From contig JBBIHG010000003.1 of assembly GCA_037447125.1 (NCBI GenBank), forward strand, positions 8,493 to 72,492: DNA of 64,000 nucleotides, given 5' to 3'. Source of the stretch: Chloroflexota bacterium (GTDB lineage: Bacteria > Chloroflexota > Anaerolineae > Aggregatilineales > Aggregatilineaceae). Below, piece by piece: positions 1 through 64,000 of this stretch. The notes beneath the pieces were generated by a model. That model saw only the letters and a list, made by a program, of their open reading frames with translations, did not search any database and was not told the origin of the DNA. A program made the translations under genes and the position numbers. The stretch's first letter is position 1. Each line of letters opens with the position of its first letter.

Positions 1-340
1 GGGAGAGCGCGGACGCCTGCCCTTCGCCCGCGGTCCGCTGGAACGCACTCCACGCGCCGCCGAAGACATTATCGAGAGCAGCGCGGAGCCGATAGCCGCC
101 GACTCGCCGGGTGCGCCGGGCGAGCGCGGACGCCTGCCCTTCGTCCGCAGTCCGCTGGAACGCGCCCCGCGCGACGCTGAAGAGATTGCCGAGAGCGGCG
201 CTGAGCCGAAAGCCGCCGGGTCGCCGGGAGAGCGCGGACGCCCCCCCTTTGCGCGCAGCCCGTTGGAACGCACTCCACGCGACGCCGAAGAGATTGCCGA
301 GAGCGGCGCTGAGCCGCAAGCCGCCGGGTCGCCGGAGGCG
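1..340 (+). repeat. In-frame tandem repeat inside the ftsK linker (units start ~1, 118, 226; 117/108 nt = 39/36 aa)
   Basis: GGGAGAGCGCGGACGCC restarts at 1, 118 (GGGCGAGCGCGGACGCC) and 226. Translated units read GERGRLPF.R.PLER.PR.AE.I.ES.AEP.AA.SPG. Unit lengths are multiples of 3, so this is coding repeat, not CRISPR. Confidence 0.85.
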
Positions 341-2713
341 CCAACCGGGCGATTGCGCCCCTTCCTGGAACGGGGAGCGCCGCCGCCCGCCGGCCCGGTC
401 GAGCCGCGCCGCGCGCCCTCTGAACCCGCTCCGATCACGCCGCCCGCACGGGACGAGGAACGTCATCCAGAGCGCCATTCCGAGCGCGGCGGGATGGGCG
501 ATGCGGCTGCTGCTGCAGGCGCATTGGGGGCGGCGGCTCTGTTGGGTCGCGCCCTGAGTCGCGACCAGTCGGGCGATGACAAGCCGGTGCGCGCCCCCCT
601 GCCAGACGAGAGCGCCCCCACTGACAAGGCTACCCTGCGCGCCCCGCTGCACGGCGCGATCCCTCCCCCCACGCCGCGCGAGGGTGAGCCGCACCTGCGC
701 CGCGAGATGCCCGTGGCGGCGGACGAAGCACCCACGAGCGAGGGCGCGCCGCCGGATGAGGCGCAGCTCCCCTTCACCGAGCGGATGGCGCGTCCGGCGC
801 ACCCCGAACTGCTGCGCCGCCGCGAGCAGTTGGAGGGACGGGGCCCGCGACCTGTGCCCGGCGTGCCCCTGCCAGAGCCGAAGCCGCCCGCCGGCGACCC
901 CACCCCTACCCGCCGCGCCGAGCCGCTGCCGGAGACAGTGCTGGAGCCAGAACCCGATCCCGGCCCGACCAAAACGCCGGACCCGGCGCATCTCGCCGAT
1001 TCGCAGCCCACCACACCGGCTCTCCGCGACACAGCCAAAGCCGGGCAGCCCACGGCAGAGCGCACCGCGCCGCCGGTTATGCGCCGCCCCGCGCCACCCC
1101 CCCAGCCTCCGCCGCGATCCGCGGGGCCGGTGGCGGTCGCCGGCACCGGCAGCAGCGCGCCAGAGCGTCGCGCCGCCGCGCCCGCCCCCCGCCAGATTGC
1201 CTACGAGCTGCCCGATTTCCACAAGCTGCTCAAGCGGGGCGAAGAGCGGCGCGTCAACGATGATGTGCTGCTCGAGAAGGCGCGAGTCATCGAGGATACG
1301 CTGGCCAGCTTCAGCGCGCCGGGCAAGGTCGTCGAGGTCAACCCCGGCCCGGTCATCACCCAGTTCGGCATCGAGCCGGACTACCTGATCACGCGCAGCG
1401 GCAAGAAGCAGCGCGTCAAGGTGGGGGCCATTGCCCGCCTGGACGCCGACCTGGCCCTGGCCCTGGCCGCCAAGTCGATCCGCATTGAAGCGCCGGTGCC
1501 GGGCAAGAGCATGGTCGGCATCGAGGTGCCCAACAACGAGGTGGCCCTGGTCAGCCTGCTGGACATCATGGAAGCGCCGGAGTTCACGCGCATTGAGTCC
1601 CGGCTGCGCCTGGCCCTGGGGCTGGGCGTGGACGGAACGCCGGTCGCCGCCGACCTGACGGCCATGCCGCACCTGCTCATCGCCGGCACAACCGGCTCCG
1701 GCAAGTCGGTGTGCGTCAACGCCATCATCGCCTGTCTGCTGTTGCAGAACACGCCGGACGACGTGCAGTTCATCATGGTAGACCCCAAGCGTGTCGAGCT
1801 GACCAGCTATAACGGCATTCCGCACCTGGTCGCGCCGGTCGTCGTAGACCTGGAGCGGATTGTTGGAGTGTTGCAGTGGGTGCAGCGCGAGATGGAGTCG
1901 CGCTACCACAAGTTTGCGGCCATCGGCGCGCGCAACATCCTCGACTACAACAAGAAGATCGGCCCCGACCAGCGGCGGATGCCTTACTACGTGGTGGTCA
2001 TTGACGAACTGGCCGACCTGATGATGCTGGCTCCTGACGAGACGGAGCGATTGCTGGCCCGCCTGGCGCAGATGGCCCGTGCGACCGGCATTCACCTGAT
2101 CATCAGCACGCAGCGGCCTAGCGTGGACATCATCACCGGGCTGATCAAGGCCAACTTCCCGGCGCGCATCGCCTTCATGGTCGCCTCGTCGGTAGACTCG
2201 CGGGTCATCCTCGACCAGCCGGGCGCGGAGAAGCTGCTGGGGCGCGGCGACATGCTCTTCCAGTCGCCGGACGCCGCCGCGCCGCAGCGGATGCAGGGCG
2301 TCTACGTTTCCGACGAGGAGATCACGCGCATCACCAGCTTCTGGCGCACGCAGCTTGTGCAGAAGGCCGGCTCCGATGGTCTGGCCTTGCCGGGCCGCGA
2401 GATCGCGCTCGGCGCCGAGGAAGGGCGCGGAGCGCGCGTGGGCCGCCGCGCCAGCCAGCCGCCCGCCCAGCAGGCGGCGCTGTGGGATACGGAAGAGATC
2501 AGCGACGCGGACGGCGACGGCGAGGACGATCTGTACGACCAGGCGGTTGAGCTGGTGCAGAGCCTGCGCAAGGCGTCCATCTCGCTGCTGCAGCGCCAGT
2601 TGCGCATCGGCTACACGCGCGCGGCGCGGCTGATTGACCGCATGGAGGAGGATGGCATCATCGGCCCGGCGCAGGAGGGCAGCAAGCCCCGCGAGGTGAT
2701 CAAGTACGATTGA
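2..2713 (+). CDS. ftsK: DNA translocase FtsK/SpoIIIE, 5'-partial (continues upstream of the window)
   Basis: The frame is open from the window edge with no stop before the tracked TTG at 263. A Pro/Ala-rich linker precedes the motor domain: Walker A 'LLIAGTTGSGKSVCVN', 'YYVVVIDELADLMM', 'GIHLIISTQRPSVD'. C-terminal gamma wHTH 'SISLLQRQLRIGYTRAARLIDRMEEDGIIG'. Confidence 0.93.
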   Translation, partial: GERGRLPFARGPLERTPRAAEDIIESSAEPIAADSPGAPGERGRLPFVRSPLERAPRDAEEIAESGAEPKAAGSPGERGRPPFARSPLERTPRDAEEIAESGAEPQAAGSPEAPTGRLRPFLERGAPPPAGPVEPRRAPSEPAPITPPARDEERHPERHSERGGMGDAAAAAGALGAAALLGRALSRDQSGDDKPVRAPLPDESAPTDKATLRAPLHGAIPPPTPREGEPHLRREMPVAADEAPTSEGAPPDEAQLPFTERMARPAHPELLRRREQLEGRGPRPVPGVPLPEPKPPAGDPTPTRRAEPLPETVLEPEPDPGPTKTPDPAHLADSQPTTPALRDTAKAGQPTAERTAPPVMRRPAPPPQPPPRSAGPVAVAGTGSSAPERRAAAPAPRQIAYELPDFHKLLKRGEERRVNDDVLLEKARVIEDTLASFSAPGKVVEVNPGPVITQFGIEPDYLITRSGKKQRVKVGAIARLDADLALALAAKSIRIEAPVPGKSMVGIEVPNNEVALVSLLDIMEAPEFTRIESRLRLALGLGVDGTPVAADLTAMPHLLIAGTTGSGKSVCVNAIIACLLLQNTPDDVQFIMVDPKRVELTSYNGIPHLVAPVVVDLERIVGVLQWVQREMESRYHKFAAIGARNILDYNKKIGPDQRRMPYYVVVIDELADLMMLAPDETERLLARLAQMARATGIHLIISTQRPSVDIITGLIKANFPARIAFMVASSVDSRVILDQPGAEKLLGRGDMLFQSPDAAAPQRMQGVYVSDEEITRITSFWRTQLVQKAGSDGLALPGREIALGAEEGRGARVGRRASQPPAQQAALWDTEEISDADGDGEDDLYDQAVELVQSLRKASISLLQRQLRIGYTRAARLIDRMEEDGIIGPAQEGSKPREVIKYD

Positions 2714-2828
2714 GTGGTCAGTCGGGAGTCATGGGTCTGGAGTTCGGGGACTGGTGCCAGATTCCAGACTCGTAATCTCCTATCATGTAACCGCAGGCGT
2801 TTCCCATCAGGTTGAACTGAGAACCAGG

Positions 2829-3719
2829 ATGAGCATTCCTCAACCCTTTCCGTACCAGGGAAGCAAAAGGAAGATCGCGGATACCATCATCGCGCAGCTT
2901 CCCGATGATGTGAATACTCTGATTGAGCCTTTCGCTGGTTCAGCGGCCATCTCGGTGGCGGCAGCGACCAAAGCGAAGGCTCAGCATTTCGTGCTCAACG
3001 ACGTGAACGCTCCCCTGATGGCCCTTTGGAACGAGATCATCAACCAGCCTGATTGGCTGGCTACTCAGTACGAGCACCTGTGGACTGCCCAGAGAGGCCG
3101 GGAGAAAGAATACTACTTCACCATCAGAGATGAGTTCAACCGGACTCACCAGCCCCACCATCTACTCTATTTGCTCGCCAGGTGTGTGAAAGCATCCATT
3201 CGCTACAACACGGATGGCGATTTCAACCAAGGCCCGGACAACAGAAGAAGAGGCATGCATCCTGTTACCATGCGCCGGAACATTCTGGCTACCTCGCAAC
3301 TTCTGAAAGGCAAGACAACCGTTCACGCGCTTGACTATCGGGAAATCATCTACGAAGCGCGCCCTCTCGATGTGATTTACATGGATCCGCCTTATCAAGG
3401 GGTGTGCAAGAAACAAGACCCGCGTTATCTGCAAAGCCTGTCGTTCGAGTCGTTTGTCGCCTCTCTGCACGCGCTCAATCTAAGAAATATATCCTACATT
3501 GTCAGCTACGACGGGCGAACAGGCACCAAAACCTATGGTGAGACGCTCCCCAAATCGCTTGATTTGAGGCACCTTGAGATCGAAGTGGGGAGATCGTCCC
3601 AAGAGACGCTTCTGGGACGCAACAAGATAACCTTTGAGTCTTTGTACCTGTCTCCGGCCCTGTGTGCCCGTCTCGAAGGCCGGCCCACCCCTTTGCGCCA
3701 GATGGCGCTATGGGCTTGA
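2829..3719 (+). CDS. D12-class (Dam-like) N6-adenine DNA methyltransferase
   Basis: 'FPYQGSKRKIA' N-terminal motif, 'EPFAGSAA' AdoMet motif, catalytic 'IYMDPPYQG'. ATG at 2829 (MSIPQPF) is preferred over the tracked 2754 start. Low-GC pocket (27/60 G+C at 3481-3540). Confidence 0.85.
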   Translation: MSIPQPFPYQGSKRKIADTIIAQLPDDVNTLIEPFAGSAAISVAAATKAKAQHFVLNDVNAPLMALWNEIINQPDWLATQYEHLWTAQRGREKEYYFTIRDEFNRTHQPHHLLYLLARCVKASIRYNTDGDFNQGPDNRRRGMHPVTMRRNILATSQLLKGKTTVHALDYREIIYEARPLDVIYMDPPYQGVCKKQDPRYLQSLSFESFVASLHALNLRNISYIVSYDGRTGTKTYGETLPKSLDLRHLEIEVGRSSQETLLGRNKITFESLYLSPALCARLEGRPTPLRQMALWA

Positions 3720-3723
3720 GAGC

Positions 3724-4596
3724 ATGACCGCACAAGACCTTCCCTCAGAGTTTCTGGAATTCTTGAGCAGCATCAGTAGCAAGCGCCCGCGCACTGTCAT
3801 CGAGCATATTCTCAGGCACGGCTACATAACCACCGAAGAACTCAAAGAACGCTATGGCTATAACCATCCCCCACGAGCCGCTCGTGATGTCCGCGAACAG
3901 GGAGTCCCGCTGGTCACCTTTCGGGTCGTGGGGAGTGATGGGCGGCAAATCGCCGCTTATCGGCTTGGCGATCCCGCTGAAGCCAGAATGGATAAGCTTG
4001 GCGGACGCAAGAACATTCCCAAACACCTCAAGAAGGAGCTTGTGACGATCAGTGGCTCCCAGTGTGCCATCTGCCTTGAAGACTACGCGGCCAGTTATCT
4101 TCAGGTTGACCATCGCATTCCGTACCAAGTCAGTGGGGAGCAGAGTTCTACACGTCTTGTTGACGACTACATGTTGCTCTGTGGGTCATGCAATCGGGCG
4201 AAATCGTGGGTCTGTGAGCACTGTGAGAACTGGCAAACCCTGAAGTCGCGTGAAGTCTGTGCGTCCTGCTATTGGGCATACCCGGACTCATATGACCATG
4301 TGGCGATGCGACCTATCCGCAGACTGGAAATTGTGTGGTCACAAGGCGAAGAGCTGACCTTCGACGAACTTAAGAGACGCGCCGAACTCTGCGAAGAAAC
4401 CTTGCAGCAGTACATCAAGGCTGTTCTGGCTCGCCATCTAGGGCACGAGCAACGCACGAACGACCTGCAAGACCGGCCCTGGCCCCATGCGCCTGCTGCT
4501 GCGCGAACCCTACGACACCGGCGCGCGCGCGTGGCCCAGTTCGACTGGACGCACGCGGCCCCGCAGTGCGACGCGGCGCTGCTCAGCGGACGATGA
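3724..4596 (+). CDS. HNH-family endonuclease with N-terminal wHTH-like region and extra Cys clusters; putative restriction partner of the 2829 methylase
   Basis: ATG at 3724 lies 4 nt after the methylase stop. HNH core 'QVDHRIPYQ...LLCGSCNRAKS' with CxxC pairs (CAIC, CGSC, CEHC, CASC). The last ~45 codons (after ~4460) are high-GC, look non-native, and overlap the convergent gene by 14 nt. Confidence 0.7.
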   Translation: MTAQDLPSEFLEFLSSISSKRPRTVIEHILRHGYITTEELKERYGYNHPPRAARDVREQGVPLVTFRVVGSDGRQIAAYRLGDPAEARMDKLGGRKNIPKHLKKELVTISGSQCAICLEDYAASYLQVDHRIPYQVSGEQSSTRLVDDYMLLCGSCNRAKSWVCEHCENWQTLKSREVCASCYWAYPDSYDHVAMRPIRRLEIVWSQGEELTFDELKRRAELCEETLQQYIKAVLARHLGHEQRTNDLQDRPWPHAPAAARTLRHRRARVAQFDWTHAAPQCDAALLSGR

Positions 4597-5020
4597 GCCA
4601 CACGCCGACGAACAGCACGACGATGCCGATCAGGCGTTGCGCGTCGAGGTGATGGACTTCGGTGCCCAGCAGCCCGAAGTGATCGAGCACCACGCCCAGG
4701 ACGAGCTGCCCGGCGACGATGAGCGTCACCGTCGGCGCGACGCCGACGCGCGGGATGGTGTAGCTGACCGCGCTGAGGATGACCAGCCCCATCAGCCCCA
4801 CCCCCAGTGTGTACCAGGGCACGCTGCGAAACTCGCCCAGGCGACCACCGCCACGCAGCAGCAACGGCACGGTCACGGCCAGCGCTCCGCCAATGTGCAC
4901 GATGAAGATGCTCTCCAGCAGCCCCAGCCGCTGCGTCATCAGGCTGGCCAGCGGTCCCTGCAAGCCCACCGCCAGCCCGCCCAGCAACCCCAACAACACC
5001 ACAATCACCAGTGTCGGCAT
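4583..5020 (-). CDS. DUF606/YdcZ-like DMT-superfamily membrane protein
   Basis: Hydrophobic ~145 aa protein starting MPTLVIVVLLGLLGG (ATG at 5020). The tracked 5185 start adds an Arg-rich non-membrane leader that is unlikely to be real. Confidence 0.6.
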   Translation of the reverse strand: MPTLVIVVLLGLLGGLAVGLQGPLASLMTQRLGLLESIFIVHIGGALAVTVPLLLRGGGRLGEFRSVPWYTLGVGLMGLVILSAVSYTIPRVGVAPTVTLIVAGQLVLGVVLDHFGLLGTEVHHLDAQRLIGIVVLFVGVWLIVR

Positions 5021-5025
5021 AATGA

Positions 5026-5616
5026 CTACACTTCTCCAGCATACAACCCGGCTAATCGTTGGACGAGACGAAGAGTCATCTGCGCGTCGCCGAGGGCGCT
5101 GTGTGTGCCTGCCGGGGCGACGCCCACCATCGCGCAGGCCGCGCTGAGTTTCTGCCAGGCGAACGACTGGCGTGCGCGGTTCCACTGGCCATGGTACTCA
5201 GCAAAACGCAGCATGGCGCAGTGCCAGGGCGCTGCCGGGAATCGCTCCAGTTGGTAGGCCGCGCAGGTCTGGTTGAGCATCCGGCGGTCGAAATCGGCAT
5301 TGTAGGCGACGATGGTCCGCTCCTTGAGCACGGCGGTCAGTTCGGTGTAGACCTCCGGGAAGGCCGGCGCGTCCCTGACCATGTCCGCCGTGATGCCGTG
5401 CACGCGGCTGGCGTCCGGCAGAATAGGCACCGTGGGCCGGACCAGGCGCACCAGTAGCGGCTCTCCCGTCTCGTCAATGACGGCGACCTGCACGATCTGG
5501 TCGCGCTGGCCCAGGCCGGTCGTCTCGGTATCCAGCACGACCAGCGGCTCCTGAAGCACCTCGTAAGCCCAGCGCAGCGCGCGGGCGCGGTAATCGGCCA
5601 ATGCTCCGCGATCCAT
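5026..5616 (-). CDS. DnaQ-like DEDDh 3'-5' exonuclease
   Basis: ExoI 'VVLDTETTGL', ExoII 'IVAYNADFDRRML', ExoIII 'HSALGDAQMT'. Confidence 0.8.
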   Translation of the reverse strand: MDRGALADYRARALRWAYEVLQEPLVVLDTETTGLGQRDQIVQVAVIDETGEPLLVRLVRPTVPILPDASRVHGITADMVRDAPAFPEVYTELTAVLKERTIVAYNADFDRRMLNQTCAAYQLERFPAAPWHCAMLRFAEYHGQWNRARQSFAWQKLSAACAMVGVAPAGTHSALGDAQMTLRLVQRLAGLYAGEV

Positions 5617-5634
5617 AGCCTGCTCTCCTGCTGC

Positions 5635-7887
5635 TCACATATCCATGGGCTTAAGGAAATCGGCGACGATGGTCTTCTGCCCGACGCCGCCGGGGAAGAG
5701 CACGTCCACCTGTTCCAGGTCGCCGCTGGCCCGCGCGCTGATGACCACGCCCTCACCGTAGCGGACATGCCAGACCAGGTCGCCGCCCTTGAAACGCGCT
5801 GCCGGCGCGGGGCGCGCGGCCTTCTCGCGCGGGCGATCTTCGACGCTCGCGCCCCGGTCCCAGCGAATGAGCGCCTGGAAGCTGTCGCGGGCCAGGTCGG
5901 CCTGCAGGCGCAGGCTAAGCGGCGAGCCTTCGCGCGCGCTTTCGGGGATGTCGTACAGGAAGCGCGAGGGCAGGTTGGCCCGGCTGTCGCCGTAGAGCGA
6001 GCGGATGGAGGCGAAGACCAGGTACAGCCGCTGCTCGGCGCGGGTGATGCCCACATAGAGCAGGCGGCGCTCCTCCTCGACAGCGCGGCGGGCTTCGTCC
6101 TTCTCCTCCGTTGAGGCAGCCGGATTGCGCTCCGGGCCAATCGAGCGGGCGTGGGGCAGGATGTTCTCCTCCAGCCCGACGATGAACACCACCGGGAACT
6201 CCAGCCCTTTGGCCGAGTGCAGGGTCATCAGGCTGGGGCGGTTCTCGTCGTCGTCGCGCGTGTCCACGTCGGAGACGAGCGACACTTCCTCCAGGAAGGT
6301 CGCCAGCGGCAGCCCGGCGTACTGTTCGGCATAGCCGCGCAGCTCCAGCACGTTCTCGATGCGGCTCTCGCCCTGCTCGGTGCGGTCGTCGAGATAGCTG
6401 AGGTAGCCGGTGTCGTTGAGCACGCGGGTCATCAGCTCGTCGGGGGCAAGCCGGTCTTTGAGCGCGCGCCACTCGGCCACCTGCGCGGCGAAGGCGGACA
6501 GCAGGTTGCGCGCCCGCCCGCTGAAGGGGCTGTCCATCTGCGCGTCGGGCAGCAGCATGAGCGCCTGCGGCGCGGTCGTGCCTAGCTGCTGCGCCCAGGT
6601 GTCGAGCGTCTCCAGCGTTTTGGTGCCGATGCCGCGCGTGGGCACGTTGATGATGCGCTGCAGGCTGATATTGTCGTCCGGGTTGTGGATCAGGCGCAGG
6701 TAGGCGATCACGTCCTTGATCTCTTTGCGTCCGAAGAAAGCCGTGGCGCCGACGACGCGGTAGGGCATGTTCGCCCGGCGGAAGCCCTCTTCCAGCGCGC
6801 GGGACTGGGCGTTGGTGCGGTACATGATGGCGAAGTCGCCCGGCGCGTACTCGCCGCTGGCGACCAGCTCGGCGATGGTCTCCACCACGAAGCGGGCCTC
6901 GTCGTCCTCGTTGTACGCCTCGTAGACATAGGCCAGCGGCCCCTGCTTGCGCGCGCTGAAGAGGGCCTTGCGCGCGCGGTCGGTGTTCTGGTCAATGACA
7001 CCCATCGCCGCGTCGAGGATTGCCTGGTGCGAGCGATAGTTCTGCTCCAGCAGGATCACCTGGGCGTCCGGGTAATCTTCGCGAAAGCGCAGCACGTTGC
7101 GGTAGTCCGCGCCGCGAAAGGCGTAGATGCTCTGGTCCGGGTCGCCAACGGCGAACAAGTTACGCCGCTCGCCGGCCAGCAGGCGCACCAGCACGTACTG
7201 GGCCATGTTCGTGTCCTGGAACTCGTCCACCAGGATGTGCTGGTAGCGCCCCCGGTAGCGGGCCAGCACGTCGGGCTGGTCGCGGAAGAGCAGGACGGTG
7301 TGCATGAGCAGATCGTCGAAGTCGCGGGCGTTGTTCTCGCGCAGCAGCTCCTCGTAGCGCAGGTAGGCGCGGCGCACCTTCTCGTCGCTGTAGTCGCGCG
7401 GCTGGTACTCGCCCGGCCCGATCAACTCGTTCTTGGCCGCCGAGACGCCATTGAGCAGGGCGCGCGGCGTCACTTTCTTGGGGTCGAAATTCAGCTCGGC
7501 GATGACCTGGCGCATGATGCTGAGCTGGTCGTCGGTGTCGAAGATCACATAGTCGCGGCTGAGCGGTGTGTAGTCCGCCTCCATACGCAGGAGGCGCGCG
7601 CAGACGGAATGGAAGGTGCCGATGCTCAGCCCATCCAACTGGCCGGAGCCGCCGAGCAGCCCGACGACGCGGTTTTCCATCTCGCGGGCGGCCTTGTTGG
7701 TGAAGGTCACGGCGACGATGTGCCAGGCGCGCACGCCCCGCTCCTGGACCAGGTAGGCGATGCGGTGGGTGAGGACGCGCGTCTTGCCGCTGCCTGGCCC
7801 GGCCAGCACGAGCACAGGGCCATCGCCCGCGCTCACCGCCTGGCGCTGCTGGGGATTCATGCCGCTGAGAATCTTCGAGGACGTCAC
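5635..7887 (-). CDS. pcrA: ATP-dependent DNA helicase, UvrD/PcrA/Rep family
   Basis: 'LNPQQRQAV'-type start, Walker A 'AGPGSGKTRVLT', 'ILVDEFQDTN', 'QNYRS', 'LMTLHSAKGLEFPVVF', 'LLYVGITRA'. Confidence 0.93.
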   Translation of the reverse strand: MTSSKILSGMNPQQRQAVSAGDGPVLVLAGPGSGKTRVLTHRIAYLVQERGVRAWHIVAVTFTNKAAREMENRVVGLLGGSGQLDGLSIGTFHSVCARLLRMEADYTPLSRDYVIFDTDDQLSIMRQVIAELNFDPKKVTPRALLNGVSAAKNELIGPGEYQPRDYSDEKVRRAYLRYEELLRENNARDFDDLLMHTVLLFRDQPDVLARYRGRYQHILVDEFQDTNMAQYVLVRLLAGERRNLFAVGDPDQSIYAFRGADYRNVLRFREDYPDAQVILLEQNYRSHQAILDAAMGVIDQNTDRARKALFSARKQGPLAYVYEAYNEDDEARFVVETIAELVASGEYAPGDFAIMYRTNAQSRALEEGFRRANMPYRVVGATAFFGRKEIKDVIAYLRLIHNPDDNISLQRIINVPTRGIGTKTLETLDTWAQQLGTTAPQALMLLPDAQMDSPFSGRARNLLSAFAAQVAEWRALKDRLAPDELMTRVLNDTGYLSYLDDRTEQGESRIENVLELRGYAEQYAGLPLATFLEEVSLVSDVDTRDDDENRPSLMTLHSAKGLEFPVVFIVGLEENILPHARSIGPERNPAASTEEKDEARRAVEEERRLLYVGITRAEQRLYLVFASIRSLYGDSRANLPSRFLYDIPESAREGSPLSLRLQADLARDSFQALIRWDRGASVEDRPREKAARPAPAARFKGGDLVWHVRYGEGVVISARASGDLEQVDVLFPGGVGQKTIVADFLKPMDM

Positions 7888-8106
7888 CCGGCCCGCTCCT
7901 ATGTTCTACTCGCCGCGGCTATTGTAGCTGGGGACAGAGGCGGTTGCCAGCCAGAATCGGCCTGGGCGTGCGTGCCAGGGTTGTTACCAAATCGCTTGCC
8001 GCAGGGGCACTGACCTCATCCCCAGCCTTGCTGCGCCCGGCTTGCCCCCTCTCCATGACGTGGCTGAGGGGGCGGCGAGGCCCGCGTCAGTGGGCCGAGC
8101 GGGGGT

Positions 8107-8136
8107 GTAGGGGCGGGTTTCGAAACCCGCCCCTAC
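8107..8136. repeat. Perfect 30-bp palindrome GTAGGGGCGGGTTTCGAAACCCGCCCCTAC (copy 1 of 2)
   Basis: An identical 30-mer recurs at 40167-40196. Both copies are intergenic. Confidence 0.9.
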
Positions 8137-8215
8137 CGGGCGCAGCAGGGCAGCGCCCCTACGTGCCCGGCGCGGTATCCGCGATTATGAAGAAGGGAAG
8201 CGTATTGCAGCTAAG

Positions 8216-8257
8216 TCCCCTCTCCGCGTGTGGAGAGAGGATTTAGGGGTGAGGTGA
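8216..8257. repeat. Imperfect GC hairpin repeat (CCCCTCTCC...GGAGAGAGG...GGGGTGAGG type)
   Basis: Same style as the hairpins at 43881-43973 and 61856-62020. Confidence 0.5.
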
Positions 8258-8351
8258 GCCCGCCCATCCGGGCCTGGGCAAGTGGTGAGCAGCCGCTAAC
8301 CAAGAGACTCCGAAAGTCTGCGCGTCTTCCGGAGTCTCCTGACTCCTCACA

Positions 8352-8510
8352 TCACTGCCTGGTCTCGGCCAGATGGCGCTGGTACGCCTTCCAGCCGGGG
8401 CACCAGCCGGTGTGCCAGCGCCACAGGCGCGCCCACCACTTGTTGGGGTTTGCTTCGGCGCGGCGGCGCAGTCCGCACGTCTCGCAGCGGAACTTCTTCG
8501 CTTCGGCCAT
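8352..8510 (-). CDS. Small Cys/Trp-rich protein (52 aa), not in the ORF track
   Basis: Hand-translated: MAEAKKFRCETCGLRRRAEANPNKWWARLWRWHTGWCPGWKAYQRHLAETRQ. A GGAG sits ~8 nt upstream of the ATG (8510). Contains a CxxC...CPGW motif. Confidence 0.5.
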   Translation of the reverse strand: MAEAKKFRCETCGLRRRAEANPNKWWARLWRWHTGWCPGWKAYQRHLAETRQ

Positions 8511-8608
8511 TGGTTGGTCTCCTCAATCCCGACTACTATCCAACAGCCTACTCCTGATCCTCGAGGGCGTCGCGTGGCGATCATCACCGCTCGCCGCGCC
8601 GAGAGGCA

Positions 8609-9478
8609 CTATGCGTCTGGCTGCCAGACGTGCGCGTAATCCTGGGCGAACTGCTTGAAGGGGATCGAAGGGCGGCCCAACACGCGCGACACGTCGGGGA
8701 CGGTCGAGGAATACGCCCCCTGGCGCATAAGCTGGTAGACGATGCGCCACCACTTGGCCACCTGGCGATCCACGCCGGCAGCGCGCAAAGCCTGCGCCGC
8801 CTCATGATCGCTGATCGGCTCGTAGACGATCGGGCGGCCCAGCACTTTGCTCAACAGTGCCGCCTGCTCGCGCGCGCTGAGCAGGTGCTCGCCCAGCGAA
8901 TAGACCCAGTTGCGGTGCCCGTCTTCGGTCAGGACGACGACGGCGACCTCGGCCACGTCGCGCAGGTCTACGCTGCTGATCTGCGCCTCGCCGAGCGGCA
9001 GGCGCAGTACCCCCCGGCGAATGCCCTCGCGCAGCGAGTCATCGGTGACGAAGTTCTGGAAGAACCAGCCAGAGCGCAGGATGGTGTAGTCCACGCCGGA
9101 CTGCATGAGGTACTGCTCGACCACCCACTGCGAGGAGAGGTAGATTTTATCCGTGCCCATCGCCGAGATGAAGACGATGTGCTCCACCCCGGCCTGGCGC
9201 GCGTAGGCGATCAGGCGGGCGATCTGCCCCTCCTGCGACTCGAAATCGCCGGGCGGCATGACCAGCAGCAGCCGGTCGGCGCTGTCGAAAACCGCCGGGT
9301 ACGTCGCCGGATCGCCATAGTCGAAGGCGGCGATCTCGGCGCTCCCCCAGTCCGGGGGCAGGGCCGCGCTCGCGTCGTCCGCCGCCGCCCGGACGCGCAC
9401 CCCGCGCCCGGCCAGCCGCCGCACGACCTCGCCGCCCACGCGCCGCGAGGCTCCCGTGACCAAGATGATGCCGCTCAC
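8609..9478 (-). CDS. NmrA-like / SDR-family NAD(P)-binding protein
   Basis: Rossmann N-terminus 'ILVTGASRRVGGEVVRRL'. About 289 aa with NmrA-like layout. Confidence 0.7.
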   Translation of the reverse strand: MSGIILVTGASRRVGGEVVRRLAGRGVRVRAAADDASAALPPDWGSAEIAAFDYGDPATYPAVFDSADRLLLVMPPGDFESQEGQIARLIAYARQAGVEHIVFISAMGTDKIYLSSQWVVEQYLMQSGVDYTILRSGWFFQNFVTDDSLREGIRRGVLRLPLGEAQISSVDLRDVAEVAVVVLTEDGHRNWVYSLGEHLLSAREQAALLSKVLGRPIVYEPISDHEAAQALRAAGVDRQVAKWWRIVYQLMRQGAYSSTVPDVSRVLGRPSIPFKQFAQDYAHVWQPDA

Positions 9479-9540
9479 CCGATCCTGCCTCCCCTGGCAG
9501 TCCTGCGCTTAGCTCTCTGAGCGTGTTTGTTAAGTCGTTC

Positions 9541-9597
9541 CCCCCGCCCCTAACCGCTCCCCTTCCCTCATTTTGGGGGAAGGGGCTGGGGAATGGG
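9541..9597. repeat. GGGGAAGGGG-type intergenic hairpin repeat (REP-B family)
   Basis: 'CTCCCCTTCCCTC ATTTT GGGGGAAGGGGCTGGGGAATGGG'. Related copies at 35472-35574, 45617-45751 and 47680-47780. Confidence 0.75.
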
Positions 9598-9699
9598 AGC
9601 TTTTACAGACACACTCTCTGTCCTCATTCTACCGCAGGCCCAACGAAAAGGGCGATCCCTTCCCTGCGGATCGCCCCACGAACTCACGAATAGGCCGCC

Positions 9700-11247
9700 C
9701 TACAGCAGCACATACAGCGCGTGCGCCGCGTCGGTTGCCCAGTTGAGCAGCGGCGTGACCAGAATCGTGCCGAAGAGCAGCACGCCCGCCGCTGAAATGG
9801 TCAGCGCCCACTTGAAGGGCGGGTCCACTGGCACCGGCTCGTCGGACGGGCTTTCTTCCATGTACATGACCTTGACGACGATCAGGTAGTAGTACAGGCC
9901 GACGATCACGTTGGCCACGCCGACCAGGGCCAGCCAGACCAGCCCGGCATCCACCGCCGCGCGGAAGAGCAAGAACTTGCCGATGAAGCCCGCCGCCGGA
10001 GGGATACCCGCCAGGCTGAGCAGGGCCAGGGTCATGGCCAGCCCCAGCCAGGGGCTGCGCCGGCTGAAGCCGGCCAGGTCGCGAATCTGCTCGCTGCCGG
10101 TTGCCCGTGTGAAGAGGATGACCACGGCGAAAGCCAGCATGTTCGACAGCACGTACATGAACATGTAGAAGGCCACCGCCGCCGCTCCGTCGCCGCTTTT
10201 GTCGGTGGAGATGGCCGCCACGCCCATCAGCACGTAGCCAGCATGGGCGATGGTCGAATAAGCCAGCAGGCGCTTGATGTTGCTCTGTACCAGAGCCAGC
10301 AGGTTGCCCAGCGTCATCGAGACGACCGACAGCACGACGGCAAGCTGCACCCACAGGGCGCTGTAGTCGGCAACCGCCTCGGCGGCGCCGAGCAGTGCGG
10401 CCGGCGGGAAGACCGCCAGCAAGAAGCGCAGCATCAGCCCGACACTGGCCGCTTTGCTGGCCGTGCTCAGCACGGCGGTGACGGACGTGGGCGCGCCCTC
10501 ATAGACATCTGGCGTCCAGAAGTGGAACGGCACGGCGCTGATCTTGAAGGCGAAGCCCGCCATAACCAGCCCCAGGGCGACGATCACCGGCGGCTCGTTG
10601 AGGCCGGTGGTGGCGACCAGGCGGCCCAACTCGTAGATGTTCGTCTTGCCGGTCAGCCCATAAACCAGCGACAGGCCGTAGAGCGTTATCGCTGAAGCGA
10701 AGGCGCCGAACAGGAAATACTTGAGGCCCGCCTCCGCGCTGGCGTCATCGTCGCGCAGGTAGCCGGCCAGCACGTACAGCGCGATCGAGAGCGTCTCCAG
10801 CGCCAGGAAGACCATGATCAGGTCGGCAGCGGCGCTGGCCAGGCTGGCCCCGATGATCGAGACAATCAGGATGGCGTAGAAATCGCCGCGCGCGCGCAGC
10901 TTGGGAATGCCCATCGTGATCAGCGCGCCGATGCCGCCCGCCAGCAAGACCATCACCCGGAAAATCTGGGTCATGTCGTCGTGGCGCACCATGCCACCAA
11001 GCACAAGCTGATCCGTCAGTTCCCCGCTTTGCGGAGGGACACCCACCAGGAAGACGATTGCCGCGATGCCCAGCAGGCCGAACCCGGCCACATAGCCAAT
11101 GTCCTGGCGCTGCGCCCGTCGCCAGATCAGGTCGAGGGCCAGCACCAGCACGGCCAGGGCCACCATCAGGAGTTCGGGTAGGATAGCGATGACGCTCGCC
11201 TGGGCGTCCGTCGAGAAGTCCAAGTCAGCCTCCCAGCATCGAAACAA
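9700..11247 (-). CDS. nuoN: NADH-quinone oxidoreductase subunit N
   Basis: 'FHFWTPDVYEGAPTSVTAVLSTASKAAS' NuoN signature; polytopic membrane protein. The start is uncertain and overlaps the nuoM stop by 23 nt. Confidence 0.88.
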   Translation of the reverse strand: MFRCWEADLDFSTDAQASVIAILPELLMVALAVLVLALDLIWRRAQRQDIGYVAGFGLLGIAAIVFLVGVPPQSGELTDQLVLGGMVRHDDMTQIFRVMVLLAGGIGALITMGIPKLRARGDFYAILIVSIIGASLASAAADLIMVFLALETLSIALYVLAGYLRDDDASAEAGLKYFLFGAFASAITLYGLSLVYGLTGKTNIYELGRLVATTGLNEPPVIVALGLVMAGFAFKISAVPFHFWTPDVYEGAPTSVTAVLSTASKAASVGLMLRFLLAVFPPAALLGAAEAVADYSALWVQLAVVLSVVSMTLGNLLALVQSNIKRLLAYSTIAHAGYVLMGVAAISTDKSGDGAAAVAFYMFMYVLSNMLAFAVVILFTRATGSEQIRDLAGFSRRSPWLGLAMTLALLSLAGIPPAAGFIGKFLLFRAAVDAGLVWLALVGVANVIVGLYYYLIVVKVMYMEESPSDEPVPVDPPFKWALTISAAGVLLFGTILVTPLLNWATDAAHALYVLL

Positions 11248-12829
11248 TCGGCCTGACGCCGGACTCGATCATCGGCGCCATCACGCGGGGATAGACGCCG
11301 AGCAAGACCAGCCAGAAGACGAGGATGATCAGCGCGACTTTGTCGTAGACAGTGATCGTCGCGATGTGTGGGAAGCGCTCGGCGTGGAACTCGCCGAAGA
11401 AGACCTGCCCCACGACGCGCAGCACGTAAGCCGCCGTGATGACGATACCCAGCGCCGCGATCATCGCGATCAGCCCGTAGTAGTTGAAGGTGCCTGTCAG
11501 CCAGTTCGGGTCCGGGTCGAAGGCCGGGCCGTTCCACAGGCCGAGGAAGATGGGGAACTCGGCGACGAACCCGCTCAGGCCGGGCATGCCCATGCTCACC
11601 AGACCGCCGATGATGAAGGCCACCGCCACCCAGGGCATTTTCTGGACGAAGCCACCCAGGCTGGGGATGTCGCGGGTGTGGGCGCGGTCGTAGACCATGC
11701 CCACGCAGGCGAAGAAGAGGGCCGTCATGATGCCGTGCGAGAACATCTGCAGGCCCGCGCCGGTCATGCCGGTGACGTTCATGGTGGCGAAGCCCATGCT
11801 CACCAGCCCCATATGGCTGACCGAGGAGAAGCCGATGACATACTTGAAATCGCGCTGGCGCATGGCGATCAGCGCGCCATAGACCACGTTGATCAGCGTC
11901 AGAAAGACGATCCAGGGCAGGTGCACGCGCGCGCCCTCGGGCATGAGTTGCACGCCGACGCGCAGCGCGGCGAACGCGCCCAGCTTCATCAGCACGCCGG
12001 CGTGGATCATCGAGACGGCGGTCGGCGCGGCCACATGACCATCCGGCGACCAGTTGTGGAACGGCCACACACCGGCCAGCACGCCGAAGCCCAGGAAGAC
12101 CAGCGGGAACCACAGCTTGGCCGTCGTCACCGCCGACCACGCTGGCGAGAACGGCGTGTCGAACGCGCCCGCTTTCATCGCCGCGTGCAGGTGCACGAAG
12201 TCGAAGCTGTAGACGCCTGTGGCGTGGCCCGCCTTGAAGTAGAGGGCCAGGATGCCGATCAGCGCCACCACCGACCCGACCAGGATGTAGAGCGTCAGCT
12301 TCATGGCCGCGTACTGGCGCGTCTGGTCCCATCCCCAGATGACGATCAGGAAGTACATGGGGAAGATGGCCAGCTCGTAGAAGAAGAACAGCACGAACAG
12401 GTCAACGGCCAGGAAGACGCCGAACACGCCCGCCACCAGCAACAGGAAGAAGGCCATGAACTCGCGCGGGCGGTCTTCGATGCCCCACGAGATGAGCACG
12501 CCGGTGAAGCCAGCGATGGCCGTCAGCAGGACCATCGGCGCGCTGATGCCATCCACGCCCAAGTGCCACGAGATGCCCACCGCCTCGATCCACTTGACAT
12601 GATCCTCGAAGGCGAAGTACAGCCCGCCGTCGCCGTTGACGGCGTTGGCCTCGTCCACGCTGTAGCCGAAGAAGACAAAGAGCGCCAGCAACAGGGTAAG
12701 GCCGGTGGACATGGCGGCGATGATCCGCGCCTGCTCTTTGGCTTCCTTCTTGAGCAGGAGGATGACCACCGCGCCGACGATCGGCGTCAGGAGGATGCCC
12801 GTCAACACACCGCTAAACGTAATGACCAT
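11225..12829 (-). CDS. nuoM: NADH-quinone oxidoreductase subunit M (divergent copy, proximal to nuoN)
   Basis: 'ISWHLGVDGISAPMVLLT' and 'FHNWSPDGHVAAPTAVSMIHAGVLMKLGAFAALR'. Confidence 0.88.
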   Translation of the reverse strand: MVITFSGVLTGILLTPIVGAVVILLLKKEAKEQARIIAAMSTGLTLLLALFVFFGYSVDEANAVNGDGGLYFAFEDHVKWIEAVGISWHLGVDGISAPMVLLTAIAGFTGVLISWGIEDRPREFMAFFLLLVAGVFGVFLAVDLFVLFFFYELAIFPMYFLIVIWGWDQTRQYAAMKLTLYILVGSVVALIGILALYFKAGHATGVYSFDFVHLHAAMKAGAFDTPFSPAWSAVTTAKLWFPLVFLGFGVLAGVWPFHNWSPDGHVAAPTAVSMIHAGVLMKLGAFAALRVGVQLMPEGARVHLPWIVFLTLINVVYGALIAMRQRDFKYVIGFSSVSHMGLVSMGFATMNVTGMTGAGLQMFSHGIMTALFFACVGMVYDRAHTRDIPSLGGFVQKMPWVAVAFIIGGLVSMGMPGLSGFVAEFPIFLGLWNGPAFDPDPNWLTGTFNYYGLIAMIAALGIVITAAYVLRVVGQVFFGEFHAERFPHIATITVYDKVALIILVFWLVLLGVYPRVMAPMIESGVRPIVSMLGG

Positions 12830-12858
12830 GCATAAGCCTCCTATGCGTGCAGGAGAGT

Positions 12859-13209
12859 CTAGGTGTCCGCATCCACGTCAGGTGGCACCAGCGGTTCGAT
12901 CAGCGCAATCAACTCCGGAATCTCGTGCTGGACAACACGCCACACCACGTCCAGGTCCACATCGTCGTATTTATGAACCAGCTGATTGCGCATGCCAATG
13001 ATGCTTCTCCAGGGTATCTCAGGGTGCATCTCCCGAAACTCCTCCGATACCCGTCGTGCCGCCTCGCCTATGATCTGAATCGAATGCACGATGGCATACT
13101 GCCTCATCGCATCCTCAGCGAGACCATCCCGGTCCACACCCTGCGCAAACTGCTGCGCCAGGCGCGCTGAGTCCAGAATGTCAAGCAGATACGCCAGATC
13201 GCGCGACAT
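12859..13209 (-). CDS. hepT: HepT (DUF86/HEPN) toxin of a type VII HepT-MntA TA pair
   Basis: Rx4HxY motif 'RNQLVHKY'. ATG at 13209 (MSRDLAYLLDIL) overlaps the mntA 3' end by 29 nt. Confidence 0.85.
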   Translation of the reverse strand: MSRDLAYLLDILDSARLAQQFAQGVDRDGLAEDAMRQYAIVHSIQIIGEAARRVSEEFREMHPEIPWRSIIGMRNQLVHKYDDVDLDVVWRVVQHEIPELIALIEPLVPPDVDADT

Positions 13210-13519
13210 AGATCGTCTTGGCCGAGCGCAGGATCGCCCGGCGACGAAGATAATTCCGACTTTCTTCAACTGCGCGTCGGTTGACCAGGTCTACCCGGCG
13301 ACCGAATACCGCCTCGACTTCCTCTTGCATGGCGATCAAGTCGTCCAGTGACCGTTCACTCCCTGGCGCGAACGTCACCAGCACATCAATGTCACTGTCC
13401 GCGCCGAAGTCATCGCGCAGCACCGAGCCAAACAGCGCCAGTTCGTCAATCTGCCAGCGGCGGCAGAAACGCTCCAGCGCCTCTGTGGGCAATGCGACGC
13501 GCGCTTCGTCCCCGGTCAC
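13181..13519 (-). CDS. mntA: MntA minimal nucleotidyltransferase antitoxin
   Basis: GSx10DxD motif 'LFGSVLRDDFGADSDIDVLV'. Starts 13 nt after the stop of the upstream nuoM paralog. Confidence 0.85.
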   Translation of the reverse strand: MTGDEARVALPTEALERFCRRWQIDELALFGSVLRDDFGADSDIDVLVTFAPGSERSLDDLIAMQEEVEAVFGRRVDLVNRRAVEESRNYLRRRAILRSAKTIYVARSGVSA

Positions 13520-13531
13520 GCTCGCCCTTCC

Positions 13532-15250
13532 TTACCCGCCCAGGAAGCGGACCACGCCATCGTTGATCACCCGCAAGACCCAGTTCGGATACAGCCCGGT
13601 GATCAGCATCAGTGCCATCAGCGGCGCCAGCGCGATCAGCTCGCGCCGCTCGATCTCCAGCGAATGCCGCGTGCGATGGTACTCGGCCCATTCCTCGTTC
13701 AGCGGGCCGTGCAGCAGCTTCTGAATCCCCTTGAGGATGTAGATGCCCGTCACCAGCAGGCCGGCCATGCTCAGCAGCACGTAGACCGGGTACGCCTTGA
13801 ACGACCCCGACACGACCAGGAACTCGCCCACAAAGCCGTTCAGCCCCGGCAGGCCCAGCGAGGCCATGCTCACGAAGATGAGCGCCGCCCCGTATACAGG
13901 CACCAGCGGCCACAGCCCGCCGAAGCGGCGCAGATCGCGCGTGTGCGCCTTGTGATAGATCGCCCCGGCCAGCAAGAACATGCCCGCGCTGCTCAGCCCG
14001 TGATTGAACATCTGCAACACCGCGCCGTTGAGCGCCAGCCGCGCATCCTGCCGGTCGGACTCGCGCAGCTCCGCCGGATAGACCTGCTCCACTGTGTCAG
14101 CCAGTTGGGTAGCAGTCATCTTCTCGTAGCCGTCAATCCCGGCCACGCCGGCCAGCAACCCATACTGGTTGTTGGCCTCGGCCCACACCGTGCCGTACAT
14201 CAGCGCGGCCACGGCCAGCCCCAGCACGACAAAGCCCATGTGATTCACCGACGAGTAGGCGACCAGCCGCTTGAAGTCGTTCTGGCCCCACGCCCCCAGC
14301 GCCCCCAGGACAATGCCCGCCATGGCCAGGAAGCCGAGAATGTCCACCAGGTTGTAGCTGAGGCTGAACAACTGCCGCTCGACGATCCACTCCTTGGGGA
14401 AAAGGGGGATGGCCAGCCGCAGGAACCCATACGCGCCCAACTTGAGCAGCACGCCGGCCAGCAGCATCGAGCCGGCGGTCGGCGCTTCGGTGTGCGCGTC
14501 GGGCAGCCAGGTGTGGAACGGCCAGGCCGGAATCTTGATCAGAAAGGCGATGGTGAAGCCGAGCAGGGCGTAATACTTGACAATGCTCACATCCACGCCC
14601 AGAATCTCGCCCCCGCGCATCAGGTAGCGCGGCCATTCCTGGAGCATCACCGGGATGTCGAAGCTCCCCACCGTCAGGCCGATGAGCTGCGTGGCCAGGA
14701 GCAAGCCCAGCGACCCGGCCATTGTGTACAGGAAGAACTTGTTGGCCGCATAGCGCCGGTTCTCGCCGCCCCACAGGTAGATCAGGAAGTACATCGGCAC
14801 CAGCCCGATCTCCCAAAAGAGGAAGAAGATCACCATGTCCAGCGCCACGAAGACGCCGAGTAGCCCTGTCTCCAGGAAGAGGAAGAGGGCCATGTGCGCC
14901 TGCACCCGGTCTTTGACCTCGAACGAGATCAGGATGGCCAGCGGGACGAGCAGGCCGGTCAGCAGGATCATGGTCGCGCTCAGGCCATCCACGCCCACGT
15001 GCCACGAGATGTTGAGCTGCGGGAACCACTGCGCCTGCGCTTCAAAGGACCATTGGCCAGCGCCGGGCGGGTTGGCGTGGACGTCGTAGAAGACGCCGAT
15101 GGCCATGACCATCACCACCAGGCTGATGACCAGCGCCGTCCAGCGCGCCAGGCGCTCGCGCCCCCGCGGGATGATGAAAACCACCGCCGCGCCGACGATC
15201 GGCAGCAGGGTCATCGTGGTCAGAAAATCGAGGGGCAGAATATCATTCAT
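13532..15250 (-). CDS. nuoM: NADH-quinone oxidoreductase subunit M, second copy (572 aa, with an internal ~50 aa insertion)
   Basis: 'ISWHVGVDGLSATMILLT' and 'FHTWLPDAHTEAPTAGSMLLAGVLLKLGAYGFLR'. Confidence 0.9.
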   Translation of the reverse strand: MNDILPLDFLTTMTLLPIVGAAVVFIIPRGRERLARWTALVISLVVMVMAIGVFYDVHANPPGAGQWSFEAQAQWFPQLNISWHVGVDGLSATMILLTGLLVPLAILISFEVKDRVQAHMALFLFLETGLLGVFVALDMVIFFLFWEIGLVPMYFLIYLWGGENRRYAANKFFLYTMAGSLGLLLATQLIGLTVGSFDIPVMLQEWPRYLMRGGEILGVDVSIVKYYALLGFTIAFLIKIPAWPFHTWLPDAHTEAPTAGSMLLAGVLLKLGAYGFLRLAIPLFPKEWIVERQLFSLSYNLVDILGFLAMAGIVLGALGAWGQNDFKRLVAYSSVNHMGFVVLGLAVAALMYGTVWAEANNQYGLLAGVAGIDGYEKMTATQLADTVEQVYPAELRESDRQDARLALNGAVLQMFNHGLSSAGMFLLAGAIYHKAHTRDLRRFGGLWPLVPVYGAALIFVSMASLGLPGLNGFVGEFLVVSGSFKAYPVYVLLSMAGLLVTGIYILKGIQKLLHGPLNEEWAEYHRTRHSLEIERRELIALAPLMALMLITGLYPNWVLRVINDGVVRFLGG

Positions 15251-15361
15251 CTGCGTGTGCTTCTCCTTCTCACCGGAGTATCACCGGCGTCGCGCGCAGG
15301 CCCCGCGCCCCGCTGCGCCAGCCAGTCAGCCGGGCGCGGGGCGGCAGGGCAGGACGCCGCG

Positions 15362-17623
<2,262 letters not shown>

Positions 17624-17646
17624 AAGCCATTCCTGCCTGTTCGTTG

Positions 17647-17681
17647 TCAGTGGTCAGTGATCAGTTCTCAGTGGTCGGTCG
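17647..17681. repeat. Short heptamer tandem repeat (TCAGTGG TCAGTGA TCAGTTC TCAGTGG TCGGTCG)
   Basis: Read directly in the nuoK-nuoL spacer. Confidence 0.6.
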
Positions 17682-17742
17682 GCGTCCGCGTGGGCGAGAC
17701 GATGCATGACCTGACCGCTGACTGCTGAAAGCTGATGACTCC

Positions 17743-18051
17743 TCACCACTTGAGCATATTCACGTCTTCGGCAATGATTGACTGGCGCTTGCGATAGATG
17801 CTGATGATCAGCGCCAGGCCGACGGCCACTTCCGCTGCCGCCACCACGAACACGAACACGGCGAACGCCTGCCCGCTGAGGTCAACCGGCGTGTTGTAGC
17901 GCCAGAAAGCGACCAGGTTGATGTTGACTGCGTTCAACATCAGCTCAATGCTCATCAAGATAGCGATGGCGTTGCGCCGCGAGAGCACGCCGAACAGGCC
18001 CGTGCTGAACAGCGCCGCCGCCACCACCAGGTACATCCACAATGGCACCAT
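17743..18051 (-). CDS. nuoK: NADH-quinone oxidoreductase subunit K
   Basis: 102 aa, three TM helices, '[17 protein letters not shown]'. Confidence 0.92.
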
Positions 18052-18086
18052 ACTCGTCCCTCGCCCCGGTCGTACCGCGCGACCGG

Positions 18087-18653
18087 CTAATCTTCGCCGC
18101 GCTCGTCTGCTTTCGCTTTGTCAGGGCTGACCAGCAAGACCGCCCCGATCAATGCCGCCATGAGCAGCACCGACGCCACCTCAAAGGGCAGCATGTATTT
18201 GTCCGGGGCCACCAGGTCCTTGCCCAGTTGGACGATGCTATCCGCTGGCACGTCCGCCGGACTCTTCTCGGTGAAGTCAGCGCTCCAGTCGTCCACGCCC
18301 AGGTCGTCCATGATCGGCGAGACGACCGACACCAGCAGCACGAAGAAAAAGGCGGCCAGCACCAGGTTGAGCGCCCACTGCCGGTTGAAGATGGCCGGGA
18401 CCTGGGTGACGCTCGGCGTGAGCATGATCGCCAGGATGATCAGGATGGCGATGGCCCCGATATAGACGACGACCTGCACACCGGCCAGGAACGGCGCGGC
18501 CAGCAGCACGAACAGCCCGGCCACGCCCAGCAGCGCCACCATCAGGTACAAACCGGCGTGAAACAGGTTGCGCGCCGAGACGACCAGCAAACCGCCACCC
18601 AGGGTGATCGCGCTCAAGATCAGGAATACAATGGACTCCGCTGTCAGTTCCAC
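18087..18653 (-). CDS. nuoJ: NADH-quinone oxidoreductase subunit J
   Basis: '[28 protein letters not shown]...[18 protein letters not shown]'. Confidence 0.9.
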
Positions 18654-18662
18654 ACGCCCCTC

Positions 18663-19856
18663 CTAGTCGCCTGCACCGGCCACCGACTCGACTGGCAGAT
18701 CGGTCCCGGCCACGCGCGCCTCGATCCGCGCCCGCTCGCGGCGTCCCCGATCGGCCAGCAGCGCCCCGATGACCACGAGCATGGCCACATTGGTCAGCAG
18801 CAGGACCAGCGTGGGCACTACGGCCTCGCCGGCGCTGTTGATCTGGTTGCTGTTGGGGATCAGCTTCCACACCAGGGCGACGACGAGCAGGTTCGCCAGC
18901 CCGACCGGCACCAGGAATTTCCAGTTGAAATCGAGCAGGTGATCAATGCGCAGGCGCGGCAGCGTCATGCGCACCCAGACCAGCACCCAATAGACGAACA
19001 GGCTCTTGATCAGCAGGTAGAAAAAGCCCAGGATGGCCACATCCTCGGCGAACGGGCCGCGCCAGCCGCCCAGGAAGAGGATCGCCGTCAGCACGCCGAC
19101 AGTGAAGGCGTGCAGGAACTCGGCCACATAGAACATGCCGAACTTCATGCCCGAATACTCGATGTGAAAGCCGGATACCAGCTCGGACTCGGCTTCGAGC
19201 AGGTCGAACGGGCCGCGCCCGATCTCGGCCTGGCTGGAGATCAGGAAGATCAGCACGGTCAGCGGCACGGCGAACACGTACCAGAGGTGCTGTTCGCGCA
19301 CGATCTCCTGCGTGCTCATCGAGCCAGAGAGCAGCACTGGCACCAGCAGGGCCAGCACCAGCGGCACCTCGTAACTGACCAGTTGGGCGACCGCGCGGAA
19401 GGCCGACAGCAGCGCGTACTTGTTGTTGCTGCCCCAACCGGCCATGATCACCGCCACCGTGCCCAGCGACCCCACCGCCAGCAGGTAGAGCACACCGATG
19501 TTCAGGTCGGTGCCGATCCACACCGCGCTGAAAGGCACCACCGCCCAGATCAACGTCACGGCCAGCACTGACAGAATCGGGGCCAGGTTGTAAACCCAGC
19601 GGTCCACGCCCTTGTTCATGATGTCTTCTTTGAGCAGGATTTTGACGGTGTCGGCCACGGTCTGGATCAGCCCGAAGGGACCCACCCGGTTCGGCCCGAC
19701 GCGGTCCTGGAAGCGCGCGGCCCACTTGCGCTCCAGCCAGATGCCCAGCAGCGTCCACAGCAGGCCAAAGACGGCGACGACGATCACCCCGATCGCCTTG
19801 GCGATGAGCACTGCCAGATCGCGCGAGAACCCAATATCCTGTAACAGACCTGTCAT
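18663..19856 (-). CDS. nuoH: NADH-quinone oxidoreductase subunit H
   Basis: '[38 protein letters not shown]'-type NuoH signature. Only 9 nt separate its stop from the nuoJ start, so nuoI is not there. Confidence 0.93.
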   Translation of the reverse strand: [397 protein letters not shown]

Positions 19857-19962
19857 GGTCGCAGTCTCCGGCGAACGTCATTCATGATTCGGCCAACGCC
19901 GCAGGCCGTTGGCACAGCAAAAAGCCGGTACGCCCCCCTGCGCATACCGACTCTCTCTCCGG

Positions 19963-20322
19963 TTATGACCAGCGCAGCGCACCTTTGCGCCAGGTATAGA
20001 CGAGCGCGACAACCAGCAAGAAGATGAAGACGGCCATCTCGAACAGGGCGAACAGCCCCAACTGGTTGTAGGCCAGCGCCCAGGGGAATAGAAAGATCAG
20101 CTCGACACTAAAGATGACGAAGACCAGGGCGAAGACATAGTACTGCGCCCGGAACTGCGTCCATGGCGAGCCGACCATCTCGACGCCGCACTCGTAAGGT
20201 TGCTGCTTGACTCGATTCGGACGCCTGGGGGCGAGGAGTTTGCCCAAAACGATCGGGGCTGCTGGGAGCGTCCAGCCCAGCGCAAAGAAGAGGCCGATAA
20301 AAATCCATTCGTTCAAATTCAT
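19963..20322 (-). CDS. nuoA: NADH-quinone oxidoreductase subunit A
   Basis: ATG at 20322 (MNLNEWIFIGLFF), 'QPYECGVE' motif, 119 aa. The tracked longer ORF to 20550 runs over an intergenic repeat. Confidence 0.9.
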   Translation of the reverse strand: MNLNEWIFIGLFFALGWTLPAAPIVLGKLLAPRRPNRVKQQPYECGVEMVGSPWTQFRAQYYVFALVFVIFSVELIFLFPWALAYNQLGLFALFEMAVFIFLLVVALVYTWRKGALRWS

Positions 20323-20513
20323 TGCAGGCTCGCCCTCCAGTGTGATCTGGATGCACCGCACGCGCACGCGCCGGGCGCAACAGCCCGCTAGTATAACAAT
20401 CAGCCAGGGGATGGGCAATTTCCGGGCGCGTCGCGCCACCATTCTAGCACACGGCCCGGTGAACACAAAACCCGTGCCAGGGGGAACGCATCCGCACTTG
20501 GGGGCGCAATGCC

Positions 20514-20614
20514 TGAACCGCAGAGGCACAGAGGACGCAGAGGAGAGCATTTTGAGGAGAATGAACTATGGAAGATTCTCTGCTTTTCTCCGCGCTCTCT
20601 GCGTCTCGGCGGTG
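20514..20614. repeat. REP-A element, copy 1 of 5 (~85-100 bp, terminal inverted repeats GAACCGCAGAGGCRCAGAGG ... CTCTGCGTCTCGGCGGT)
   Basis: Related copies at 42623-42706, 47914-47999, 49430-49512 and 56311-56397. All are intergenic. Confidence 0.85.
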
Positions 20615-20734
20615 CTGCTTTCGCATGAACATCTGGCAAACGTCCGCCTTTGGCAGATCCAAACTTCGGCAGAAAGTCGTATATTCTGGTATGTTCTGGT
20701 ATCGCATTCGTTGCAGCTTCATGGAGGACACAAA

Positions 20735-21247
20735 ATGCGCAACTTGCGTCTGGTCATGCTTGCGTTGATGGTGCTGGCCATCGCCAGCACAGCGGGCATC
20801 AGTGCGGCCTCAGGCCGGTCGTTCAAGGCCCACTTGTCGGCTGGCGAGGAAGTGCCGGCGAACGAGTCGCGAGGGCAGGGGCAGGCCAACTTCTGGCTGA
20901 GCAAGGACGGCACCGAGCTGCACTACCGGCTCATTGTCGCCAACATCGAAAACGTCGTCGCGTCTCACATTCACCTGGGTGCGGCGGGCGTGAACGGGCC
21001 GGTGGTCGCTTTCCTGTTTGGCCCGGCAGCGCCAGGGGGTGGCCGCTTCGCTGGCGTGCTCGCCGAGGGCACGATCACGGCGGCGAATCTGGTCGGTCCG
21101 CTGGCCGGGCAGCCGCTCAGCGCCCTGCTGGACGCCATCGCCGCTGGCAACACCTACGTGAACGTGCATACCAACGACGGAGTAGCGCCGGCTGGCACCG
21201 GCCCTGGTGACCTTCCCGCTGGCGAGATTCGCGGGCAGATCGGGTAG
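20735..21247 (+). CDS. Secreted CHRD-domain protein
   Basis: ATG at 20735 after GGAGGA. Signal peptide 'MRNLRLVMLALMVLAIASTAG'. 'HIHLGAAGVNGPVV' and 'YVNVHTN...PAGEIRGQI' are CHRD-type motifs. Confidence 0.75.
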   Translation: MRNLRLVMLALMVLAIASTAGISAASGRSFKAHLSAGEEVPANESRGQGQANFWLSKDGTELHYRLIVANIENVVASHIHLGAAGVNGPVVAFLFGPAAPGGGRFAGVLAEGTITAANLVGPLAGQPLSALLDAIAAGNTYVNVHTNDGVAPAGTGPGDLPAGEIRGQIG

Positions 21248-21302
21248 CCCACAGCCAGAGTCTCTCTTCCTGGCTTGCGCTCACTAGAACTCTCTCCACA
21301 CA

Positions 21303-21340
21303 CACGCCCCCACGTCGCGCGATGCGGGGGCGTCTTCTTG
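21303..21340 (+). terminator. Candidate intrinsic terminator after the CHRD gene
   Basis: ACGCCCCCA-cgtcgcgcga-TGCGGGGGCGT stem-loop followed by CTTCTT. Confidence 0.5.
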
Positions 21341-21408
21341 CCCAGACGCGCCACCCCCGCCACGCGGTATAATCGCCTCAGCGCCGACCATACCCCGACC
21401 GGAGACTG

Positions 21409-22446
21409 ATGACCCTGCACCCGCTCACCCCCGACCCCGCCGCCTGGGACGATTTCGTCGCGGCGCACCCGCGCGCACACCTCCTGCAACTGAGCGACTG
21501 GGGCGCGCTCAAGGCCGCCTTCGGCTGGACGCCCGTCCGCGTCGCCCTGGCTGACGGCGCGGGGACGCTCGTCGCCGGCGCGCAGATGTTGCTGCGCACG
21601 CTGCCGCTCCGCCTGGGGACACTCGCCTACATCCCCGCCGGGCCGCTGGTAGAGTGGGCGGACGCGGCACAGGTTCGCGCGCTGCTGGACGCGCTCGACG
21701 CCGAGGCGCGGCAGCGTGGGGCGATCCTGCTGAAGATCGAGCCAGGGCTGGGCCTGGACAACGCCGACTTCGCCCGGCTGGGCTTTCGCCCCAGCCCGCA
21801 GACGATCCAGCCGCCGCGCACCATCGTCCTCGACCTGAGCGGCGACGAGGAGGCGATCCTGGCCCGCATGAACCAGGGCACGCGCCGCAACATCCGCAAA
21901 AGCGCCCGCTTCGAGGTCGCCATCCGCCAGGGGACGCGCGCGGACGTGGCCCGCTTCAACGCGCTGCTGGCCGAGACGGGCGCGCGCGACGAATTCGGTG
22001 TGCACGCGCCCGACTACTATCAGCGCGCCTATGACCTCTTCGCCCCGGCGGGCCGCGCCGCGCTGATCCTGGGCAGCTATGGCGGGCAAGACCTGGCGGG
22101 CGTCATGGTCTTCCGGCTGGGCGAGTGGGCCTGGTACTTCTACGGCGCGTCGTCCGACCGCGAGCGGCAGCGCATGGCCTCCTACGGCGTGCAGTGGGCG
22201 GGCATCCAGTGGGCCAGGGCCGGCGGCGCGCGCTGCTACGACCTCTACGGCGTGCCCGACGCCGAGCCGGACGCCCTGGAAGCGCAGTTCGAGGCGCGCT
22301 CCGCCGGGCTGTGGGGCGTCTACCGCTTCAAGCGCGGCTGGGGCGGGCAGGTCGTGCGCGGCGCGGGAGCCTGGGACCGTGTCTACAGCCCGCCGCTCTA
22401 TGCGCTCTACCGGCTGGCCGTGCGCCTGCTGCGCCGCGCGGAGTAG
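21409..22446 (+). CDS. FemAB-family peptidoglycan interpeptide-bridge aminoacyltransferase (copy 1)
   Basis: 'HLLQLSDWGALK', 'MNQGTRRNIRKS', 'WYFYGASS...', 'WGVYRFKRGWGG' are typical of the FemX/FemAB (lipid II aminoacyltransferase) family. Confidence 0.8.
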   Translation: MTLHPLTPDPAAWDDFVAAHPRAHLLQLSDWGALKAAFGWTPVRVALADGAGTLVAGAQMLLRTLPLRLGTLAYIPAGPLVEWADAAQVRALLDALDAEARQRGAILLKIEPGLGLDNADFARLGFRPSPQTIQPPRTIVLDLSGDEEAILARMNQGTRRNIRKSARFEVAIRQGTRADVARFNALLAETGARDEFGVHAPDYYQRAYDLFAPAGRAALILGSYGGQDLAGVMVFRLGEWAWYFYGASSDRERQRMASYGVQWAGIQWARAGGARCYDLYGVPDAEPDALEAQFEARSAGLWGVYRFKRGWGGQVVRGAGAWDRVYSPPLYALYRLAVRLLRRAE

Positions 22447-22451
22447 TCCCC

Positions 22452-23570
22452 ATGCTGACCGTCACCCCGATCACCGACCGCGACGCCTGGCACGCCCTGC
22501 TGCGCCCGCTGCCCGCCGCGCACGTCTTGCAGACATGGGACTGGGGCGAGTTCAAGCGCGGCGAGACCGGCTGGTCGCCGGAGCGCCTGGCCTTCCGCGA
22601 CGAGTCCGGCGCGACGGTCGCCGCTGCCGCCGTGCTGACGCGGCGCGTCGGGCCGCTGCGCGTGATGTACGCGCCCAAAGGCCCGGCGCTGGACTGGCGC
22701 GACCCCGCCCTGGTGAGCGAAGTGCTGGCACATCTGGAGACGCTCGCCCGCCGACGCTGCGCCATCTGGCTGAAGATCGATCCGGACGCCATCGCCGGGA
22801 CGGGAGTGCCCGGCGGCGCTGACCCCGACCGCCCCCCGCGCGCCGACCTGGCGGGGCAGCGGGCGCTCGACTTGCTGCGGGCGCGCGGCTGGCGCTTCAG
22901 CGCGGCGCAGGTGCAGTTCCGCAACACGCTGACGCTCGACCTGGCGCAGAGCGAAGAGGCGCTGCTGGCGGGCATGAACCAGGGCACGCGCCGCAAAATC
23001 CGCCAGGCGAGCAAGGGGGGCGTCCGCGTGCGGCCCGCTGAGTCGCCCGGCGACTTCGAGACGCTCTACGCGCTCTACCGCGTCACCGGGCAGCGGCAGG
23101 GCTTCCTCATCCGCCCGCCGGACTATTACCGGGCGGCCTGGTCGCGCTTCATCGCGGCGGGGCTGGCGCAGGCGTTCCTGGCCGAGCACGAGGGGCGCGC
23201 CCTGGCCGGGCTGGTGCTGTTCCACTTCGGCCCCAAGGCGTGGTACTTCTATGGCATGAGTGGCAACGAGGGGCGCGAGCGGATGCCCACCTACCTGCTG
23301 CAATGGGAGGCAATCCGCTGGGCGCGGGCGCGCGGCTACGCGACCTACGACTTCTGGGGCGCGCCGGACGAATTCTGCGAGGACGCGCCGCTGTGGGGTG
23401 TCTACCGCTTCAAGGACGGCTTCGGCGGGACGGTGGTGCGGCACATCGGCGCGTGGGACTACGCGCCCTCGCGCGCGCTGTACGCGCTTTATGAGCGCGT
23501 CATGCCGCGCGTGCTGGGGGCGATGCGGCGGGGGAGAGGGGAGAAACGGCAGAGAGGGCCAGACTCATGA
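22452..23570 (+). CDS. FemAB-family aminoacyltransferase (copy 2, tandem paralog)
   Basis: ATG at 22452. 'HVLQTWDWGEFK', 'MNQGTRRKIRQA', 'WYFYGMSG', 'WGVYRFKDGFGG'. Confidence 0.8.
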   Translation: MLTVTPITDRDAWHALLRPLPAAHVLQTWDWGEFKRGETGWSPERLAFRDESGATVAAAAVLTRRVGPLRVMYAPKGPALDWRDPALVSEVLAHLETLARRRCAIWLKIDPDAIAGTGVPGGADPDRPPRADLAGQRALDLLRARGWRFSAAQVQFRNTLTLDLAQSEEALLAGMNQGTRRKIRQASKGGVRVRPAESPGDFETLYALYRVTGQRQGFLIRPPDYYRAAWSRFIAAGLAQAFLAEHEGRALAGLVLFHFGPKAWYFYGMSGNEGRERMPTYLLQWEAIRWARARGYATYDFWGAPDEFCEDAPLWGVYRFKDGFGGTVVRHIGAWDYAPSRALYALYERVMPRVLGAMRRGRGEKRQRGPDS

Positions 23571-23724
23571 TCAAGTTGCTGGACGACGTGGCTCTGCTGG
23601 AGGATTTGCCCGAACACGACCTACAACGCGGGCAGGTGAGGACGGTGGTGGAAGAACTCGCCCCCGGCATCTTTGAGGTGGAATTCAGCGACAGCGAAGG
23701 GCGCACCTACGCCCTGCTGGCCCG
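23567..23724 (+). pseudogene. DUF4926-like small gene, 3' end replaced by an IS terminus (read-through ORF continues to 23914)
   Basis: 'MIKLLDDVALLEDLPEHDLQRGQVRTVVEELAPGIFEVEFSDSEGRTYALLA' fits the DUF4926 pattern. The sequence switches to the 78-bp IS-end repeat at 23725. The ATGA start overlaps the femAB-2 stop. Confidence 0.55.
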
Positions 23725-23802
23725 TTTTTGTTCATCCCACGATCCTACCTCATCCACGCCTCCCTTTCCTGTCCGGTTGGAGATAATCTCACTTCACTAC
23801 CT
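23725..23802 (-). mobile_element. Isolated IS terminus (78 bp), inverted copy of the IS 5' end at 32436-32513
   Basis: The reverse complement matches 32436-32513 at 74/78 positions, including the transposase ATG region. Nothing IS-like lies to its left. Confidence 0.8.
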
Positions 23803-23977
23803 AACAGATGCCATCTCAATGTTTCTCACGCTGCTGTCCGCCCCTGAACCCATTGGCTGGCGAGGGGCCAGGGGTGAGGTAAACCGGCGAGCATCTGCCA
23901 TACGTCCAGTTTAGCAAGATACGCCAGTATCAGTAGGAGTCACGCCCAATGCTGCCAGCTCGGGCTGGCCCTGGGCC

Positions 23978-26344
23978 TCAGCAGGTAATTTCCGTGAAAT
24001 ACCGTCCCTTATGAGAGACTTCCGTAACGCCGCCGGCGATCTCAAACTCGCCTCTGCAGGCGATGTTGGTCGCGGAATTGCCGATGCACACTTCAACACG
24101 ACCCGGTTCAACTACGTAGCGCATGTCGCGATCGTAGAAGGCCAGCAGACTCACCGGCAGCTCAAAGGTGATAGTCCTACGCTGACCCGGAGCCAATGTG
24201 ATGCGCTGGAATCCCTTTAGCTCCTGCACCGGGCGCGTAATACTGGATACCAGATCGCGCACGTAAAGCTGCACGACTTCGTCTCCTGCGCGATCCCCAA
24301 CGTTGGTCACGTCCACCTGGATCATGACGGTGTCACTTGCACGCACGGTCTCGGGCGTGATGCGCAGATTGGCGATCTCGAAGCGGGTATAGCTCAGCCC
24401 GTAGCCGAATGGATACAGCGGGTGCACGCTGGTATCGACGTAATGCTCTTTCCAGTGCGAGCGATTACCGGAGGGTTTGTGGTTGTAGAACAGCGGGATC
24501 TGCCCGACATGGCGCGGAAAGGTCACCGGCAGCTTGCCGCCCGGATTGACGTCACCAAAGAGCACATCGGCGACGGCGTTAGCGCCCTCCTCTCCGGGCA
24601 GCCAGGCTTCCAGAATCGCCGGCACGTGCTCCGCTGCCCAGGTGATAGTCATCGGGCGCCCGTTGATCAGGACCAGCACCACAGGCGTGCCGGTCGCCGC
24701 CACAGCGCGCAGCAGATCGTCCTGCACGCCGGGCAGGTTCAGATTGGCGCGGTCACGCGCTTCCCCACACGTGCAGTCTTCCGTCAGTCCGGCCTTGTCG
24801 CCAAGCACCAGGATTGCCACATCGGCCGCCTGGGCGAGTGCAACTGCTTCAGCGAAGCCAGCGGTGGAGTCGCCCAGCACGTCACAGCCTCTGGTATAGC
24901 GTACATCAGCCGCGGGCACGGCAGCGCGGATCGCCTCCAAGACGCTGATCATGTCCACCGGACGATCCACGACCTGGACTTCATGATCCGGCGTGGCGGT
25001 GTTGAACACGGCAAGGGTCTGGGCTTCGCGCAGAGTCTCGGTGTGGGCGGGATAGGAGTAGTCACCCATCAGGTTCCGCACCGAGTCTGCATTGGGGCCG
25101 ATCACGGCGATGCGCGCTGTCTGTTTGCACAGCGGCAGCAGGCCAGCTTCGTTCTTGAGCAGGACCATGCTCTTGCGGGCGACTTCGCGGGCCAGCGCGC
25201 GCTGCGCCGGCGTATCAAAAACCTCGATGACACGCTGCTCGTCAACATAGGGCTGCTCAAACAGACCCAGCCGGAACTTGAACGCCAGCACGCGCGACAC
25301 CGCCGCATCCACGAGCGCGATATCGATCTGCCCGCTCTCCAACCCGGCCTTCAACGGACTGCCGAAACAATCGGTGCTGGGCAGTTCGACCTCAATGCCG
25401 GCTTGCAGGGCCAACGCTGCCGCTTCAGTCTTGCCAGCGACGACGCGATGGTAGCCGGCGAGCATGTCCACCGTGAAGTAGTCTGACACAATCAGCCCGT
25501 CAAAACCGAGCTGCTCACGCAGCAGTGAGCGAAGCAGGGTGACCGAGCCGCCGCATGGCACTCCGTCCATCTCGTGATAGGCGTTCATGATCGACGCCAG
25601 GCCCGCTTCGCGTATGGCCGCCTCGAAGGGGCGCACGAAGACCTCGCGCAGCTCGCGATCCGGCAGGGATACCGGGGCCCAGTTGCGCCCGCCTTCGCTC
25701 ATGCCGTGGCCCACGAAGTGCTTGGCGGTGGCGACGATCCCTTCGGCCCATGACGGGCCCTGCAGCCCCTGGATGAAGGCTGAGCCAAGCCTTCCTGCCA
25801 GGTAGGGGTCCTCGCCGAAGGTCTCCTCGATGCGTCCCCACCGCGGATCGCGGGTGATGTCCAGCACGGGAGCCAGCGCCTGGTGACCGCCGACGGCGCG
25901 CATCTGCGTGCGGATCACTTCGCCCATCGCCTCCGTGATCGCTACGTCCCAGGTGCTCGCCACCCCAATCGCCTGCGGGAAGACGGTCGCCCCCTGGGCC
26001 ATGTAGCCACTGCAGCATTCTTCATGCACTATTGCCGGAATGCCCAGGCGTGTGCGCGTGACCAGAAACCGTTGGGCCGCATTGGCGACGGCTGCGCTTT
26101 GGGCTGGAGGCAGGTTGGTTGACCCGCCGATACGCGTGATCTGCCCAATGCCATACTTCAGCCGGGCTTGGGCGCGCGTTTCTGAGAAGTCCATACCTTC
26201 CAGCACTTCAAAAGCCCAGGCACTGCCCAGCTGAGCGAGTTTCTCGTCCACCGTCATCTGCGCCAACAGGTCGCGGACTCGCGCATCGATGGACTGAGAC
26301 GCATCGCGGTAGAGGCCGCGGGTTGCGGTTCGGGTGTCTGCCAT
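23978..26344 (-). CDS. Glycoside hydrolase family 3 (beta-glucosidase/beta-xylosidase type)
   Basis: ATG at 26344 (MADTRTA). 'MTVDEKLAQL', 'GIPAIVHEE', 'ITRDPRWGRIEETFGEDPYL', 'LIVSDY' (nucleophile Asp region), C-terminal FnIII-like domain. Confidence 0.88.
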   Translation of the reverse strand: MADTRTATRGLYRDASQSIDARVRDLLAQMTVDEKLAQLGSAWAFEVLEGMDFSETRAQARLKYGIGQITRIGGSTNLPPAQSAAVANAAQRFLVTRTRLGIPAIVHEECCSGYMAQGATVFPQAIGVASTWDVAITEAMGEVIRTQMRAVGGHQALAPVLDITRDPRWGRIEETFGEDPYLAGRLGSAFIQGLQGPSWAEGIVATAKHFVGHGMSEGGRNWAPVSLPDRELREVFVRPFEAAIREAGLASIMNAYHEMDGVPCGGSVTLLRSLLREQLGFDGLIVSDYFTVDMLAGYHRVVAGKTEAAALALQAGIEVELPSTDCFGSPLKAGLESGQIDIALVDAAVSRVLAFKFRLGLFEQPYVDEQRVIEVFDTPAQRALAREVARKSMVLLKNEAGLLPLCKQTARIAVIGPNADSVRNLMGDYSYPAHTETLREAQTLAVFNTATPDHEVQVVDRPVDMISVLEAIRAAVPAADVRYTRGCDVLGDSTAGFAEAVALAQAADVAILVLGDKAGLTEDCTCGEARDRANLNLPGVQDDLLRAVAATGTPVVLVLINGRPMTITWAAEHVPAILEAWLPGEEGANAVADVLFGDVNPGGKLPVTFPRHVGQIPLFYNHKPSGNRSHWKEHYVDTSVHPLYPFGYGLSYTRFEIANLRITPETVRASDTVMIQVDVTNVGDRAGDEVVQLYVRDLVSSITRPVQELKGFQRITLAPGQRRTITFELPVSLLAFYDRDMRYVVEPGRVEVCIGNSATNIACRGEFEIAGGVTEVSHKGRYFTEITC

Positions 26345-26469
26345 CCAAAAGACTCCTGCTGAAAATCGGCCACTCAAAGAACGGCGTGCTGCAAACCGGG
26401 CAAGCGCCGGACCACCAACAAGTCGTGCAGGGCGCTTGACATTGGTCAGGAGTCATTATAGACTGATTT

Positions 26470-26483
26470 TGATAACGTTTGCA
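26470..26483. promoter_or_regulatory. Candidate LacI-family operator TGATAACGTTTGCA
   Basis: Near-palindrome of the TGnAAACGnTTnCA type, 126 nt upstream of the GH3 start. Its reverse complement matches the 26611 site at 13/14 positions. Confidence 0.5.
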
Positions 26484-26610
26484 ATAGGGTTGCCTGGAAA
26501 CAGCGCGATTCTGTCCGCAGGGCCTGCCGTAAGGCCGGGTCTTCGGGCGAAGACCAAGAGCAGAGGGCGGGCCGGCGGTCTGAATAGGCGACGTCTCTTG
26601 GGGGCGATTC

Positions 26611-26624
26611 TGCAAACGTTGTCA
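26611..26624. promoter_or_regulatory. Candidate LacI-family operator TGCAAACGTTGTCA
   Basis: Lies 6 nt upstream of the lacI-family ATG. Partner site at 26470. Confidence 0.5.
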
Positions 26625-26629
26625 AAGAG

Positions 26630-27673
26630 ATGCCTGCTGTGAACAACGACAAGAAGCTCCCCAGTATCACCATTGTGGATGTCGCCCGCGAGGCCGGCGT
26701 GTCGTACTCGACTGTCTCACGCGTTGTGAACAACTACGAGTACGTCAAGCCCGAAACCCGCGAGAAGGTCCTCAATGCCACGATGCGTCTGGGGTACGTC
26801 GTGAATCAGCCGGCGCGCAGTCTGCGCGGGGGACGCTCGCAAGTCGTCGGGCTGCTGGTCCCCGATGTCGGCAACAGCTACATCGGGGCGATCATCCGGG
26901 GCATTGACGCCGAGCTCGCCGCCAACCAGTACGACCTCATGCTCTACACCACTCACCGGCAGAAGACCCGTGAATCGACCTACGTCGCGACGATCACCCG
27001 CGGGCTGGCCGATGGTCTGCTCCTGCTGCTGCCGACAAATGTGGAAGCCTATCTGGCCACGCTCCAGCAGCGGCAGTTCCCGCATGTGCTGATCGATTAC
27101 CAGCATGTCGCGAACGACCTGACTTCGACGGTGCAGGCGACCAACTGGCAGGGAGCCTATGAGGCGACCCGCTATTTGATCGCGCTGGGTCACCGACGGA
27201 TCGCCTACATCATTGGGCTGAAAGAGATGCAGTGTGCGCTGGACCGGCTGCAGGGGTACGGTGACGCACTTGCCGCGCACGGCATCCCCTACGATCCGGA
27301 ACTGGTTTATCCCGGCGACTTCTTCCGCCCGCAGGGGTATGAAGCCGCCCAAAGGTTCCTGGCTTTGCCCCGGCCTCCCACCGCTGTGTTCGCCGCGAAT
27401 GACAGCTCCGCGTTTGGTGTGATGGAGGCGGTGACTCGTCTGGGACTGCGTGTGCCAGACGACGTGTCGGTGATCGGGTTTGACGACACCATCGAGGCCC
27501 AGCAGGTCCATCCCGGGCTGACCACCGTGCGCCAGCCACTCGAAGAGATGGGGCGGGTGGCGGCGCGGATTCTGCTCAGACGGCTGGACAATCCTGATCT
27601 ACCGGGGGAGCGCGTTGAGCTCCCGACCACACTGGTCGAGCGCGACTCGTGTAGGCCACCTCGTCCCCAATAG
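26630..27673 (+). CDS. LacI-family transcriptional regulator
   Basis: HTH 'TIVDVAREAGVSYSTVSRVVNN' followed by a periplasmic-binding-fold sugar sensor domain. Confidence 0.9.
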   Translation: MPAVNNDKKLPSITIVDVAREAGVSYSTVSRVVNNYEYVKPETREKVLNATMRLGYVVNQPARSLRGGRSQVVGLLVPDVGNSYIGAIIRGIDAELAANQYDLMLYTTHRQKTRESTYVATITRGLADGLLLLLPTNVEAYLATLQQRQFPHVLIDYQHVANDLTSTVQATNWQGAYEATRYLIALGHRRIAYIIGLKEMQCALDRLQGYGDALAAHGIPYDPELVYPGDFFRPQGYEAAQRFLALPRPPTAVFAANDSSAFGVMEAVTRLGLRVPDDVSVIGFDDTIEAQQVHPGLTTVRQPLEEMGRVAARILLRRLDNPDLPGERVELPTTLVERDSCRPPRPQ

Positions 27674-27750
27674 CGCGTTTTTTGTGTGTACGGCTCTGGC
27701 GCAATCAGGCCGGAGCATAAAGACCCAAGTAGCTATCCAAGGAGAATATC

Positions 27751-29028
27751 ATGAGAGTCTTGCGCAGTGTTCTGGTTCTGGCCCTGGTGTTGGGCGTAGT
27801 GGGCGGCATGGCGGGCCTCAAGCCCACTGCCGCGCAGTCCACCGTCACCATCAACTGGTGGCATATTCAGGAGGCGTTGCAAGGTGGCGATTTCTGGGCT
27901 GAGGTGGCGGCTGAGTACGAAGCCTTGCACCCCAATGTCAACATCGAGATCACTTTCCTGGAGAACGAGGCGTTCAAGAGCCAGATCGTGACCGTGATGC
28001 AGGCCGAACAACCCCCGGATCTGTTCCAGAGCTGGGGCGGCGGCGTGCTGTGGAACTATGCGAATGCCGGCCTGGTGCGCGACATTTCCGCCGAACTGAA
28101 GGGCGAATGGTACGACTCATTCGCGATGCCTGCCGCGGTTGAGATGTTCGGGCAGAATGGCGAATACTACGGCGTCCCCTGGGACTGGGGTGCGGTTGGC
28201 TTCTTCTACAACAAGGCCCTGTTCGCGCAGGCGGGCCTCGATCCCGAGAATCCCCCCACCACCTGGACGGACTTCCTCGACGCAGTGCGGGCCCTGAAGG
28301 ATTCCGGCACCATCCCGATCGCGCTGGGTGAAGGCGACCGGTGGCCGGGCCACTTCTGGTTTGTCTATCTGGCGCTCCGTATTGGCGGCGCTGAGGCATT
28401 CCTGAACGCCTACAACCGTGAAGGGTCGTTCGCTGATGAGGCGTTTGTTCAGGCAGGCGAAAGGCTGGCGGAACTGGCCGCCCTGCAGCCCTTCCAAGAG
28501 GGGTTCATGGGCATGGGCTACGGGGACCAGGCCCGTCTGGTCGGCGATGGCCTGGCCGCCATGGAGCTGATGGGACAGTGGGCGCCCGGCGCGCAGGTTA
28601 GCAACAGCGAGCAGGGTGGCATCGGCGAGGATCTGGGCTTCTTCCCCTTCCCAATGGTTGAAGGCGGAGTGGGCGATCCGACCGACATCCTGGGTGGTGG
28701 CAATGGGTTTGTCGTCGGCAAGAACGCGCCAGATGAGACCATTGACTTCCTGAAGTACCTCACCAGCGAAGGGGTTCAGGAGCGCACGTTCTTCGCCATT
28801 CCGGTGGTCGCCGCCGCGACAGATGTCCTGGCTGATGATCCGATCTTGACCAAGATCCTCGAGATGCGCGACAACGCGAACTACGCCCAGTTGTACTACG
28901 ATCAGTTCTTGCCCCCGTCGGTTGCCCAGGCGGTGCTCGACGCAGTGCAGGGTCTATTGGCTGGCGAGCTTTCGCCTGAAGAGGCCGCTATGTATATTGA
29001 GGATGAAGCCTCGCTTGCGCTTGACTGA
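27751..29028 (+). CDS. ABC transporter extracellular sugar-binding protein (family 1)
   Basis: Signal/anchor 'MRVLRSVLVLALVLGVVGG' with an AAGGAG RBS. Typical SBP_bac_1 layout ahead of two permease genes. Confidence 0.85.
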   Translation: MRVLRSVLVLALVLGVVGGMAGLKPTAAQSTVTINWWHIQEALQGGDFWAEVAAEYEALHPNVNIEITFLENEAFKSQIVTVMQAEQPPDLFQSWGGGVLWNYANAGLVRDISAELKGEWYDSFAMPAAVEMFGQNGEYYGVPWDWGAVGFFYNKALFAQAGLDPENPPTTWTDFLDAVRALKDSGTIPIALGEGDRWPGHFWFVYLALRIGGAEAFLNAYNREGSFADEAFVQAGERLAELAALQPFQEGFMGMGYGDQARLVGDGLAAMELMGQWAPGAQVSNSEQGGIGEDLGFFPFPMVEGGVGDPTDILGGGNGFVVGKNAPDETIDFLKYLTSEGVQERTFFAIPVVAAATDVLADDPILTKILEMRDNANYAQLYYDQFLPPSVAQAVLDAVQGLLAGELSPEEAAMYIEDEASLALD

Positions 29029-29140
29029 GCGATAAGGCCCGAAGGTGTGGGGCTGCCGTCCGTCCACCAGCGGCTGCCCCCACGCCTTCTATTCAGCAGA
29101 TGCTCAACACGTTCGTGACAGCCGTATAAGGGATGCCGCT

Positions 29141-30118
29141 ATGTCTGCCAAAACCAATACGCTGCTACGAGGTTGGGTTGCTGCGCAGTGTGAGCGTGCG
29201 CGTCGAAATCTCGATAAGCTGATCCTGATCCCCCTCTTTGTGCTGCCGGGGATGATTCTGTTCTTCACTTTTGTGTTGATGCCGGTGGCGCAGTCGGCCC
29301 GCTACAGCCTGTACGAGTGGGATGGTTTTGGCACACCCAGCAACTTTGCGGAACTCAGGGGCGACGATCAGATCCCGCTGGGGAACTACGAGAAGCTGTT
29401 CAATCACGGGGACTTTCGCACGGCCCTCCGTAACAGCTCGCTGCTGATGCTGCTCTCGTTGGCGGTCCAATTGCCGATCGCGCTGATCCTGGCTCTACTG
29501 GTCGGGCGAGGAGACCTGCCAGGCCGCACGTTCTTCCGGGGGCTGCTGTTCGTCCCCTATGTGTTCTCGGAGATTATCGCCGCGATCATCTGGCAGTACG
29601 TGCTGCGCGGCAACGCTGAGGGTCCAGCCAACCAGTTGTTCGCCTCCTTCATTCCTAACTTCGGGGCGGTCGATTGGCTCGGTGACAGGCAGTACGTGAT
29701 GTATGCCATCTTCGCCGTCCTCACCTGGAAGTACTTCGGCTTCTACATGATCCTGTATATGGCAGGTTTGCAGGGCGTGCCCAAAGACCTCGAAGAAGCC
29801 GGGCGCGTCGACGGGGCCAACTGGCTCCAGGTGCTGCGCTGGATCACCCTGCCGATGATGGGCAACACGTTGCGCCTGACAGTGTTCCTCTCGGTGCTGG
29901 GATCATTTCAGCAGTTCGTGGTCGTCCAGGTGCTGACCCGCGGCGGCAACCCGTTCAACGAGGGCCACGTGATCGCCACGTATCTTTTCAAGTTCGGGTT
30001 CAAACGCTTCGATATGGGCTATGGCAGTGCGGTGGCAGTGGTGCTGTTTTTAATCTGTCTGGCCTTCTCTATCGGATACCAGCGCATGGTGATGCAGCGC
30101 GACTACCAGGATCTGTAG
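29141..30118 (+). CDS. Carbohydrate ABC transporter permease (MalF/UgpA type)
   Basis: ATG at 29141. EAA loop 'EEAGRVDGANWLQVLRWITLP'. Confidence 0.85.
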   Translation: MSAKTNTLLRGWVAAQCERARRNLDKLILIPLFVLPGMILFFTFVLMPVAQSARYSLYEWDGFGTPSNFAELRGDDQIPLGNYEKLFNHGDFRTALRNSSLLMLLSLAVQLPIALILALLVGRGDLPGRTFFRGLLFVPYVFSEIIAAIIWQYVLRGNAEGPANQLFASFIPNFGAVDWLGDRQYVMYAIFAVLTWKYFGFYMILYMAGLQGVPKDLEEAGRVDGANWLQVLRWITLPMMGNTLRLTVFLSVLGSFQQFVVVQVLTRGGNPFNEGHVIATYLFKFGFKRFDMGYGSAVAVVLFLICLAFSIGYQRMVMQRDYQDL

Positions 30119-30140
30119 CGGTTCCATAGAGGGAAACTCG

Positions 30141-31022
30141 ATGCAAACTACCTATCCAGCGCCCGCCACTCCCACACGGCGGCCGATCCGTTGGGACCGA
30201 GCGAGTTCGATCGCGCTGAAGTACGCCGTCCTGATCGCGCTGAGCATCGTGGTCACTATGCCGGTCGCGACGGCGGTGTTGGGGGGGATGCGGACCAACG
30301 GCGAATTTCTGGCCCGTCCCATCGATCTGCCGCGGCAGGGCATCCAGTGGGAAAACTACACCAGCATTCTCGAAGACGGCAAGTTCTGGCGGGCCGCCAA
30401 AAACAGCGTAGTGATTACGGTTGGCGTTGCCAGCATCAACATCACCCTCGCCAGCATGCTGGCCTTTGCCCTCAGCCGCGTGAAGTTCGCTGGGCGCAGC
30501 CTGTTGTTCAATATCATCTCGTTTGGTCTGTTGTTCCCGCTGGTCGTGGCGATCCTGCCCCTGTTCATCCAACTGCGCGCGCTGGGCCTGCTGAACTCGG
30601 TGTGGGGGATCATTCTGCCGATGGCTGCGTTCGGGCTGCCGAGCAGTGTGGTGATTCTGCGCGGCTTCTTCATGGCGATTCCCAAAGAACTCGAAGACGC
30701 CGCTTACATCGACGGGGCCACAGTCTTTGGGTTCTTCTTCTATATCCTGCTGCCAATCTCGCGACCGGCCCTGTCGGCGGTGATGACTATCAATATTGTG
30801 GCGGCGTGGAACGAGTACTTTCTGCCCCTGCTGGTGGTTGGGCCGTCTGAGGAGGCGTGGCCGCTGCCGCTGGGCATCATGCAGTTCCAGGGACAATACG
30901 GCACCGACTGGGCACGTGTGATGGCCTACGTCACCATCCTGATCATTCCGGCTGTGGTGTTCTACCTCTTCACCGAAAAGCTGATTGTCACCGGGCTGAC
31001 CGGCGGCGAGCTGAAAGGCTGA
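30141..31022 (+). CDS. Carbohydrate ABC transporter permease (MalG/UgpE type)
   Basis: EAA loop 'EDAAYIDGATVFGFFFYILLP'; six predicted TM segments. Confidence 0.85.
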   Translation: MQTTYPAPATPTRRPIRWDRASSIALKYAVLIALSIVVTMPVATAVLGGMRTNGEFLARPIDLPRQGIQWENYTSILEDGKFWRAAKNSVVITVGVASINITLASMLAFALSRVKFAGRSLLFNIISFGLLFPLVVAILPLFIQLRALGLLNSVWGIILPMAAFGLPSSVVILRGFFMAIPKELEDAAYIDGATVFGFFFYILLPISRPALSAVMTINIVAAWNEYFLPLLVVGPSEEAWPLPLGIMQFQGQYGTDWARVMAYVTILIIPAVVFYLFTEKLIVTGLTGGELKG

Positions 31023-31130
31023 GCGCGGTTTCGCACATCCCTGCCCGGTGAGCGCTGGCAGATGGGCCCGCTGGCCCGGTGCAGTTGGCCACTTTGGGAT
31101 ATCCTCACTACTCTAGGGAGAGCCACGATC

Positions 31131-32393
31131 ATGCGCAAACCTCTCAACGTCGTCTTGCTTGGCACGCTGATCGGTGTGCTGGCCGCTGCCGCGCTGCCTG
31201 CCCGAGCGCAGGGTGAGCATCGTCCCGCCCCTGTGCCACCGGACACCGGCGCGTTCTTCACTGGCGAATACCGCAATATGCTCGCAGAATGGGGCCTGAG
31301 TGAGGGTGAGATTCAGTCGCGCATTGAGGCCGTGTGGAACCAGCTCTTTTACGGTGATGAGCACACCGAGCGCGTGTATTACCCGGTCGGCGACGACATG
31401 GCCTATATCCTCGATACGGGACATGGCGACGTGCGCACCGAGGGCCAGTCCTACGGGATGATGATCGCGGTGCAGCTCGACAAGCAGGACGAGTTCAACC
31501 GCATCTGGAAGTGGACCAAGACGTACATGTATAACACTAGCGGGGCGTACCGGGGCTATTTCGCGTGGCACTGCAGGCCCGATGGCTCAAAGATCAACGA
31601 CAATCCCGCCTCAGATGGCGAACAGTGGTTTGTGATGGCGTTGTTCTTTGCCGCCGGGCGCTGGGGCAATGGCGAGGGTATCTTCAACTATGAGGCGGAA
31701 GCGAACGCGATCCTGTATACCATGCTGCACACCGCCGACGATCCACTGGCCATGGCGACCAATATGTTCGACGCCGAGACCAAACAGGTCGTGTTTGTGC
31801 CGTCCAAGAACCGTGATGGGCGCTTCACCAATCCTTCGTATCACCTGCCGCACTATTATGAGCTGTGGGCGCGGTGGGCTGCGCAAGATAACGCCTTCTG
31901 GCCCGCCGCCGCCGCCGCCAGCCGGGCCTTCTGGCGCAGGACGGCGCATCCGGAAACCGGACTGATGCCCAACTACGCGACCTTTGACGGCGCGCCGCAG
32001 TATTCGGCAGATTACGGGCAGTTCTTCTATGCTGACTCGTGGCGCAACGGCATGAATGTTGCGGTAGATTATGCTTGGTTCGCCGCGGATCCCTGGCAGA
32101 TCGAGCAGAGCAACCGGCTGCAAGCGTTCTTTGCAGCGCAGGGCATCCAGACGTATTCGGACAAGTGGCGCATCGACGGCAGCGAGTCTCTCACGCCCTG
32201 GCATTCCGAAGGACTCGTCGCCACCAACGCCGCCGCGAGCCTCGCCGCCAGCGAGCCGGTAGCCTGGGATTTCATCGCAGAATTCTGGAACACGCCGCTG
32301 CCTACCGGTAAATGGCGCTATTACAGCGGGCTGTTGTATCTGCTGAGCCTGCTGCACCTGAGCGGCGAGTTCAGGATCTACGCACCCCAATGA
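31131..32393 (+). CDS. Secreted glycoside hydrolase family 8 (Rex-like exo-oligoxylanase type)
   Basis: ATG at 31131 with a signal peptide. 'DVRTEGQSYGMMIAVQ', 'GYFAWHCRPDG', 'PASDGEQWFVMALFFAAGRWG' match remembered GH8 blocks. Confidence 0.75.
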   Translation: MRKPLNVVLLGTLIGVLAAAALPARAQGEHRPAPVPPDTGAFFTGEYRNMLAEWGLSEGEIQSRIEAVWNQLFYGDEHTERVYYPVGDDMAYILDTGHGDVRTEGQSYGMMIAVQLDKQDEFNRIWKWTKTYMYNTSGAYRGYFAWHCRPDGSKINDNPASDGEQWFVMALFFAAGRWGNGEGIFNYEAEANAILYTMLHTADDPLAMATNMFDAETKQVVFVPSKNRDGRFTNPSYHLPHYYELWARWAAQDNAFWPAAAAASRAFWRRTAHPETGLMPNYATFDGAPQYSADYGQFFYADSWRNGMNVAVDYAWFAADPWQIEQSNRLQAFFAAQGIQTYSDKWRIDGSESLTPWHSEGLVATNAAASLAASEPVAWDFIAEFWNTPLPTGKWRYYSGLLYLLSLLHLSGEFRIYAPQ

Positions 32394-32435
32394 AAGCGGG
32401 CTTCGTCTGGCCTCACAACCGTCTCCTGCTTTGAC

Positions 32436-32753
32436 AGGTAGTGAAGTGAGATTATCTCCAACCGGACAGGAAAGGGAGGCGTGAATGAGGTAGGATTGTG
32501 GTATGAACACAAACACACCTACCACTACACGACCTCCGTTGGCAACTTTAGCATGTGTCAATCAGCGGTGCGAATGGTACGGGCAAGCAGGGCAGCACCA
32601 TCTGACCGTGCGCAAGACCTATGGAAAGGATGGGATTCGGTACTTGCGCTGTCGAGCGTGCGGGAGCGAGTTCAGTGAGCGAAAGAACACAGCGCTGTGG
32701 AACACCTCACGCCCAATACCTCCGCTATCGAGCGGCGCAATGGCACAGCGCGC
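32436..32753 (+). mobile_element. Degraded IS (IS1-family-like) 5' end with transposase fragments
   Basis: Terminus AGGTAGTGAAGTGAGATTATCTCC. ATG at 32503 encodes a zinc-ribbon N-terminus 'CVNQRCEWYGQAG...RYLRCRACGSEFSERKNT'. After a frame change only a short 'NTSAIERRNGTAR' block remains (32715-32753). Confidence 0.7.
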
Positions 32754-33041
32754 TACATCTTCGAGGAATGGTATCGCTTCCAGGGCAGCGATGTAGTGGT
32801 GTGCGGCAAGACGGGCACCGCCCAGACCGGCGGCGCAGGCACCAAGCCCCAGGCCTGGTTCGTGGCTTTTGCCCCCCAGGATGACCCCGAGATCGCGATT
32901 GTGGCGACGGTGGAGAACTCGTGCGAAGGGTCCGAGGTCGCCGCGCCAATTGTGCGCCGCATTGTCGAGGATTACTACGGGATGCTCCACTCCGAATGGC
33001 CGCCGCTGTGGGTGTCGGGCTGCATCCCGCTGGGCGAGTAG
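32754..33041 (+). pseudogene. C-terminal remnant of a class B penicillin-binding protein (transpeptidase)
   Basis: 'VVVCGKTGTAQ' (KTG motif) and 'AWFVAFAPQDDPEIAIVATVENSCEGSEVAAPIVRRI'. It is fused in frame to the transposase fragment. No N-terminal PBP sequence lies upstream. Confidence 0.75.
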
Positions 33042-33255
33042 GCGGTCTGGGCTGCTCGCTGCCGATCTCGATCTTCGCGTGCTGTCGTGCCGTGGGATGG
33101 TCGGCAGGGCGACATCTTGTTACGGTAATCTCTTGATATGGCCACGTTAGTCTCGTGAGCGTCCTGATCGACTCAGGCCCGATCATTTGTCGTGGCAGGT
33201 TTTCACAGGATTGTGTTCCGCAGGTCAGCTACGGGGAACGAGACAATCACGAAAG

Positions 33256-33283
33256 TTGCTGAATCGTTCATTTGTTCTATAAT
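33256..33283 (+). promoter_or_regulatory. Candidate sigma70-type promoter for the 33315 methylase
   Basis: TTGCTG, 16 nt spacer, then TATAAT (33278-33283), 32 nt upstream of the ATG. Confidence 0.45.
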
Positions 33284-33314
33284 CGAGTGTAATCAAGTCT
33301 AATCGGGGAAGCGC

Positions 33315-34619
33315 ATGATTGACTCAACGGCGACTTCTGCCGGCGCTAATCAGATTCAAGAGACAGACCGGGGGATACACGACTGGTATCGCTTCGTCCT
33401 GTCTTTTCCCCCCCATCTAGTCCGGCGTTATCTGGACGATTTTGATGCCAAATCTGGACAAACTGTTCTTGATCCATTCTGTGGTACAGGTACGACGCTC
33501 GTTGAAGCCCGCAAGCTAGGCTTCGCTTGCACTGGGATCGAAGCCAACCCAATGGCCTATTTTGCCTGTAAGGTGAAGACGCAGTGGAACATATCCCTGG
33601 AGGATTTCGAACAACACAGCCAGGAGATCGCCAGGCAAACTAGCGCCATCTTGAGCGCACATGGTTTTGACTACAGCGACCTGCCACTGTTCGCCAAGCC
33701 CGATACAACAGCGAGCAATCTTCGCCATCTGAGTCATGAACGAGCGGGACTGCTGCTGTCCGGTTCGATAAGCCCTCGCCCACTTCATCGTGCGCTGGTC
33801 TTGCTCGATCTGATCCGTGCCAGTGCAAAGCCCTGGTCATGTCATCAAGAACTGGCATTTGCGGCCACATTAGTCGCCGACGCAAGCAATCTGAAGTTCG
33901 GGCCAGAGGTTGGAGTCAACCGAAAGCCGAGGGAAGATGCTGACGTGGTGGGCTGTTGGATGGGGCGAGTGAGGCAAATGGCTGCCGATCTGCGTGCACT
34001 ACCTGACCGATCACACCGACCTGTAACTGTCTTTCATGGCGATGCACGGGATGCGTTCCCTTTCGAGAAAAACAGCGTTGACTTTGTGATCACTTCTCCT
34101 CCATATCCTAATGAGAAGGACTATACGCGCACTACTCGCCTGGAAAGTGTCGTGCTTGGCTTTATCAACTCACGACAAGAACTTCAGGCTGTCAAAAAGA
34201 AGCTGCTACGGAGTAACACACGGAACGTGTATGTTGACGATCAGGATGATCGCTGGGTACAGCAATTCGCATCTATTCGGCAACTAGCCGGTCAGATAGA
34301 AGCGAGGCGTTTGGAACTGGGCAAGACTTCGGGGTTTGAGAGGCTGTATCACCGTGTCGTACGCCTTTACTTTGGAGGGATGTATCGCCACCTTGAGGCC
34401 GTGAAGCATGTGCTCAGGCCTGGTGCGCTATGTGCCTATGTGGTGGGAGACCAGGAATCCTACTTTCGGATCACGATCCGAACCGGGCAACTACTCGCCG
34501 AAATCGCTGAGCATTGCGGATACAAGATTGAGCGCATCGATCTCTGGCGCACACGTCCGGCGACTGCAACAGGTTGTCAGATTCGCGAGGAGGTAGTTAT
34601 ATTGCGCTGGCTGGGTTGA
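33315..34619 (+). CDS. N4/N6 DNA methyltransferase (motif I before SPPY, long intervening region)
   Basis: 'VLDPFCGTGTTLVEARKLG' (AdoMet) and 'DFVITSPPYPNEKDY' (catalytic). Low GC (28/60 at 34081-34140). Confidence 0.8.
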   Translation: MIDSTATSAGANQIQETDRGIHDWYRFVLSFPPHLVRRYLDDFDAKSGQTVLDPFCGTGTTLVEARKLGFACTGIEANPMAYFACKVKTQWNISLEDFEQHSQEIARQTSAILSAHGFDYSDLPLFAKPDTTASNLRHLSHERAGLLLSGSISPRPLHRALVLLDLIRASAKPWSCHQELAFAATLVADASNLKFGPEVGVNRKPREDADVVGCWMGRVRQMAADLRALPDRSHRPVTVFHGDARDAFPFEKNSVDFVITSPPYPNEKDYTRTTRLESVVLGFINSRQELQAVKKKLLRSNTRNVYVDDQDDRWVQQFASIRQLAGQIEARRLELGKTSGFERLYHRVVRLYFGGMYRHLEAVKHVLRPGALCAYVVGDQESYFRITIRTGQLLAEIAEHCGYKIERIDLWRTRPATATGCQIREEVVILRWLG

Positions 34620-35390
34620 TCACGTGGCATCACGAAACAGCCGGTACCGTTTGTAAGAGCGCGTCTGGAGTTTGAGAGGATCAGAAGTCGCTGTGAATTC
34701 CACAAAGACCATTGACCCATCATCCAGCACCTTGACGCCTAAAGGGCGCACAGCTAGCCCAGGGTACTCCTGTTCAGCGTAGGCAACCATTGAGGATATC
34801 TGAACTCGATTGAGTTGATCTTTCAAACTCGCGGGCTTAGCTTCAATAGGTATACAGAACCATTGCCCATCTGTATTGACCCCAAGATAGAGATCGTCCA
34901 CTTCTATCTGCCCCATGTCTCGCACATAGGCCCTGAGATGGGATTGGAGATGGTATACGGTCAGGCTGGTGAAGATATCAACCAGGCGATTGTAGCGGAT
35001 CTGAACCAGCACACTTTGCTCGTCGCCTTTTGCGAACATGAGCACAATTTCGGGAATCGCATTGGGGATATCCGTGATCTCCAGTTCCAGGGGCACGGCA
35101 AGTTCCACAGGAATATCCAGCCTGACCAGGGTGTATTTCCCTTTGCCCTCGCCTCTGATGACCCAGTTTCCATGCCTCACCATTTCTGGCGGGAAGTCCC
35201 GCCTTCCAGAACGATAAGAATAGATAATATCGGGAATATTCTTGATATGTAACTCTTCTGCTATCTGATCAAGGAAACCCTTGTCAAAGGGTAATACCTC
35301 GGCTTCAAGGCCGTATTGCAGCGTCAGGCGTTTGAAGACTGCCAGAATCACTTCATCGTAACGTGAGAGACCTTCTACTTCATTTTCCAC
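34620..35390 (-). CDS. Putative PD-(D/E)XK type II restriction endonuclease, convergent with and abutting the methylase
   Basis: GTG at 35390 preceded by GGAGAGG. Candidate catalytic 'IEVDDLYLG...CIPIEAKP' (D...E-x-K). Its stop directly adjoins the methylase stop. The tracked N-terminal extension to 35651 covers a REP-B hairpin. Confidence 0.55.
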   Translation of the reverse strand: MENEVEGLSRYDEVILAVFKRLTLQYGLEAEVLPFDKGFLDQIAEELHIKNIPDIIYSYRSGRRDFPPEMVRHGNWVIRGEGKGKYTLVRLDIPVELAVPLELEITDIPNAIPEIVLMFAKGDEQSVLVQIRYNRLVDIFTSLTVYHLQSHLRAYVRDMGQIEVDDLYLGVNTDGQWFCIPIEAKPASLKDQLNRVQISSMVAYAEQEYPGLAVRPLGVKVLDDGSMVFVEFTATSDPLKLQTRSYKRYRLFRDAT

Positions 35391-35471
35391 AGGCAACCTC
35401 TCCTTGCACTCTCTGCAACCTCGGAGTATAGAGGCTGTTATGAACTTTGGCAGGCGGGTAGCTCCCGTGCT

Positions 35472-35574
35472 TGCCCCCCCATCCTCGGTCCTTCCCCCGC
35501 AAGGGGGGAAGGAAGAAGCCCGCCCTGGCCCCTTCCCTCCGCTTGCGTGGGGGAAGGGGTCGGGGGATGGGGGG
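35472..35574. repeat. REP-B double hairpin (CCTTCCCCCGCAAGGGGGGAAGG; CCCCTTCCCTCCGCTTGCGTGGGGGAAGGGG)
   Basis: Read directly. Same family as 9541, 45617 and 47680. Confidence 0.8.
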
Positions 35575-35779
35575 CGTCTACCCGGCAGAAGTGCATAACA
35601 CGCTCTAGGGCCTTTTGCCAACCAGTACCACTGCCATTCTTTTCGTATCATTCCGTCGTGACAGAAGTAACTATCCGCACCTTGCCCCTCATGTTATGCT
35701 GCATGGATTAGGCGTCTTTACAATTGTTAGGTACAGGTAAGCCATAGGACGCTCGCCATTGTTGTTGGGGAGAATTGCC

Positions 35780-37405
35780 TTGACCACGACCTCTGTGGAT
35801 GTGCTGGTCATCGGCGGCGGCGCGACCGGAGCCGCCGCCCTCTATGATCTGGCGCGGCGCGGCGTGCGCGCCCTGCTGGTAGACCAGCTCGACTTCACCA
35901 CTGGCACATCGGGGCGCTACCACGGCCTGCTCCATTCCGGCGGGCGCTACGCCGGGCATGACCTGGAGACCGCCCACGAGTGCATCGTCGAGAACCGGGT
36001 GCTGCGCCGCATCGTCCCCTTCGCCGTGGAGGACACGGGCGGGCTGTTCGTCGCCACGCCCGCCGACCCCGCCGATTTCCCCGCCCGCTGGCTGGACGGC
36101 TGCGCCAAAGCAGGCATTCCCACCGAGCCGCTGAGCGCGGCCCAGGCCCGCGCCGAAGAACCCGCGCTGACGCCGGCCATCACCGCCGTCTACCGCGTGC
36201 CGGATGGCTCGGTGGACTCCTTCGATATGATTCACGGCTTTGTCGAGGCGGCGCGCTCTCTAGGGAGCGACGCCTGGATCTACCAGCAGGTGACCGCGCT
36301 GCTGCGCGAAGGCGACGCCGTGGTCGGCGCGACGCTGCACGACACGCGCACCGGCGAGCAGCGCACAGTCCACGCCGCCTGTGTGCTCAACGCGACCGGC
36401 CCCTGGGCGGGAGTCGTGGCGCGGCTGGCCGGGCTGGAGGTGAGCGTCAAGTTCGACCGGGGCGCGATGGTCGCCATGAACACGCGCTGGGTCAACACCA
36501 TCGTCAACCGCCTGCGCCCTGCCTCCGACGGCGACATCCTGGTGCCGGTGGGCACGGTCTGCGTGCTGGGCACCACCTCCGTACACACCGCCTCACCCGA
36601 CGATTATCGCGTCGAAGCGTGGGAAGTCAGCAAGATTCTGGCCGAGGCCGATGTCGTCGTGCCGGGCATCCGCCACGGGCGGGCGCTGCGCGCCTGGGCG
36701 GGCGTGCGCCCACTCTACGAGCCGCCCCAGGCCGGCAACAACAAGGCGCAGGGCCGCGAGGTGGCGCGCACCTTCTCCGTGCTGGATCACGCCGCGCTGG
36801 ATGGCGTGCGCGGCCTGGTGACCGTCACCGGCGGCAAGCTGACCACCTGCCGCCTGATGGCCGAAAAAGCGGTGGACGCTGCCTGCGCGCAGCTTGGCAT
36901 CAGCGCGCCCTGCACCACCGCTGACGAAGTGCTGCCCATCCCTGCCGCCACAGCCGGGCGTTATCACCGCCTGGATCATCGCCTGCACAAGCTGGAGCAC
37001 GGCGAAATGCCCGGCGAATTGATCTGCGAGTGCGAGCTGGTCACCCGCCCGCAACTGGAAGCGGCCATCGCCGCCTACGGCGACCAGCCAGTCGCCCTGG
37101 ACGACCTGCGCCGCGATCTGCGCCTGGGCATGGGGCCGTGCCAGGCGGGTTTTTGCAGCGTGCGCGCGGCGGGCATTCTGCAGGCGGTCAAGGGCCAGGC
37201 CAGCGCCGAGGCGACGGCGGCCCTGAGCGCGTTCGTGGACGAGCGTTTTCGCGGCGTGCGGCCCCTGCTGTGGGGCCACCAACTGCGCCAGCTTTACCTC
37301 GACGAGCTGATCTACCGGCGCACGCTCGGCCTTGACCGGCTGCCCGGCGAAGGCGTCCCCCAGGCGACAGCCGCCACGCCGGACGAGGAGGCTGCCCATG
37401 GCTGA
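35780..37405 (+). CDS. glpA: Anaerobic glycerol-3-phosphate dehydrogenase subunit A
   Basis: FAD fold 'VDVLVIGGGATGAAALYDLARRG', 'GTSGRYHGLLHSGGRY', C-terminal BFD-like 'ICECELVT' Cys motif. The start is uncertain (TTG at 35780 or 35759). Confidence 0.85.
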   Translation: MTTTSVDVLVIGGGATGAAALYDLARRGVRALLVDQLDFTTGTSGRYHGLLHSGGRYAGHDLETAHECIVENRVLRRIVPFAVEDTGGLFVATPADPADFPARWLDGCAKAGIPTEPLSAAQARAEEPALTPAITAVYRVPDGSVDSFDMIHGFVEAARSLGSDAWIYQQVTALLREGDAVVGATLHDTRTGEQRTVHAACVLNATGPWAGVVARLAGLEVSVKFDRGAMVAMNTRWVNTIVNRLRPASDGDILVPVGTVCVLGTTSVHTASPDDYRVEAWEVSKILAEADVVVPGIRHGRALRAWAGVRPLYEPPQAGNNKAQGREVARTFSVLDHAALDGVRGLVTVTGGKLTTCRLMAEKAVDAACAQLGISAPCTTADEVLPIPAATAGRYHRLDHRLHKLEHGEMPGELICECELVTRPQLEAAIAAYGDQPVALDDLRRDLRLGMGPCQAGFCSVRAAGILQAVKGQASAEATAALSAFVDERFRGVRPLLWGHQLRQLYLDELIYRRTLGLDRLPGEGVPQATAATPDEEAAHG

Positions 37406-38714
37406 GAAACGCAAAGCGGGCCGCTGCACCATAGACTCCCACGCGGGGCGGGGCAGCGATGTGATCGTCATCGGGGCGGGGCTGGCCGGGCTGCTGGCGG
37501 CGGTTCATGCCGTCAAAGCCGGGGCGCGCGTCCGCCTGATCGCCAGCGGCTGGGGCCAGCAGATCGTCAGCCCCGGCTGGATCAGCGTGTACGACCGCGC
37601 CGCCGCCGACGTGATCGCCGAGGTGCGCAGCTATGCTGCGCTGCACCCGGATCACCCCTATGCCCTGGCCGGGCTGGATGCGCTGGTCTGCGCGCTGGAC
37701 CTCTTCCAGGACATCGCCGAGGAAATCGGCGAGCCGTTCGTCATGCGCCCCAGGGACGGGCACAACCTGCGCCTGGCGACCATGCTCGGCGCGATTCAGA
37801 CGCCGCTGCTCGCCCCGCAGGGCATCGCCGCCGGCGATCTTACAGAGCCTGGGGGGCCACTGCTGATCGCTGGCTTCGCCGGCTGGCGCGACTTCTACCC
37901 GGCGCTGGTCGCCGGCAACCTGAGCGCGCAGGGCATCGCCGCGCGCGCGCTGACGGTGACTCTGCCCGCCGGGCGCGGGTCGTGGGACGACTGGCCCGCC
38001 GATCTTGCCCGCCGCTTCGATGACTCTGCTTTCCGCACGGCAGTGCTGCGCCAGATTCAGCCACAGGTCAAGGAGGCAGTCAAGGTCGGCTTCCCGGCGG
38101 TGCTGGGCATGGAGGGGCACGCCGAGGTGCTGCGCGAGTTCGAGGCGGGCCTGGGCCGCCCGGTCTTCGAGATTCCCACCCTGCCGCCCAGCCCGGCGGG
38201 GACGCGGCTGAGCAACGGCATCCGCCGCTGGCTGCTGCGTCACCGGGCGCGGGTGCAGGTCGGGCACCCGGTCGTGCGCGGGATCGTCGCGGACGGGCGC
38301 TGCACTGGCGTCGAAGTCGGCGCGCTGGGCCACGCCAACCCGTTCTACGCCGATGCTTTCGTCCTGGCGACGGGCGGGCTGTACAACGGCGGCATCCAGA
38401 GCGACGAGACGGGCCGCCTATGGGAGCCGGTCTTCGGCCTCCCCGTCAGCGGGCCGGAGGGCGAGGGCCGCGAGGCGTGGTACGGCGAGCGGTTGCTGGC
38501 TGGGCGCGGCCATGCCATTCACCGCCATACCGGGCTGCGCGTCAACGCGCAGATGCAGCCGCTGGATGCTGAGGGCGCGCCCGTGCTGGAGAACGTCTTC
38601 GCCGCCGGGCACCTGCTGGCGGGCTTCAACCCGCTGACCGACGGCTGCGCCGAGGGCGTGGCCCTGGCGACGGCCTACAAAGCCGTGAGCGCGGCGCTGG
38701 CGGCGCGGGCGTGA
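37398..38714 (+). CDS. glpB: Anaerobic glycerol-3-phosphate dehydrogenase subunit B
   Basis: ATG at 37398 overlaps the glpA stop. 'DVIVIGAGLAGLLAA'. Position between glpA and glpC. Confidence 0.8.
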   Translation: MAEKRKAGRCTIDSHAGRGSDVIVIGAGLAGLLAAVHAVKAGARVRLIASGWGQQIVSPGWISVYDRAAADVIAEVRSYAALHPDHPYALAGLDALVCALDLFQDIAEEIGEPFVMRPRDGHNLRLATMLGAIQTPLLAPQGIAAGDLTEPGGPLLIAGFAGWRDFYPALVAGNLSAQGIAARALTVTLPAGRGSWDDWPADLARRFDDSAFRTAVLRQIQPQVKEAVKVGFPAVLGMEGHAEVLREFEAGLGRPVFEIPTLPPSPAGTRLSNGIRRWLLRHRARVQVGHPVVRGIVADGRCTGVEVGALGHANPFYADAFVLATGGLYNGGIQSDETGRLWEPVFGLPVSGPEGEGREAWYGERLLAGRGHAIHRHTGLRVNAQMQPLDAEGAPVLENVFAAGHLLAGFNPLTDGCAEGVALATAYKAVSAALAARA

Positions 38715-38836
38715 GGGTTTGCCCAGGAAACGAAAAAGCCCTCGCGGGCTTCGAAGGCGTGTGCCTTCCACCTCCAGGTGACTGGATTGACAGTAGTATA
38801 GCACGATCAACGTACTCACGCAGTTGGCGGAATCTC

Positions 38837-40150
38837 ATGGCTGACCATTCTATCTCCCTGATTGACCTGACTCCCTTCACGGCAGACCACTGCCTGAAGT
38901 GCAACATCTGCGCGTCAGCCTGCCCCGTCGCGCCGGTGACGCCGCTCTTCCCTGGCCCAAAGACGGTCGGCCCGCAGGCGCAGCGCCTGCGGCTGCCGGG
39001 CGAGCCGTCGCCGGATCATTCTGTTGACTACTGCTCCGGCTGCGGCATCTGCACGCTGGTCTGCCCGCACGGCGTGAAGGTCATGGAGATTAACACGCAG
39101 GCCAAGGCGGTCATGACCCAGACGCTCGGCATGTCGCCGCGCAACTGGTTCCTCAGCCGCAACGAGCTATGGGGCCGCCTGGGGACGCCGTTCGCGCCGC
39201 TGGCTAACTTCGGCGTGCGCAATCACTGGCTGCGCCTGATCGTCGAGAAGACGTTCAAGGTGTCGGCGCGCGGGCCGCTGCCCGGCTGGGCCGGCTACAC
39301 CTTCCGCGGTTGGTGGAAGCGCGAGTTGAAGCGGCGCCCGCGCCCGCAGCCCGCTTCCGACGCCGGGCGCGTGGTCTACTTCCACGGCTGCTCAACCAAT
39401 ACCTACGAGCCGCACATCGGCAAGCTGGCCGTGGCCGTGCTGGAGCACATCGGGCTGCACGTGGAAATTCCTCCGCAGACGTGCTGCGGGCTGCCCGCCC
39501 AGTCCAATGGGGACTTCACAGCGGCGCGGCGCTACGCGCGCACCAACATCGAGGCGCTGGTCGAGTACGCGCGGCGGGGCATCCCCATCGTCGGCACGTC
39601 GGCGAGCTGCATCACGGCCATCAAGGGCGACTATCACCACGTGCTGGGCCTGGACGACGAGGACGCGCTGCTGGTCGCAGCCAACACCTACGACTTCATG
39701 GAATTCCTGGCCAAACTGTGCCATGAAGGTCGTTTGCCGCTCGATTTTCGGCCCATTGAGGCGGAGCTGCCCTACCACGCGCCATGCCAGCTCAAAGCGC
39801 ACGGCATGGGCCGCCCGGCGCTGGACGTGCTCGACCTGATTCCGGGGCTGCGCTGTTGGGAGATTGACGCCGACTGCTGCGGCATCGCCGGGACGTATGG
39901 CTACAAGGCGGAGAAGCGCGAGATCGCCGAGGCGGTGGGCCGGCCCATCGCCGAGCAGGTGAGGGCGGCGGGGGCCACGCTGGTTGTCTGCGACACAGAG
40001 ACGTGCCGCTGGCAGATCACCTCGCTGGCGGGGGCCAAGACGGTGCACCCGGTCGAGTTGGTGGCGCTGGCTTACGGCCTGACGGTGGATCGCTACACGC
40101 CGCCGCTGCGGGCGGGCGAGTTGGCTCGCGCTGCGGTAGGCGGACTGTAA
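38837..40150 (+). CDS. glpC: Anaerobic glycerol-3-phosphate dehydrogenase subunit C (Fe-S / CCG domains)
   Basis: ATG at 38837. 'CLKCNICASACP' and 'CSGCGICTLVCP' ferredoxin motifs, plus CCG-type Cys motifs ('TCCGLP', 'DCCGIAG'). Confidence 0.85.
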   Translation: MADHSISLIDLTPFTADHCLKCNICASACPVAPVTPLFPGPKTVGPQAQRLRLPGEPSPDHSVDYCSGCGICTLVCPHGVKVMEINTQAKAVMTQTLGMSPRNWFLSRNELWGRLGTPFAPLANFGVRNHWLRLIVEKTFKVSARGPLPGWAGYTFRGWWKRELKRRPRPQPASDAGRVVYFHGCSTNTYEPHIGKLAVAVLEHIGLHVEIPPQTCCGLPAQSNGDFTAARRYARTNIEALVEYARRGIPIVGTSASCITAIKGDYHHVLGLDDEDALLVAANTYDFMEFLAKLCHEGRLPLDFRPIEAELPYHAPCQLKAHGMGRPALDVLDLIPGLRCWEIDADCCGIAGTYGYKAEKREIAEAVGRPIAEQVRAAGATLVVCDTETCRWQITSLAGAKTVHPVELVALAYGLTVDRYTPPLRAGELARAAVGGL

Positions 40151-40166
40151 CCACATCGGTGGTTCT

Positions 40167-40196
40167 GTAGGGGCGGGTTTCGAAACCCGCCCCTAC
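40167..40196. repeat. Perfect 30-bp palindrome GTAGGGGCGGGTTTCGAAACCCGCCCCTAC (copy 2 of 2)
   Basis: Identical to 8107-8136. Lies 17 nt after the glpC stop, so it may act as a terminator hairpin. Confidence 0.9.
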
Positions 40197-40213
40197 CTAC
40201 GTTCCAGGAACTA

Positions 40214-40390
40214 TCAGCCCTCGCCCGCGTCACCATTCGGCCCAGCCAATTCGCGGTGCAGCACCCACTTGACCGACCAGTAGCCGTCAAAATAGTCCGG
40301 GCAGGCTGTGCTGCTCACTTCGTCGAAGCAGCGCAAGGGGCGCTCGCCCAGGGCGGCGCGCAGGGCGTCGGGAGTCAGGCGGTCGGGCAT
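40214..40390 (-). CDS. Possible small ORF (58 aa), unknown function
   Basis: Hand-translated MPDRLTPDALRAALGERPLRCFDEVSSTACPDYFDGYWSVKWVLHRELAGPNGDAGEG. An AGGGGG precedes the ATG. Weak support only. Confidence 0.3.
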   Translation of the reverse strand: MPDRLTPDALRAALGERPLRCFDEVSSTACPDYFDGYWSVKWVLHRELAGPNGDAGEG

Positions 40391-40625
40391 GGGAACCCCC
40401 TAAGGGAGCAAACCAGCGATGAGCGATTCAGTACAAACGCCGAAGCGTGGGTCTGCCTGAAACCGGATGATCCGCCTCAGTATAATACCCGCAAAGCGTC
40501 CGTTACCGCGCAGCCCACGCAATATAGACGGATTGCTGCCCATTTAGTTGTGCGCGCGGCCTCCACGCCGTACAATGCGGTCTACAAGTCCAGGCGATCC
40601 GGCCTGCTCCTGGAGAAAACCGCTG

Positions 40626-41138
40626 ATGACCGATCCGTTTCTGTGGACGCCCTGGCGAATGCCCTATCTGCGCGGCGAAGATCGCGCCCACTACGAGGGC
40701 TGCGTGTTTTGCATCAAGGGAGCGGGGGGCCAGGCAGAGGCCGAGGCCGACGCGCGCGAGTACGTGATCGCCCGCTCAACTCACGTCTTCGTGGCGCTGA
40801 ACATGTACCCATATAACAACGGACACCTGCTGATCATCCCCTACGCGCACGTGCCGTCGCTGGAGAATTTGCCGGCGGAGGTGCTGACCGACCTGATGCT
40901 GACCACGAACAAGGCGCTGGCCGCGCTGCGCGCCGTCTACAACCCGCACGCTTTCAACATTGGGGCCAACATCGGGGCGAGCGCCGGGGCGGGCATCCCC
41001 GACCATTTCCATGTGCACATCGTGCCGCGCTGGGAGGCGGACACGAACACCATGACCGTCATCAGCGGGACGCGCGTCATCCCGGAGCTGCTCAGCGACA
41101 CCTACGCCAGGCTGCGCGCCGCCTGGCCGGGCGACTGA
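40626..41138 (+). CDS. HIT-family nucleotide hydrolase/transferase
   Basis: Histidine triad 'HFHVHIVPR'. ATG at 40626 (MTDPFLW). Confidence 0.85.
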   Translation: MTDPFLWTPWRMPYLRGEDRAHYEGCVFCIKGAGGQAEAEADAREYVIARSTHVFVALNMYPYNNGHLLIIPYAHVPSLENLPAEVLTDLMLTTNKALAALRAVYNPHAFNIGANIGASAGAGIPDHFHVHIVPRWEADTNTMTVISGTRVIPELLSDTYARLRAAWPGD

Positions 41139-41208
41139 GCGCGCTGCAATCGCCAGCTACTTTTCCTGGATCAACGCTCAATACTTGATGATGAAAGGAT
41201 AGGATTTC

Positions 41209-42426
41209 ATGCCCGCGAACGATAAATCTCCCCGTGATGCCGTCATTCTCGGCGGCGCGCGGCTACCCCAGGGGAAGCTGCTGGGCGCGCTGACGCCGTT
41301 CACCGCCGTGCAGCTTGGCCAGATGGCTGCGCGCGCGGCCCTTGAGCGCAGTGGCGCGGACCCGGTAGACATTGACGAGGTGATCCTCGGCCAGGTCGTG
41401 CCAGCGGGATCGGGTCAGGCCGTCCCGCGCCAGGTGTCCCTCGGCGTGGGCGTTCCCCCACATGTCGGCGGCCTGCTGATCAACAAGATTTGCGGCAGCA
41501 GCCTGAAAGCGGTCATGCTGGCGGCGGGCCTGATCCGCGCCGGCGACGGCGACCTCTACCTGACCGGCGGCGTCGAGAGCATGACCAACGCGCCGTTCAT
41601 GGACCTCAAGGGGCGCGTCGGGCACAAGTACGGGCATTTCGAGATGGTGGACGCGGTGATGTGGGATGGGCTGTGGGATCACATCGCCGGCTGGATCATG
41701 GGCGAGGCGGCGGAGTTCATCGCCCAGGAGTTCGAGATCACCCGCCAGCAGTTGGACGAGTTCGCCGTGCGCAGCCACCAACTGGCCCACGAGGCGACTG
41801 AAGCCGGGCGCTTCGCCCAGGAGATCGTGCCAGTCGAGCTGCCAGGGCGTAAGGGCCAGGTGACCCTCTTCGACCGCGACGAGTCGATCCGCCCGGACAC
41901 GACGCTCGAGGCGCTGGCCAGGTTGCGCCCGGCCTTCCGCGACGATGGGATCGTCACAGCGGGCAACTCCCCCGGCCTCAACGATGGGGCAGCGGCGCTG
42001 GTCGTCGCCAGCCGCGAGTACGCCGAAGCGCACGGCCACCAGCCGCTGGCGCGCATCGCCGGCTACGGGCAGGCGGCAGTCGAGCCGAAATGGCTCTTCG
42101 CCGCGCCGATCAAGGCCATGCCGCGCGCGCTGGCGCGGGCGGGCTGGACGATGGCCGATGTAGACCTGGTCGAGCTGAACGAGGCGTTCGCGGCACAGGT
42201 GCTGGCCGACCTGAAGGGGCTGGCGCGCGACGGGCACGCGATCCCGCTGGAGAAGCTGAACGTCAACGGCGGGGCGATTGCCATCGGCCACCCGATCGGG
42301 GCGTCGGGGGCGCGGGTGCTGGTCACGCTGATGCACGCCCTGCAGCAGCGCGGGCTGAAGCGCGGGCTGGCCGGTCTGTGCCTGGGCGGCGGAGAGGCAG
42401 TGGCGATGGCGGTGGAGTTGGAGTGA
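41209..42426 (+). CDS. Acetyl-CoA C-acetyltransferase (thiolase II)
   Basis: 'NKICGSSLKAV' (active Cys), 'NVNGGAIAIGHPIGASGARVL', 'GLCLGGGEAVAM'. Confidence 0.92.
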   Translation: MPANDKSPRDAVILGGARLPQGKLLGALTPFTAVQLGQMAARAALERSGADPVDIDEVILGQVVPAGSGQAVPRQVSLGVGVPPHVGGLLINKICGSSLKAVMLAAGLIRAGDGDLYLTGGVESMTNAPFMDLKGRVGHKYGHFEMVDAVMWDGLWDHIAGWIMGEAAEFIAQEFEITRQQLDEFAVRSHQLAHEATEAGRFAQEIVPVELPGRKGQVTLFDRDESIRPDTTLEALARLRPAFRDDGIVTAGNSPGLNDGAAALVVASREYAEAHGHQPLARIAGYGQAAVEPKWLFAAPIKAMPRALARAGWTMADVDLVELNEAFAAQVLADLKGLARDGHAIPLEKLNVNGGAIAIGHPIGASGARVLVTLMHALQQRGLKRGLAGLCLGGGEAVAMAVELE

Positions 42427-42622
42427 GCGCGCTGGTGCCACACCCGCGCCGGACCTGGCCGGGGTGCGGTCGCGGGGCGTGCTGGCGCCCGTTGGACGCT
42501 TGCAAGACCTATCAGGCAGTAGGAGCGTCGCTCTGCCGCGCCCAGGTGAGAATTATACTGCAAACCGGCCTGGCGAACCGCCGCCGCCAGGCCGGGTGTA
42601 TCTGGATTTTCGGGAGAAAGCC

Positions 42623-42706
42623 TCACCGCAGAGGCACAGAGATCGCGGAGAAAAGCGGACAATCTCTACGGTACTTCTCTGTGTCCTCGGCGTCTCTGCG
42701 GTTCAG
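42623..42706. repeat. REP-A element, copy 2
   Basis: CACCGCAGAGGCACAGAGATCGCGGAGAA ... CTCTGTGTCCTCGGCGTCTCTGCGGTTCAG. Confidence 0.8.
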
Positions 42707-43701
42707 CGTTTCTCGCCCCCCAATGCAGATGCCCCTTCGAGCCGCTCCACGGCGCGCAAGCGGGCGCTGCGGCTGCGCGGGTTGGCAGCGATCTCCTCAG
42801 CGGAGGGCCGCTCGGGCTTGCGCGTGACCAGGCGGATGCGCGCCACATGCCCACAGGTGCAGACCGGCTGGCGCGGCGGACACAGGCAGCCGGCTGCCTC
42901 GGTCTTGAACGTTTGCTTGACGATGCGATCTTCCAGGCTGTGGAAGCTGATCACCGCCAGCCGTCCACCGGGGCGCAGCAGATCAAGGGCGACCGGCAGG
43001 GCGCGCTCGACCGCGCCCAGTTCGTCATTGACGGCGATGCGCAACGCCTGAAAGGTGCGCGTCGCCGGGTGTATCTTCTCGCGCGGGCCGCGCTGGGCGC
43101 CAGCCACGACCTCGGCAAGCTGGCGGGTGGTGCTCAGCGGGCGCGCGGCGACAATCGCGCGGGCGATGCGCCGGGCGTTGCGCTCCTCCCCATAGCGGAA
43201 CAGGACCTCGGCCAGCGCCTCGGCGTCCCACGTGTTGACGAGGTCGGCGGCGGTCGGCCCGCCCGCTGACGGGTCGAAGCGCATGTCGAGCGGCCCCGCG
43301 CTCATGAAGGCGAAGCCGCGCGCCGGGTCGTCCACCTGCATCGAAGACAGGCCGAGGTCGAGCAAAATCCCGTCCACGCCCTGTCCCCCATCGCCCACCG
43401 TCTCCAGCCAGGCCGGGACCAGCGTCCCCATCTGCTCGTAGCTGGCGTGGCGCAGCGCCACCCGTCCCTCGAACGGGGCCAGCCGGGCGCGCGCCAGGGC
43501 CAGGGCCGCCGGGTCGCGATCCAGCCCCAACAGGCGAGCATCCGGCGCAGCAGCCAGGATCGCCGCCGCGTGCCCGCCCGCGCCGACGGTGCCATCCACG
43601 AAGCGCCCTGCCAGGCGCTCACTGACGCGCAGCGCGGCGAGCACGGCCTCCACCAGCACGGGAATGTGGGGAGCGTCAGGGTGGGTCATGGTGACTGTCA
43701 T
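42703..43701 (-). CDS. rsmH: 16S rRNA (cytosine1402-N4)-methyltransferase
   Basis: 'HIPVLVEAV', 'DGTVGAGGHA', 'DGILLDLGLSSMQVD', 'ISFHSLEDRIVK'. ATG at 43701 or 43689. No dcw genes follow it. Confidence 0.9.
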   Translation of the reverse strand: MTVTMTHPDAPHIPVLVEAVLAALRVSERLAGRFVDGTVGAGGHAAAILAAAPDARLLGLDRDPAALALARARLAPFEGRVALRHASYEQMGTLVPAWLETVGDGGQGVDGILLDLGLSSMQVDDPARGFAFMSAGPLDMRFDPSAGGPTAADLVNTWDAEALAEVLFRYGEERNARRIARAIVAARPLSTTRQLAEVVAGAQRGPREKIHPATRTFQALRIAVNDELGAVERALPVALDLLRPGGRLAVISFHSLEDRIVKQTFKTEAAGCLCPPRQPVCTCGHVARIRLVTRKPERPSAEEIAANPRSRSARLRAVERLEGASALGGEKR

Positions 43702-43766
43702 AGCCGCCAGGGACGACGGATCACAGTGTAGACGACCTGGCGGGCGGCGGCAAGAGTGTAAACAGA

Positions 43767-43798
43767 GACTTCCGAAGTTTTTGAAAACTTCGGAAGTC
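43767..43798. repeat. Perfect palindrome GACTTCCGAAGTTTT-TG-AAAACTTCGGAAGTC upstream of rsmH
   Basis: 15-bp arms with a 2-nt centre. The arm core resembles the hairpin at 59332-59362 (GACTCCCGAAGT). Confidence 0.7.
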
Positions 43799-43880
43799 TT
43801 GTTCTGCGCGGCGGCCCTCCCCGGCAAGACTTTCAGGGACGGGCAGCAGCGCAAAAGCCATGATGATGACGTCTGATTGA

Positions 43881-43973
43881 CCTCACCCCCTGGCCTCGCT
43901 GCGCTCGGCCTTTCCCCCTCTCCGTTGCGAAGAGGGGGAAGCGAGGCGCGTTAGCGCCAAGCGGGGGTGGGGC
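43881..43973. repeat. GC hairpin repeat (TTCCCCCTCTCCGTTGCGAAGAGGGGGAA)
   Basis: Read directly. Intergenic between rsmH and the WD40 gene. Confidence 0.6.
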
Positions 43974-44015
43974 AAATCAGGGCGTATCGCCTACGCCCCT
44001 GTCCCTCTTGCCCGC

Positions 44016-45458
44016 CTAGCGTGGCACGTCCCAGAGGATTACAGCCGCGTCGTCCGACGCAGAAGCGATCAGCGTCCCATCCGGGCTGAAGGCGACGCCA
44101 TTCACCCAGTCCGTGTGGCCGGAGAGCATCGCCAGCCCGGCAAAGGAGCCATCACCGTCCGCCTGCCAGACGCGCACCGTCGAATCGTCGCTGCCGGAAG
44201 CGATCAGCGTCCCATCCGGGCTGAAGGCCACCGCATTGACGTAGTCTGTATGGCCGGACAGCTCAGCGACGGCTTCGCCCGAAGCAGCTTTCCACACGCG
44301 CACGAGGCTGTCGTCGCTGCCGGTGACAAGCAGCGCACCGTCCGGGCTAAACGCCACTGAACTCACCCAGTCCGGGTGCTCGATGTTGAGCAGTTCTCCC
44401 CCCGTCGCCGCATCCCACACGCGCGCGCTGTAGTCATCGCTGGCCGTGGCCAGCCGGGTTCCATCCGGGCTGAAGGCCACCCCTCTCACCGTGGACGTAT
44501 GTCCCTCAAGCGTGGCGAGTGGATCGCCTGTGGCCGCATCCCACACTTTGACCAGCATATCACTGCTGCTGGAAGCAAGGCGCGTGCCATCCGGGCTGAA
44601 GACTACGCTGTAGACATAACCGTCGTGCGCTTCGACGGCCAGCAACTCGATGCCAGCAGCCGCGTCCCACACGCGCACCACGCCGTCATCGCAAGCCGAG
44701 GCCAACACCGTCCCGTCGGGGTGATAGGCGACGCTGTTGACGTAGTCGGGGTGTTGCATGGCAAGCAACTCCGCGCCGCTGGCAACATCCCACACGCGCA
44801 CGGTCCCGTCATCACTGGTGGAGGCCACCTGCGCCCCATCCGGACTGAAAGCCACTGCATTGACCCAACTCTCGTGGCCACGCAGGGCCGCGCGCCAGGG
44901 AGATGTGTACTGGACGGTTGCGGCGACGCCCAGGATATTCGCTTCGAACTGCGCCATCTCCCCGGCAGAGGCGACGGCCACCACCGCCACCGTGTTGCCG
45001 TCGCCAACGTCTACAGCGATCACCAGGACATCACCCACTTCCAGGCTGAGCGAAGCGCGCGCTGCGGGCCGGTCCCCGACGATGACGCTCTCCGGCACGG
45101 GCATTGCGTCAATGTCGCCGGAGCCGATCGACTCAGCTACGGCCGTCACAACGCCCTCCGGACTCGTGTCTGGCAATTCGTAGACCATCATGCCGATAGT
45201 CGCCGGCTCCATGACCAGCACACCAACCACCCCTGGCGGCACCGTATCTTCCTCCAGGGCCGCCTCGTCGTTGGTGAGGACAACCATGCCCTGATCCTCG
45301 ACCACGACCCATCCAGCGGGATAGGAGAAGGTCAGATGACCGCTGGGCGAGGCGTACTGTTTGTTGCGCGGCAACTGGGCGTGTGCTACCAGCGGCGCAA
45401 GGGCCAGGATCAGGATGACCAGAAGTGCGCCGCCATGCGCTAAGCGAATCCGATGCAT
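44016..45458 (-). CDS. Secreted/anchored WD40-repeat protein
   Basis: ATG at 45458 after GAGGAGG, with a signal-like N-terminus. About 7 repeats of 'V..VAFSPDG..LAS.SDD..VRVWD'. Confidence 0.8.
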   Translation of the reverse strand: MHRIRLAHGGALLVILILALAPLVAHAQLPRNKQYASPSGHLTFSYPAGWVVVEDQGMVVLTNDEAALEEDTVPPGVVGVLVMEPATIGMMVYELPDTSPEGVVTAVAESIGSGDIDAMPVPESVIVGDRPAARASLSLEVGDVLVIAVDVGDGNTVAVVAVASAGEMAQFEANILGVAATVQYTSPWRAALRGHESWVNAVAFSPDGAQVASTSDDGTVRVWDVASGAELLAMQHPDYVNSVAYHPDGTVLASACDDGVVRVWDAAAGIELLAVEAHDGYVYSVVFSPDGTRLASSSSDMLVKVWDAATGDPLATLEGHTSTVRGVAFSPDGTRLATASDDYSARVWDAATGGELLNIEHPDWVSSVAFSPDGALLVTGSDDSLVRVWKAASGEAVAELSGHTDYVNAVAFSPDGTLIASGSDDSTVRVWQADGDGSFAGLAMLSGHTDWVNGVAFSPDGTLIASASDDAAVILWDVPR

Positions 45459-45616
45459 GATCTGCCTCCTCAAGAGCACAGCGTGCGCCCCATGCCCACG
45501 CCTGATACGCGCGATCCACAGCCCGGACCGGGCGGCGACCGTGTTCTCATTGTACCATGTTTGCCGCCACACCCCGCCGCAGCGACAAGGCAGGGGTGCA
45601 TTTCACGAAAGTTCAT

Positions 45617-45751
45617 ACCCCCCATCCCTCGTCACCTGCGGTGACGTCTCCCTTCCCCCACAGCGTGGGGAAGGGAAAAAGCAACCAGCCACAGACGCTC
45701 TGACTCCTCCTTTACCTCCTCGTGGGGGAAAGGAGGCTGGGAGGATAGGGG
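45617..45751. repeat. REP-B hairpin cluster
   Basis: CTCCCTTCCCCCACAGCGTGGGGAAGGGA and CCTCCTTTACCTCCTCGTGGGGGAAAGGAGG. Confidence 0.7.
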
Positions 45752-45912
45752 GACCCGGCGCATCGTGAATTAATCTGAAATGCACCCACAAGGCAGGCGA
45801 AGCATGGGGCGAGCATCTGGCAGATCGTGGCTCAGATTGCGTATACTACCCCCTGTGCTGCCGGCTGCTGCGCGCTGTTCGCTGACAGCCTGTCTGTTGT
45901 CGAGGGAGTGAG

Positions 45913-47256
45913 GTGGTCACAAGACTCATGCTGGGGCTGCTCGTCTGTGGGATCGCGCTGGGGGCAGTGCCGCTCAGCGCCCAGGCCCAGGCCGACTACG
46001 ACCCGACGATTCTGCTCTTCACCTGCGACCGGACGGAAGTCACGCTGGACGAGCTGGAATCCGGCGAGGGAGAGGCAACACTGGCCTGGCATATCGCCCA
46101 TGTTGCCGACGGACAGCGCGTCGCCCTGCATACCTACCAGGGCCGGGCCTGGGTGCCCATCGAGACGCCCCAGCCTCTGCCCCCCGTCGGGGAGCTGACT
46201 GTCCCGCTGGCTGCGCCGGGCAACTTCGGGCCGCTCACTTTTCGCGTCAGCGTCGTGGATCGAGCGGATGCCATCCTCGACGAGCGCGCGGTGATCATCC
46301 CCTTCGATGGGCAATGGCTGGACGCGCTCGAACCGGCCATCGAGTCGTTCACCACGCCCGCGCAAAGCCTGCCCGCCGCCGTGCTGGCTTCCGGCGGGGC
46401 GCGCGTGGAAGTGACCTGGGCGGTGCGCGACCGCCACCCGCTGACGGCCATCACCTTCAGCCAGGTCTTCGCTGACGGGGCGACGCAGAACATCGAGCTG
46501 CCGCGCGCCCACCTCTGGATTCCGTCGCGCGGGACAGGCGTCGTAGCGCCCGTGATACCCCCTACCGGCAGCGAGGCGCGCCTACGCCTGGCGCTCGTCC
46601 ACGTCATCAGCGGCGAAGTGCTCGACGAGGCGCTGATCACCCTGCCGGTCATTGGCATGGCCATGCCGCCCACGCCCGCGCCCACCGGCGAGATCACGGC
46701 CACGCCGCCCGATGCGCCCCCCGGCCCCCGCGACCTGGTCATCCTGACCGAGTGTGGCGACGGGCCGCCAGGCCAGCCCGCGCGCACCTGGGCCGATGGG
46801 CCGGGCATCCCCTCGCCGGACGGGCTGCGCCTGGCCTATAGCGCCAACCCGGTCGGCGCGGCCCAACTGATCGTTGCCAACGCCGACGGCTCCGGGCAGA
46901 TCGCCGTCCCCGCGCCAGACGCCAGCCTGCCGCTGGGCCTCCGCCCGCGCTGGTCGCCAGACAGTCAGCGCATCGCCTTTGCCAACCTCACCCTGTCGCC
47001 ACCGGGCGGCACGATCTACGTGGTCAAGGCGGACGGCACCGATCTGCGCCGCATCGCCAGCTACGTCGGCACCTTTGATGACCTGAGCTGGTCTGACGAC
47101 GGGCAGCAGCTTTTCTATACCAGCGGCGAACTGACTGGCTCCGGCGACAGCTTGCAGATCGTGAAGTACCAGGTCTACGCGATCACGCCGGACGGGCTGG
47201 GCAGCCCGTCAGTCTATGCTGAAGGATGTGGGGTGTACCAGCGGGCCGGGCCGTAG
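45913..47256 (+). CDS. Secreted protein with C-terminal TolB-like (PD40) beta-propeller repeats
   Basis: Signal peptide 'LGLLVCGIALGAVPLSAQA'. 'SPDGLRLAYSAN...LIVANADGSG' and 'WSPDSQRIAFAN...IYVVKADGTDLRRI'. The start is either GTG 45913 or ATG 45928. Confidence 0.65.
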   Translation: MVTRLMLGLLVCGIALGAVPLSAQAQADYDPTILLFTCDRTEVTLDELESGEGEATLAWHIAHVADGQRVALHTYQGRAWVPIETPQPLPPVGELTVPLAAPGNFGPLTFRVSVVDRADAILDERAVIIPFDGQWLDALEPAIESFTTPAQSLPAAVLASGGARVEVTWAVRDRHPLTAITFSQVFADGATQNIELPRAHLWIPSRGTGVVAPVIPPTGSEARLRLALVHVISGEVLDEALITLPVIGMAMPPTPAPTGEITATPPDAPPGPRDLVILTECGDGPPGQPARTWADGPGIPSPDGLRLAYSANPVGAAQLIVANADGSGQIAVPAPDASLPLGLRPRWSPDSQRIAFANLTLSPPGGTIYVVKADGTDLRRIASYVGTFDDLSWSDDGQQLFYTSGELTGSGDSLQIVKYQVYAITPDGLGSPSVYAEGCGVYQRAGP

Positions 47257-47360
47257 GGCGAACAGCAGATCGCCATCAACGAACACCGGGGTGCTCAACA
47301 AAAACAGGTCACACCTGTGACCCGTTTCTGCTGGTTGGATGGCAACCGATGCCGACCGCG

Positions 47361-47477
47361 CTAGCCCTGGCGCTGCTTGTGCTTCGGGTTGGCCGAGCAC
47401 ATGACATACAGGCGGCCCTGGCGGCGCACGAAATAGCACTTGTCGCACATCTTGCGCACCGAAGAACGTACCTTCAT
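47361..47477 (-). CDS. rpmJ: 50S ribosomal protein L36
   Basis: [38 protein letters not shown] (38 aa, Zn-ribbon CxxC...C...H form) with a GGAGGTG RBS. It stands alone, not in an infA-rpsM context. Confidence 0.9.
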
Positions 47478-47679
47478 GACAACACCTCCCCTTGCCGGGC
47501 TTGCCGCCACTACCCCGCAACAACGGCGCGCACCGGTTGGGGATAGGCGAATGGGCGTCTGGTTGAACGCTCCGGCGCCGCCCTCCCAGGGCAGCGCGCC
47601 CTCATTATAAACCATTCCGCGCCAAAATCCAGACCGATTCGGCGGAGGGAGTTCACGAACAAGTTGTTGGCGAGCTTAT

Positions 47680-47780
47680 CCCCCCATCCCCGGCCCTTCC
47701 CCCACCAGGGGGGAAGGGAGAAAAGCGGCGGGCATGCTCCCCTTCCCTCCGCGCGGGGGAAGGGGCTGGGGGATGGGGGG
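47680..47780. repeat. REP-B double hairpin
   Basis: CCCTTCCCCCACCAGGGGGGAAGGG and CTCCCCTTCCCTCCGCGCGGGGGAAGGGGCTGGGGGATGGGGGG. Confidence 0.8.
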
Positions 47781-47913
47781 CAAGCCGAGCGTAGCGAGGC
47801 TGGGGGTGAGGCTAAGCCAGAGCGCGGCAGCGCAGGTCCCGACCTGACAAGTCGTTCGCGAGCCCCGGAGGAGGAGGCGGAGGTGGCTTGCGGACTTGTG
47901 AAGTGAGACCCTC

Positions 47914-47999
47914 TGAATCGCAAAGACGCAGAGAACGCGGAGGAGGACTATAAGGCAGACTCTCGCTCTTCACTGCGCCCTCTGCGCCTCTGCGGTGAC
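47914..47999. repeat. REP-A element, copy 3 (more diverged)
   Basis: GAATCGCAAAGACGCAGAGAACGCGGAGGAGG ... CACTGCGCCCTCTGCGCCTCTGCGGTGAC. Confidence 0.7.
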
Positions 48000-48194
48000 A
48001 CTTTGCCTCAACACCGGACGCACATGTGGCCAAAGCGAGCGTAGTGGATACACAGGGTTGCCGGCGGTGATGCGCCGCGCGCCGCTAATTCGCCGCGCTG
48101 CCCAACGCGCGGTAGACTTGGTCGCAGCGCAAACCGCTCCGCAAGGGTGAGCGAACGCGGGCGTTGAAGCTTCGCGTTCGCTCTGAGACACTGG

Positions 48195-49397
48195 TTGACC
48201 AAACACATGCCAAGCTCGCACTACGTGACCAATACCATCAGCGCCGCGCACAACCTGACCATCGAGATCGGCCCCGCCGTCTGGCGGCTGATCAACGGCG
48301 CGCGCCCTGCCGCTGACACGGCCCCCACCCTGCTCGAAGCGCACCCCGATGGCCTCAGCTACGCGCCGGCCTTCGCCCGCGCCCGCCAGCTCCCGCCGGG
48401 GAGATGGCTGGCCCCCGCCGCAGTCGCCCGCGTGGTCGTCGGCTGGGCGCCAGAGTATCAGAGCTGGCACCTGGGGCTGCTGCTCAACGAGGCGGACAAT
48501 GCGGCGGCAGAGCCGCGCTGGTGCGGGCTGGCAAGCTGGCCCCAGGGCGAAGCAGCCGAGCACGAGGCGGACGCCCGCCACGCGGCTCAGGCGCTGGCCC
48601 GGCTGCTGGACCGTCCGCTGCACGTCGTCGCGCCGCCCAGGTCCGCGCCGATCGCCACCCGCCTGCCCCCGGCTGCGCGTCCCCTGGTTGGGGCGGCCCC
48701 CCCGCCCCAGCCCGCGCCCGCCGGCATCGCCCTGTGCGAGCCGCCTTTCACCTTCGAGGGCTGGGCCTTCGTGGCGCGGCGGACGCGCTTCGCCTGGAAG
48801 CGGCGGGGACGTTGGGTGCTGGGCAGGCTGCTGCGCGCGCTGTTTCTCATTGTGCTGGCCGTGGGCTTCACGCTGCTGGCCAGCGGCACCATGGAAAGCG
48901 GCCTGGCCGAAGTCAAGCCGACCTGGCTGCCCATTCTGGGACTGGCTGTCGGGGTAGCTTTCCTGGTGGCGGCGCTGCGCGCGTTCTGGCAGATGATCAC
49001 CACCACCGACGTGGTGCTGGACGTCAAGAAACGCGAGGTGCGCGCGCGGAGCCGTTTCACGGGCAGCACGCGCTGGCGCCTGCCGTTCGAGCAGACGAGC
49101 TACGTGCTGCTGACCCACACCCCTCCTCGCCCCCTGGGACGCAAGGGCAAAGACGGACCGATGCGCGTGGCCCAGGATGTGTGGGTGCATCTCGCCGGCG
49201 GCGACCGCTTCTGGCAGGTGGTGGATCTGGGCCGCGTCGAGGGCGTCTCGCGGCAGTGGGAAGCGGCCCGCGCTGCCCTCAAGCAGCCCGGACGCCGCCC
49301 GATTCGGCTGGCCGATCTCGACAGTCCGGCGCACCAGGTCGCGCTGCACATGGCGCGCATCCTGGAGACGGATGTCTGGCTGGACGTGCGCAAGTGA
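48195..49397 (+). CDS. Hypothetical membrane protein (two central TM helices)
   Basis: Coding-like composition; TM pair 'WVLGRLLRALFLIVLAVGFTLLA' and 'WLPILGLAVGVAFLVAALRAF'. I recognise no family. Start at TTG 48195 or ATG 48207. Confidence 0.5.
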   Translation: MTKHMPSSHYVTNTISAAHNLTIEIGPAVWRLINGARPAADTAPTLLEAHPDGLSYAPAFARARQLPPGRWLAPAAVARVVVGWAPEYQSWHLGLLLNEADNAAAEPRWCGLASWPQGEAAEHEADARHAAQALARLLDRPLHVVAPPRSAPIATRLPPAARPLVGAAPPPQPAPAGIALCEPPFTFEGWAFVARRTRFAWKRRGRWVLGRLLRALFLIVLAVGFTLLASGTMESGLAEVKPTWLPILGLAVGVAFLVAALRAFWQMITTTDVVLDVKKREVRARSRFTGSTRWRLPFEQTSYVLLTHTPPRPLGRKGKDGPMRVAQDVWVHLAGGDRFWQVVDLGRVEGVSRQWEAARAALKQPGRRPIRLADLDSPAHQVALHMARILETDVWLDVRK

Positions 49398-49429
49398 GGG
49401 GCGTGCATATCAGTGCCGGGGCGAGGCTG

Positions 49430-49512
49430 CGCCGCAGAGGCCGGCAGGCGCGGCGAAGAGTCAGCAGCCCTCATTAGCTCTTCTCTGCGGCCTCCGCGTC
49501 TCTGCGGTTCAG
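49430..49512. repeat. REP-A element, copy 4
   Basis: GCGCCGCAGAGGCCGGCAGGCGCGGCGAAGAG ... CTCTTCTCTGCGGCCTCCGCGTCTCTGCGGTTCAG. Confidence 0.75.
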
Positions 49513-49623
49513 AGAAACTCGCCTCCGAATCCGTATGCGCCCGCAAGGTGGCCCTGATTGGCACCTGCCCACCGCGCATGGTACCATTCGACTAGATGCG
49601 CCCCTGGCCAGCGAGAGACGACG

Positions 49624-50151
49624 ATGTCTGACGCATTTTCGGGTCGCCTGGACAGCCGGCAGACCACTCGCCTGGTCCTGCTGGCCATCATCCTGCTGAC
49701 GGTTCCCTGTTATTGCCTGGGCGCGGTGCTGCTCGCCTATGCCCCCGCGGACAGGGGCAGGACCCCCCTCCCGACCGATCCGACGCTGGGCGGGGCCACG
49801 GCCTCTCCCGGCGTGCCGACCTACACGCCGTTCCTCACCGCCACCTACACACCCTACCGACCGCCGCTCCAGCCGACGCCGCCCCAGCTCTTCCTGCCGA
49901 CGAACACGCCCTTTATCATGCCGGCCACATGGACGCCAATTCCCACCTGGACGCCCTTCCCGACGATCACCACCGCGCCCACGCTGACGCTGCCGCCGTC
50001 ACCGACGTCCCCGCCGCCGACCGTCGCCCCGAAGATCACGCCGCAGCCAACCAACACACTAGCTCCAACCGACGTTCTGCCGCCGCCTACCGATCCGCCG
50101 ACGGACTCGCCGCTGCCCTCCCCCACCCAGGAGAGCCTGGGAGGGAACTGA
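49624..50151 (+). CDS. Membrane-anchored Pro/Thr-rich low-complexity protein
   Basis: ATG at 49624. One TM helix 'LVLLAIILLTVPCYCLGAVLLAY', then P/T-rich repeats (TPFPTITTAPTLTLPPSPTSPPPT). Confidence 0.5.
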   Translation: MSDAFSGRLDSRQTTRLVLLAIILLTVPCYCLGAVLLAYAPADRGRTPLPTDPTLGGATASPGVPTYTPFLTATYTPYRPPLQPTPPQLFLPTNTPFIMPATWTPIPTWTPFPTITTAPTLTLPPSPTSPPPTVAPKITPQPTNTLAPTDVLPPPTDPPTDSPLPSPTQESLGGN

Positions 50152-50189
50152 TGCGCCGGATCACGCCACGATAGGATACGCACGAGTCA

Positions 50190-51272
50190 ATGCCATTAGA
50201 CCTCCAGGAACATTTGCGGGCGCTGTGCACTGCGCCAGGACCGTCCGGCCACGAGGGGCCGGTTCGCGCTGTGATTCACGACGCCTGGGCTGGGCGCGCT
50301 GACGACCTGCGGGCCGACGCCCTCGGCACCCTGATCGCGGTGAAGCGGGGCAGCGGGCCGGAGCCGCGCCGCAAGATCATGCTCTGCGCGCACATGGACG
50401 AGATCGGCCTGATCGTCGCCGAAGTGCGCGAGGGCTTCATTCGCACCGCACCCCTGGGTGGCATTGACTACCGCGCCCTGCTCACCCAGCCGGTGCTGGT
50501 CCATGGCCGCCGGACGCTCAAGGGCCTCTTCGGCGCCGCGCCGCCGCACATGGCCCGCAGCCGCGACAGGTACCCCACTCCCGATGACCTGTGGGTGGAC
50601 GTGGGTCTGCCCGCCGACGAAGTCAGCGCGCTGGTGCGCGTGGGCGACATCATCACCCTGGACGCGCCTGCCGTGCCGCTCAAAGGCGATCACCTGGCCG
50701 CCAAGTCGCTCGACAACCGCCTGGCCGTCGCCGTGGTAACACTCTGCCTGGACGAGCTAAGTCGCCGCGATCACGCCTGGGACGTGGTGGGCGTGGCGGC
50801 GGTGCAGGAGGAAGTCGGCAGCTACGGCGCGCTGGCCGCGGCTTACCAGATCGCGCCGGACATCGCCATCGCCATTGACGGCTCGTGGGGCGTGCAGAAG
50901 GGCGTCGGCGACGACGAAGGCTTCGCCCTGGGCGACGGGCCGACCATCGCCCGCGGCCCCAACTTTCACCCGCTGCTGGTCAAGGCCCTGCACGCCGCCG
51001 CTGATGACCTGGAGATCGAGGTGCAGATCGAGCCGACGCCCGGCCACAGCGGCACCGATGCCTGGGAGATTCAAGTCAGTCGCGAGGGCGTCCCCACCGG
51101 GCTGATCGGCGTGCCCATGCGCAACATGCACACGCCGTCGGAGATCGTCAACCTGCGCGATGTGACGCGCGCCGGGCGGCTGCTGGCGGTCTTCATCGCC
51201 GGGCTGGCGCCGGACTTTCTGGACTCCCTCGCCTGGCCCGAAGCGAGCGCCCCCAAGGAGCGTGACGCATGA
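50190..51272 (+). CDS. M42-family metallo-aminopeptidase (FrvX/YsdC/TET type), paralog 1
   Basis: 'GPSGHEGPVR', 'MLCAHMDEIGLIV', 'KSLDNRLAV', 'VQEEVGSYGA', 'IGVPMRNMHTPSE'. Confidence 0.85.
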   Translation: MPLDLQEHLRALCTAPGPSGHEGPVRAVIHDAWAGRADDLRADALGTLIAVKRGSGPEPRRKIMLCAHMDEIGLIVAEVREGFIRTAPLGGIDYRALLTQPVLVHGRRTLKGLFGAAPPHMARSRDRYPTPDDLWVDVGLPADEVSALVRVGDIITLDAPAVPLKGDHLAAKSLDNRLAVAVVTLCLDELSRRDHAWDVVGVAAVQEEVGSYGALAAAYQIAPDIAIAIDGSWGVQKGVGDDEGFALGDGPTIARGPNFHPLLVKALHAAADDLEIEVQIEPTPGHSGTDAWEIQVSREGVPTGLIGVPMRNMHTPSEIVNLRDVTRAGRLLAVFIAGLAPDFLDSLAWPEASAPKERDA

Positions 51273-52309
51273 TGGACGTGCTGCGCGAGCTATGCGAGGC
51301 AGTTGGCATCTCCGGCGACGAGGGCGAAGTCCGCGCGCTGGTGCTCAAGCACATCCGGGATCATGTCGAGGACATCCGTATTGACGCGCTGGGCAGCGCG
51401 CTCGCCGTCAAGCGCGGCACTGGCGCGGTCAAGTTGCGCGTCATGGCCGCCGCGCATATGGACGAAGTGGGCATGATGGTCATGGGCTTCGACAGCGACG
51501 GCACCATCCGCTTCAGCGCGGTCGGCGGGCTGGACGCGCGCATCCTGCCGGGGACGCGCGTGCTCGTCGGCCCGGACAGGATTCCGGGCGTCATCGGCTG
51601 GCCGCCGCTGCACCTCAACAAGAGCCAGGACACCGTGCCCATTGACCGGCTGCGCATTGACATCGGCCTGACCAGCCGCGAAGCCGCCCAGAAAGCCCTC
51701 AAGCCCGGCGATTCCATCGCCTTCGCCAGCACGTTCGAGGTGCTGGGGCCGACCGTGCGCGGCAAGGCGCTCGACGACCGCGCCGGCTGCGCCTCGCTGA
51801 TACATCTGGTGCAGGGCGATCCGTTCCCCTTCGACCTGCACGTAGCCTTCACCGTGCAGGAGGAGGTTGGGCTGCGCGGGGCGCGGGCCGCCGCCGGCCG
51901 CATCCGGCCCGACGCGGCCTTCGCCCTGGAGACGACCGCCTGCCACGACCTGCCGCAAGACCCCGACGAGCCGGACCAGACGACGATCACCCGGCTGAGC
52001 GGCGGCCCGGCGATCACAGTGATGGATCGCTCGATGGTCAGCGACCCGCGCCTGGTGCGCCACCTAGTGCGTGCCGCTGAGGCGGCGGGCATCCCCCACC
52101 AGTTCCGCTCGCCGCAGCACGCCGGCGGCACCGACGCGGGAGCTATTCACAAGACAGGTGTGGGCGTGCCGAGCGTGGTGGTGGCCAACCCCTGCCGCTA
52201 CATTCACGGGCCGTATGCGATCATGAGCATCGCCGACTGGGAGCACCAGGCGGCATTGCTGCGCGCGGCGTGGGAAACGCTGGACGAGGATGTGCTCGCG
52301 CGCCCCTGA
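51269..52309 (+). CDS. M42-family metallo-aminopeptidase, paralog 2
   Basis: 'GISGDEGEVR', 'MAAAHMDEVGMMV', 'KALDDRAGC', 'VQEEVGLRGA', 'CRYIHGP'. The ATGA start overlaps the paralog 1 stop. Confidence 0.85.
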   Translation: MMDVLRELCEAVGISGDEGEVRALVLKHIRDHVEDIRIDALGSALAVKRGTGAVKLRVMAAAHMDEVGMMVMGFDSDGTIRFSAVGGLDARILPGTRVLVGPDRIPGVIGWPPLHLNKSQDTVPIDRLRIDIGLTSREAAQKALKPGDSIAFASTFEVLGPTVRGKALDDRAGCASLIHLVQGDPFPFDLHVAFTVQEEVGLRGARAAAGRIRPDAAFALETTACHDLPQDPDEPDQTTITRLSGGPAITVMDRSMVSDPRLVRHLVRAAEAAGIPHQFRSPQHAGGTDAGAIHKTGVGVPSVVVANPCRYIHGPYAIMSIADWEHQAALLRAAWETLDEDVLARP

Positions 52310-52340
52310 CAGGGGGCGACAGACTTTGGGAGGGACAACC

Positions 52341-52940
52341 ATGAGCGAGACGCAGGTCAAGTCAGAGACGCCCGTCTACCAGCTCAAGGTGACGCTGAAC
52401 GACAGCAAGCCACCCATCTGGCGGCGGTTGCTGGTGCCCGGCGACATCACCCTGGCATATCTTCATCATCTCATTCAGGCCGCCTTCGGGTGGTATGACT
52501 ATCACCTGCACCAGTTCATCGTGCGAGAGCAGTACTACAGCCAGCCGTCCTTCGAACTGGACGAGTATATGGCCAGAGTGGGGGATGAAAGACGCATCCG
52601 GCTCGACCGCCTGGTTCCTGGCGAGAAATTCAAATTCCGCTACGAGTACGACTTTGGTGATAGCTGGTTGCATGACATCCTGGTCGAAAAAATCCTGCCG
52701 CCCGATCCCCAGCGCACGCTGCCTGCATGCATCAAAGGCAGGCGCGCCTGCCCGCCGGAGGACGTCGGCGGCATTTGGGGCTATTATGGCTTTCTGGAAG
52801 CGCTCCAGGACCCCAATCACCCTGAACATGACGATTATCTGGAGTGGATTGGCGGAGAGTGGGATGCGGAGGCGTTCGATCTGAATGAGGTCAACGAGCG
52901 GCTGCAAACCGCCTGGAAAAGATTGAAACGGCATCGTTAA
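52341..52940 (+). CDS. pRiA4b ORF-3-like family protein
   Basis: 'YQLKVTLNDSKPPIWRRLLVPGDITLAYLHHLIQAAFGWYDYHLHQF' and 'ACPPEDVGGIWGYYGFLEAL' are characteristic of that family. Lower GC than its neighbours. Confidence 0.75.
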   Translation: MSETQVKSETPVYQLKVTLNDSKPPIWRRLLVPGDITLAYLHHLIQAAFGWYDYHLHQFIVREQYYSQPSFELDEYMARVGDERRIRLDRLVPGEKFKFRYEYDFGDSWLHDILVEKILPPDPQRTLPACIKGRRACPPEDVGGIWGYYGFLEALQDPNHPEHDDYLEWIGGEWDAEAFDLNEVNERLQTAWKRLKRHR

Positions 52941-52966
52941 GCACTGCGCCCGCCCTGCTGCATGAA

Positions 52967-53977
52967 GTGAGGATGACTCCTGTGGAAACCCTGATCAAAA
53001 CCCTGGCCGAAGCCTGGGGGCCGCCCGGCTATGAGCACCACATCCGCGACCTGATCCGCGCCGAAGTCGCCAATGCCGCCGATGAGATCACCGTGGACGC
53101 GCTCGGCAACCTGATCTGCCGCGTGGGGGACGGCCCCCGGCGCGTGCTGGTCGCCGCGCATATGGACGAGATCGGCCTGATCGTCAGCCACATAGACCGG
53201 CAGGGCTACGCGCGCTTCGCCAGCATCGGGGCGCTCTTCCCGGCGACGCTGCTCGGCGCGCGCGTGCGCTTCGAAAACGGGACCATCGGCACCATCGGCG
53301 TCGAGCACCAGTTCAGCAAGCGGCGCGAGCTGCCCGACCTGCCGGGGTTCTACCTGGACATCAGCACCGGCGCAGACAGCAACGCGCCTGTCGGCGTGGG
53401 CGACCCTGGCGCGTTCGTGGGCGAGGTCTTCCGGCGCGGCGAGCGCATCATCGGCAAGAGCCTCGACAACCGGCTGGGCTGCGCCGTGCAGATCGAGGCG
53501 CTGCGCCGCGTCAAGGAGACGGGGGCGCCGCACAGCGTCTACTTCGTCTTCAGCGTGCAGGAGGAAGTCGGCGCGCGCGGGGCCGGGCCGGCGGCCTACG
53601 GCGTGGAGCCGCACCTGGCGCTCGTCGTGGACGTAACTCCCTGCGGCGACCAGCCCCATGGCAAGGAGATGGCCATCCGGCTGGGCGGCGGCCCGGCGAT
53701 CAAGATGCGCGACGAGGGGCTGATCGTGCCGCCGGCGGTGCGCGACCTGCTCATCGCGCGCGCCGAAGAGGCGGGCATCCCCTACCAGCTCGAAGTGCTG
53801 ACCGGCGGCGGCTCGGACGGGCGCACGATTCAGGCGGTGCGGGCGGGCGTCCCCACCGGGGCGATCTCGCTGCCGCTGCGCTACGTACACACGCCCAGCG
53901 AGACGGCGAACATGGGCGACGTGCGCGCGGCGGTGGACTTGCTGGCGGCGGTGCTGGTGGGGGAGATTGCGCTATAA
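52967..53977 (+). CDS. M42-family metallo-aminopeptidase, paralog 3
   Basis: 'WGPPGYEHHIR', 'LVAAHMDEIGLIV', 'KSLDNRLGC', 'VQEEVGARGA', 'LPLRYVHTPSE'. Start at GTG 52967 or ATG 52973. Confidence 0.85.
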   Translation: MRMTPVETLIKTLAEAWGPPGYEHHIRDLIRAEVANAADEITVDALGNLICRVGDGPRRVLVAAHMDEIGLIVSHIDRQGYARFASIGALFPATLLGARVRFENGTIGTIGVEHQFSKRRELPDLPGFYLDISTGADSNAPVGVGDPGAFVGEVFRRGERIIGKSLDNRLGCAVQIEALRRVKETGAPHSVYFVFSVQEEVGARGAGPAAYGVEPHLALVVDVTPCGDQPHGKEMAIRLGGGPAIKMRDEGLIVPPAVRDLLIARAEEAGIPYQLEVLTGGGSDGRTIQAVRAGVPTGAISLPLRYVHTPSETANMGDVRAAVDLLAAVLVGEIAL

Positions 53978-54009
53978 TGCCTGAAATCCGTTGAGTCCCG
54001 GAGTTGGGC

Positions 54010-55089
54010 ATGGTGCCGCCTGTTCAGCAATCGTTATTCGTAACCCGACAGGCCAGGCGATATAACGTCCCATTTCCCTCCACCCGCTATCAGGGGAGCA
54101 AACTCAAGCTGGCGGAGTGGATATGGGCGAACGTTGAGGACCTGGAATTCGATACTGTCTTGGATCTGTTTGGCGGGACAGGCTGTGTCAGCCACTTATT
54201 CAAGACGGCTGGTAAGCGCGTCATCTACAACGATATCCTGCGGTTCAACTGGACTATCGGCCTGGCCCTAATCGAAAACAGGGATGCGCGCTTAACGCCA
54301 GCGGATATCGAACTGGTGCTTGAGCGACATCCCGGCATCAACTACCCCGATTTCATCCAGCGAACGTTCAGCGGCATCTACTTCACTGACAGCGAGAACG
54401 CCTGGCTGGATCGCGTTGTTTACAACATAGATCATTTGTTGACCGATCCGTTCAAGCAGGCTTTGGCGCGCTTTGCGGTGTATCAGGCTTGTATCGTCAA
54501 GCGTCCCTACAACCTCTTTCATCGCGCTAACCTGTACATGCGCCAGGCCAGAGTCCAGCGATCCTTTGGCAATAAGACGACATGGGATACACCTTTTGAA
54601 GTCCATTTTCGCGCTTTTGCCACCGAAGCCAACGCAGCCGTGTTTGACAACGCGCGCAACAATCGGGCTATTTGTGGCGATGCGCTCGAAGCACCTGTTG
54701 ACGTGGATCTGGTTTATATTGACCCGCCCTATGTGAACCACAGAGGCGTAGGGGTGGACTATCTGGATTTTTACCATTTTCTCGAAGGGCTTACGCTGTA
54801 TGATGAGTGGCAACAGCGCATTGACTACAGCACCAAGCACCGGCGGTTGCAGCGTTTGGAGTCACCCTGGACTAGACCCGGCACCATCCTGGCGGCTTTT
54901 GAGGCAGTGATTGCCCGTTATCGCAAGAGCATTCTGGTTGTCTCCTATCGCAACGATGGCATACCATCCCAAGATGCGCTTATAGAGGTGCTCAAGCGAT
55001 ACAAGAGCAATGTCTTTGAGGCCAATAAGCGCCAGAAGTACGTCTTGTCTAAACGCGATTCAGCCGAGCTGCTCCTAATTGCACTGTAG
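54010..55089 (+). CDS. D12-class (Dam/M.EcoRV-like) N6-adenine DNA methyltransferase
   Basis: 'RYQGSKLKLAEWI', 'LDLFGGTGCVS', 'LVYIDPPYVN'. Low GC (31/60 at 54181-54240, versus 43/60 at 53521-53580). Confidence 0.85.
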   Translation: MVPPVQQSLFVTRQARRYNVPFPSTRYQGSKLKLAEWIWANVEDLEFDTVLDLFGGTGCVSHLFKTAGKRVIYNDILRFNWTIGLALIENRDARLTPADIELVLERHPGINYPDFIQRTFSGIYFTDSENAWLDRVVYNIDHLLTDPFKQALARFAVYQACIVKRPYNLFHRANLYMRQARVQRSFGNKTTWDTPFEVHFRAFATEANAAVFDNARNNRAICGDALEAPVDVDLVYIDPPYVNHRGVGVDYLDFYHFLEGLTLYDEWQQRIDYSTKHRRLQRLESPWTRPGTILAAFEAVIARYRKSILVVSYRNDGIPSQDALIEVLKRYKSNVFEANKRQKYVLSKRDSAELLLIAL

Positions 55090-55113
55090 CCGCACTGTGG
55101 TGAGCCGAAGCAG

Positions 55114-55626
55114 ATGGCTTCTCAAGATGCATTCCGCGACTCCTTGGTCTCCTACTTTGGCAGGTTGCGTGAGCGGGTGACAACAGAGACGGGGGATTGG
55201 ACGGTAAAAGGATTCATTGACGTTTACCAGCGCATCTACACGATCACGCTGGACACCAAAGTGCTGTCCAAAGCACTTGAGTTGTTGATGTTTCCAGCGT
55301 TGGTCGAGTTTGCTCAGGCAAACGGCTACCAGATGGTGTTGGCCCGCCAACAAAACCAATATCCCGACATCAGTTGGCTAGCTCCCGATGGCGCCAAATA
55401 TGCGCTAGACATCAAGTCCACATATCGTAGAGTGGTGGATCGCCAGGGGAGGTCCAAGGTCAACGGGATGACGTTAGGGACGTACACAGGCTACTTCAGG
55501 GCGCGAGAAAGTGCCTCAATCACCACCTTTCCCTACCAGGACTATGCCAAGCATTATGTGCTCGGCGTAATCTACTCTCAGATCAAGGGCCTTGATGAGC
55601 GGCGTGTCTATGACATCGGCCAACTG
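55114..55626 (+). pseudogene. EcoRV-family restriction endonuclease, C-terminally truncated (ORF tail to 55722 is antisense of hepT)
   Basis: 'LDTKVLSKALELL', 'QQNQYPDISWLAPDGAKYALDIKSTY' and 'FPYQDYAKHYVLGVIYSQ' parallel R.EcoRV 'SDTKVLSTIFELF', 'QQNHYPDFTLYKPSEPNKKIAIDIKTTY' and 'YPFDQYIAHWIIGYVYTR' (recalled from memory). Similarity ends near aa 171 of an expected ~245. Confidence 0.7.
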
Positions 55627-55888
55627 CCACCAGGTCAACGCGGTCATACTCGTGGATCAGCTTGCTGCGCATTCCCGCGATCTGCTGCCAGGGTATCTCA
55701 GGGTGGCTGGCTCGAAAAGTGATTGAGGTGCGCCGGACAGCTTCACCAATGACCTCGATGCGCCGGATCACAGCGTCCTGGGTCTTGATATCCTGCTCAA
55801 AGGCAGCCTGATCCATGCCCTGCACGAAGGTCTGGATCATCTGTGCACTTTGCAGCATATCGAGCAGGTAGACCAGATCACGCTGCAT
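55583..55888 (-). pseudogene. hepT: HepT (DUF86/HEPN) toxin, second copy, apparently missing its C-terminal helix
   Basis: 'RSKLIHEY' Rx4HxY motif. Colinear with the 12859 copy up to 'DRVDLVAV' (down to ~55622). The remaining 12 codons are antisense of the endonuclease ORF. Confidence 0.65.
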
Positions 55889-56201
55889 ACACCACCCGCG
55901 CTGACTGCAAGATAGCCTTGCGCAGAAGATAATTCGGGTCGCGCTCGATGACCCGGCGATAGAGCAAATCTACCCGGCGGCCCAACAGCGCCTCCAGTTC
56001 GCGGCGCATTGCCTGGCGGTCGGGAACGGGATCGGCATCTGGCGCGAAAGTCACCAGCACGTCCACGTCGCTTTGCGGCCCGAAATTGCTGCGCAGCACC
56101 GAGCCAAATAGCGCCAGTTCGATGATGTTCCATCGCCGGCAGAACGCCGCAATGCCCTCCATCGGCAGATCAATCGGCAGCCGGTCTTGCGTCTTGCTCA
56201 T
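55878..56201 (-). CDS. mntA: MntA minimal nucleotidyltransferase antitoxin, second copy
   Basis: ATG at 56201 (MSKTQDRLP). 'LFGSVLRSNFGPQSDVDVLV'. Overlaps the hepT start by 11 nt. The tracked 311-aa ORF is an artefactual extension. Confidence 0.85.
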   Translation of the reverse strand: MSKTQDRLPIDLPMEGIAAFCRRWNIIELALFGSVLRSNFGPQSDVDVLVTFAPDADPVPDRQAMRRELEALLGRRVDLLYRRVIERDPNYLLRKAILQSARVVYAA

Positions 56202-56310
56202 CTCTGTCGCCCAATCACTCTCCTTCTTTGAGCGCCTATTATCCCCCAAACGCGGCGGAGAGAAAACCATCAGTTCAACAGGGTGTATCTCACGGTAGGG
56301 ACGAGATTCC

Positions 56311-56397
56311 TGAACCGCAGAGGCGCAGAGGACGCGGAGAAGAACTGGAACCTCTCGATACTTACTTTTCTCTGCGCTCTCTGCGTCTCGGCGGTGA
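56311..56397. repeat. REP-A element, copy 5
   Basis: TGAACCGCAGAGGCGCAGAGGACGCGGAGAAG ... TTCTCTGCGCTCTCTGCGTCTCGGCGGTGATC. Confidence 0.85.
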
Positions 56398-56494
56398 TCT
56401 CTTTCAGAAGATGAAATGCGCCCATTCAACACAAACCGCCCCCGCGCGAGTCCCTTCGCACGGGGGCGGTGCTTTGCCGCTAACTGCCGCCAGC

Positions 56495-58294
56495 CTAGGC
56501 CAGCGTCAGCGCCTTGCTCGCCACGAGGCGCGTCGCCAGGTCGGCGAAAGCCAGCACCGGCTGCGGCCCCAGGTCTTCGCCGGAGCGCAGCCGCACGCTG
56601 ACCGTGCTCGACGCCGCGTCGCGGTCGCCGACGACCAGCATCCAGGGAATCTTCTGCTGCGTCGCCGCGCGAATCTTGCCCCCAACGCGCCCGTTGGAGT
56701 CGTCCACCTGCACGCGCAGGCCCTTGCTGTGCAGGATGTTCGCCACGTCCTGGGCGTAGGCAATGTGCCGGTCGGCCACCGGGATCAGCGCGACCTGTAG
56801 CGGGGCCAGCCACGCCGGGAACGCGCCGGCGTAGTGCTCGATCAGCACGGCGACGAAGCGCTCCATGCTGCCGTACAGCGCGCGGTGGATCATGATCGGC
56901 TGGTGGCGCTCGTTGTCCTCGCCGACGTATTCCAGCTCGAAGCGCGCCGGCAGGTTATAGTCCACCTGCACGGTGCTGATCTGCCACTCGCGCTTGAGCG
57001 CATCACGGATGATGAAGTCCAGCTTGGGGCCATAGAAGGCCGCCTCGCCCTCCTCCACCGTGAAGTTCAGCCCCCGCCTGGTCGCCGCGGCGATGATCGC
57101 TTTGGCCGCCTGCTCCCAGACTTCGTCGCTGCCCACGTATTTGTCGCTCTGCGGGTCGCGGACGCCCACCCGCGCCCGGTAGTCGGTCAGCCCCAGGCTG
57201 CGGAAGATGAACTCCACCAGGTCCACCACGCCCAGGAACTCGTCCTCAAGCTGCTCCGGCGTGCAGAAGATATGGGCGTCGTCCTGGGTGAAGCCGCGCA
57301 CACGGGTCAGGCCGTGCAGCTCGCCCGATTTCTCGTAGCGGTAGACCGTGCCGAACTCAGCCATGCGCACCGGCAGGTCGCGATACGAATGCAGGTCGTC
57401 CTTATAGACGTGGATGTGGTGCGGGCAGTTCATCGGCTTGAGCATGAACAGGTCACCCTCCACCTCGAAGGGCGAGTACTGGCTGTCCTTGTAGTACGGG
57501 TAGTGCCCGCTCTTCTCGTAGAGGGCCACGCGCGCGATATGCGGCGTGATGACCGGCTCGTAGCCGCGCTCGATCTGCACCTCGCGCAGGAAGCGCTCCA
57601 GCAGGTCGCGCAGGATCGCGCCGTTGGGCTTCCACAGCGGCAGACCCTTGCCCACCAGTTGGTTGAAGGTGAACAGGCCAAGTTGCTGGCCGAGCGCGCG
57701 GTGATCGCGCTTGCGGGCTTCTTCGAGCAGGGCCAGGTACTCCTCAAGCTGCTCCGCCGTCTCCCAGGCCGTGCCGTAGATGCGGGTGAGCATCTCGCGG
57801 TTCTCGTCGCCGCGCCAGTAAGCGCCCGCCGGCGCTTTGAAGGTGATGCTCAGCGCGTCCGGGTTGATCTCGCGCGTGTTGGCCACATGCGGTCCCCGGC
57901 ACAGGTCTTCGAACGTGTCCTGCGTGTACGTGCTGATCACCACCGCTTCGTCGGTTTTCTCGCCGTACTCGTCCACGCCGCCACGCTCCAGCCCGTCAAT
58001 CAGCTCGATCTTGTACGGCTGGTCGTGGAACAGGACGCGCGCCTCACTGGCGCTGACCTCCTTGCGAACGAAGTCGTGCCCTTCGCGGATGATGGCGCGC
58101 ATCCGCGCCTCGATCTCGGCCAGGTCTTCATCGGTCAACGGGCGCGGCAGGTCGAAGTCATAGTAGAAGCCGTCTTCGATGGGCGGGCCGATGGCGATCT
58201 TGGCCTGGGGGAACTTCTCCAGTACGGCCTGAGCCATGACGTGCGCCGTGGAATGGCGGATGCGGTAGAGCTTGCTGTCTTGATAGCGTTTCAT
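56495..58294 (-). CDS. thrS: Threonine--tRNA ligase lacking the N-terminal TGS domain (599 aa)
   Basis: ATG at 58294 after AGGAGAA. 'RIRHSTAHVMAQAV' (editing-domain HxxxH) at residues 11-24. Class II motifs 'FRDLPVRMAEFGTVYRYE', 'GLTRVRGFTQDDAHIF', 'ERFVAVLIEH'. Anticodon-binding C-terminus. Confidence 0.92.
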   Translation of the reverse strand: MKRYQDSKLYRIRHSTAHVMAQAVLEKFPQAKIAIGPPIEDGFYYDFDLPRPLTDEDLAEIEARMRAIIREGHDFVRKEVSASEARVLFHDQPYKIELIDGLERGGVDEYGEKTDEAVVISTYTQDTFEDLCRGPHVANTREINPDALSITFKAPAGAYWRGDENREMLTRIYGTAWETAEQLEEYLALLEEARKRDHRALGQQLGLFTFNQLVGKGLPLWKPNGAILRDLLERFLREVQIERGYEPVITPHIARVALYEKSGHYPYYKDSQYSPFEVEGDLFMLKPMNCPHHIHVYKDDLHSYRDLPVRMAEFGTVYRYEKSGELHGLTRVRGFTQDDAHIFCTPEQLEDEFLGVVDLVEFIFRSLGLTDYRARVGVRDPQSDKYVGSDEVWEQAAKAIIAAATRRGLNFTVEEGEAAFYGPKLDFIIRDALKREWQISTVQVDYNLPARFELEYVGEDNERHQPIMIHRALYGSMERFVAVLIEHYAGAFPAWLAPLQVALIPVADRHIAYAQDVANILHSKGLRVQVDDSNGRVGGKIRAATQQKIPWMLVVGDRDAASSTVSVRLRSGEDLGPQPVLAFADLATRLVASKALTLA

Positions 58295-58432
58295 GAGCTT
58301 GTCGGTCTTCTCCTGTTGGCTTGCGTCGCTGCTGCGGGCGGGCGCACGAGTCACGGTCCGGCGGCGCCGTCCTACAACACCAGTCACACGGCAGATTGTC
58401 ACGTGCAGGGGGAACGAGCAGAGCTGCTCTGC

Positions 58433-58480
58433 GCTGATCCCCGCTGCCGGCGCAACGCAGCGCGCCCGGCAGGGATCAGC
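58433..58480 (-). other. Long GC hairpin in the spacer between the unknown ORF and thrS
   Basis: GCTGATCCCCGCTGCCGGCGC-aacgcagc-GCGCCCGGCAGGGATCAGC (plus-strand reading). No U-tract follows it. Confidence 0.5.
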
Positions 58481-58560
58481 ACAGAAGGTCCCTACCCAGA
58501 GCGCCCGGCAGTCGTGCGCGTTCCAGTCTCAGTAGGGAGTTCGGTCATAGGGCGCTTCTT

Positions 58561-58908
58561 TCAGCCAGGCAGCAGCCCGGCCTCGCTGGCGAACTCGACG
58601 AAGACGTTTTCGAAGACGCCGAGCACCATCAGGTTGTCCACCACATCTTCGATGACATCCGGCGTCAGCTTTTCGACGATGACGTGCGGCGTCTCCAGCG
58701 CCAGAAACTGCATCGGGGCCAACGCGCCGTCGTGCTGGCGGGCGACATCCAGACTGAGCTGCATCTCCTGCTGGAGATGCGGCAGGGTGACGAAATGGGC
58801 CTGCCACAGCCTGCTGTCTTCCATCTCCACCAGAACATCGGCGCTGTCGTTGAGCGGGTCGAACCCGACCTGAGGCTCAGGCTCAATCCATACGCGTTTG
58901 ACGAACAC
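58561..58908 (-). CDS. Hypothetical protein (115 aa from GTG 58908; 125 aa if TTG 58938)
   Basis: GC3-rich, coding-like frame. AAGGA lies 8 nt before the GTG. It is the first ORF after the T-box terminator. I recognise no family. Confidence 0.55.
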   Translation of the reverse strand: MFVKRVWIEPEPQVGFDPLNDSADVLVEMEDSRLWQAHFVTLPHLQQEMQLSLDVARQHDGALAPMQFLALETPHVIVEKLTPDVIEDVVDNLMVLGVFENVFVEFASEAGLLPG

Positions 58909-58970
58909 GGCTCTGATCCTTACTAACTCATCCTCCAAACTCCTACCACCATACTACACCGATAACGCCC

Positions 58971-59264
58971 CAAAAATGAAGACCCCCGCCCAAAGTTGGG
59001 GCGAGGGTCAAGATCCTCCACGCGGTTCCACCCAAGTTCGACAGGGCGCGGCGCAGGGCGGCGCGCTGTCCTCATGGCGGCTGCTAACGGGGCCAACCGG
59101 CGTCGCTTACTGGGCGCTCAGGGCGCTGTTAGGCAGCGCGCTCACGGGGGGTTTTCCTGGCTCGCCGGATGAGCGGACTCCCAGTCGCGGTCCGCTCTCC
59201 CTGGAACCGGGGATGAGCCAGTACTCGTCCCGATCCACACGTTGGAGGGTATGCGCTTGGCTGT
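58971..59264 (-). promoter_or_regulatory. T-box riboswitch leader (tRNA-sensing transcription attenuator), probable Thr specifier
   Basis: Minus strand shows 'GACGAGTA' (specifier-loop 5' side), 'AGGGAGAGC' AG-bulge, 'GAGCCAG-GAAAACCC' (specifier loop 3' side) and the T-box sequence 'AACTTGGGTGGAACCGCG' (59021-59038). An 11-bp terminator GACCCTCGCCC/GGGCGGGGGTC plus TTCATTTTT follows, and its 5' arm can pair alternatively with the T-box. Confidence 0.75.
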
Positions 59265-59269
59265 TGTAC

Positions 59270-59298
59270 AGGATACTGGAGGGTGCGGTCGCTGTCAA
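59270..59298 (-). promoter_or_regulatory. Sigma70-type promoter driving the T-box leader
   Basis: Minus strand TTGACA (59298-59293), 17 nt spacer, TATCCT (59275-59270). Confidence 0.6.
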
Positions 59299-59331
59299 GG
59301 CTCAGGGGGCGCGGCTCGCCGCCCGGACGCA

Positions 59332-59362
59332 ACTTCGGGAGTCCTTGCGGGACTCCCGAAGT
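59332..59362. repeat. Perfect 13-bp-arm hairpin ACTTCGGGAGTCC-ttgcg-GGACTCCCGAAGT downstream of the 59415 gene
   Basis: Read directly. The arm is related to the 43767 palindrome. No U-run follows, so terminator function is uncertain. Confidence 0.65.
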
Positions 59363-59414
59363 CCGTCATCACACGCACTCGCCATCCCCGCCGGGCGACA
59401 ACGCCCTGCCCGTC

Positions 59415-61643
59415 CTACGGCGTGTCGTTGTACACGCGGTAGCTGAGCCAGACCGTCTCGCCGCTGCGGTTATCTACGCGGATCACCGCGCGCCGCCCCT
59501 CGGGAATGGTCATGCCGAAGACGGCGCCGGGCTGCACCTTGTCGGTGCCGACGCCCACCGTGTTATTGATGACAGCAGGCGTCAGCATGTCGTAGTGCAC
59601 GTTCTCGTAGGTCACGCCAGACAACTGGCCGATCTGCGCGCCGTTGAGCATGGCGATGTTGTAGCCATCCCAGAAGAAGTCGGGCGTGCCGCCGAACATG
59701 TCCCACTGCGTGTTCGGCCCAAGCTGGATGTTGATCTGGTTGGCCAGCAGCGGATAGTCCACGCGGTAAGGAACATTGAACAGATTGTTGCCCTCGTTCA
59801 GCTCGGCCACCTCATTGTTCAGGTCGGCCACGACCGCCACCTGGAAGACTCCGGTGCCCATCAGCGTGCCGCTGAGCTGCACGGGCAGGCTCTGCCCGCC
59901 AGCCAGCCCTTCCACGAACGCCGACGTATAAACTGCGCCCGGCTCCCAGGTGGCCGCTACCGCGAAGCGACCCGCCGCGCCGCCGCCAGCATTGCGCACA
60001 GTCACGGTGGCCGTGAACGGCCTGTTGGGAATTGGCTGGGAGGGATTGAGCACCACTGAATCGATGACAATATCCGGCTCAGGGGGCAGCGCCGGCGTGG
60101 GCGAGAGCGCCGGGATGGGCGTGGGCGGCGACTGCACGACGGAGACCTGGTTGAGGTCGCCCAGGACCCTGGTGTACTCGGTACGCACCCAGCCGAAGCC
60201 GTCCTTGTACTCGATGACCAGCCAGCCATAGTCGGCGGAAGCACCCAGGACGCGGAAGCGCTCGCCGGCCTTGATCTGCCCAATCTGGTCGAAGTTGAAC
60301 CCTGGCCCATTGCGCACGTTGAGCACGTTGGCCGTCACCTCGATCCACACGCCTTCCAGGACCTCGGTCGGCGCAGCCGTCGGCTGCTCTGGCGCGACGG
60401 TAGGCTCGGGGGCCACCGGCTCTGGCAACAGACCAGCCTGGTCCAGGCCCAGCCGCTCCGTATCATCAAAGCGGGCGAGAACCCTGGAGCCACCGCGCGA
60501 CTCCACCCGGTAGACGACGCCCAGACGCGCCAGGTCGCCATTGCCGAAGTCCGTCGGGCGCACTACTCCTTGCACCAGGCTGCGCGCGTTGCCTCCAAGC
60601 AGCGCCGCGCGCAGTCCCGCTGGCGTGACGCCACCCTCGATCATCGCCGCGCGCAGGACCCACACCGCGTCGTAGGCGGCCACCGCCAGCGGATCCGGCA
60701 CTTGGCCGAAGGCGACCACATAATCGCGCAGGAAGATGCGCCCGGCAGGCAGCGCATCGGCGTAGGACCACGAGTCGAAGCCGAGCATGCCATCGCCCAG
60801 GCGGACGGGCACCACGCCCGACCGGACCGCTGCCTCCGCGTGGCGGTAGGCGAAGACGCCGCCCCACCCTGCCTCGCGCAGCGCGCCCAGCAGCGCCGCC
60901 GCGTCCTCCGGCGCGCCCCACATCACCACCGCATCCGGGTTAATCTCCAGCAGGCGCGGGGCCTCGTCCAGCAGAGCGCTGCCGCCCGGAATCTGGATGA
61001 TCTCAGACGGCGACCGATCCTCCGCGCGGAGCGTCACCTCAAAATCCATCAGCGCCTCAGTGAACTCGACTTCCGTCTGGACGAGGGCGAAAGTGGCGAT
61101 GCCCAGATCGGTCATCAGGTACCTGGCGATGGCGTTGCTCATCACGCGCTCCGGCGCGCGGGTGCGAAAGATGACATTGGCCGTGTCCACGTCGGTCATG
61201 GCGTTCTGCGTCGCCGGCGTGAAGACAGGCAGTCCCGTCGCGGCCAGCGCGGCGATGGTGTCCGGCGTGATCTGGGCGTTCGTATCGGGGCCAAGCAGCG
61301 CGCCAACTCCCTGCTCAGTCAGTTCGGCCAGCGCGCCCGGCAGGGACTCGACCGTCGGCGCCTGCTCAAGCGCCACCAGTTCCAGTTGGACGGTCGCCCC
61401 GCCCGCCGCGCGCACGCCCCCGACCGAGTTAATCTGGTCAATGGCTAGCTGCGCGCCGTTGGCCGTGGCGCTGCCCAGCGGGCCGAGATAGCCGATACGG
61501 AAGACGCTGGCCTGGGCCGCAGGCGCAGCCTGGGTCAGCGGCGCGACCAGCCCCATCACCAGCAGCATCACCAGGGCCAGCCCGGCGACACGCCAGCGCC
61601 GGGTTCTGCTATGAGCCATCGCAAGCTTCTGCACCTTCATCAC
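59415..61643 (-). CDS. Secreted multidomain protein: type I periplasmic-binding (LivK-like) domain + SH3b + CARDB-like + C-terminal beta domain
   Basis: Signal peptide. 'FRIGYLGPLGSATANGAQLAIDQINSVGGV' (Leu/Ile/Val-binding fold). 'VRNGPGFNFDQIGQIKAGERFRVLG...GWLVIEY.DGFGWV' (SH3b). 'PNRPFTATVTVRNAGGGAAG' (CARDB-like). Confidence 0.7.
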   Translation of the reverse strand: MMKVQKLAMAHSRTRRWRVAGLALVMLLVMGLVAPLTQAAPAAQASVFRIGYLGPLGSATANGAQLAIDQINSVGGVRAAGGATVQLELVALEQAPTVESLPGALAELTEQGVGALLGPDTNAQITPDTIAALAATGLPVFTPATQNAMTDVDTANVIFRTRAPERVMSNAIARYLMTDLGIATFALVQTEVEFTEALMDFEVTLRAEDRSPSEIIQIPGGSALLDEAPRLLEINPDAVVMWGAPEDAAALLGALREAGWGGVFAYRHAEAAVRSGVVPVRLGDGMLGFDSWSYADALPAGRIFLRDYVVAFGQVPDPLAVAAYDAVWVLRAAMIEGGVTPAGLRAALLGGNARSLVQGVVRPTDFGNGDLARLGVVYRVESRGGSRVLARFDDTERLGLDQAGLLPEPVAPEPTVAPEQPTAAPTEVLEGVWIEVTANVLNVRNGPGFNFDQIGQIKAGERFRVLGASADYGWLVIEYKDGFGWVRTEYTRVLGDLNQVSVVQSPPTPIPALSPTPALPPEPDIVIDSVVLNPSQPIPNRPFTATVTVRNAGGGAAGRFAVAATWEPGAVYTSAFVEGLAGGQSLPVQLSGTLMGTGVFQVAVVADLNNEVAELNEGNNLFNVPYRVDYPLLANQINIQLGPNTQWDMFGGTPDFFWDGYNIAMLNGAQIGQLSGVTYENVHYDMLTPAVINNTVGVGTDKVQPGAVFGMTIPEGRRAVIRVDNRSGETVWLSYRVYNDTP

Positions 61644-61855
61644 GAGTCCTCCTCAAGACAGCAATCCGTGCCGGCCTGTGCAACGTCGGCCCGCATCCGG
61701 TGGCGATCCCGGCGAGCGTTACCCTATCTGGCTCCCTATTATAGTCAAGCCTGGATTTTCGGATACCAGGCTGCTGGGCGGGGTGCGGGCAAGACCTGTC
61801 AGGCGGCAGGCCATGCCCCGGTTACCTCAGAGCGTGTACGCTAAGCTGGTTCTTT

Positions 61856-62020
61856 CTCCCCTCATCCCCCGACCCCTTCTCCCTCCAGAGGGAGAAGGGG
61901 CGGACAGGCCCGGGGTTTCCCCTCGCCCCGCTGAGGGAGAGGGGTGCAGGGGTGAGGGGGTTTCCATACACACTCTCACCCCCGCTCGGCCCACTGACGC
62001 GGGTCGAGGCTGGGGGTGAG
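61856..62020. repeat. GC hairpin repeat cluster (CCCCTTCTCCCTCCAGAGGGAGAAGGGG; CCCCTCGCCCCGCTGAGGGAGAGGGG)
   Basis: Read directly. Intergenic, upstream of rpsA. Confidence 0.7.
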
Positions 62021-62318
62021 GTCAATGGCCCCGCGAAAAGCGAGCGCCTGACAACCTTTGCCGCGCCGCGCTCGCCACCCTTGACGGTGCTCCAAACCAT
62101 ACAATTAGCTGCTTGTTCAGCCCACCCTGTCAGGGTATACTAGGAAATGGCGCACGCAGTGGGACACCGCGCAGGTGACCCTCTGCCTTTCATCCGTGTA
62201 CGTTTCATGTAGGGTGGCGGACAGCCCCTCCGCCGGCAGACACGCTGTCACACGACCCGGCTGACGGCGCAGGCTCCCGCTCACCAAACCAACTTCAAAC
62301 CTAAGGTGGTAGCATAGT

Positions 62319-63770
62319 ATGGACTTCGAGGAAAACAAGCAGCCAACTCCCCTAGAGCAAGAGCCGGTTGACTCTGGTCCCGAAGGGGGCATGGACGAGA
62401 GCTTCGCGCAGATGCTGGAGGCCTCGTTCGACTACGAGCCGCCACACCGGGGCGAGATCCGCGATGCCATCATCTTGCAGATCGAGCCCAACGAGATCAT
62501 CGTGGACATGGGCGCCAAGCAGGACGGCATTGTCACCGCCCAGGACCTGGAACGGCTCCCCAGCGCGTACCGCAAGTCGCTGCAGGTCGGCCAGAAGGTG
62601 CCGGTCTACGTGCTCAACCCGCGCGACGTGGACGGCAACCTGATCGTCTCGATCAACATGGGCCTCCAGCAATATGACTGGGACGAAGCCCGCGCGTTGA
62701 TGGACAGAGACGAGGTCGTGGAGGTCACCATGACCGGCCACAACCGGGGCGGCGTGCTCGTCCGCTGGAGATCGTTGGAGGGCTTCATTCCCTCGTCGCA
62801 CCTGGTCACGGTCAGCGCCGGCCTGCAGGGCAACGAGCGTCGCGAAGCGCTCAACAGCCTGGTCAATCGTTCGGTGGGTGTCAAGGTGATCGAGGTCGAT
62901 CAGGATCGCCGGCGCCTTATCTTCTCCGAGCGCGAAGCCCAGCGCGAGTGGCGCGCCCAGCAGAAGGCGCGACTGCTGGCCACGCTCAATGAGGGCGATA
63001 TCGTGCGCGGCACCGTCACCGGGCTGCGCGACTTCGGCGCCTTCGTCAACCTGGGCGGCGCTGATGGCCTGATCCACGTCAGCGAGCTGGCCTGGCACCG
63101 CGTGGATCACCCGCGCGACGTGCTCAAGATCGGCGATGAGATCGAGGTCTACGTCCTGAGCCTGGACCGCAACACCAACCGCATCGCCCTCAGCCGCAAG
63201 CGCCTGCTATCCGACCCATGGGACGACGCCCTGGAACGCTACCATGAGGGCATGTTCGTCGAAGGGACGGTGACCAATGTCGTGGACTTCGGCGCCTTCA
63301 TCGCCCTCGACGACGGGCTGGAGGGCCTGCTGCATCTGAGCGAGATGGGCGACGGCACGCTCAAAGAACCGCATAGCTACGTCAAGAAGGGCGACCGCCT
63401 GCAACTGCGCATCAGCCGCCTGGAGCCGGACCAGCGCCGCGTCGGGTTCACGCAGCGTTGGGGCATCGAGCAGGAAGAGCCGCTCGCGCCGCCGGAAGAC
63501 GCGCCCGCCGCCGATGCGCTGGAAGAGGTGGGGGTCGAAGAAGCACCCGCTGAGGCGGAGACGGACGCGCCGGAAGACGCGCCCGCGCCCGCCGCCGATG
63601 CGCTGGAAGAGGTGGGGATCGAAGAAGCACCCGCTGAGGCGGAGACGGACGCGCCGGAAGACGCGCCCGCCGCCGATGCGCTGGAAGAGGCGGGGGTCGA
63701 AGAAGCACCCGCTGAAGCGGAGACGGACGCGCCGGAAGACGCGCCCGCGCCCGCCGCCGACATGCTGTAG
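62319..63770 (+). CDS. rpsA: 30S ribosomal protein S1 with an acidic repeat tail
   Basis: Four S1 domains (for example 'GDIVRGTVTGLRDFGAFVNLGGADGLIHVSELAW' and 'GMFVEGTVTNVVDFGAFIALDDGLEGLLHLSEM'), then the repeat tail. Confidence 0.9.
   Translation: MDFEENKQPTPLEQEPVDSGPEGGMDESFAQMLEASFDYEPPHRGEIRDAIILQIEPNEIIVDMGAKQDGIVTAQDLERLPSAYRKSLQVGQKVPVYVLNPRDVDGNLIVSINMGLQQYDWDEARALMDRDEVVEVTMTGHNRGGVLVRWRSLEGFIPSSHLVTVSAGLQGNERREALNSLVNRSVGVKVIEVDQDRRRLIFSEREAQREWRAQQKARLLATLNEGDIVRGTVTGLRDFGAFVNLGGADGLIHVSELAWHRVDHPRDVLKIGDEIEVYVLSLDRNTNRIALSRKRLLSDPWDDALERYHEGMFVEGTVTNVVDFGAFIALDDGLEGLLHLSEMGDGTLKEPHSYVKKGDRLQLRISRLEPDQRRVGFTQRWGIEQEEPLAPPEDAPAADALEEVGVEEAPAEAETDAPEDAPAPAADALEEVGIEEAPAEAETDAPEDAPAADALEEAGVEEAPAEAETDAPEDAPAPAADML
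63495..63770 (+). repeat. In-frame 78/84-nt tandem repeat (26-28 aa, EDAPA(PA)ADALEEVGVEEAPAEAETDAP) in the S1 C-terminus
   Basis: GAAGACGCGCCCGC restarts at 63495, 63573, 63657 and 63735. A decayed copy continues past the TAG stop. Confidence 0.85.
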
Positions 63771-63939
63771 GACTCGGCTGAAGACGCGCCGGAGGACGCG
63801 CCCGACACCGCCCTGAAGGACTGAGATCAACACGCCCACTGGCGTGCGCCCTATGCCCCACAGTCCCCGGCCAACCGCCGCTACGGTTGGGAAGGGATGG
63901 TTTGTGTCTCGCCTCCTGTGAATAAATGATCAAATGAGT

Positions 63940-63968
63940 TTGACAAAAGCGAGCGCCCTCGCTATAAT
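63940..63968 (+). promoter_or_regulatory. Consensus sigma70 promoter TTGACA-17-TATAAT at the window edge
   Basis: TTGACA at 63940-63945, a 17 nt spacer, TATAAT at 63963-63968. The transcript lies beyond the window. Confidence 0.6.
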
Positions 63969-64000
63969 GCTGCCAACTATGGGAAGGGGGGCGCGCTGCG

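What the first reader, a model, noticed from the sequence alone, without database searches (positions are those of the whole stretch)
58561..59298. T-box leader is separated from thrS by an uncharacterised ORF; the ThrRS lacks its TGS domain
A complete T-box attenuator lies on the minus strand. It has a TTGACA-17-TATCCT promoter, stem I elements, the 'AACTTGGGTGGAACCGCG' box, and an 11-bp terminator plus U-tract.

The first gene behind it is not an aaRS. It is a 115-125 aa ORF of unknown family, followed by a 266-nt structured spacer and then thrS.

The specifier loop 3' side reads GAAAACCC, so the specifier is either ACC (Thr) or AAC (Asn). The UGGA variable base would pair with a U73 discriminator, which does not fit the G73 I recall for bacterial tRNA-Asn. 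I therefore favour Thr.

The ThrRS starts 11 residues before its HxxxH editing motif, so it has no TGS domain. A tRNA-Thr-sensing switch would then be co-regulating an unknown small protein with a TGS-less ThrRS. The unknown protein could be a ThrRS accessory or trans-acting factor.
Basis: partly seen in the sequence, partly recalled or inferred. Interest (0 to 1): 0.65.

Follow-up and report, generated by a model that had tools for sequence, protein, structure and literature searches.

The report
Double threonine sensor controlling thrS operon

Summary
- **T-box:** a full-length, Thr-specific T-box lies on the minus strand (RF00230, E 1.5e-14, below Rfam's gathering score). It has a conserved TTGACA-17-TATCCT promoter and a terminator.
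- **ORF:** the next gene is a 115-aa orphan protein.
- **Spacer and thrS:** a 266-nt spacer follows, then a ThrRS without the TGS/N1 domain.
- **Specifier:** ACC (Thr). It is invariant in relatives while the base before it varies.

The spacer is more than structured RNA. It holds an 18-codon leader ORF, MTELPTETGTRTTAGRSG. This ORF recurs in 31 loci as 30 different peptides. Thr codons make up 28.6% in frame, against 4.3% background. Its stop codon sits 7 nt before a long hairpin, and its 3' end can pair with that hairpin's 5' arm instead. Both pairings show compensatory changes.

thrS therefore seems to sit behind two serial tRNA-Thr sensors. How the second one acts on thrS is unresolved in this window.

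The ORF–thrS pair recurs in all 58 informative loci. In a sister clade without a T-box, the ORF's own Thr-rich tail usually precedes a terminator and then thrS. The ORF has no TGS fold and no known relative. A ThrRS-accessory role is neither supported nor excluded. All 240 listed relatives lack TGS.

The parts
59270..59298 (-). Sigma-70-type promoter TTGACA-17-TATCCT that drives the T-box leader
   Evidence: One search finds it as the only promoter-like site in the region. One search finds the same motif at the same place in 34 of 37 related loci.
58994..59246 (-). T-box leader (stem I, specifier loop, stem III, antiterminator/terminator)
   Evidence: RF00230, 68.9 bits, E 1.5e-14, model positions 1-219 of 219; the same family is found upstream of the ORF in 5 of 7 relatives scanned, at 53-91 bits.
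59150..59152 (-). Specifier codon ACC (Thr) within GAAAACCC
   Evidence: The register comes from the cmscan alignment. In relatives ACC is invariant while the preceding base is A, G or U.
59021..59038 (-). T-box sequence AACUUGGGUGGAACCGCG. UGGA is at 59030-59027.
   Evidence: GGGTGGAACCGCG is exact in 36 of 40 loci and differs by one base in two more.
58971..59009 (-). T-box intrinsic terminator: an 11-bp stem followed by UUCAUUUUUG
58951..58960 (-). Conserved GGTGTAGTAT box (G[GT]TG + TAnnnT) between the terminator and the ORF. Its role is unknown; it could be a second promoter or a processing site.
   Evidence: present in 33 of 40 loci, 46-68 nt before the ORF start; it moves together with insertions.
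58561..58908 (-). ORF115, a conserved acidic 115-aa protein of unknown fold and function (GTG start)
   Evidence: 140 homologues and 23 invariant columns. AlphaFold pLDDT 81.5; no family or structure match.
58492..58548 (-). Thr-rich leader ORF, ATG..TAG, encoding MTELPTETGTRTTAGRSG (6 Thr in 18). An AAGAAG Shine-Dalgarno-like site lies 6 nt upstream. The Thr pair ACG ACU is at 58515-58510.
   Evidence: found in 31 loci as 30 distinct peptides. ACN codons are 28.6% in frame, against 8.7% and 1.6% in the other frames and 4.3% Thr background.
58488..58497 (-). Segment 1' (GGG UAG GGA C). It includes the leader stop codon and is complementary to the 5' arm of the hairpin.
   Evidence: 92% of cells paired, with two-sided GC-to-AU changes that include the third base of the stop codon; this helix forms in the nascent transcript.
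58429..58484 (-). Conserved 56-nt hairpin (segments 2:3) that starts 7 nt after the leader stop codon
   Evidence: found in 31 loci; spaced exactly 7 nt from the stop in 29 of 31, with 92% of cells paired in the outer 15 bp and two-sided changes in 6 columns; only one copy in the window.
58404..58428 (-). Segment 4, a C-rich stretch (..CUCUGCUCGUUCCCCCUG..) complementary to segments 1' and 3. It is the main predicted partner of the thrS Shine-Dalgarno in this window.
58307..58314 (-). thrS Shine-Dalgarno AGGAGAAG
   Evidence: conserved upstream of the conserved ATG.
56495..58294 (-). thrS, a 599-aa ThrRS with the N2 editing domain, catalytic core and anticodon-binding domain, but no N1/TGS
   Evidence: Pfam domains. 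TIGR00418 at 699.7 bits; alignment offsets against solved ThrRS structures; relatives.
56435..56470 (-). Intrinsic terminator that ends the operon
   Evidence: 15-bp stem followed by TTGTGTTG.

Best explanation
This is the thrS operon of an uncultured Anaerolineae (Aggregatilineaceae-like) bacterium. One promoter drives, in order:
1. a Thr-specific (ACC) T-box terminator/antiterminator;
2. a conserved 115-aa orphan protein (ORF115);
3. an 18-codon Thr-rich leader ORF, starting 12 nt after the ORF115 stop;
4. a set of mutually exclusive RNA helices built around the leader's stop codon;
5. a TGS-less ThrRS.

**Proposed mechanism.** Uncharged tRNA-Thr(GGU) stabilises the T-box antiterminator and lets RNA polymerase enter the operon. 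This step is inferred from what is known of the T-box family. Ribosomes translating the leader then read Thr-tRNA supply a second time.

When Thr-tRNA is scarce, ribosomes stall on the Thr codons (76% are ACC or ACU, read by the same isoacceptor). The stop-codon segment GGUAGGGA is then free to pair with the 5' arm of the hairpin. When Thr-tRNA is plentiful, the ribosome runs to the stop codon and covers that segment, so the long hairpin forms. Which fold forms decides whether the C-rich segment 4 is free or paired. That in turn would control expression of the next cistron.

**What is shown.** The elements exist, and their order, conservation, frame-specific Thr bias and covariation are measured.

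**What is inferred.** That the leader is translated, the direction of the switch (more ThrRS when Thr-tRNA is low), and the output step. The output could be Shine-Dalgarno masking, Rho access or mRNA processing.

ORF115 is a genuine protein that has travelled with thrS throughout this group. Its function is not established.
For: **T-box**
- establish the T-box, its promoter and its terminator.
- ACC is invariant while the base before it varies.
- The promoter is conserved in 34 of 37 loci.

**Single transcription unit**
- No terminator-like or promoter-like site lies between the ORF and thrS.
- The leader start lies between 4 nt before and 28 nt after the ORF stop in 29 of 31 loci.

**Leader ORF**
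- It is present in 31 loci as 30 distinct peptides of 13-30 aa.
- It always ends in frame at the conserved stop, and a purine-rich (Shine-Dalgarno-like) stretch precedes nearly every start.
- ACN codons are 169 of 591 (28.6%) in frame, against 8.7% and 1.6% in the other frames and 4.3% Thr background.

**RNA structure**
- The hairpin starts exactly 7 nt after the stop in 29 of 31 loci.
- Helix 2:3 and the competing helix 1':2 are each 92% paired and carry two-sided compensatory changes.
- In L022 and L025, a C-to-U change in segment 2 is matched by G-to-A in the stop-codon segment.
- The codons just after the Thr pair are complementary to the apical loop. The pairing is GCGGC:GCCGC in 18 of 19 loci, switches to GCCCCC:GGGGGC in 4 of 4 distant loci (0 of 27 elsewhere), and is GCAGCCCC:GGGGCUGC in L011.
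- Helix 1':2 forms in the folded nascent transcript.

**Output**
- In the 9 loci where an extra small ORF follows, segment 4 is a strong anti-Shine-Dalgarno in 7 (dG -16 to -23 kcal/mol, z -1.8 to -4.7).
- In this window, segment 4 is the main predicted partner of the thrS Shine-Dalgarno.

**Independent support from the sister clade**
- This clade has no T-box. The ORF115 homologue itself ends in a Thr run (e.g. TTTGTTNTGKRATTEVAAVVLSDVLVV).
- A clear intrinsic terminator follows in 7 of 17 loci, and thrS is found downstream in the 12 loci whose contigs extend far enough.

**Precedent**
- Classical attenuators are known before pheST, trpS and leuS (PMC1262725).
Against: - No experiment shows that the leader is translated or that the transcript is continuous.
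- No U-tract terminator follows the hairpin in the window. It is therefore not a classical transcriptional attenuator.
- Where thrS follows the element directly, the partner of the thrS Shine-Dalgarno is not consistent between loci. Mean z of segment 4:Shine-Dalgarno pairing is +0.3.
- The whole spacer folds no better than shuffled sequence (z 0.09).
- At equilibrium the long hairpin outcompetes helix 1':2, so the switch would have to be kinetic.
- Much of the covariation rests on a few deep splits between clades, which means few independent events.
- Eight T-box loci lack the leader altogether: L006-8, L015, L018, L029, L031 and L047.
- The window's Shine-Dalgarno for the leader is AAGAAG, weaker than the AAGGAG of close relatives.
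- A conserved TAnnnT box after the T-box terminator could be a promoter that bypasses the T-box.
- Antiterminator complementarity in the sister clade is only modest (z -1.2 to -2.1 in 6 of 7 loci).
Confidence: 0.68

Rival explanations
1. A single T-box co-regulates the small ORF and thrS. The spacer is only structured RNA. The ORF encodes a trans-acting partner of the TGS-less ThrRS, for example a stand-in for the missing N1 domain.
For: - The ORF-thrS pair is kept in every locus examined where the contig allows: 39 of 40, 6 of 6 more distant loci and 12 further loci.
- The pair persists whether the upstream control is a T-box, a T-box plus leader, or a plain promoter.
- All associated ThrRS lack TGS.
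- The ORF shows protein-level conservation with 23 invariant columns and gives a confident model.
Against: - The ORF shows no similarity to TGS or to any known fold or family.
- Distant family members lie in unrelated contexts.
- Synteny alone does not show a physical or functional partnership.
- The spacer clearly carries a frame-specific Thr-rich ORF.
Confidence: 0.2
2. The mini-ORF is not translated. The conserved hairpin region would be an RNA-level element independent of ribosomes, such as an RNase III or processing site, an mRNA stabiliser, or a protein-binding operator (for example for ThrRS autoregulation). The apparent Thr codons would be a by-product of sequence constraints.
For: - The most conserved part of the peptide (T-T-G-R) coincides with RNA segments that pair elsewhere, so RNA constraints could explain it.
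- No canonical terminator or consistent Shine-Dalgarno masking is seen in the window's subclade.
- E. coli thrS is known to be controlled by an operator RNA bound by ThrRS (established knowledge).
Against: - The Thr bias is frame-specific and extends through the variable 5' part of the ORF, where no RNA pairing is conserved.
- Length varies from 13 to 30 codons, yet the frame, the start (ATG in 30 of 31 loci, GTG in one), the upstream purine-rich stretch and the stop are kept.
- The apical loops do not resemble a tRNA-Thr anticodon loop.
- The sister clade places a Thr run in a translated tail before a real terminator.
Confidence: 0.12
3. ORF115 is a passenger with no role in threonine or ThrRS biology. 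It could be a domesticated member of a small family of immunity-like proteins, retained mainly because its translation delivers ribosomes to the Thr-sensing leader or tail.
For: - The family is tiny: 62 clusters among 1.84 billion representatives.
- Distant members lie away from thrS. One follows a gene with a weak Pre-toxin TG hit (E 0.014, below cut-off).
- Some members occur as tandem or fused copies.
- In the sister clade the ORF's own tail is the putative leader.
Against: - A mere ribosome-delivery role would not need 23 invariant residues and a conserved fold.
- The immunity link rests on one sub-threshold hit.
- Strict synteny holds down to 37% identity.
Confidence: 0.25

Closest known systems
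T-box leaders of Bacillus subtilis thrS and thrZ (RF00230)
   Same: Both are Thr-codon specifier T-boxes with competing antiterminator and terminator structures upstream of a threonyl-tRNA synthetase gene.
   Different: - Here the first cistron is an orphan protein, not the synthetase.
- The match scores below Rfam's gathering threshold.
- The base after the specifier is C rather than a purine.
- A second, ribosome-based sensor lies between the T-box and thrS.
Streptococcus pneumoniae spr1471, listed as a T-box(Thr)-controlled 'Thr-tRNA ligase related hypothetical' (Wels et al. 2008, PMC2494555)
   Same: It is a precedent for a Thr T-box whose first downstream gene is an uncharacterised ORF linked to thrS.
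   Different: No homology to ORF115 was detected. The ORF115 profile finds only 62 clusters, and none was identified as streptococcal. No leader peptide is reported there.
Leader-peptide attenuators of synthetase operons: pheM-pheST in gamma-proteobacteria, and trpS and leuS in Streptomyces (PMC1262725)
   Same: Each has a short upstream ORF enriched in the cognate codon, overlapping alternative RNA helices, placed before a synthetase gene.
   Different: - In the window no intrinsic terminator follows the helices.
- The cognate amino acid is Thr.
- The element sits inside an operon already gated by a T-box.
- No literature report of such an element for thrS was found.
E. coli thr operon leader thrL (Rfam Thr_leader)
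   Same: Both are Thr-rich leader peptides that sense Thr-tRNA through ribosome stalling.
   Different: - No Thr_leader match was listed at E up to 10.
- thrL controls biosynthetic genes through a classical terminator.
- thrL also contains Ile codons.
Translational attenuation of ermC/cat type
   Same: A ribosome stalled in a leader ORF would remodel downstream helices that otherwise mask a Shine-Dalgarno. In 7 related loci segment 4 is a clear anti-Shine-Dalgarno.
   Different: Stalling would be caused by scarce aminoacyl-tRNA, not by an antibiotic. Shine-Dalgarno masking is not consistently predicted where thrS follows directly.
E. coli thrS translational operator (ThrRS binds tRNA-like stem-loops in its own mRNA)
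   Same: Both are structured RNAs immediately upstream of thrS.
   Different: No anticodon-loop mimic is seen in the hairpin loops. A translated Thr-rich ORF is present instead.

Membership tests
T-box leader (RF00230) | Match to the family covariance model over its full length, at the curated gathering score | tested here: inconclusive
   The match is full-length (positions 1-219 of 219), at 68.9 bits and E 1.5e-14, but the gathering score is 93. Relatives score 53-91 bits.
T-box leader (RF00230) | Specifier loop with a codon that matches the regulated gene's amino acid | tested here: met
   GAA-A-ACC-C. ACC (Thr) is invariant while the preceding base is A, G or U. thrS lies downstream. The usual purine after the codon is C here.
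T-box leader (RF00230) | Conserved T-box sequence with UGGN in an antiterminator bulge, overlapping an intrinsic terminator | tested here: met
   GGGUGGAACCGCG overlaps an 11-bp terminator followed by a U-run. It is conserved in 38 of 40 loci.
T-box leader (RF00230) | The N of UGGN pairs with the discriminator base of the cognate tRNA (here U73 is predicted) | not testable with these tools
   No tRNA-Thr gene is present in the window or in any fetched locus. The one ARAGORN call in L013 lies inside a coding sequence.
Ribosome-mediated (leader-peptide) attenuator | Short ORF with a start codon and Shine-Dalgarno, enriched in codons of the regulating amino acid | tested here: met
   18 codons with 6 Thr. 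Across 31 loci Thr codons are 28.6% in frame, against 8.7% and 1.6% out of frame and 4.3% background.
Ribosome-mediated (leader-peptide) attenuator | Mutually exclusive helices, one of which involves the 3' end of the leader ORF | tested here: met
   Helices 1':2 and 2:3 are each 92% paired and carry compensatory changes. Complementarity between the leader and the apical loop switches between clades.
Ribosome-mediated (leader-peptide) attenuator | An intrinsic terminator as one of the alternative structures (classical transcriptional type) | tested here: not met
   No U-tract terminator follows the hairpin in the window. Clear terminators are present in 7 of 17 sister-clade loci.
Ribosome-mediated (leader-peptide) attenuator | Alternatively, an anti-Shine-Dalgarno that masks the downstream ribosome-binding site (translational type) | tested here: inconclusive
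   It is strong in 7 of the 9 loci with an extra ORF. In the window segment 4 is the main predicted partner, but only weakly (dG -13, z -1.1). It is not seen in the closest relatives.
Rfam Thr_leader | Match to the covariance model | tested here: not met
   It is not among the matches listed at E up to 10 for 58200-59500.
Bacterial ThrRS (TIGR00418) | Editing (tRNA_SAD/N2) domain, class II core and anticodon-binding domain | tested here: met
   TIGR00418 scores 699.7 bits against a cut-off of 383.65. The Pfam domains are found.
Bacterial ThrRS (TIGR00418) | N-terminal N1/TGS domain of the canonical bacterial architecture | tested here: not met
   There is no PF02824 hit. The alignment starts at residue 68-70 of solved ThrRS structures. 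All 240 listed relatives also lack it.
TGS / beta-grasp domain (as the identity of ORF115) | Sequence or fold similarity to TGS | tested here: not met
   There is no Pfam or NCBIfam hit. Foldseek against the PDB and BFVD gives nothing below E 0.01, with TM-score at most 0.34. A profile search against PDB sequences gives only E 0.94.

The most novel reading that the evidence does not exclude
ORF115-family proteins are dedicated partners of the TGS-less ThrRS of this Anaerolineae group, either as a trans-acting subunit or as a regulator. The gene pair has been kept together through at least three different regulatory designs. In the sister clade, the protein's own C-terminal tail doubles as the Thr-sensing leader peptide of a transcriptional attenuator. 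That would mean a functional protein whose last ~35 codons act as the attenuator's leader peptide.
Probability: 0.2. Interest if true: 0.78.

Novelty: new variant of a known kind. Interest (0 to 1): 0.62.

Why it matters
T-boxes and leader-peptide attenuators are the two classic ways bacteria read tRNA charging. They are usually described as alternatives used by different phyla (PMC1262725).

Here both appear to sit in series on one synthetase operon and to read the same isoacceptor. The T-box would sense uncharged tRNA directly. The ribosome on the leader would sense the supply of charged tRNA. This offers a natural system for asking what a cell gains from two-step gating of a synthetase gene.

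The sister clade points to an unusual attenuator in which the leader is the tail of a 140-aa conserved protein. The strictly thrS-linked orphan protein is also a concrete candidate for a new ThrRS-associated factor in a poorly studied, mostly uncultured lineage.

Tried and rejected
- **Default Rfam scan.** The whole-window scan at the gathering threshold found nothing. A permissive local scan was needed to see the T-box.
- **AAC (Asn) specifier.** Rejected, because the base before ACC varies between loci.
- **ORF115 as a split-off TGS domain.** Rejected for now. There is no Pfam, NCBIfam, PADLOC or PHROGs hit, no PDB or BFVD fold match and no PDB sequence match.
- **A second T-box or another known RNA family in the spacer.** None found.
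- **The hairpin as a dispersed repeat.** It has a single copy in the window.
- **The hairpin as a classical terminator.** It has no U-tract.
- **Segment 4 as a general anti-Shine-Dalgarno for thrS.** Not supported where thrS follows directly.
- **Pairing between the leader's 5' part and the thrS ribosome-binding site.** Predicted in the window's subclade, but it rests on five near-identical sequences with no covariation. I give it no weight.
- **The extra Cys-rich small ORF of 9 relatives.** No significant remnant in the window.
- **tRNA-Thr discriminator base.** No tRNA-Thr gene was available, and one ARAGORN call was false.
- **Contexts of distant ORF115 relatives.** Short contigs with unrelated neighbours, which were uninformative.
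- **Literature searches.** None returned a report of a TGS-less bacterial ThrRS, a thrS leader peptide, or a T-box and leader peptide in series.
- **Whether these genomes hold a second, TGS-containing thrS.** Could not be tested.
Full report
**Observation**

On the minus strand, the sequence reads in this order:
- a TTGACA-17-TATCCT promoter at 59298..59270;
- a T-box leader;
- an intrinsic terminator at 59009..58981, followed by a T-run;
- a small ORF ending at 58561;
- a 266-nt spacer;
- thrS at 58294..56495, with its own terminator at 56470..56435.

The promoter and both terminators are the only such sites the consensus scan finds in 56300-59500.

The default Rfam scan of the whole window reports nothing. 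A permissive scan of 58200-59500 gives RF00230 over the full model (positions 1-219 of 219) at 68.9 bits and E 1.5e-14, against a gathering score of 93. The same family is found at the same place in five of seven relatives scanned, at 53-91 bits. A TTGACA-N17/18-TAT[CG]CT promoter precedes the T-box in 34 of 37 related loci. The T-box is therefore real, although divergent from the Rfam seed.

**Specifier**

The cmscan register places ACC at the specifier position within GAAAACCC.

In relatives the triplet ACC never changes. The base before it is A, G or U, and the base after it is C, A, G or U. AAC is therefore excluded, and the T-box reads Thr. This matches the thrS gene downstream.

UGGA is invariant, so U73 is predicted for tRNA-Thr. 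I could not check this. Neither the window nor any of the fetched loci holds a tRNA-Thr gene. The single ARAGORN call in L013 lies inside a coding sequence.

**The small ORF**

It has no Pfam, NCBIfam, PADLOC or PHROGs match. It has 140 homologues, all unnamed or annotated only as 'hypothetical protein' (one carries an evidently spurious JGI name); every source name that gives an organism is Anaerolineae, Aggregatilineaceae or Chloroflexi.

Their alignment has 23 invariant columns. It begins M-[LF]-[VI]-K-R-V-W, which places the start at the GTG at 58908 and gives 115 aa.

An AlphaFold model built on this alignment is confident (pLDDT 81.5, pTM 0.73). It matches nothing in the PDB or in BFVD: the best E-values are 0.04 and 0.026, and TM-scores are at most 0.34. 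A profile search of PDB sequences gives only E 0.94. The ORF is not a TGS domain.

A profile search of 1.84 billion representative proteins finds only 62 clusters. The distant members I could place are not next to thrS. One follows a gene with a sub-threshold Pre-toxin TG hit. That is a weak hint of an immunity-like ancestry and nothing more.

**Linkage to thrS**

- In 40 species-level genome loci that encode an ORF homologue, a TGS-less thrS follows in 39. The remaining contig ends too early. The T-box sequence lies upstream in 38.
- I then stepped outward through ThrRS relatives of 67-70% identity. All six loci I fetched again have an ORF115 homologue directly upstream of thrS (hmmsearch E 1e-31 to 2e-46). 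One has a T-box, a second copy of that locus is cut at the contig end, and four have only a plain promoter.
- A metagenome scan added 13 further loci of this sister clade.

All 240 ThrRS relatives listed in two searches lack PF02824. Residue 9 of the window's ThrRS aligns with residue 70 of S. aureus ThrRS and residue 68 of E. coli ThrRS. The missing TGS domain is thus a property of a large Anaerolineae group, not of this gene alone.

**The spacer holds a Thr-rich leader ORF**

Twelve nucleotides after the ORF115 stop, and preceded by AAGAAG (AAGGAG in close relatives), an ATG at 58548 opens an 18-codon frame. It encodes MTELPTETGTRTTAGRSG and ends at the TAG at 58494-58492.

The same feature is present in 31 loci, as 30 different peptides of 13-30 residues. 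The consensus is M-T-[DE]...G-T-T-G-R-x-x-stop.

| Measure | Value |
|---|---|
| ACN codons in frame | 169 of 591 (28.6%) |
| ACN triplets in the other two frames | 8.7% and 1.6% |
| Thr in the flanking proteins | 4.3% |
| Pooled binomial p | about 1e-87 (loci are related, so this overstates independence) |
| Thr codons that are ACC or ACU | 76% |

ACC and ACU are read by the same tRNA-Thr(GGU) that an ACC specifier selects.

**RNA structure around the leader stop codon**

In 29 of 31 loci a long hairpin starts exactly 7 nt after the stop codon. In the window it spans 58484-58429. Its outer 15 base pairs are 92% paired across loci, with two-sided changes in six columns.

The segment that contains the stop codon (CGG-UAG-GGA-C) is complementary to the 5' arm of that hairpin. 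This competing helix is also 92% paired. It carries GC-to-AU double changes, including one that involves the third base of the stop codon. In L022 and L025, a C-to-U change in the arm is matched by G-to-A next to the stop, while the 3' arm keeps a G·U pair.

The codons just after the conserved Thr pair are complementary to the apical loop of the hairpin:
- GCGGC:GCCGC in 18 of 19 loci;
- GCCCCC:GGGGGC in all four distant loci, and in 0 of 27 others;
- GCAGCCCC:GGGGCUGC in L011.

Duplex energies for 1':2, 2:3 and 3:4 exceed those of shuffled partners (-28.4 against -19.5, -41.8 against -25.4, and -16.9 against -11.3 kcal/mol).

When the nascent transcript is folded, helix 1':2 forms first. When the full element is folded, the long hairpin forms, extended by pairing of 1' with the C-rich segment 4.

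**Output step**

This is the weak point of the model.
- No U-tract terminator follows the hairpin in the window.
- Nine relatives have an extra 58-73-aa ORF (…EWANVG.CGG…RCC-x-stop) between the element and thrS. In seven of them, segment 4 (CCCCUGUUAGC) is a strong anti-Shine-Dalgarno for that ORF (dG -16 to -23 kcal/mol, z -1.8 to -4.7).
- The window has no significant remnant of that ORF.
- Where thrS follows directly, the predicted partner of its Shine-Dalgarno differs from locus to locus. In the window it is mainly segment 4, but weakly (dG -13, z -1.1).
- The whole spacer is no more stable than shuffled sequence.

Shine-Dalgarno masking, Rho access to the C-rich segment, and processing all remain possible.

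**Independent support from the sister clade**

This clade has no T-box. Its ORF115 homologue is 139-149 aa. Its C-terminal tail carries a Thr run followed by a conserved stretch, for example ...VTEDDEETTTGTTNTGKRATTEVAAVVLSDVLVVDR.

About 30-40 nt after the stop lies a clear intrinsic terminator in 7 of 17 loci, for example ACGCCAGG..CCUGGCGUUUUU. thrS is found further downstream in the 12 loci whose contigs extend far enough.

The last codons of the tail are complementary to the terminator's 5' arm. This complementarity is only modestly above shuffled sequence (z -1.2 to -2.1 in six of seven loci).

This is the layout of a classical attenuator, with the tail of a real protein acting as the leader. 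The tail motif VTED..TT.TGKR resembles the window clade's separate leader MTD..TTGR. This suggests that the mini-ORF is a split-off tail, which is an inference.

**Interpretation**

The best reading is a thrS operon gated twice by tRNA-Thr status: first by a T-box at transcription, then by a Thr-rich leader ORF that selects between alternative folds just upstream of thrS.

The following are inferences rather than results:
- that the leader is translated;
- the direction of the switch;
- the output step;
- that the ORF, the leader and thrS are co-transcribed.

Co-transcription is supported only by the absence of terminator-like or promoter-like sites in between and by the tight spacing of the cistrons.

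A conserved GGTGTAGTAT box just after the T-box terminator occurs in 33 of 40 loci. It might be a weak promoter that bypasses the T-box. I could not settle this.

**Comparison with what is known**

- T-box control of thrS is standard in Firmicutes. A Thr T-box followed by an uncharacterised 'Thr-tRNA ligase related' ORF has been listed for S. pneumoniae (PMC2494555).
- Classical attenuators are known before pheST, trpS and leuS. The same paper states that synthetase genes in Firmicutes use T-boxes and none use classical attenuation (PMC1262725).
- My searches found no report of a leader peptide before thrS, or of a T-box and a leader-peptide element in series on one operon.

I therefore rate this a new variant of known kinds.

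ORF115's function stays open.

Noticed in passing
window 58951-58960 (minus strand): A conserved 10-mer GGTGTAGTAT (pattern G[GT]TG + TAnnnT) lies just after the T-box terminator, 46-68 nt before the ORF start, in 33 of 40 loci. It shifts together with insertions. Unlike the real promoter, it has no TTGACA at 16-18 nt. It could be a second promoter or a processing site.
   Followed up: partly
L010, L016, L019, L020, L021, L023, L024, L027, L033 (between the leader hairpin and thrS; e.g. L019:1328-1531): An extra conserved 58-73-aa ORF (…AEWANVG.CGGMFRP…N(Q)RCC-x-stop). Its Shine-Dalgarno GCUAACAGGAGG is complementary to segment 4 of the leader element. It is absent from the window. Its function is unknown.
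   Followed up: partly
L049:3368-4001, L050:3496-4001, L051:2465-3001, L052:2484-3001, L053-L064: The sister clade has no T-box. Its ORF115 homologue (139-149 aa) ends in a Thr-rich tail, which in many loci is followed by an intrinsic terminator and then thrS. This looks like an attenuator whose leader is the tail of a folded protein.
   Followed up: partly
window 55583-56201 (minus strand): Directly downstream of the thrS terminator lies a nucleotidyltransferase (NTP_transf_2, 55878-56201) followed by a HepT-like RNase (55583-55888). This is an MNT/HEPN-type toxin-antitoxin pair. The HepT match covers profile positions 1-102 of 120.
   Followed up: no
window 59415-61643 (minus strand): The gene upstream encodes a 742-aa protein that combines a periplasmic-binding domain (Peripla_BP_6), a bacterial SH3 domain and a CARDB domain. 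It ends in a strong hairpin at about 59330-59370, which explains a weak Scr4115 match on the plus strand.
   Followed up: no
L006-L008, L015, L018, L029, L031, L047: These loci have the T-box, the ORF115 homologue and thrS, but no Thr-rich leader with hairpin (L029 and L031 keep a short upstream ORF but not the hairpin). The second sensor has therefore been lost, or was never gained, in some lineages.
   Followed up: partly
L042:2-1100: A distant ORF115-family member overlaps the end of a gene that has a sub-threshold Pre-toxin TG hit (E 0.014). Other distant members occur as tandem or fused copies (P0157, P0171, P0177). This may hint at a toxin-immunity ancestry for the family.
   Followed up: partly
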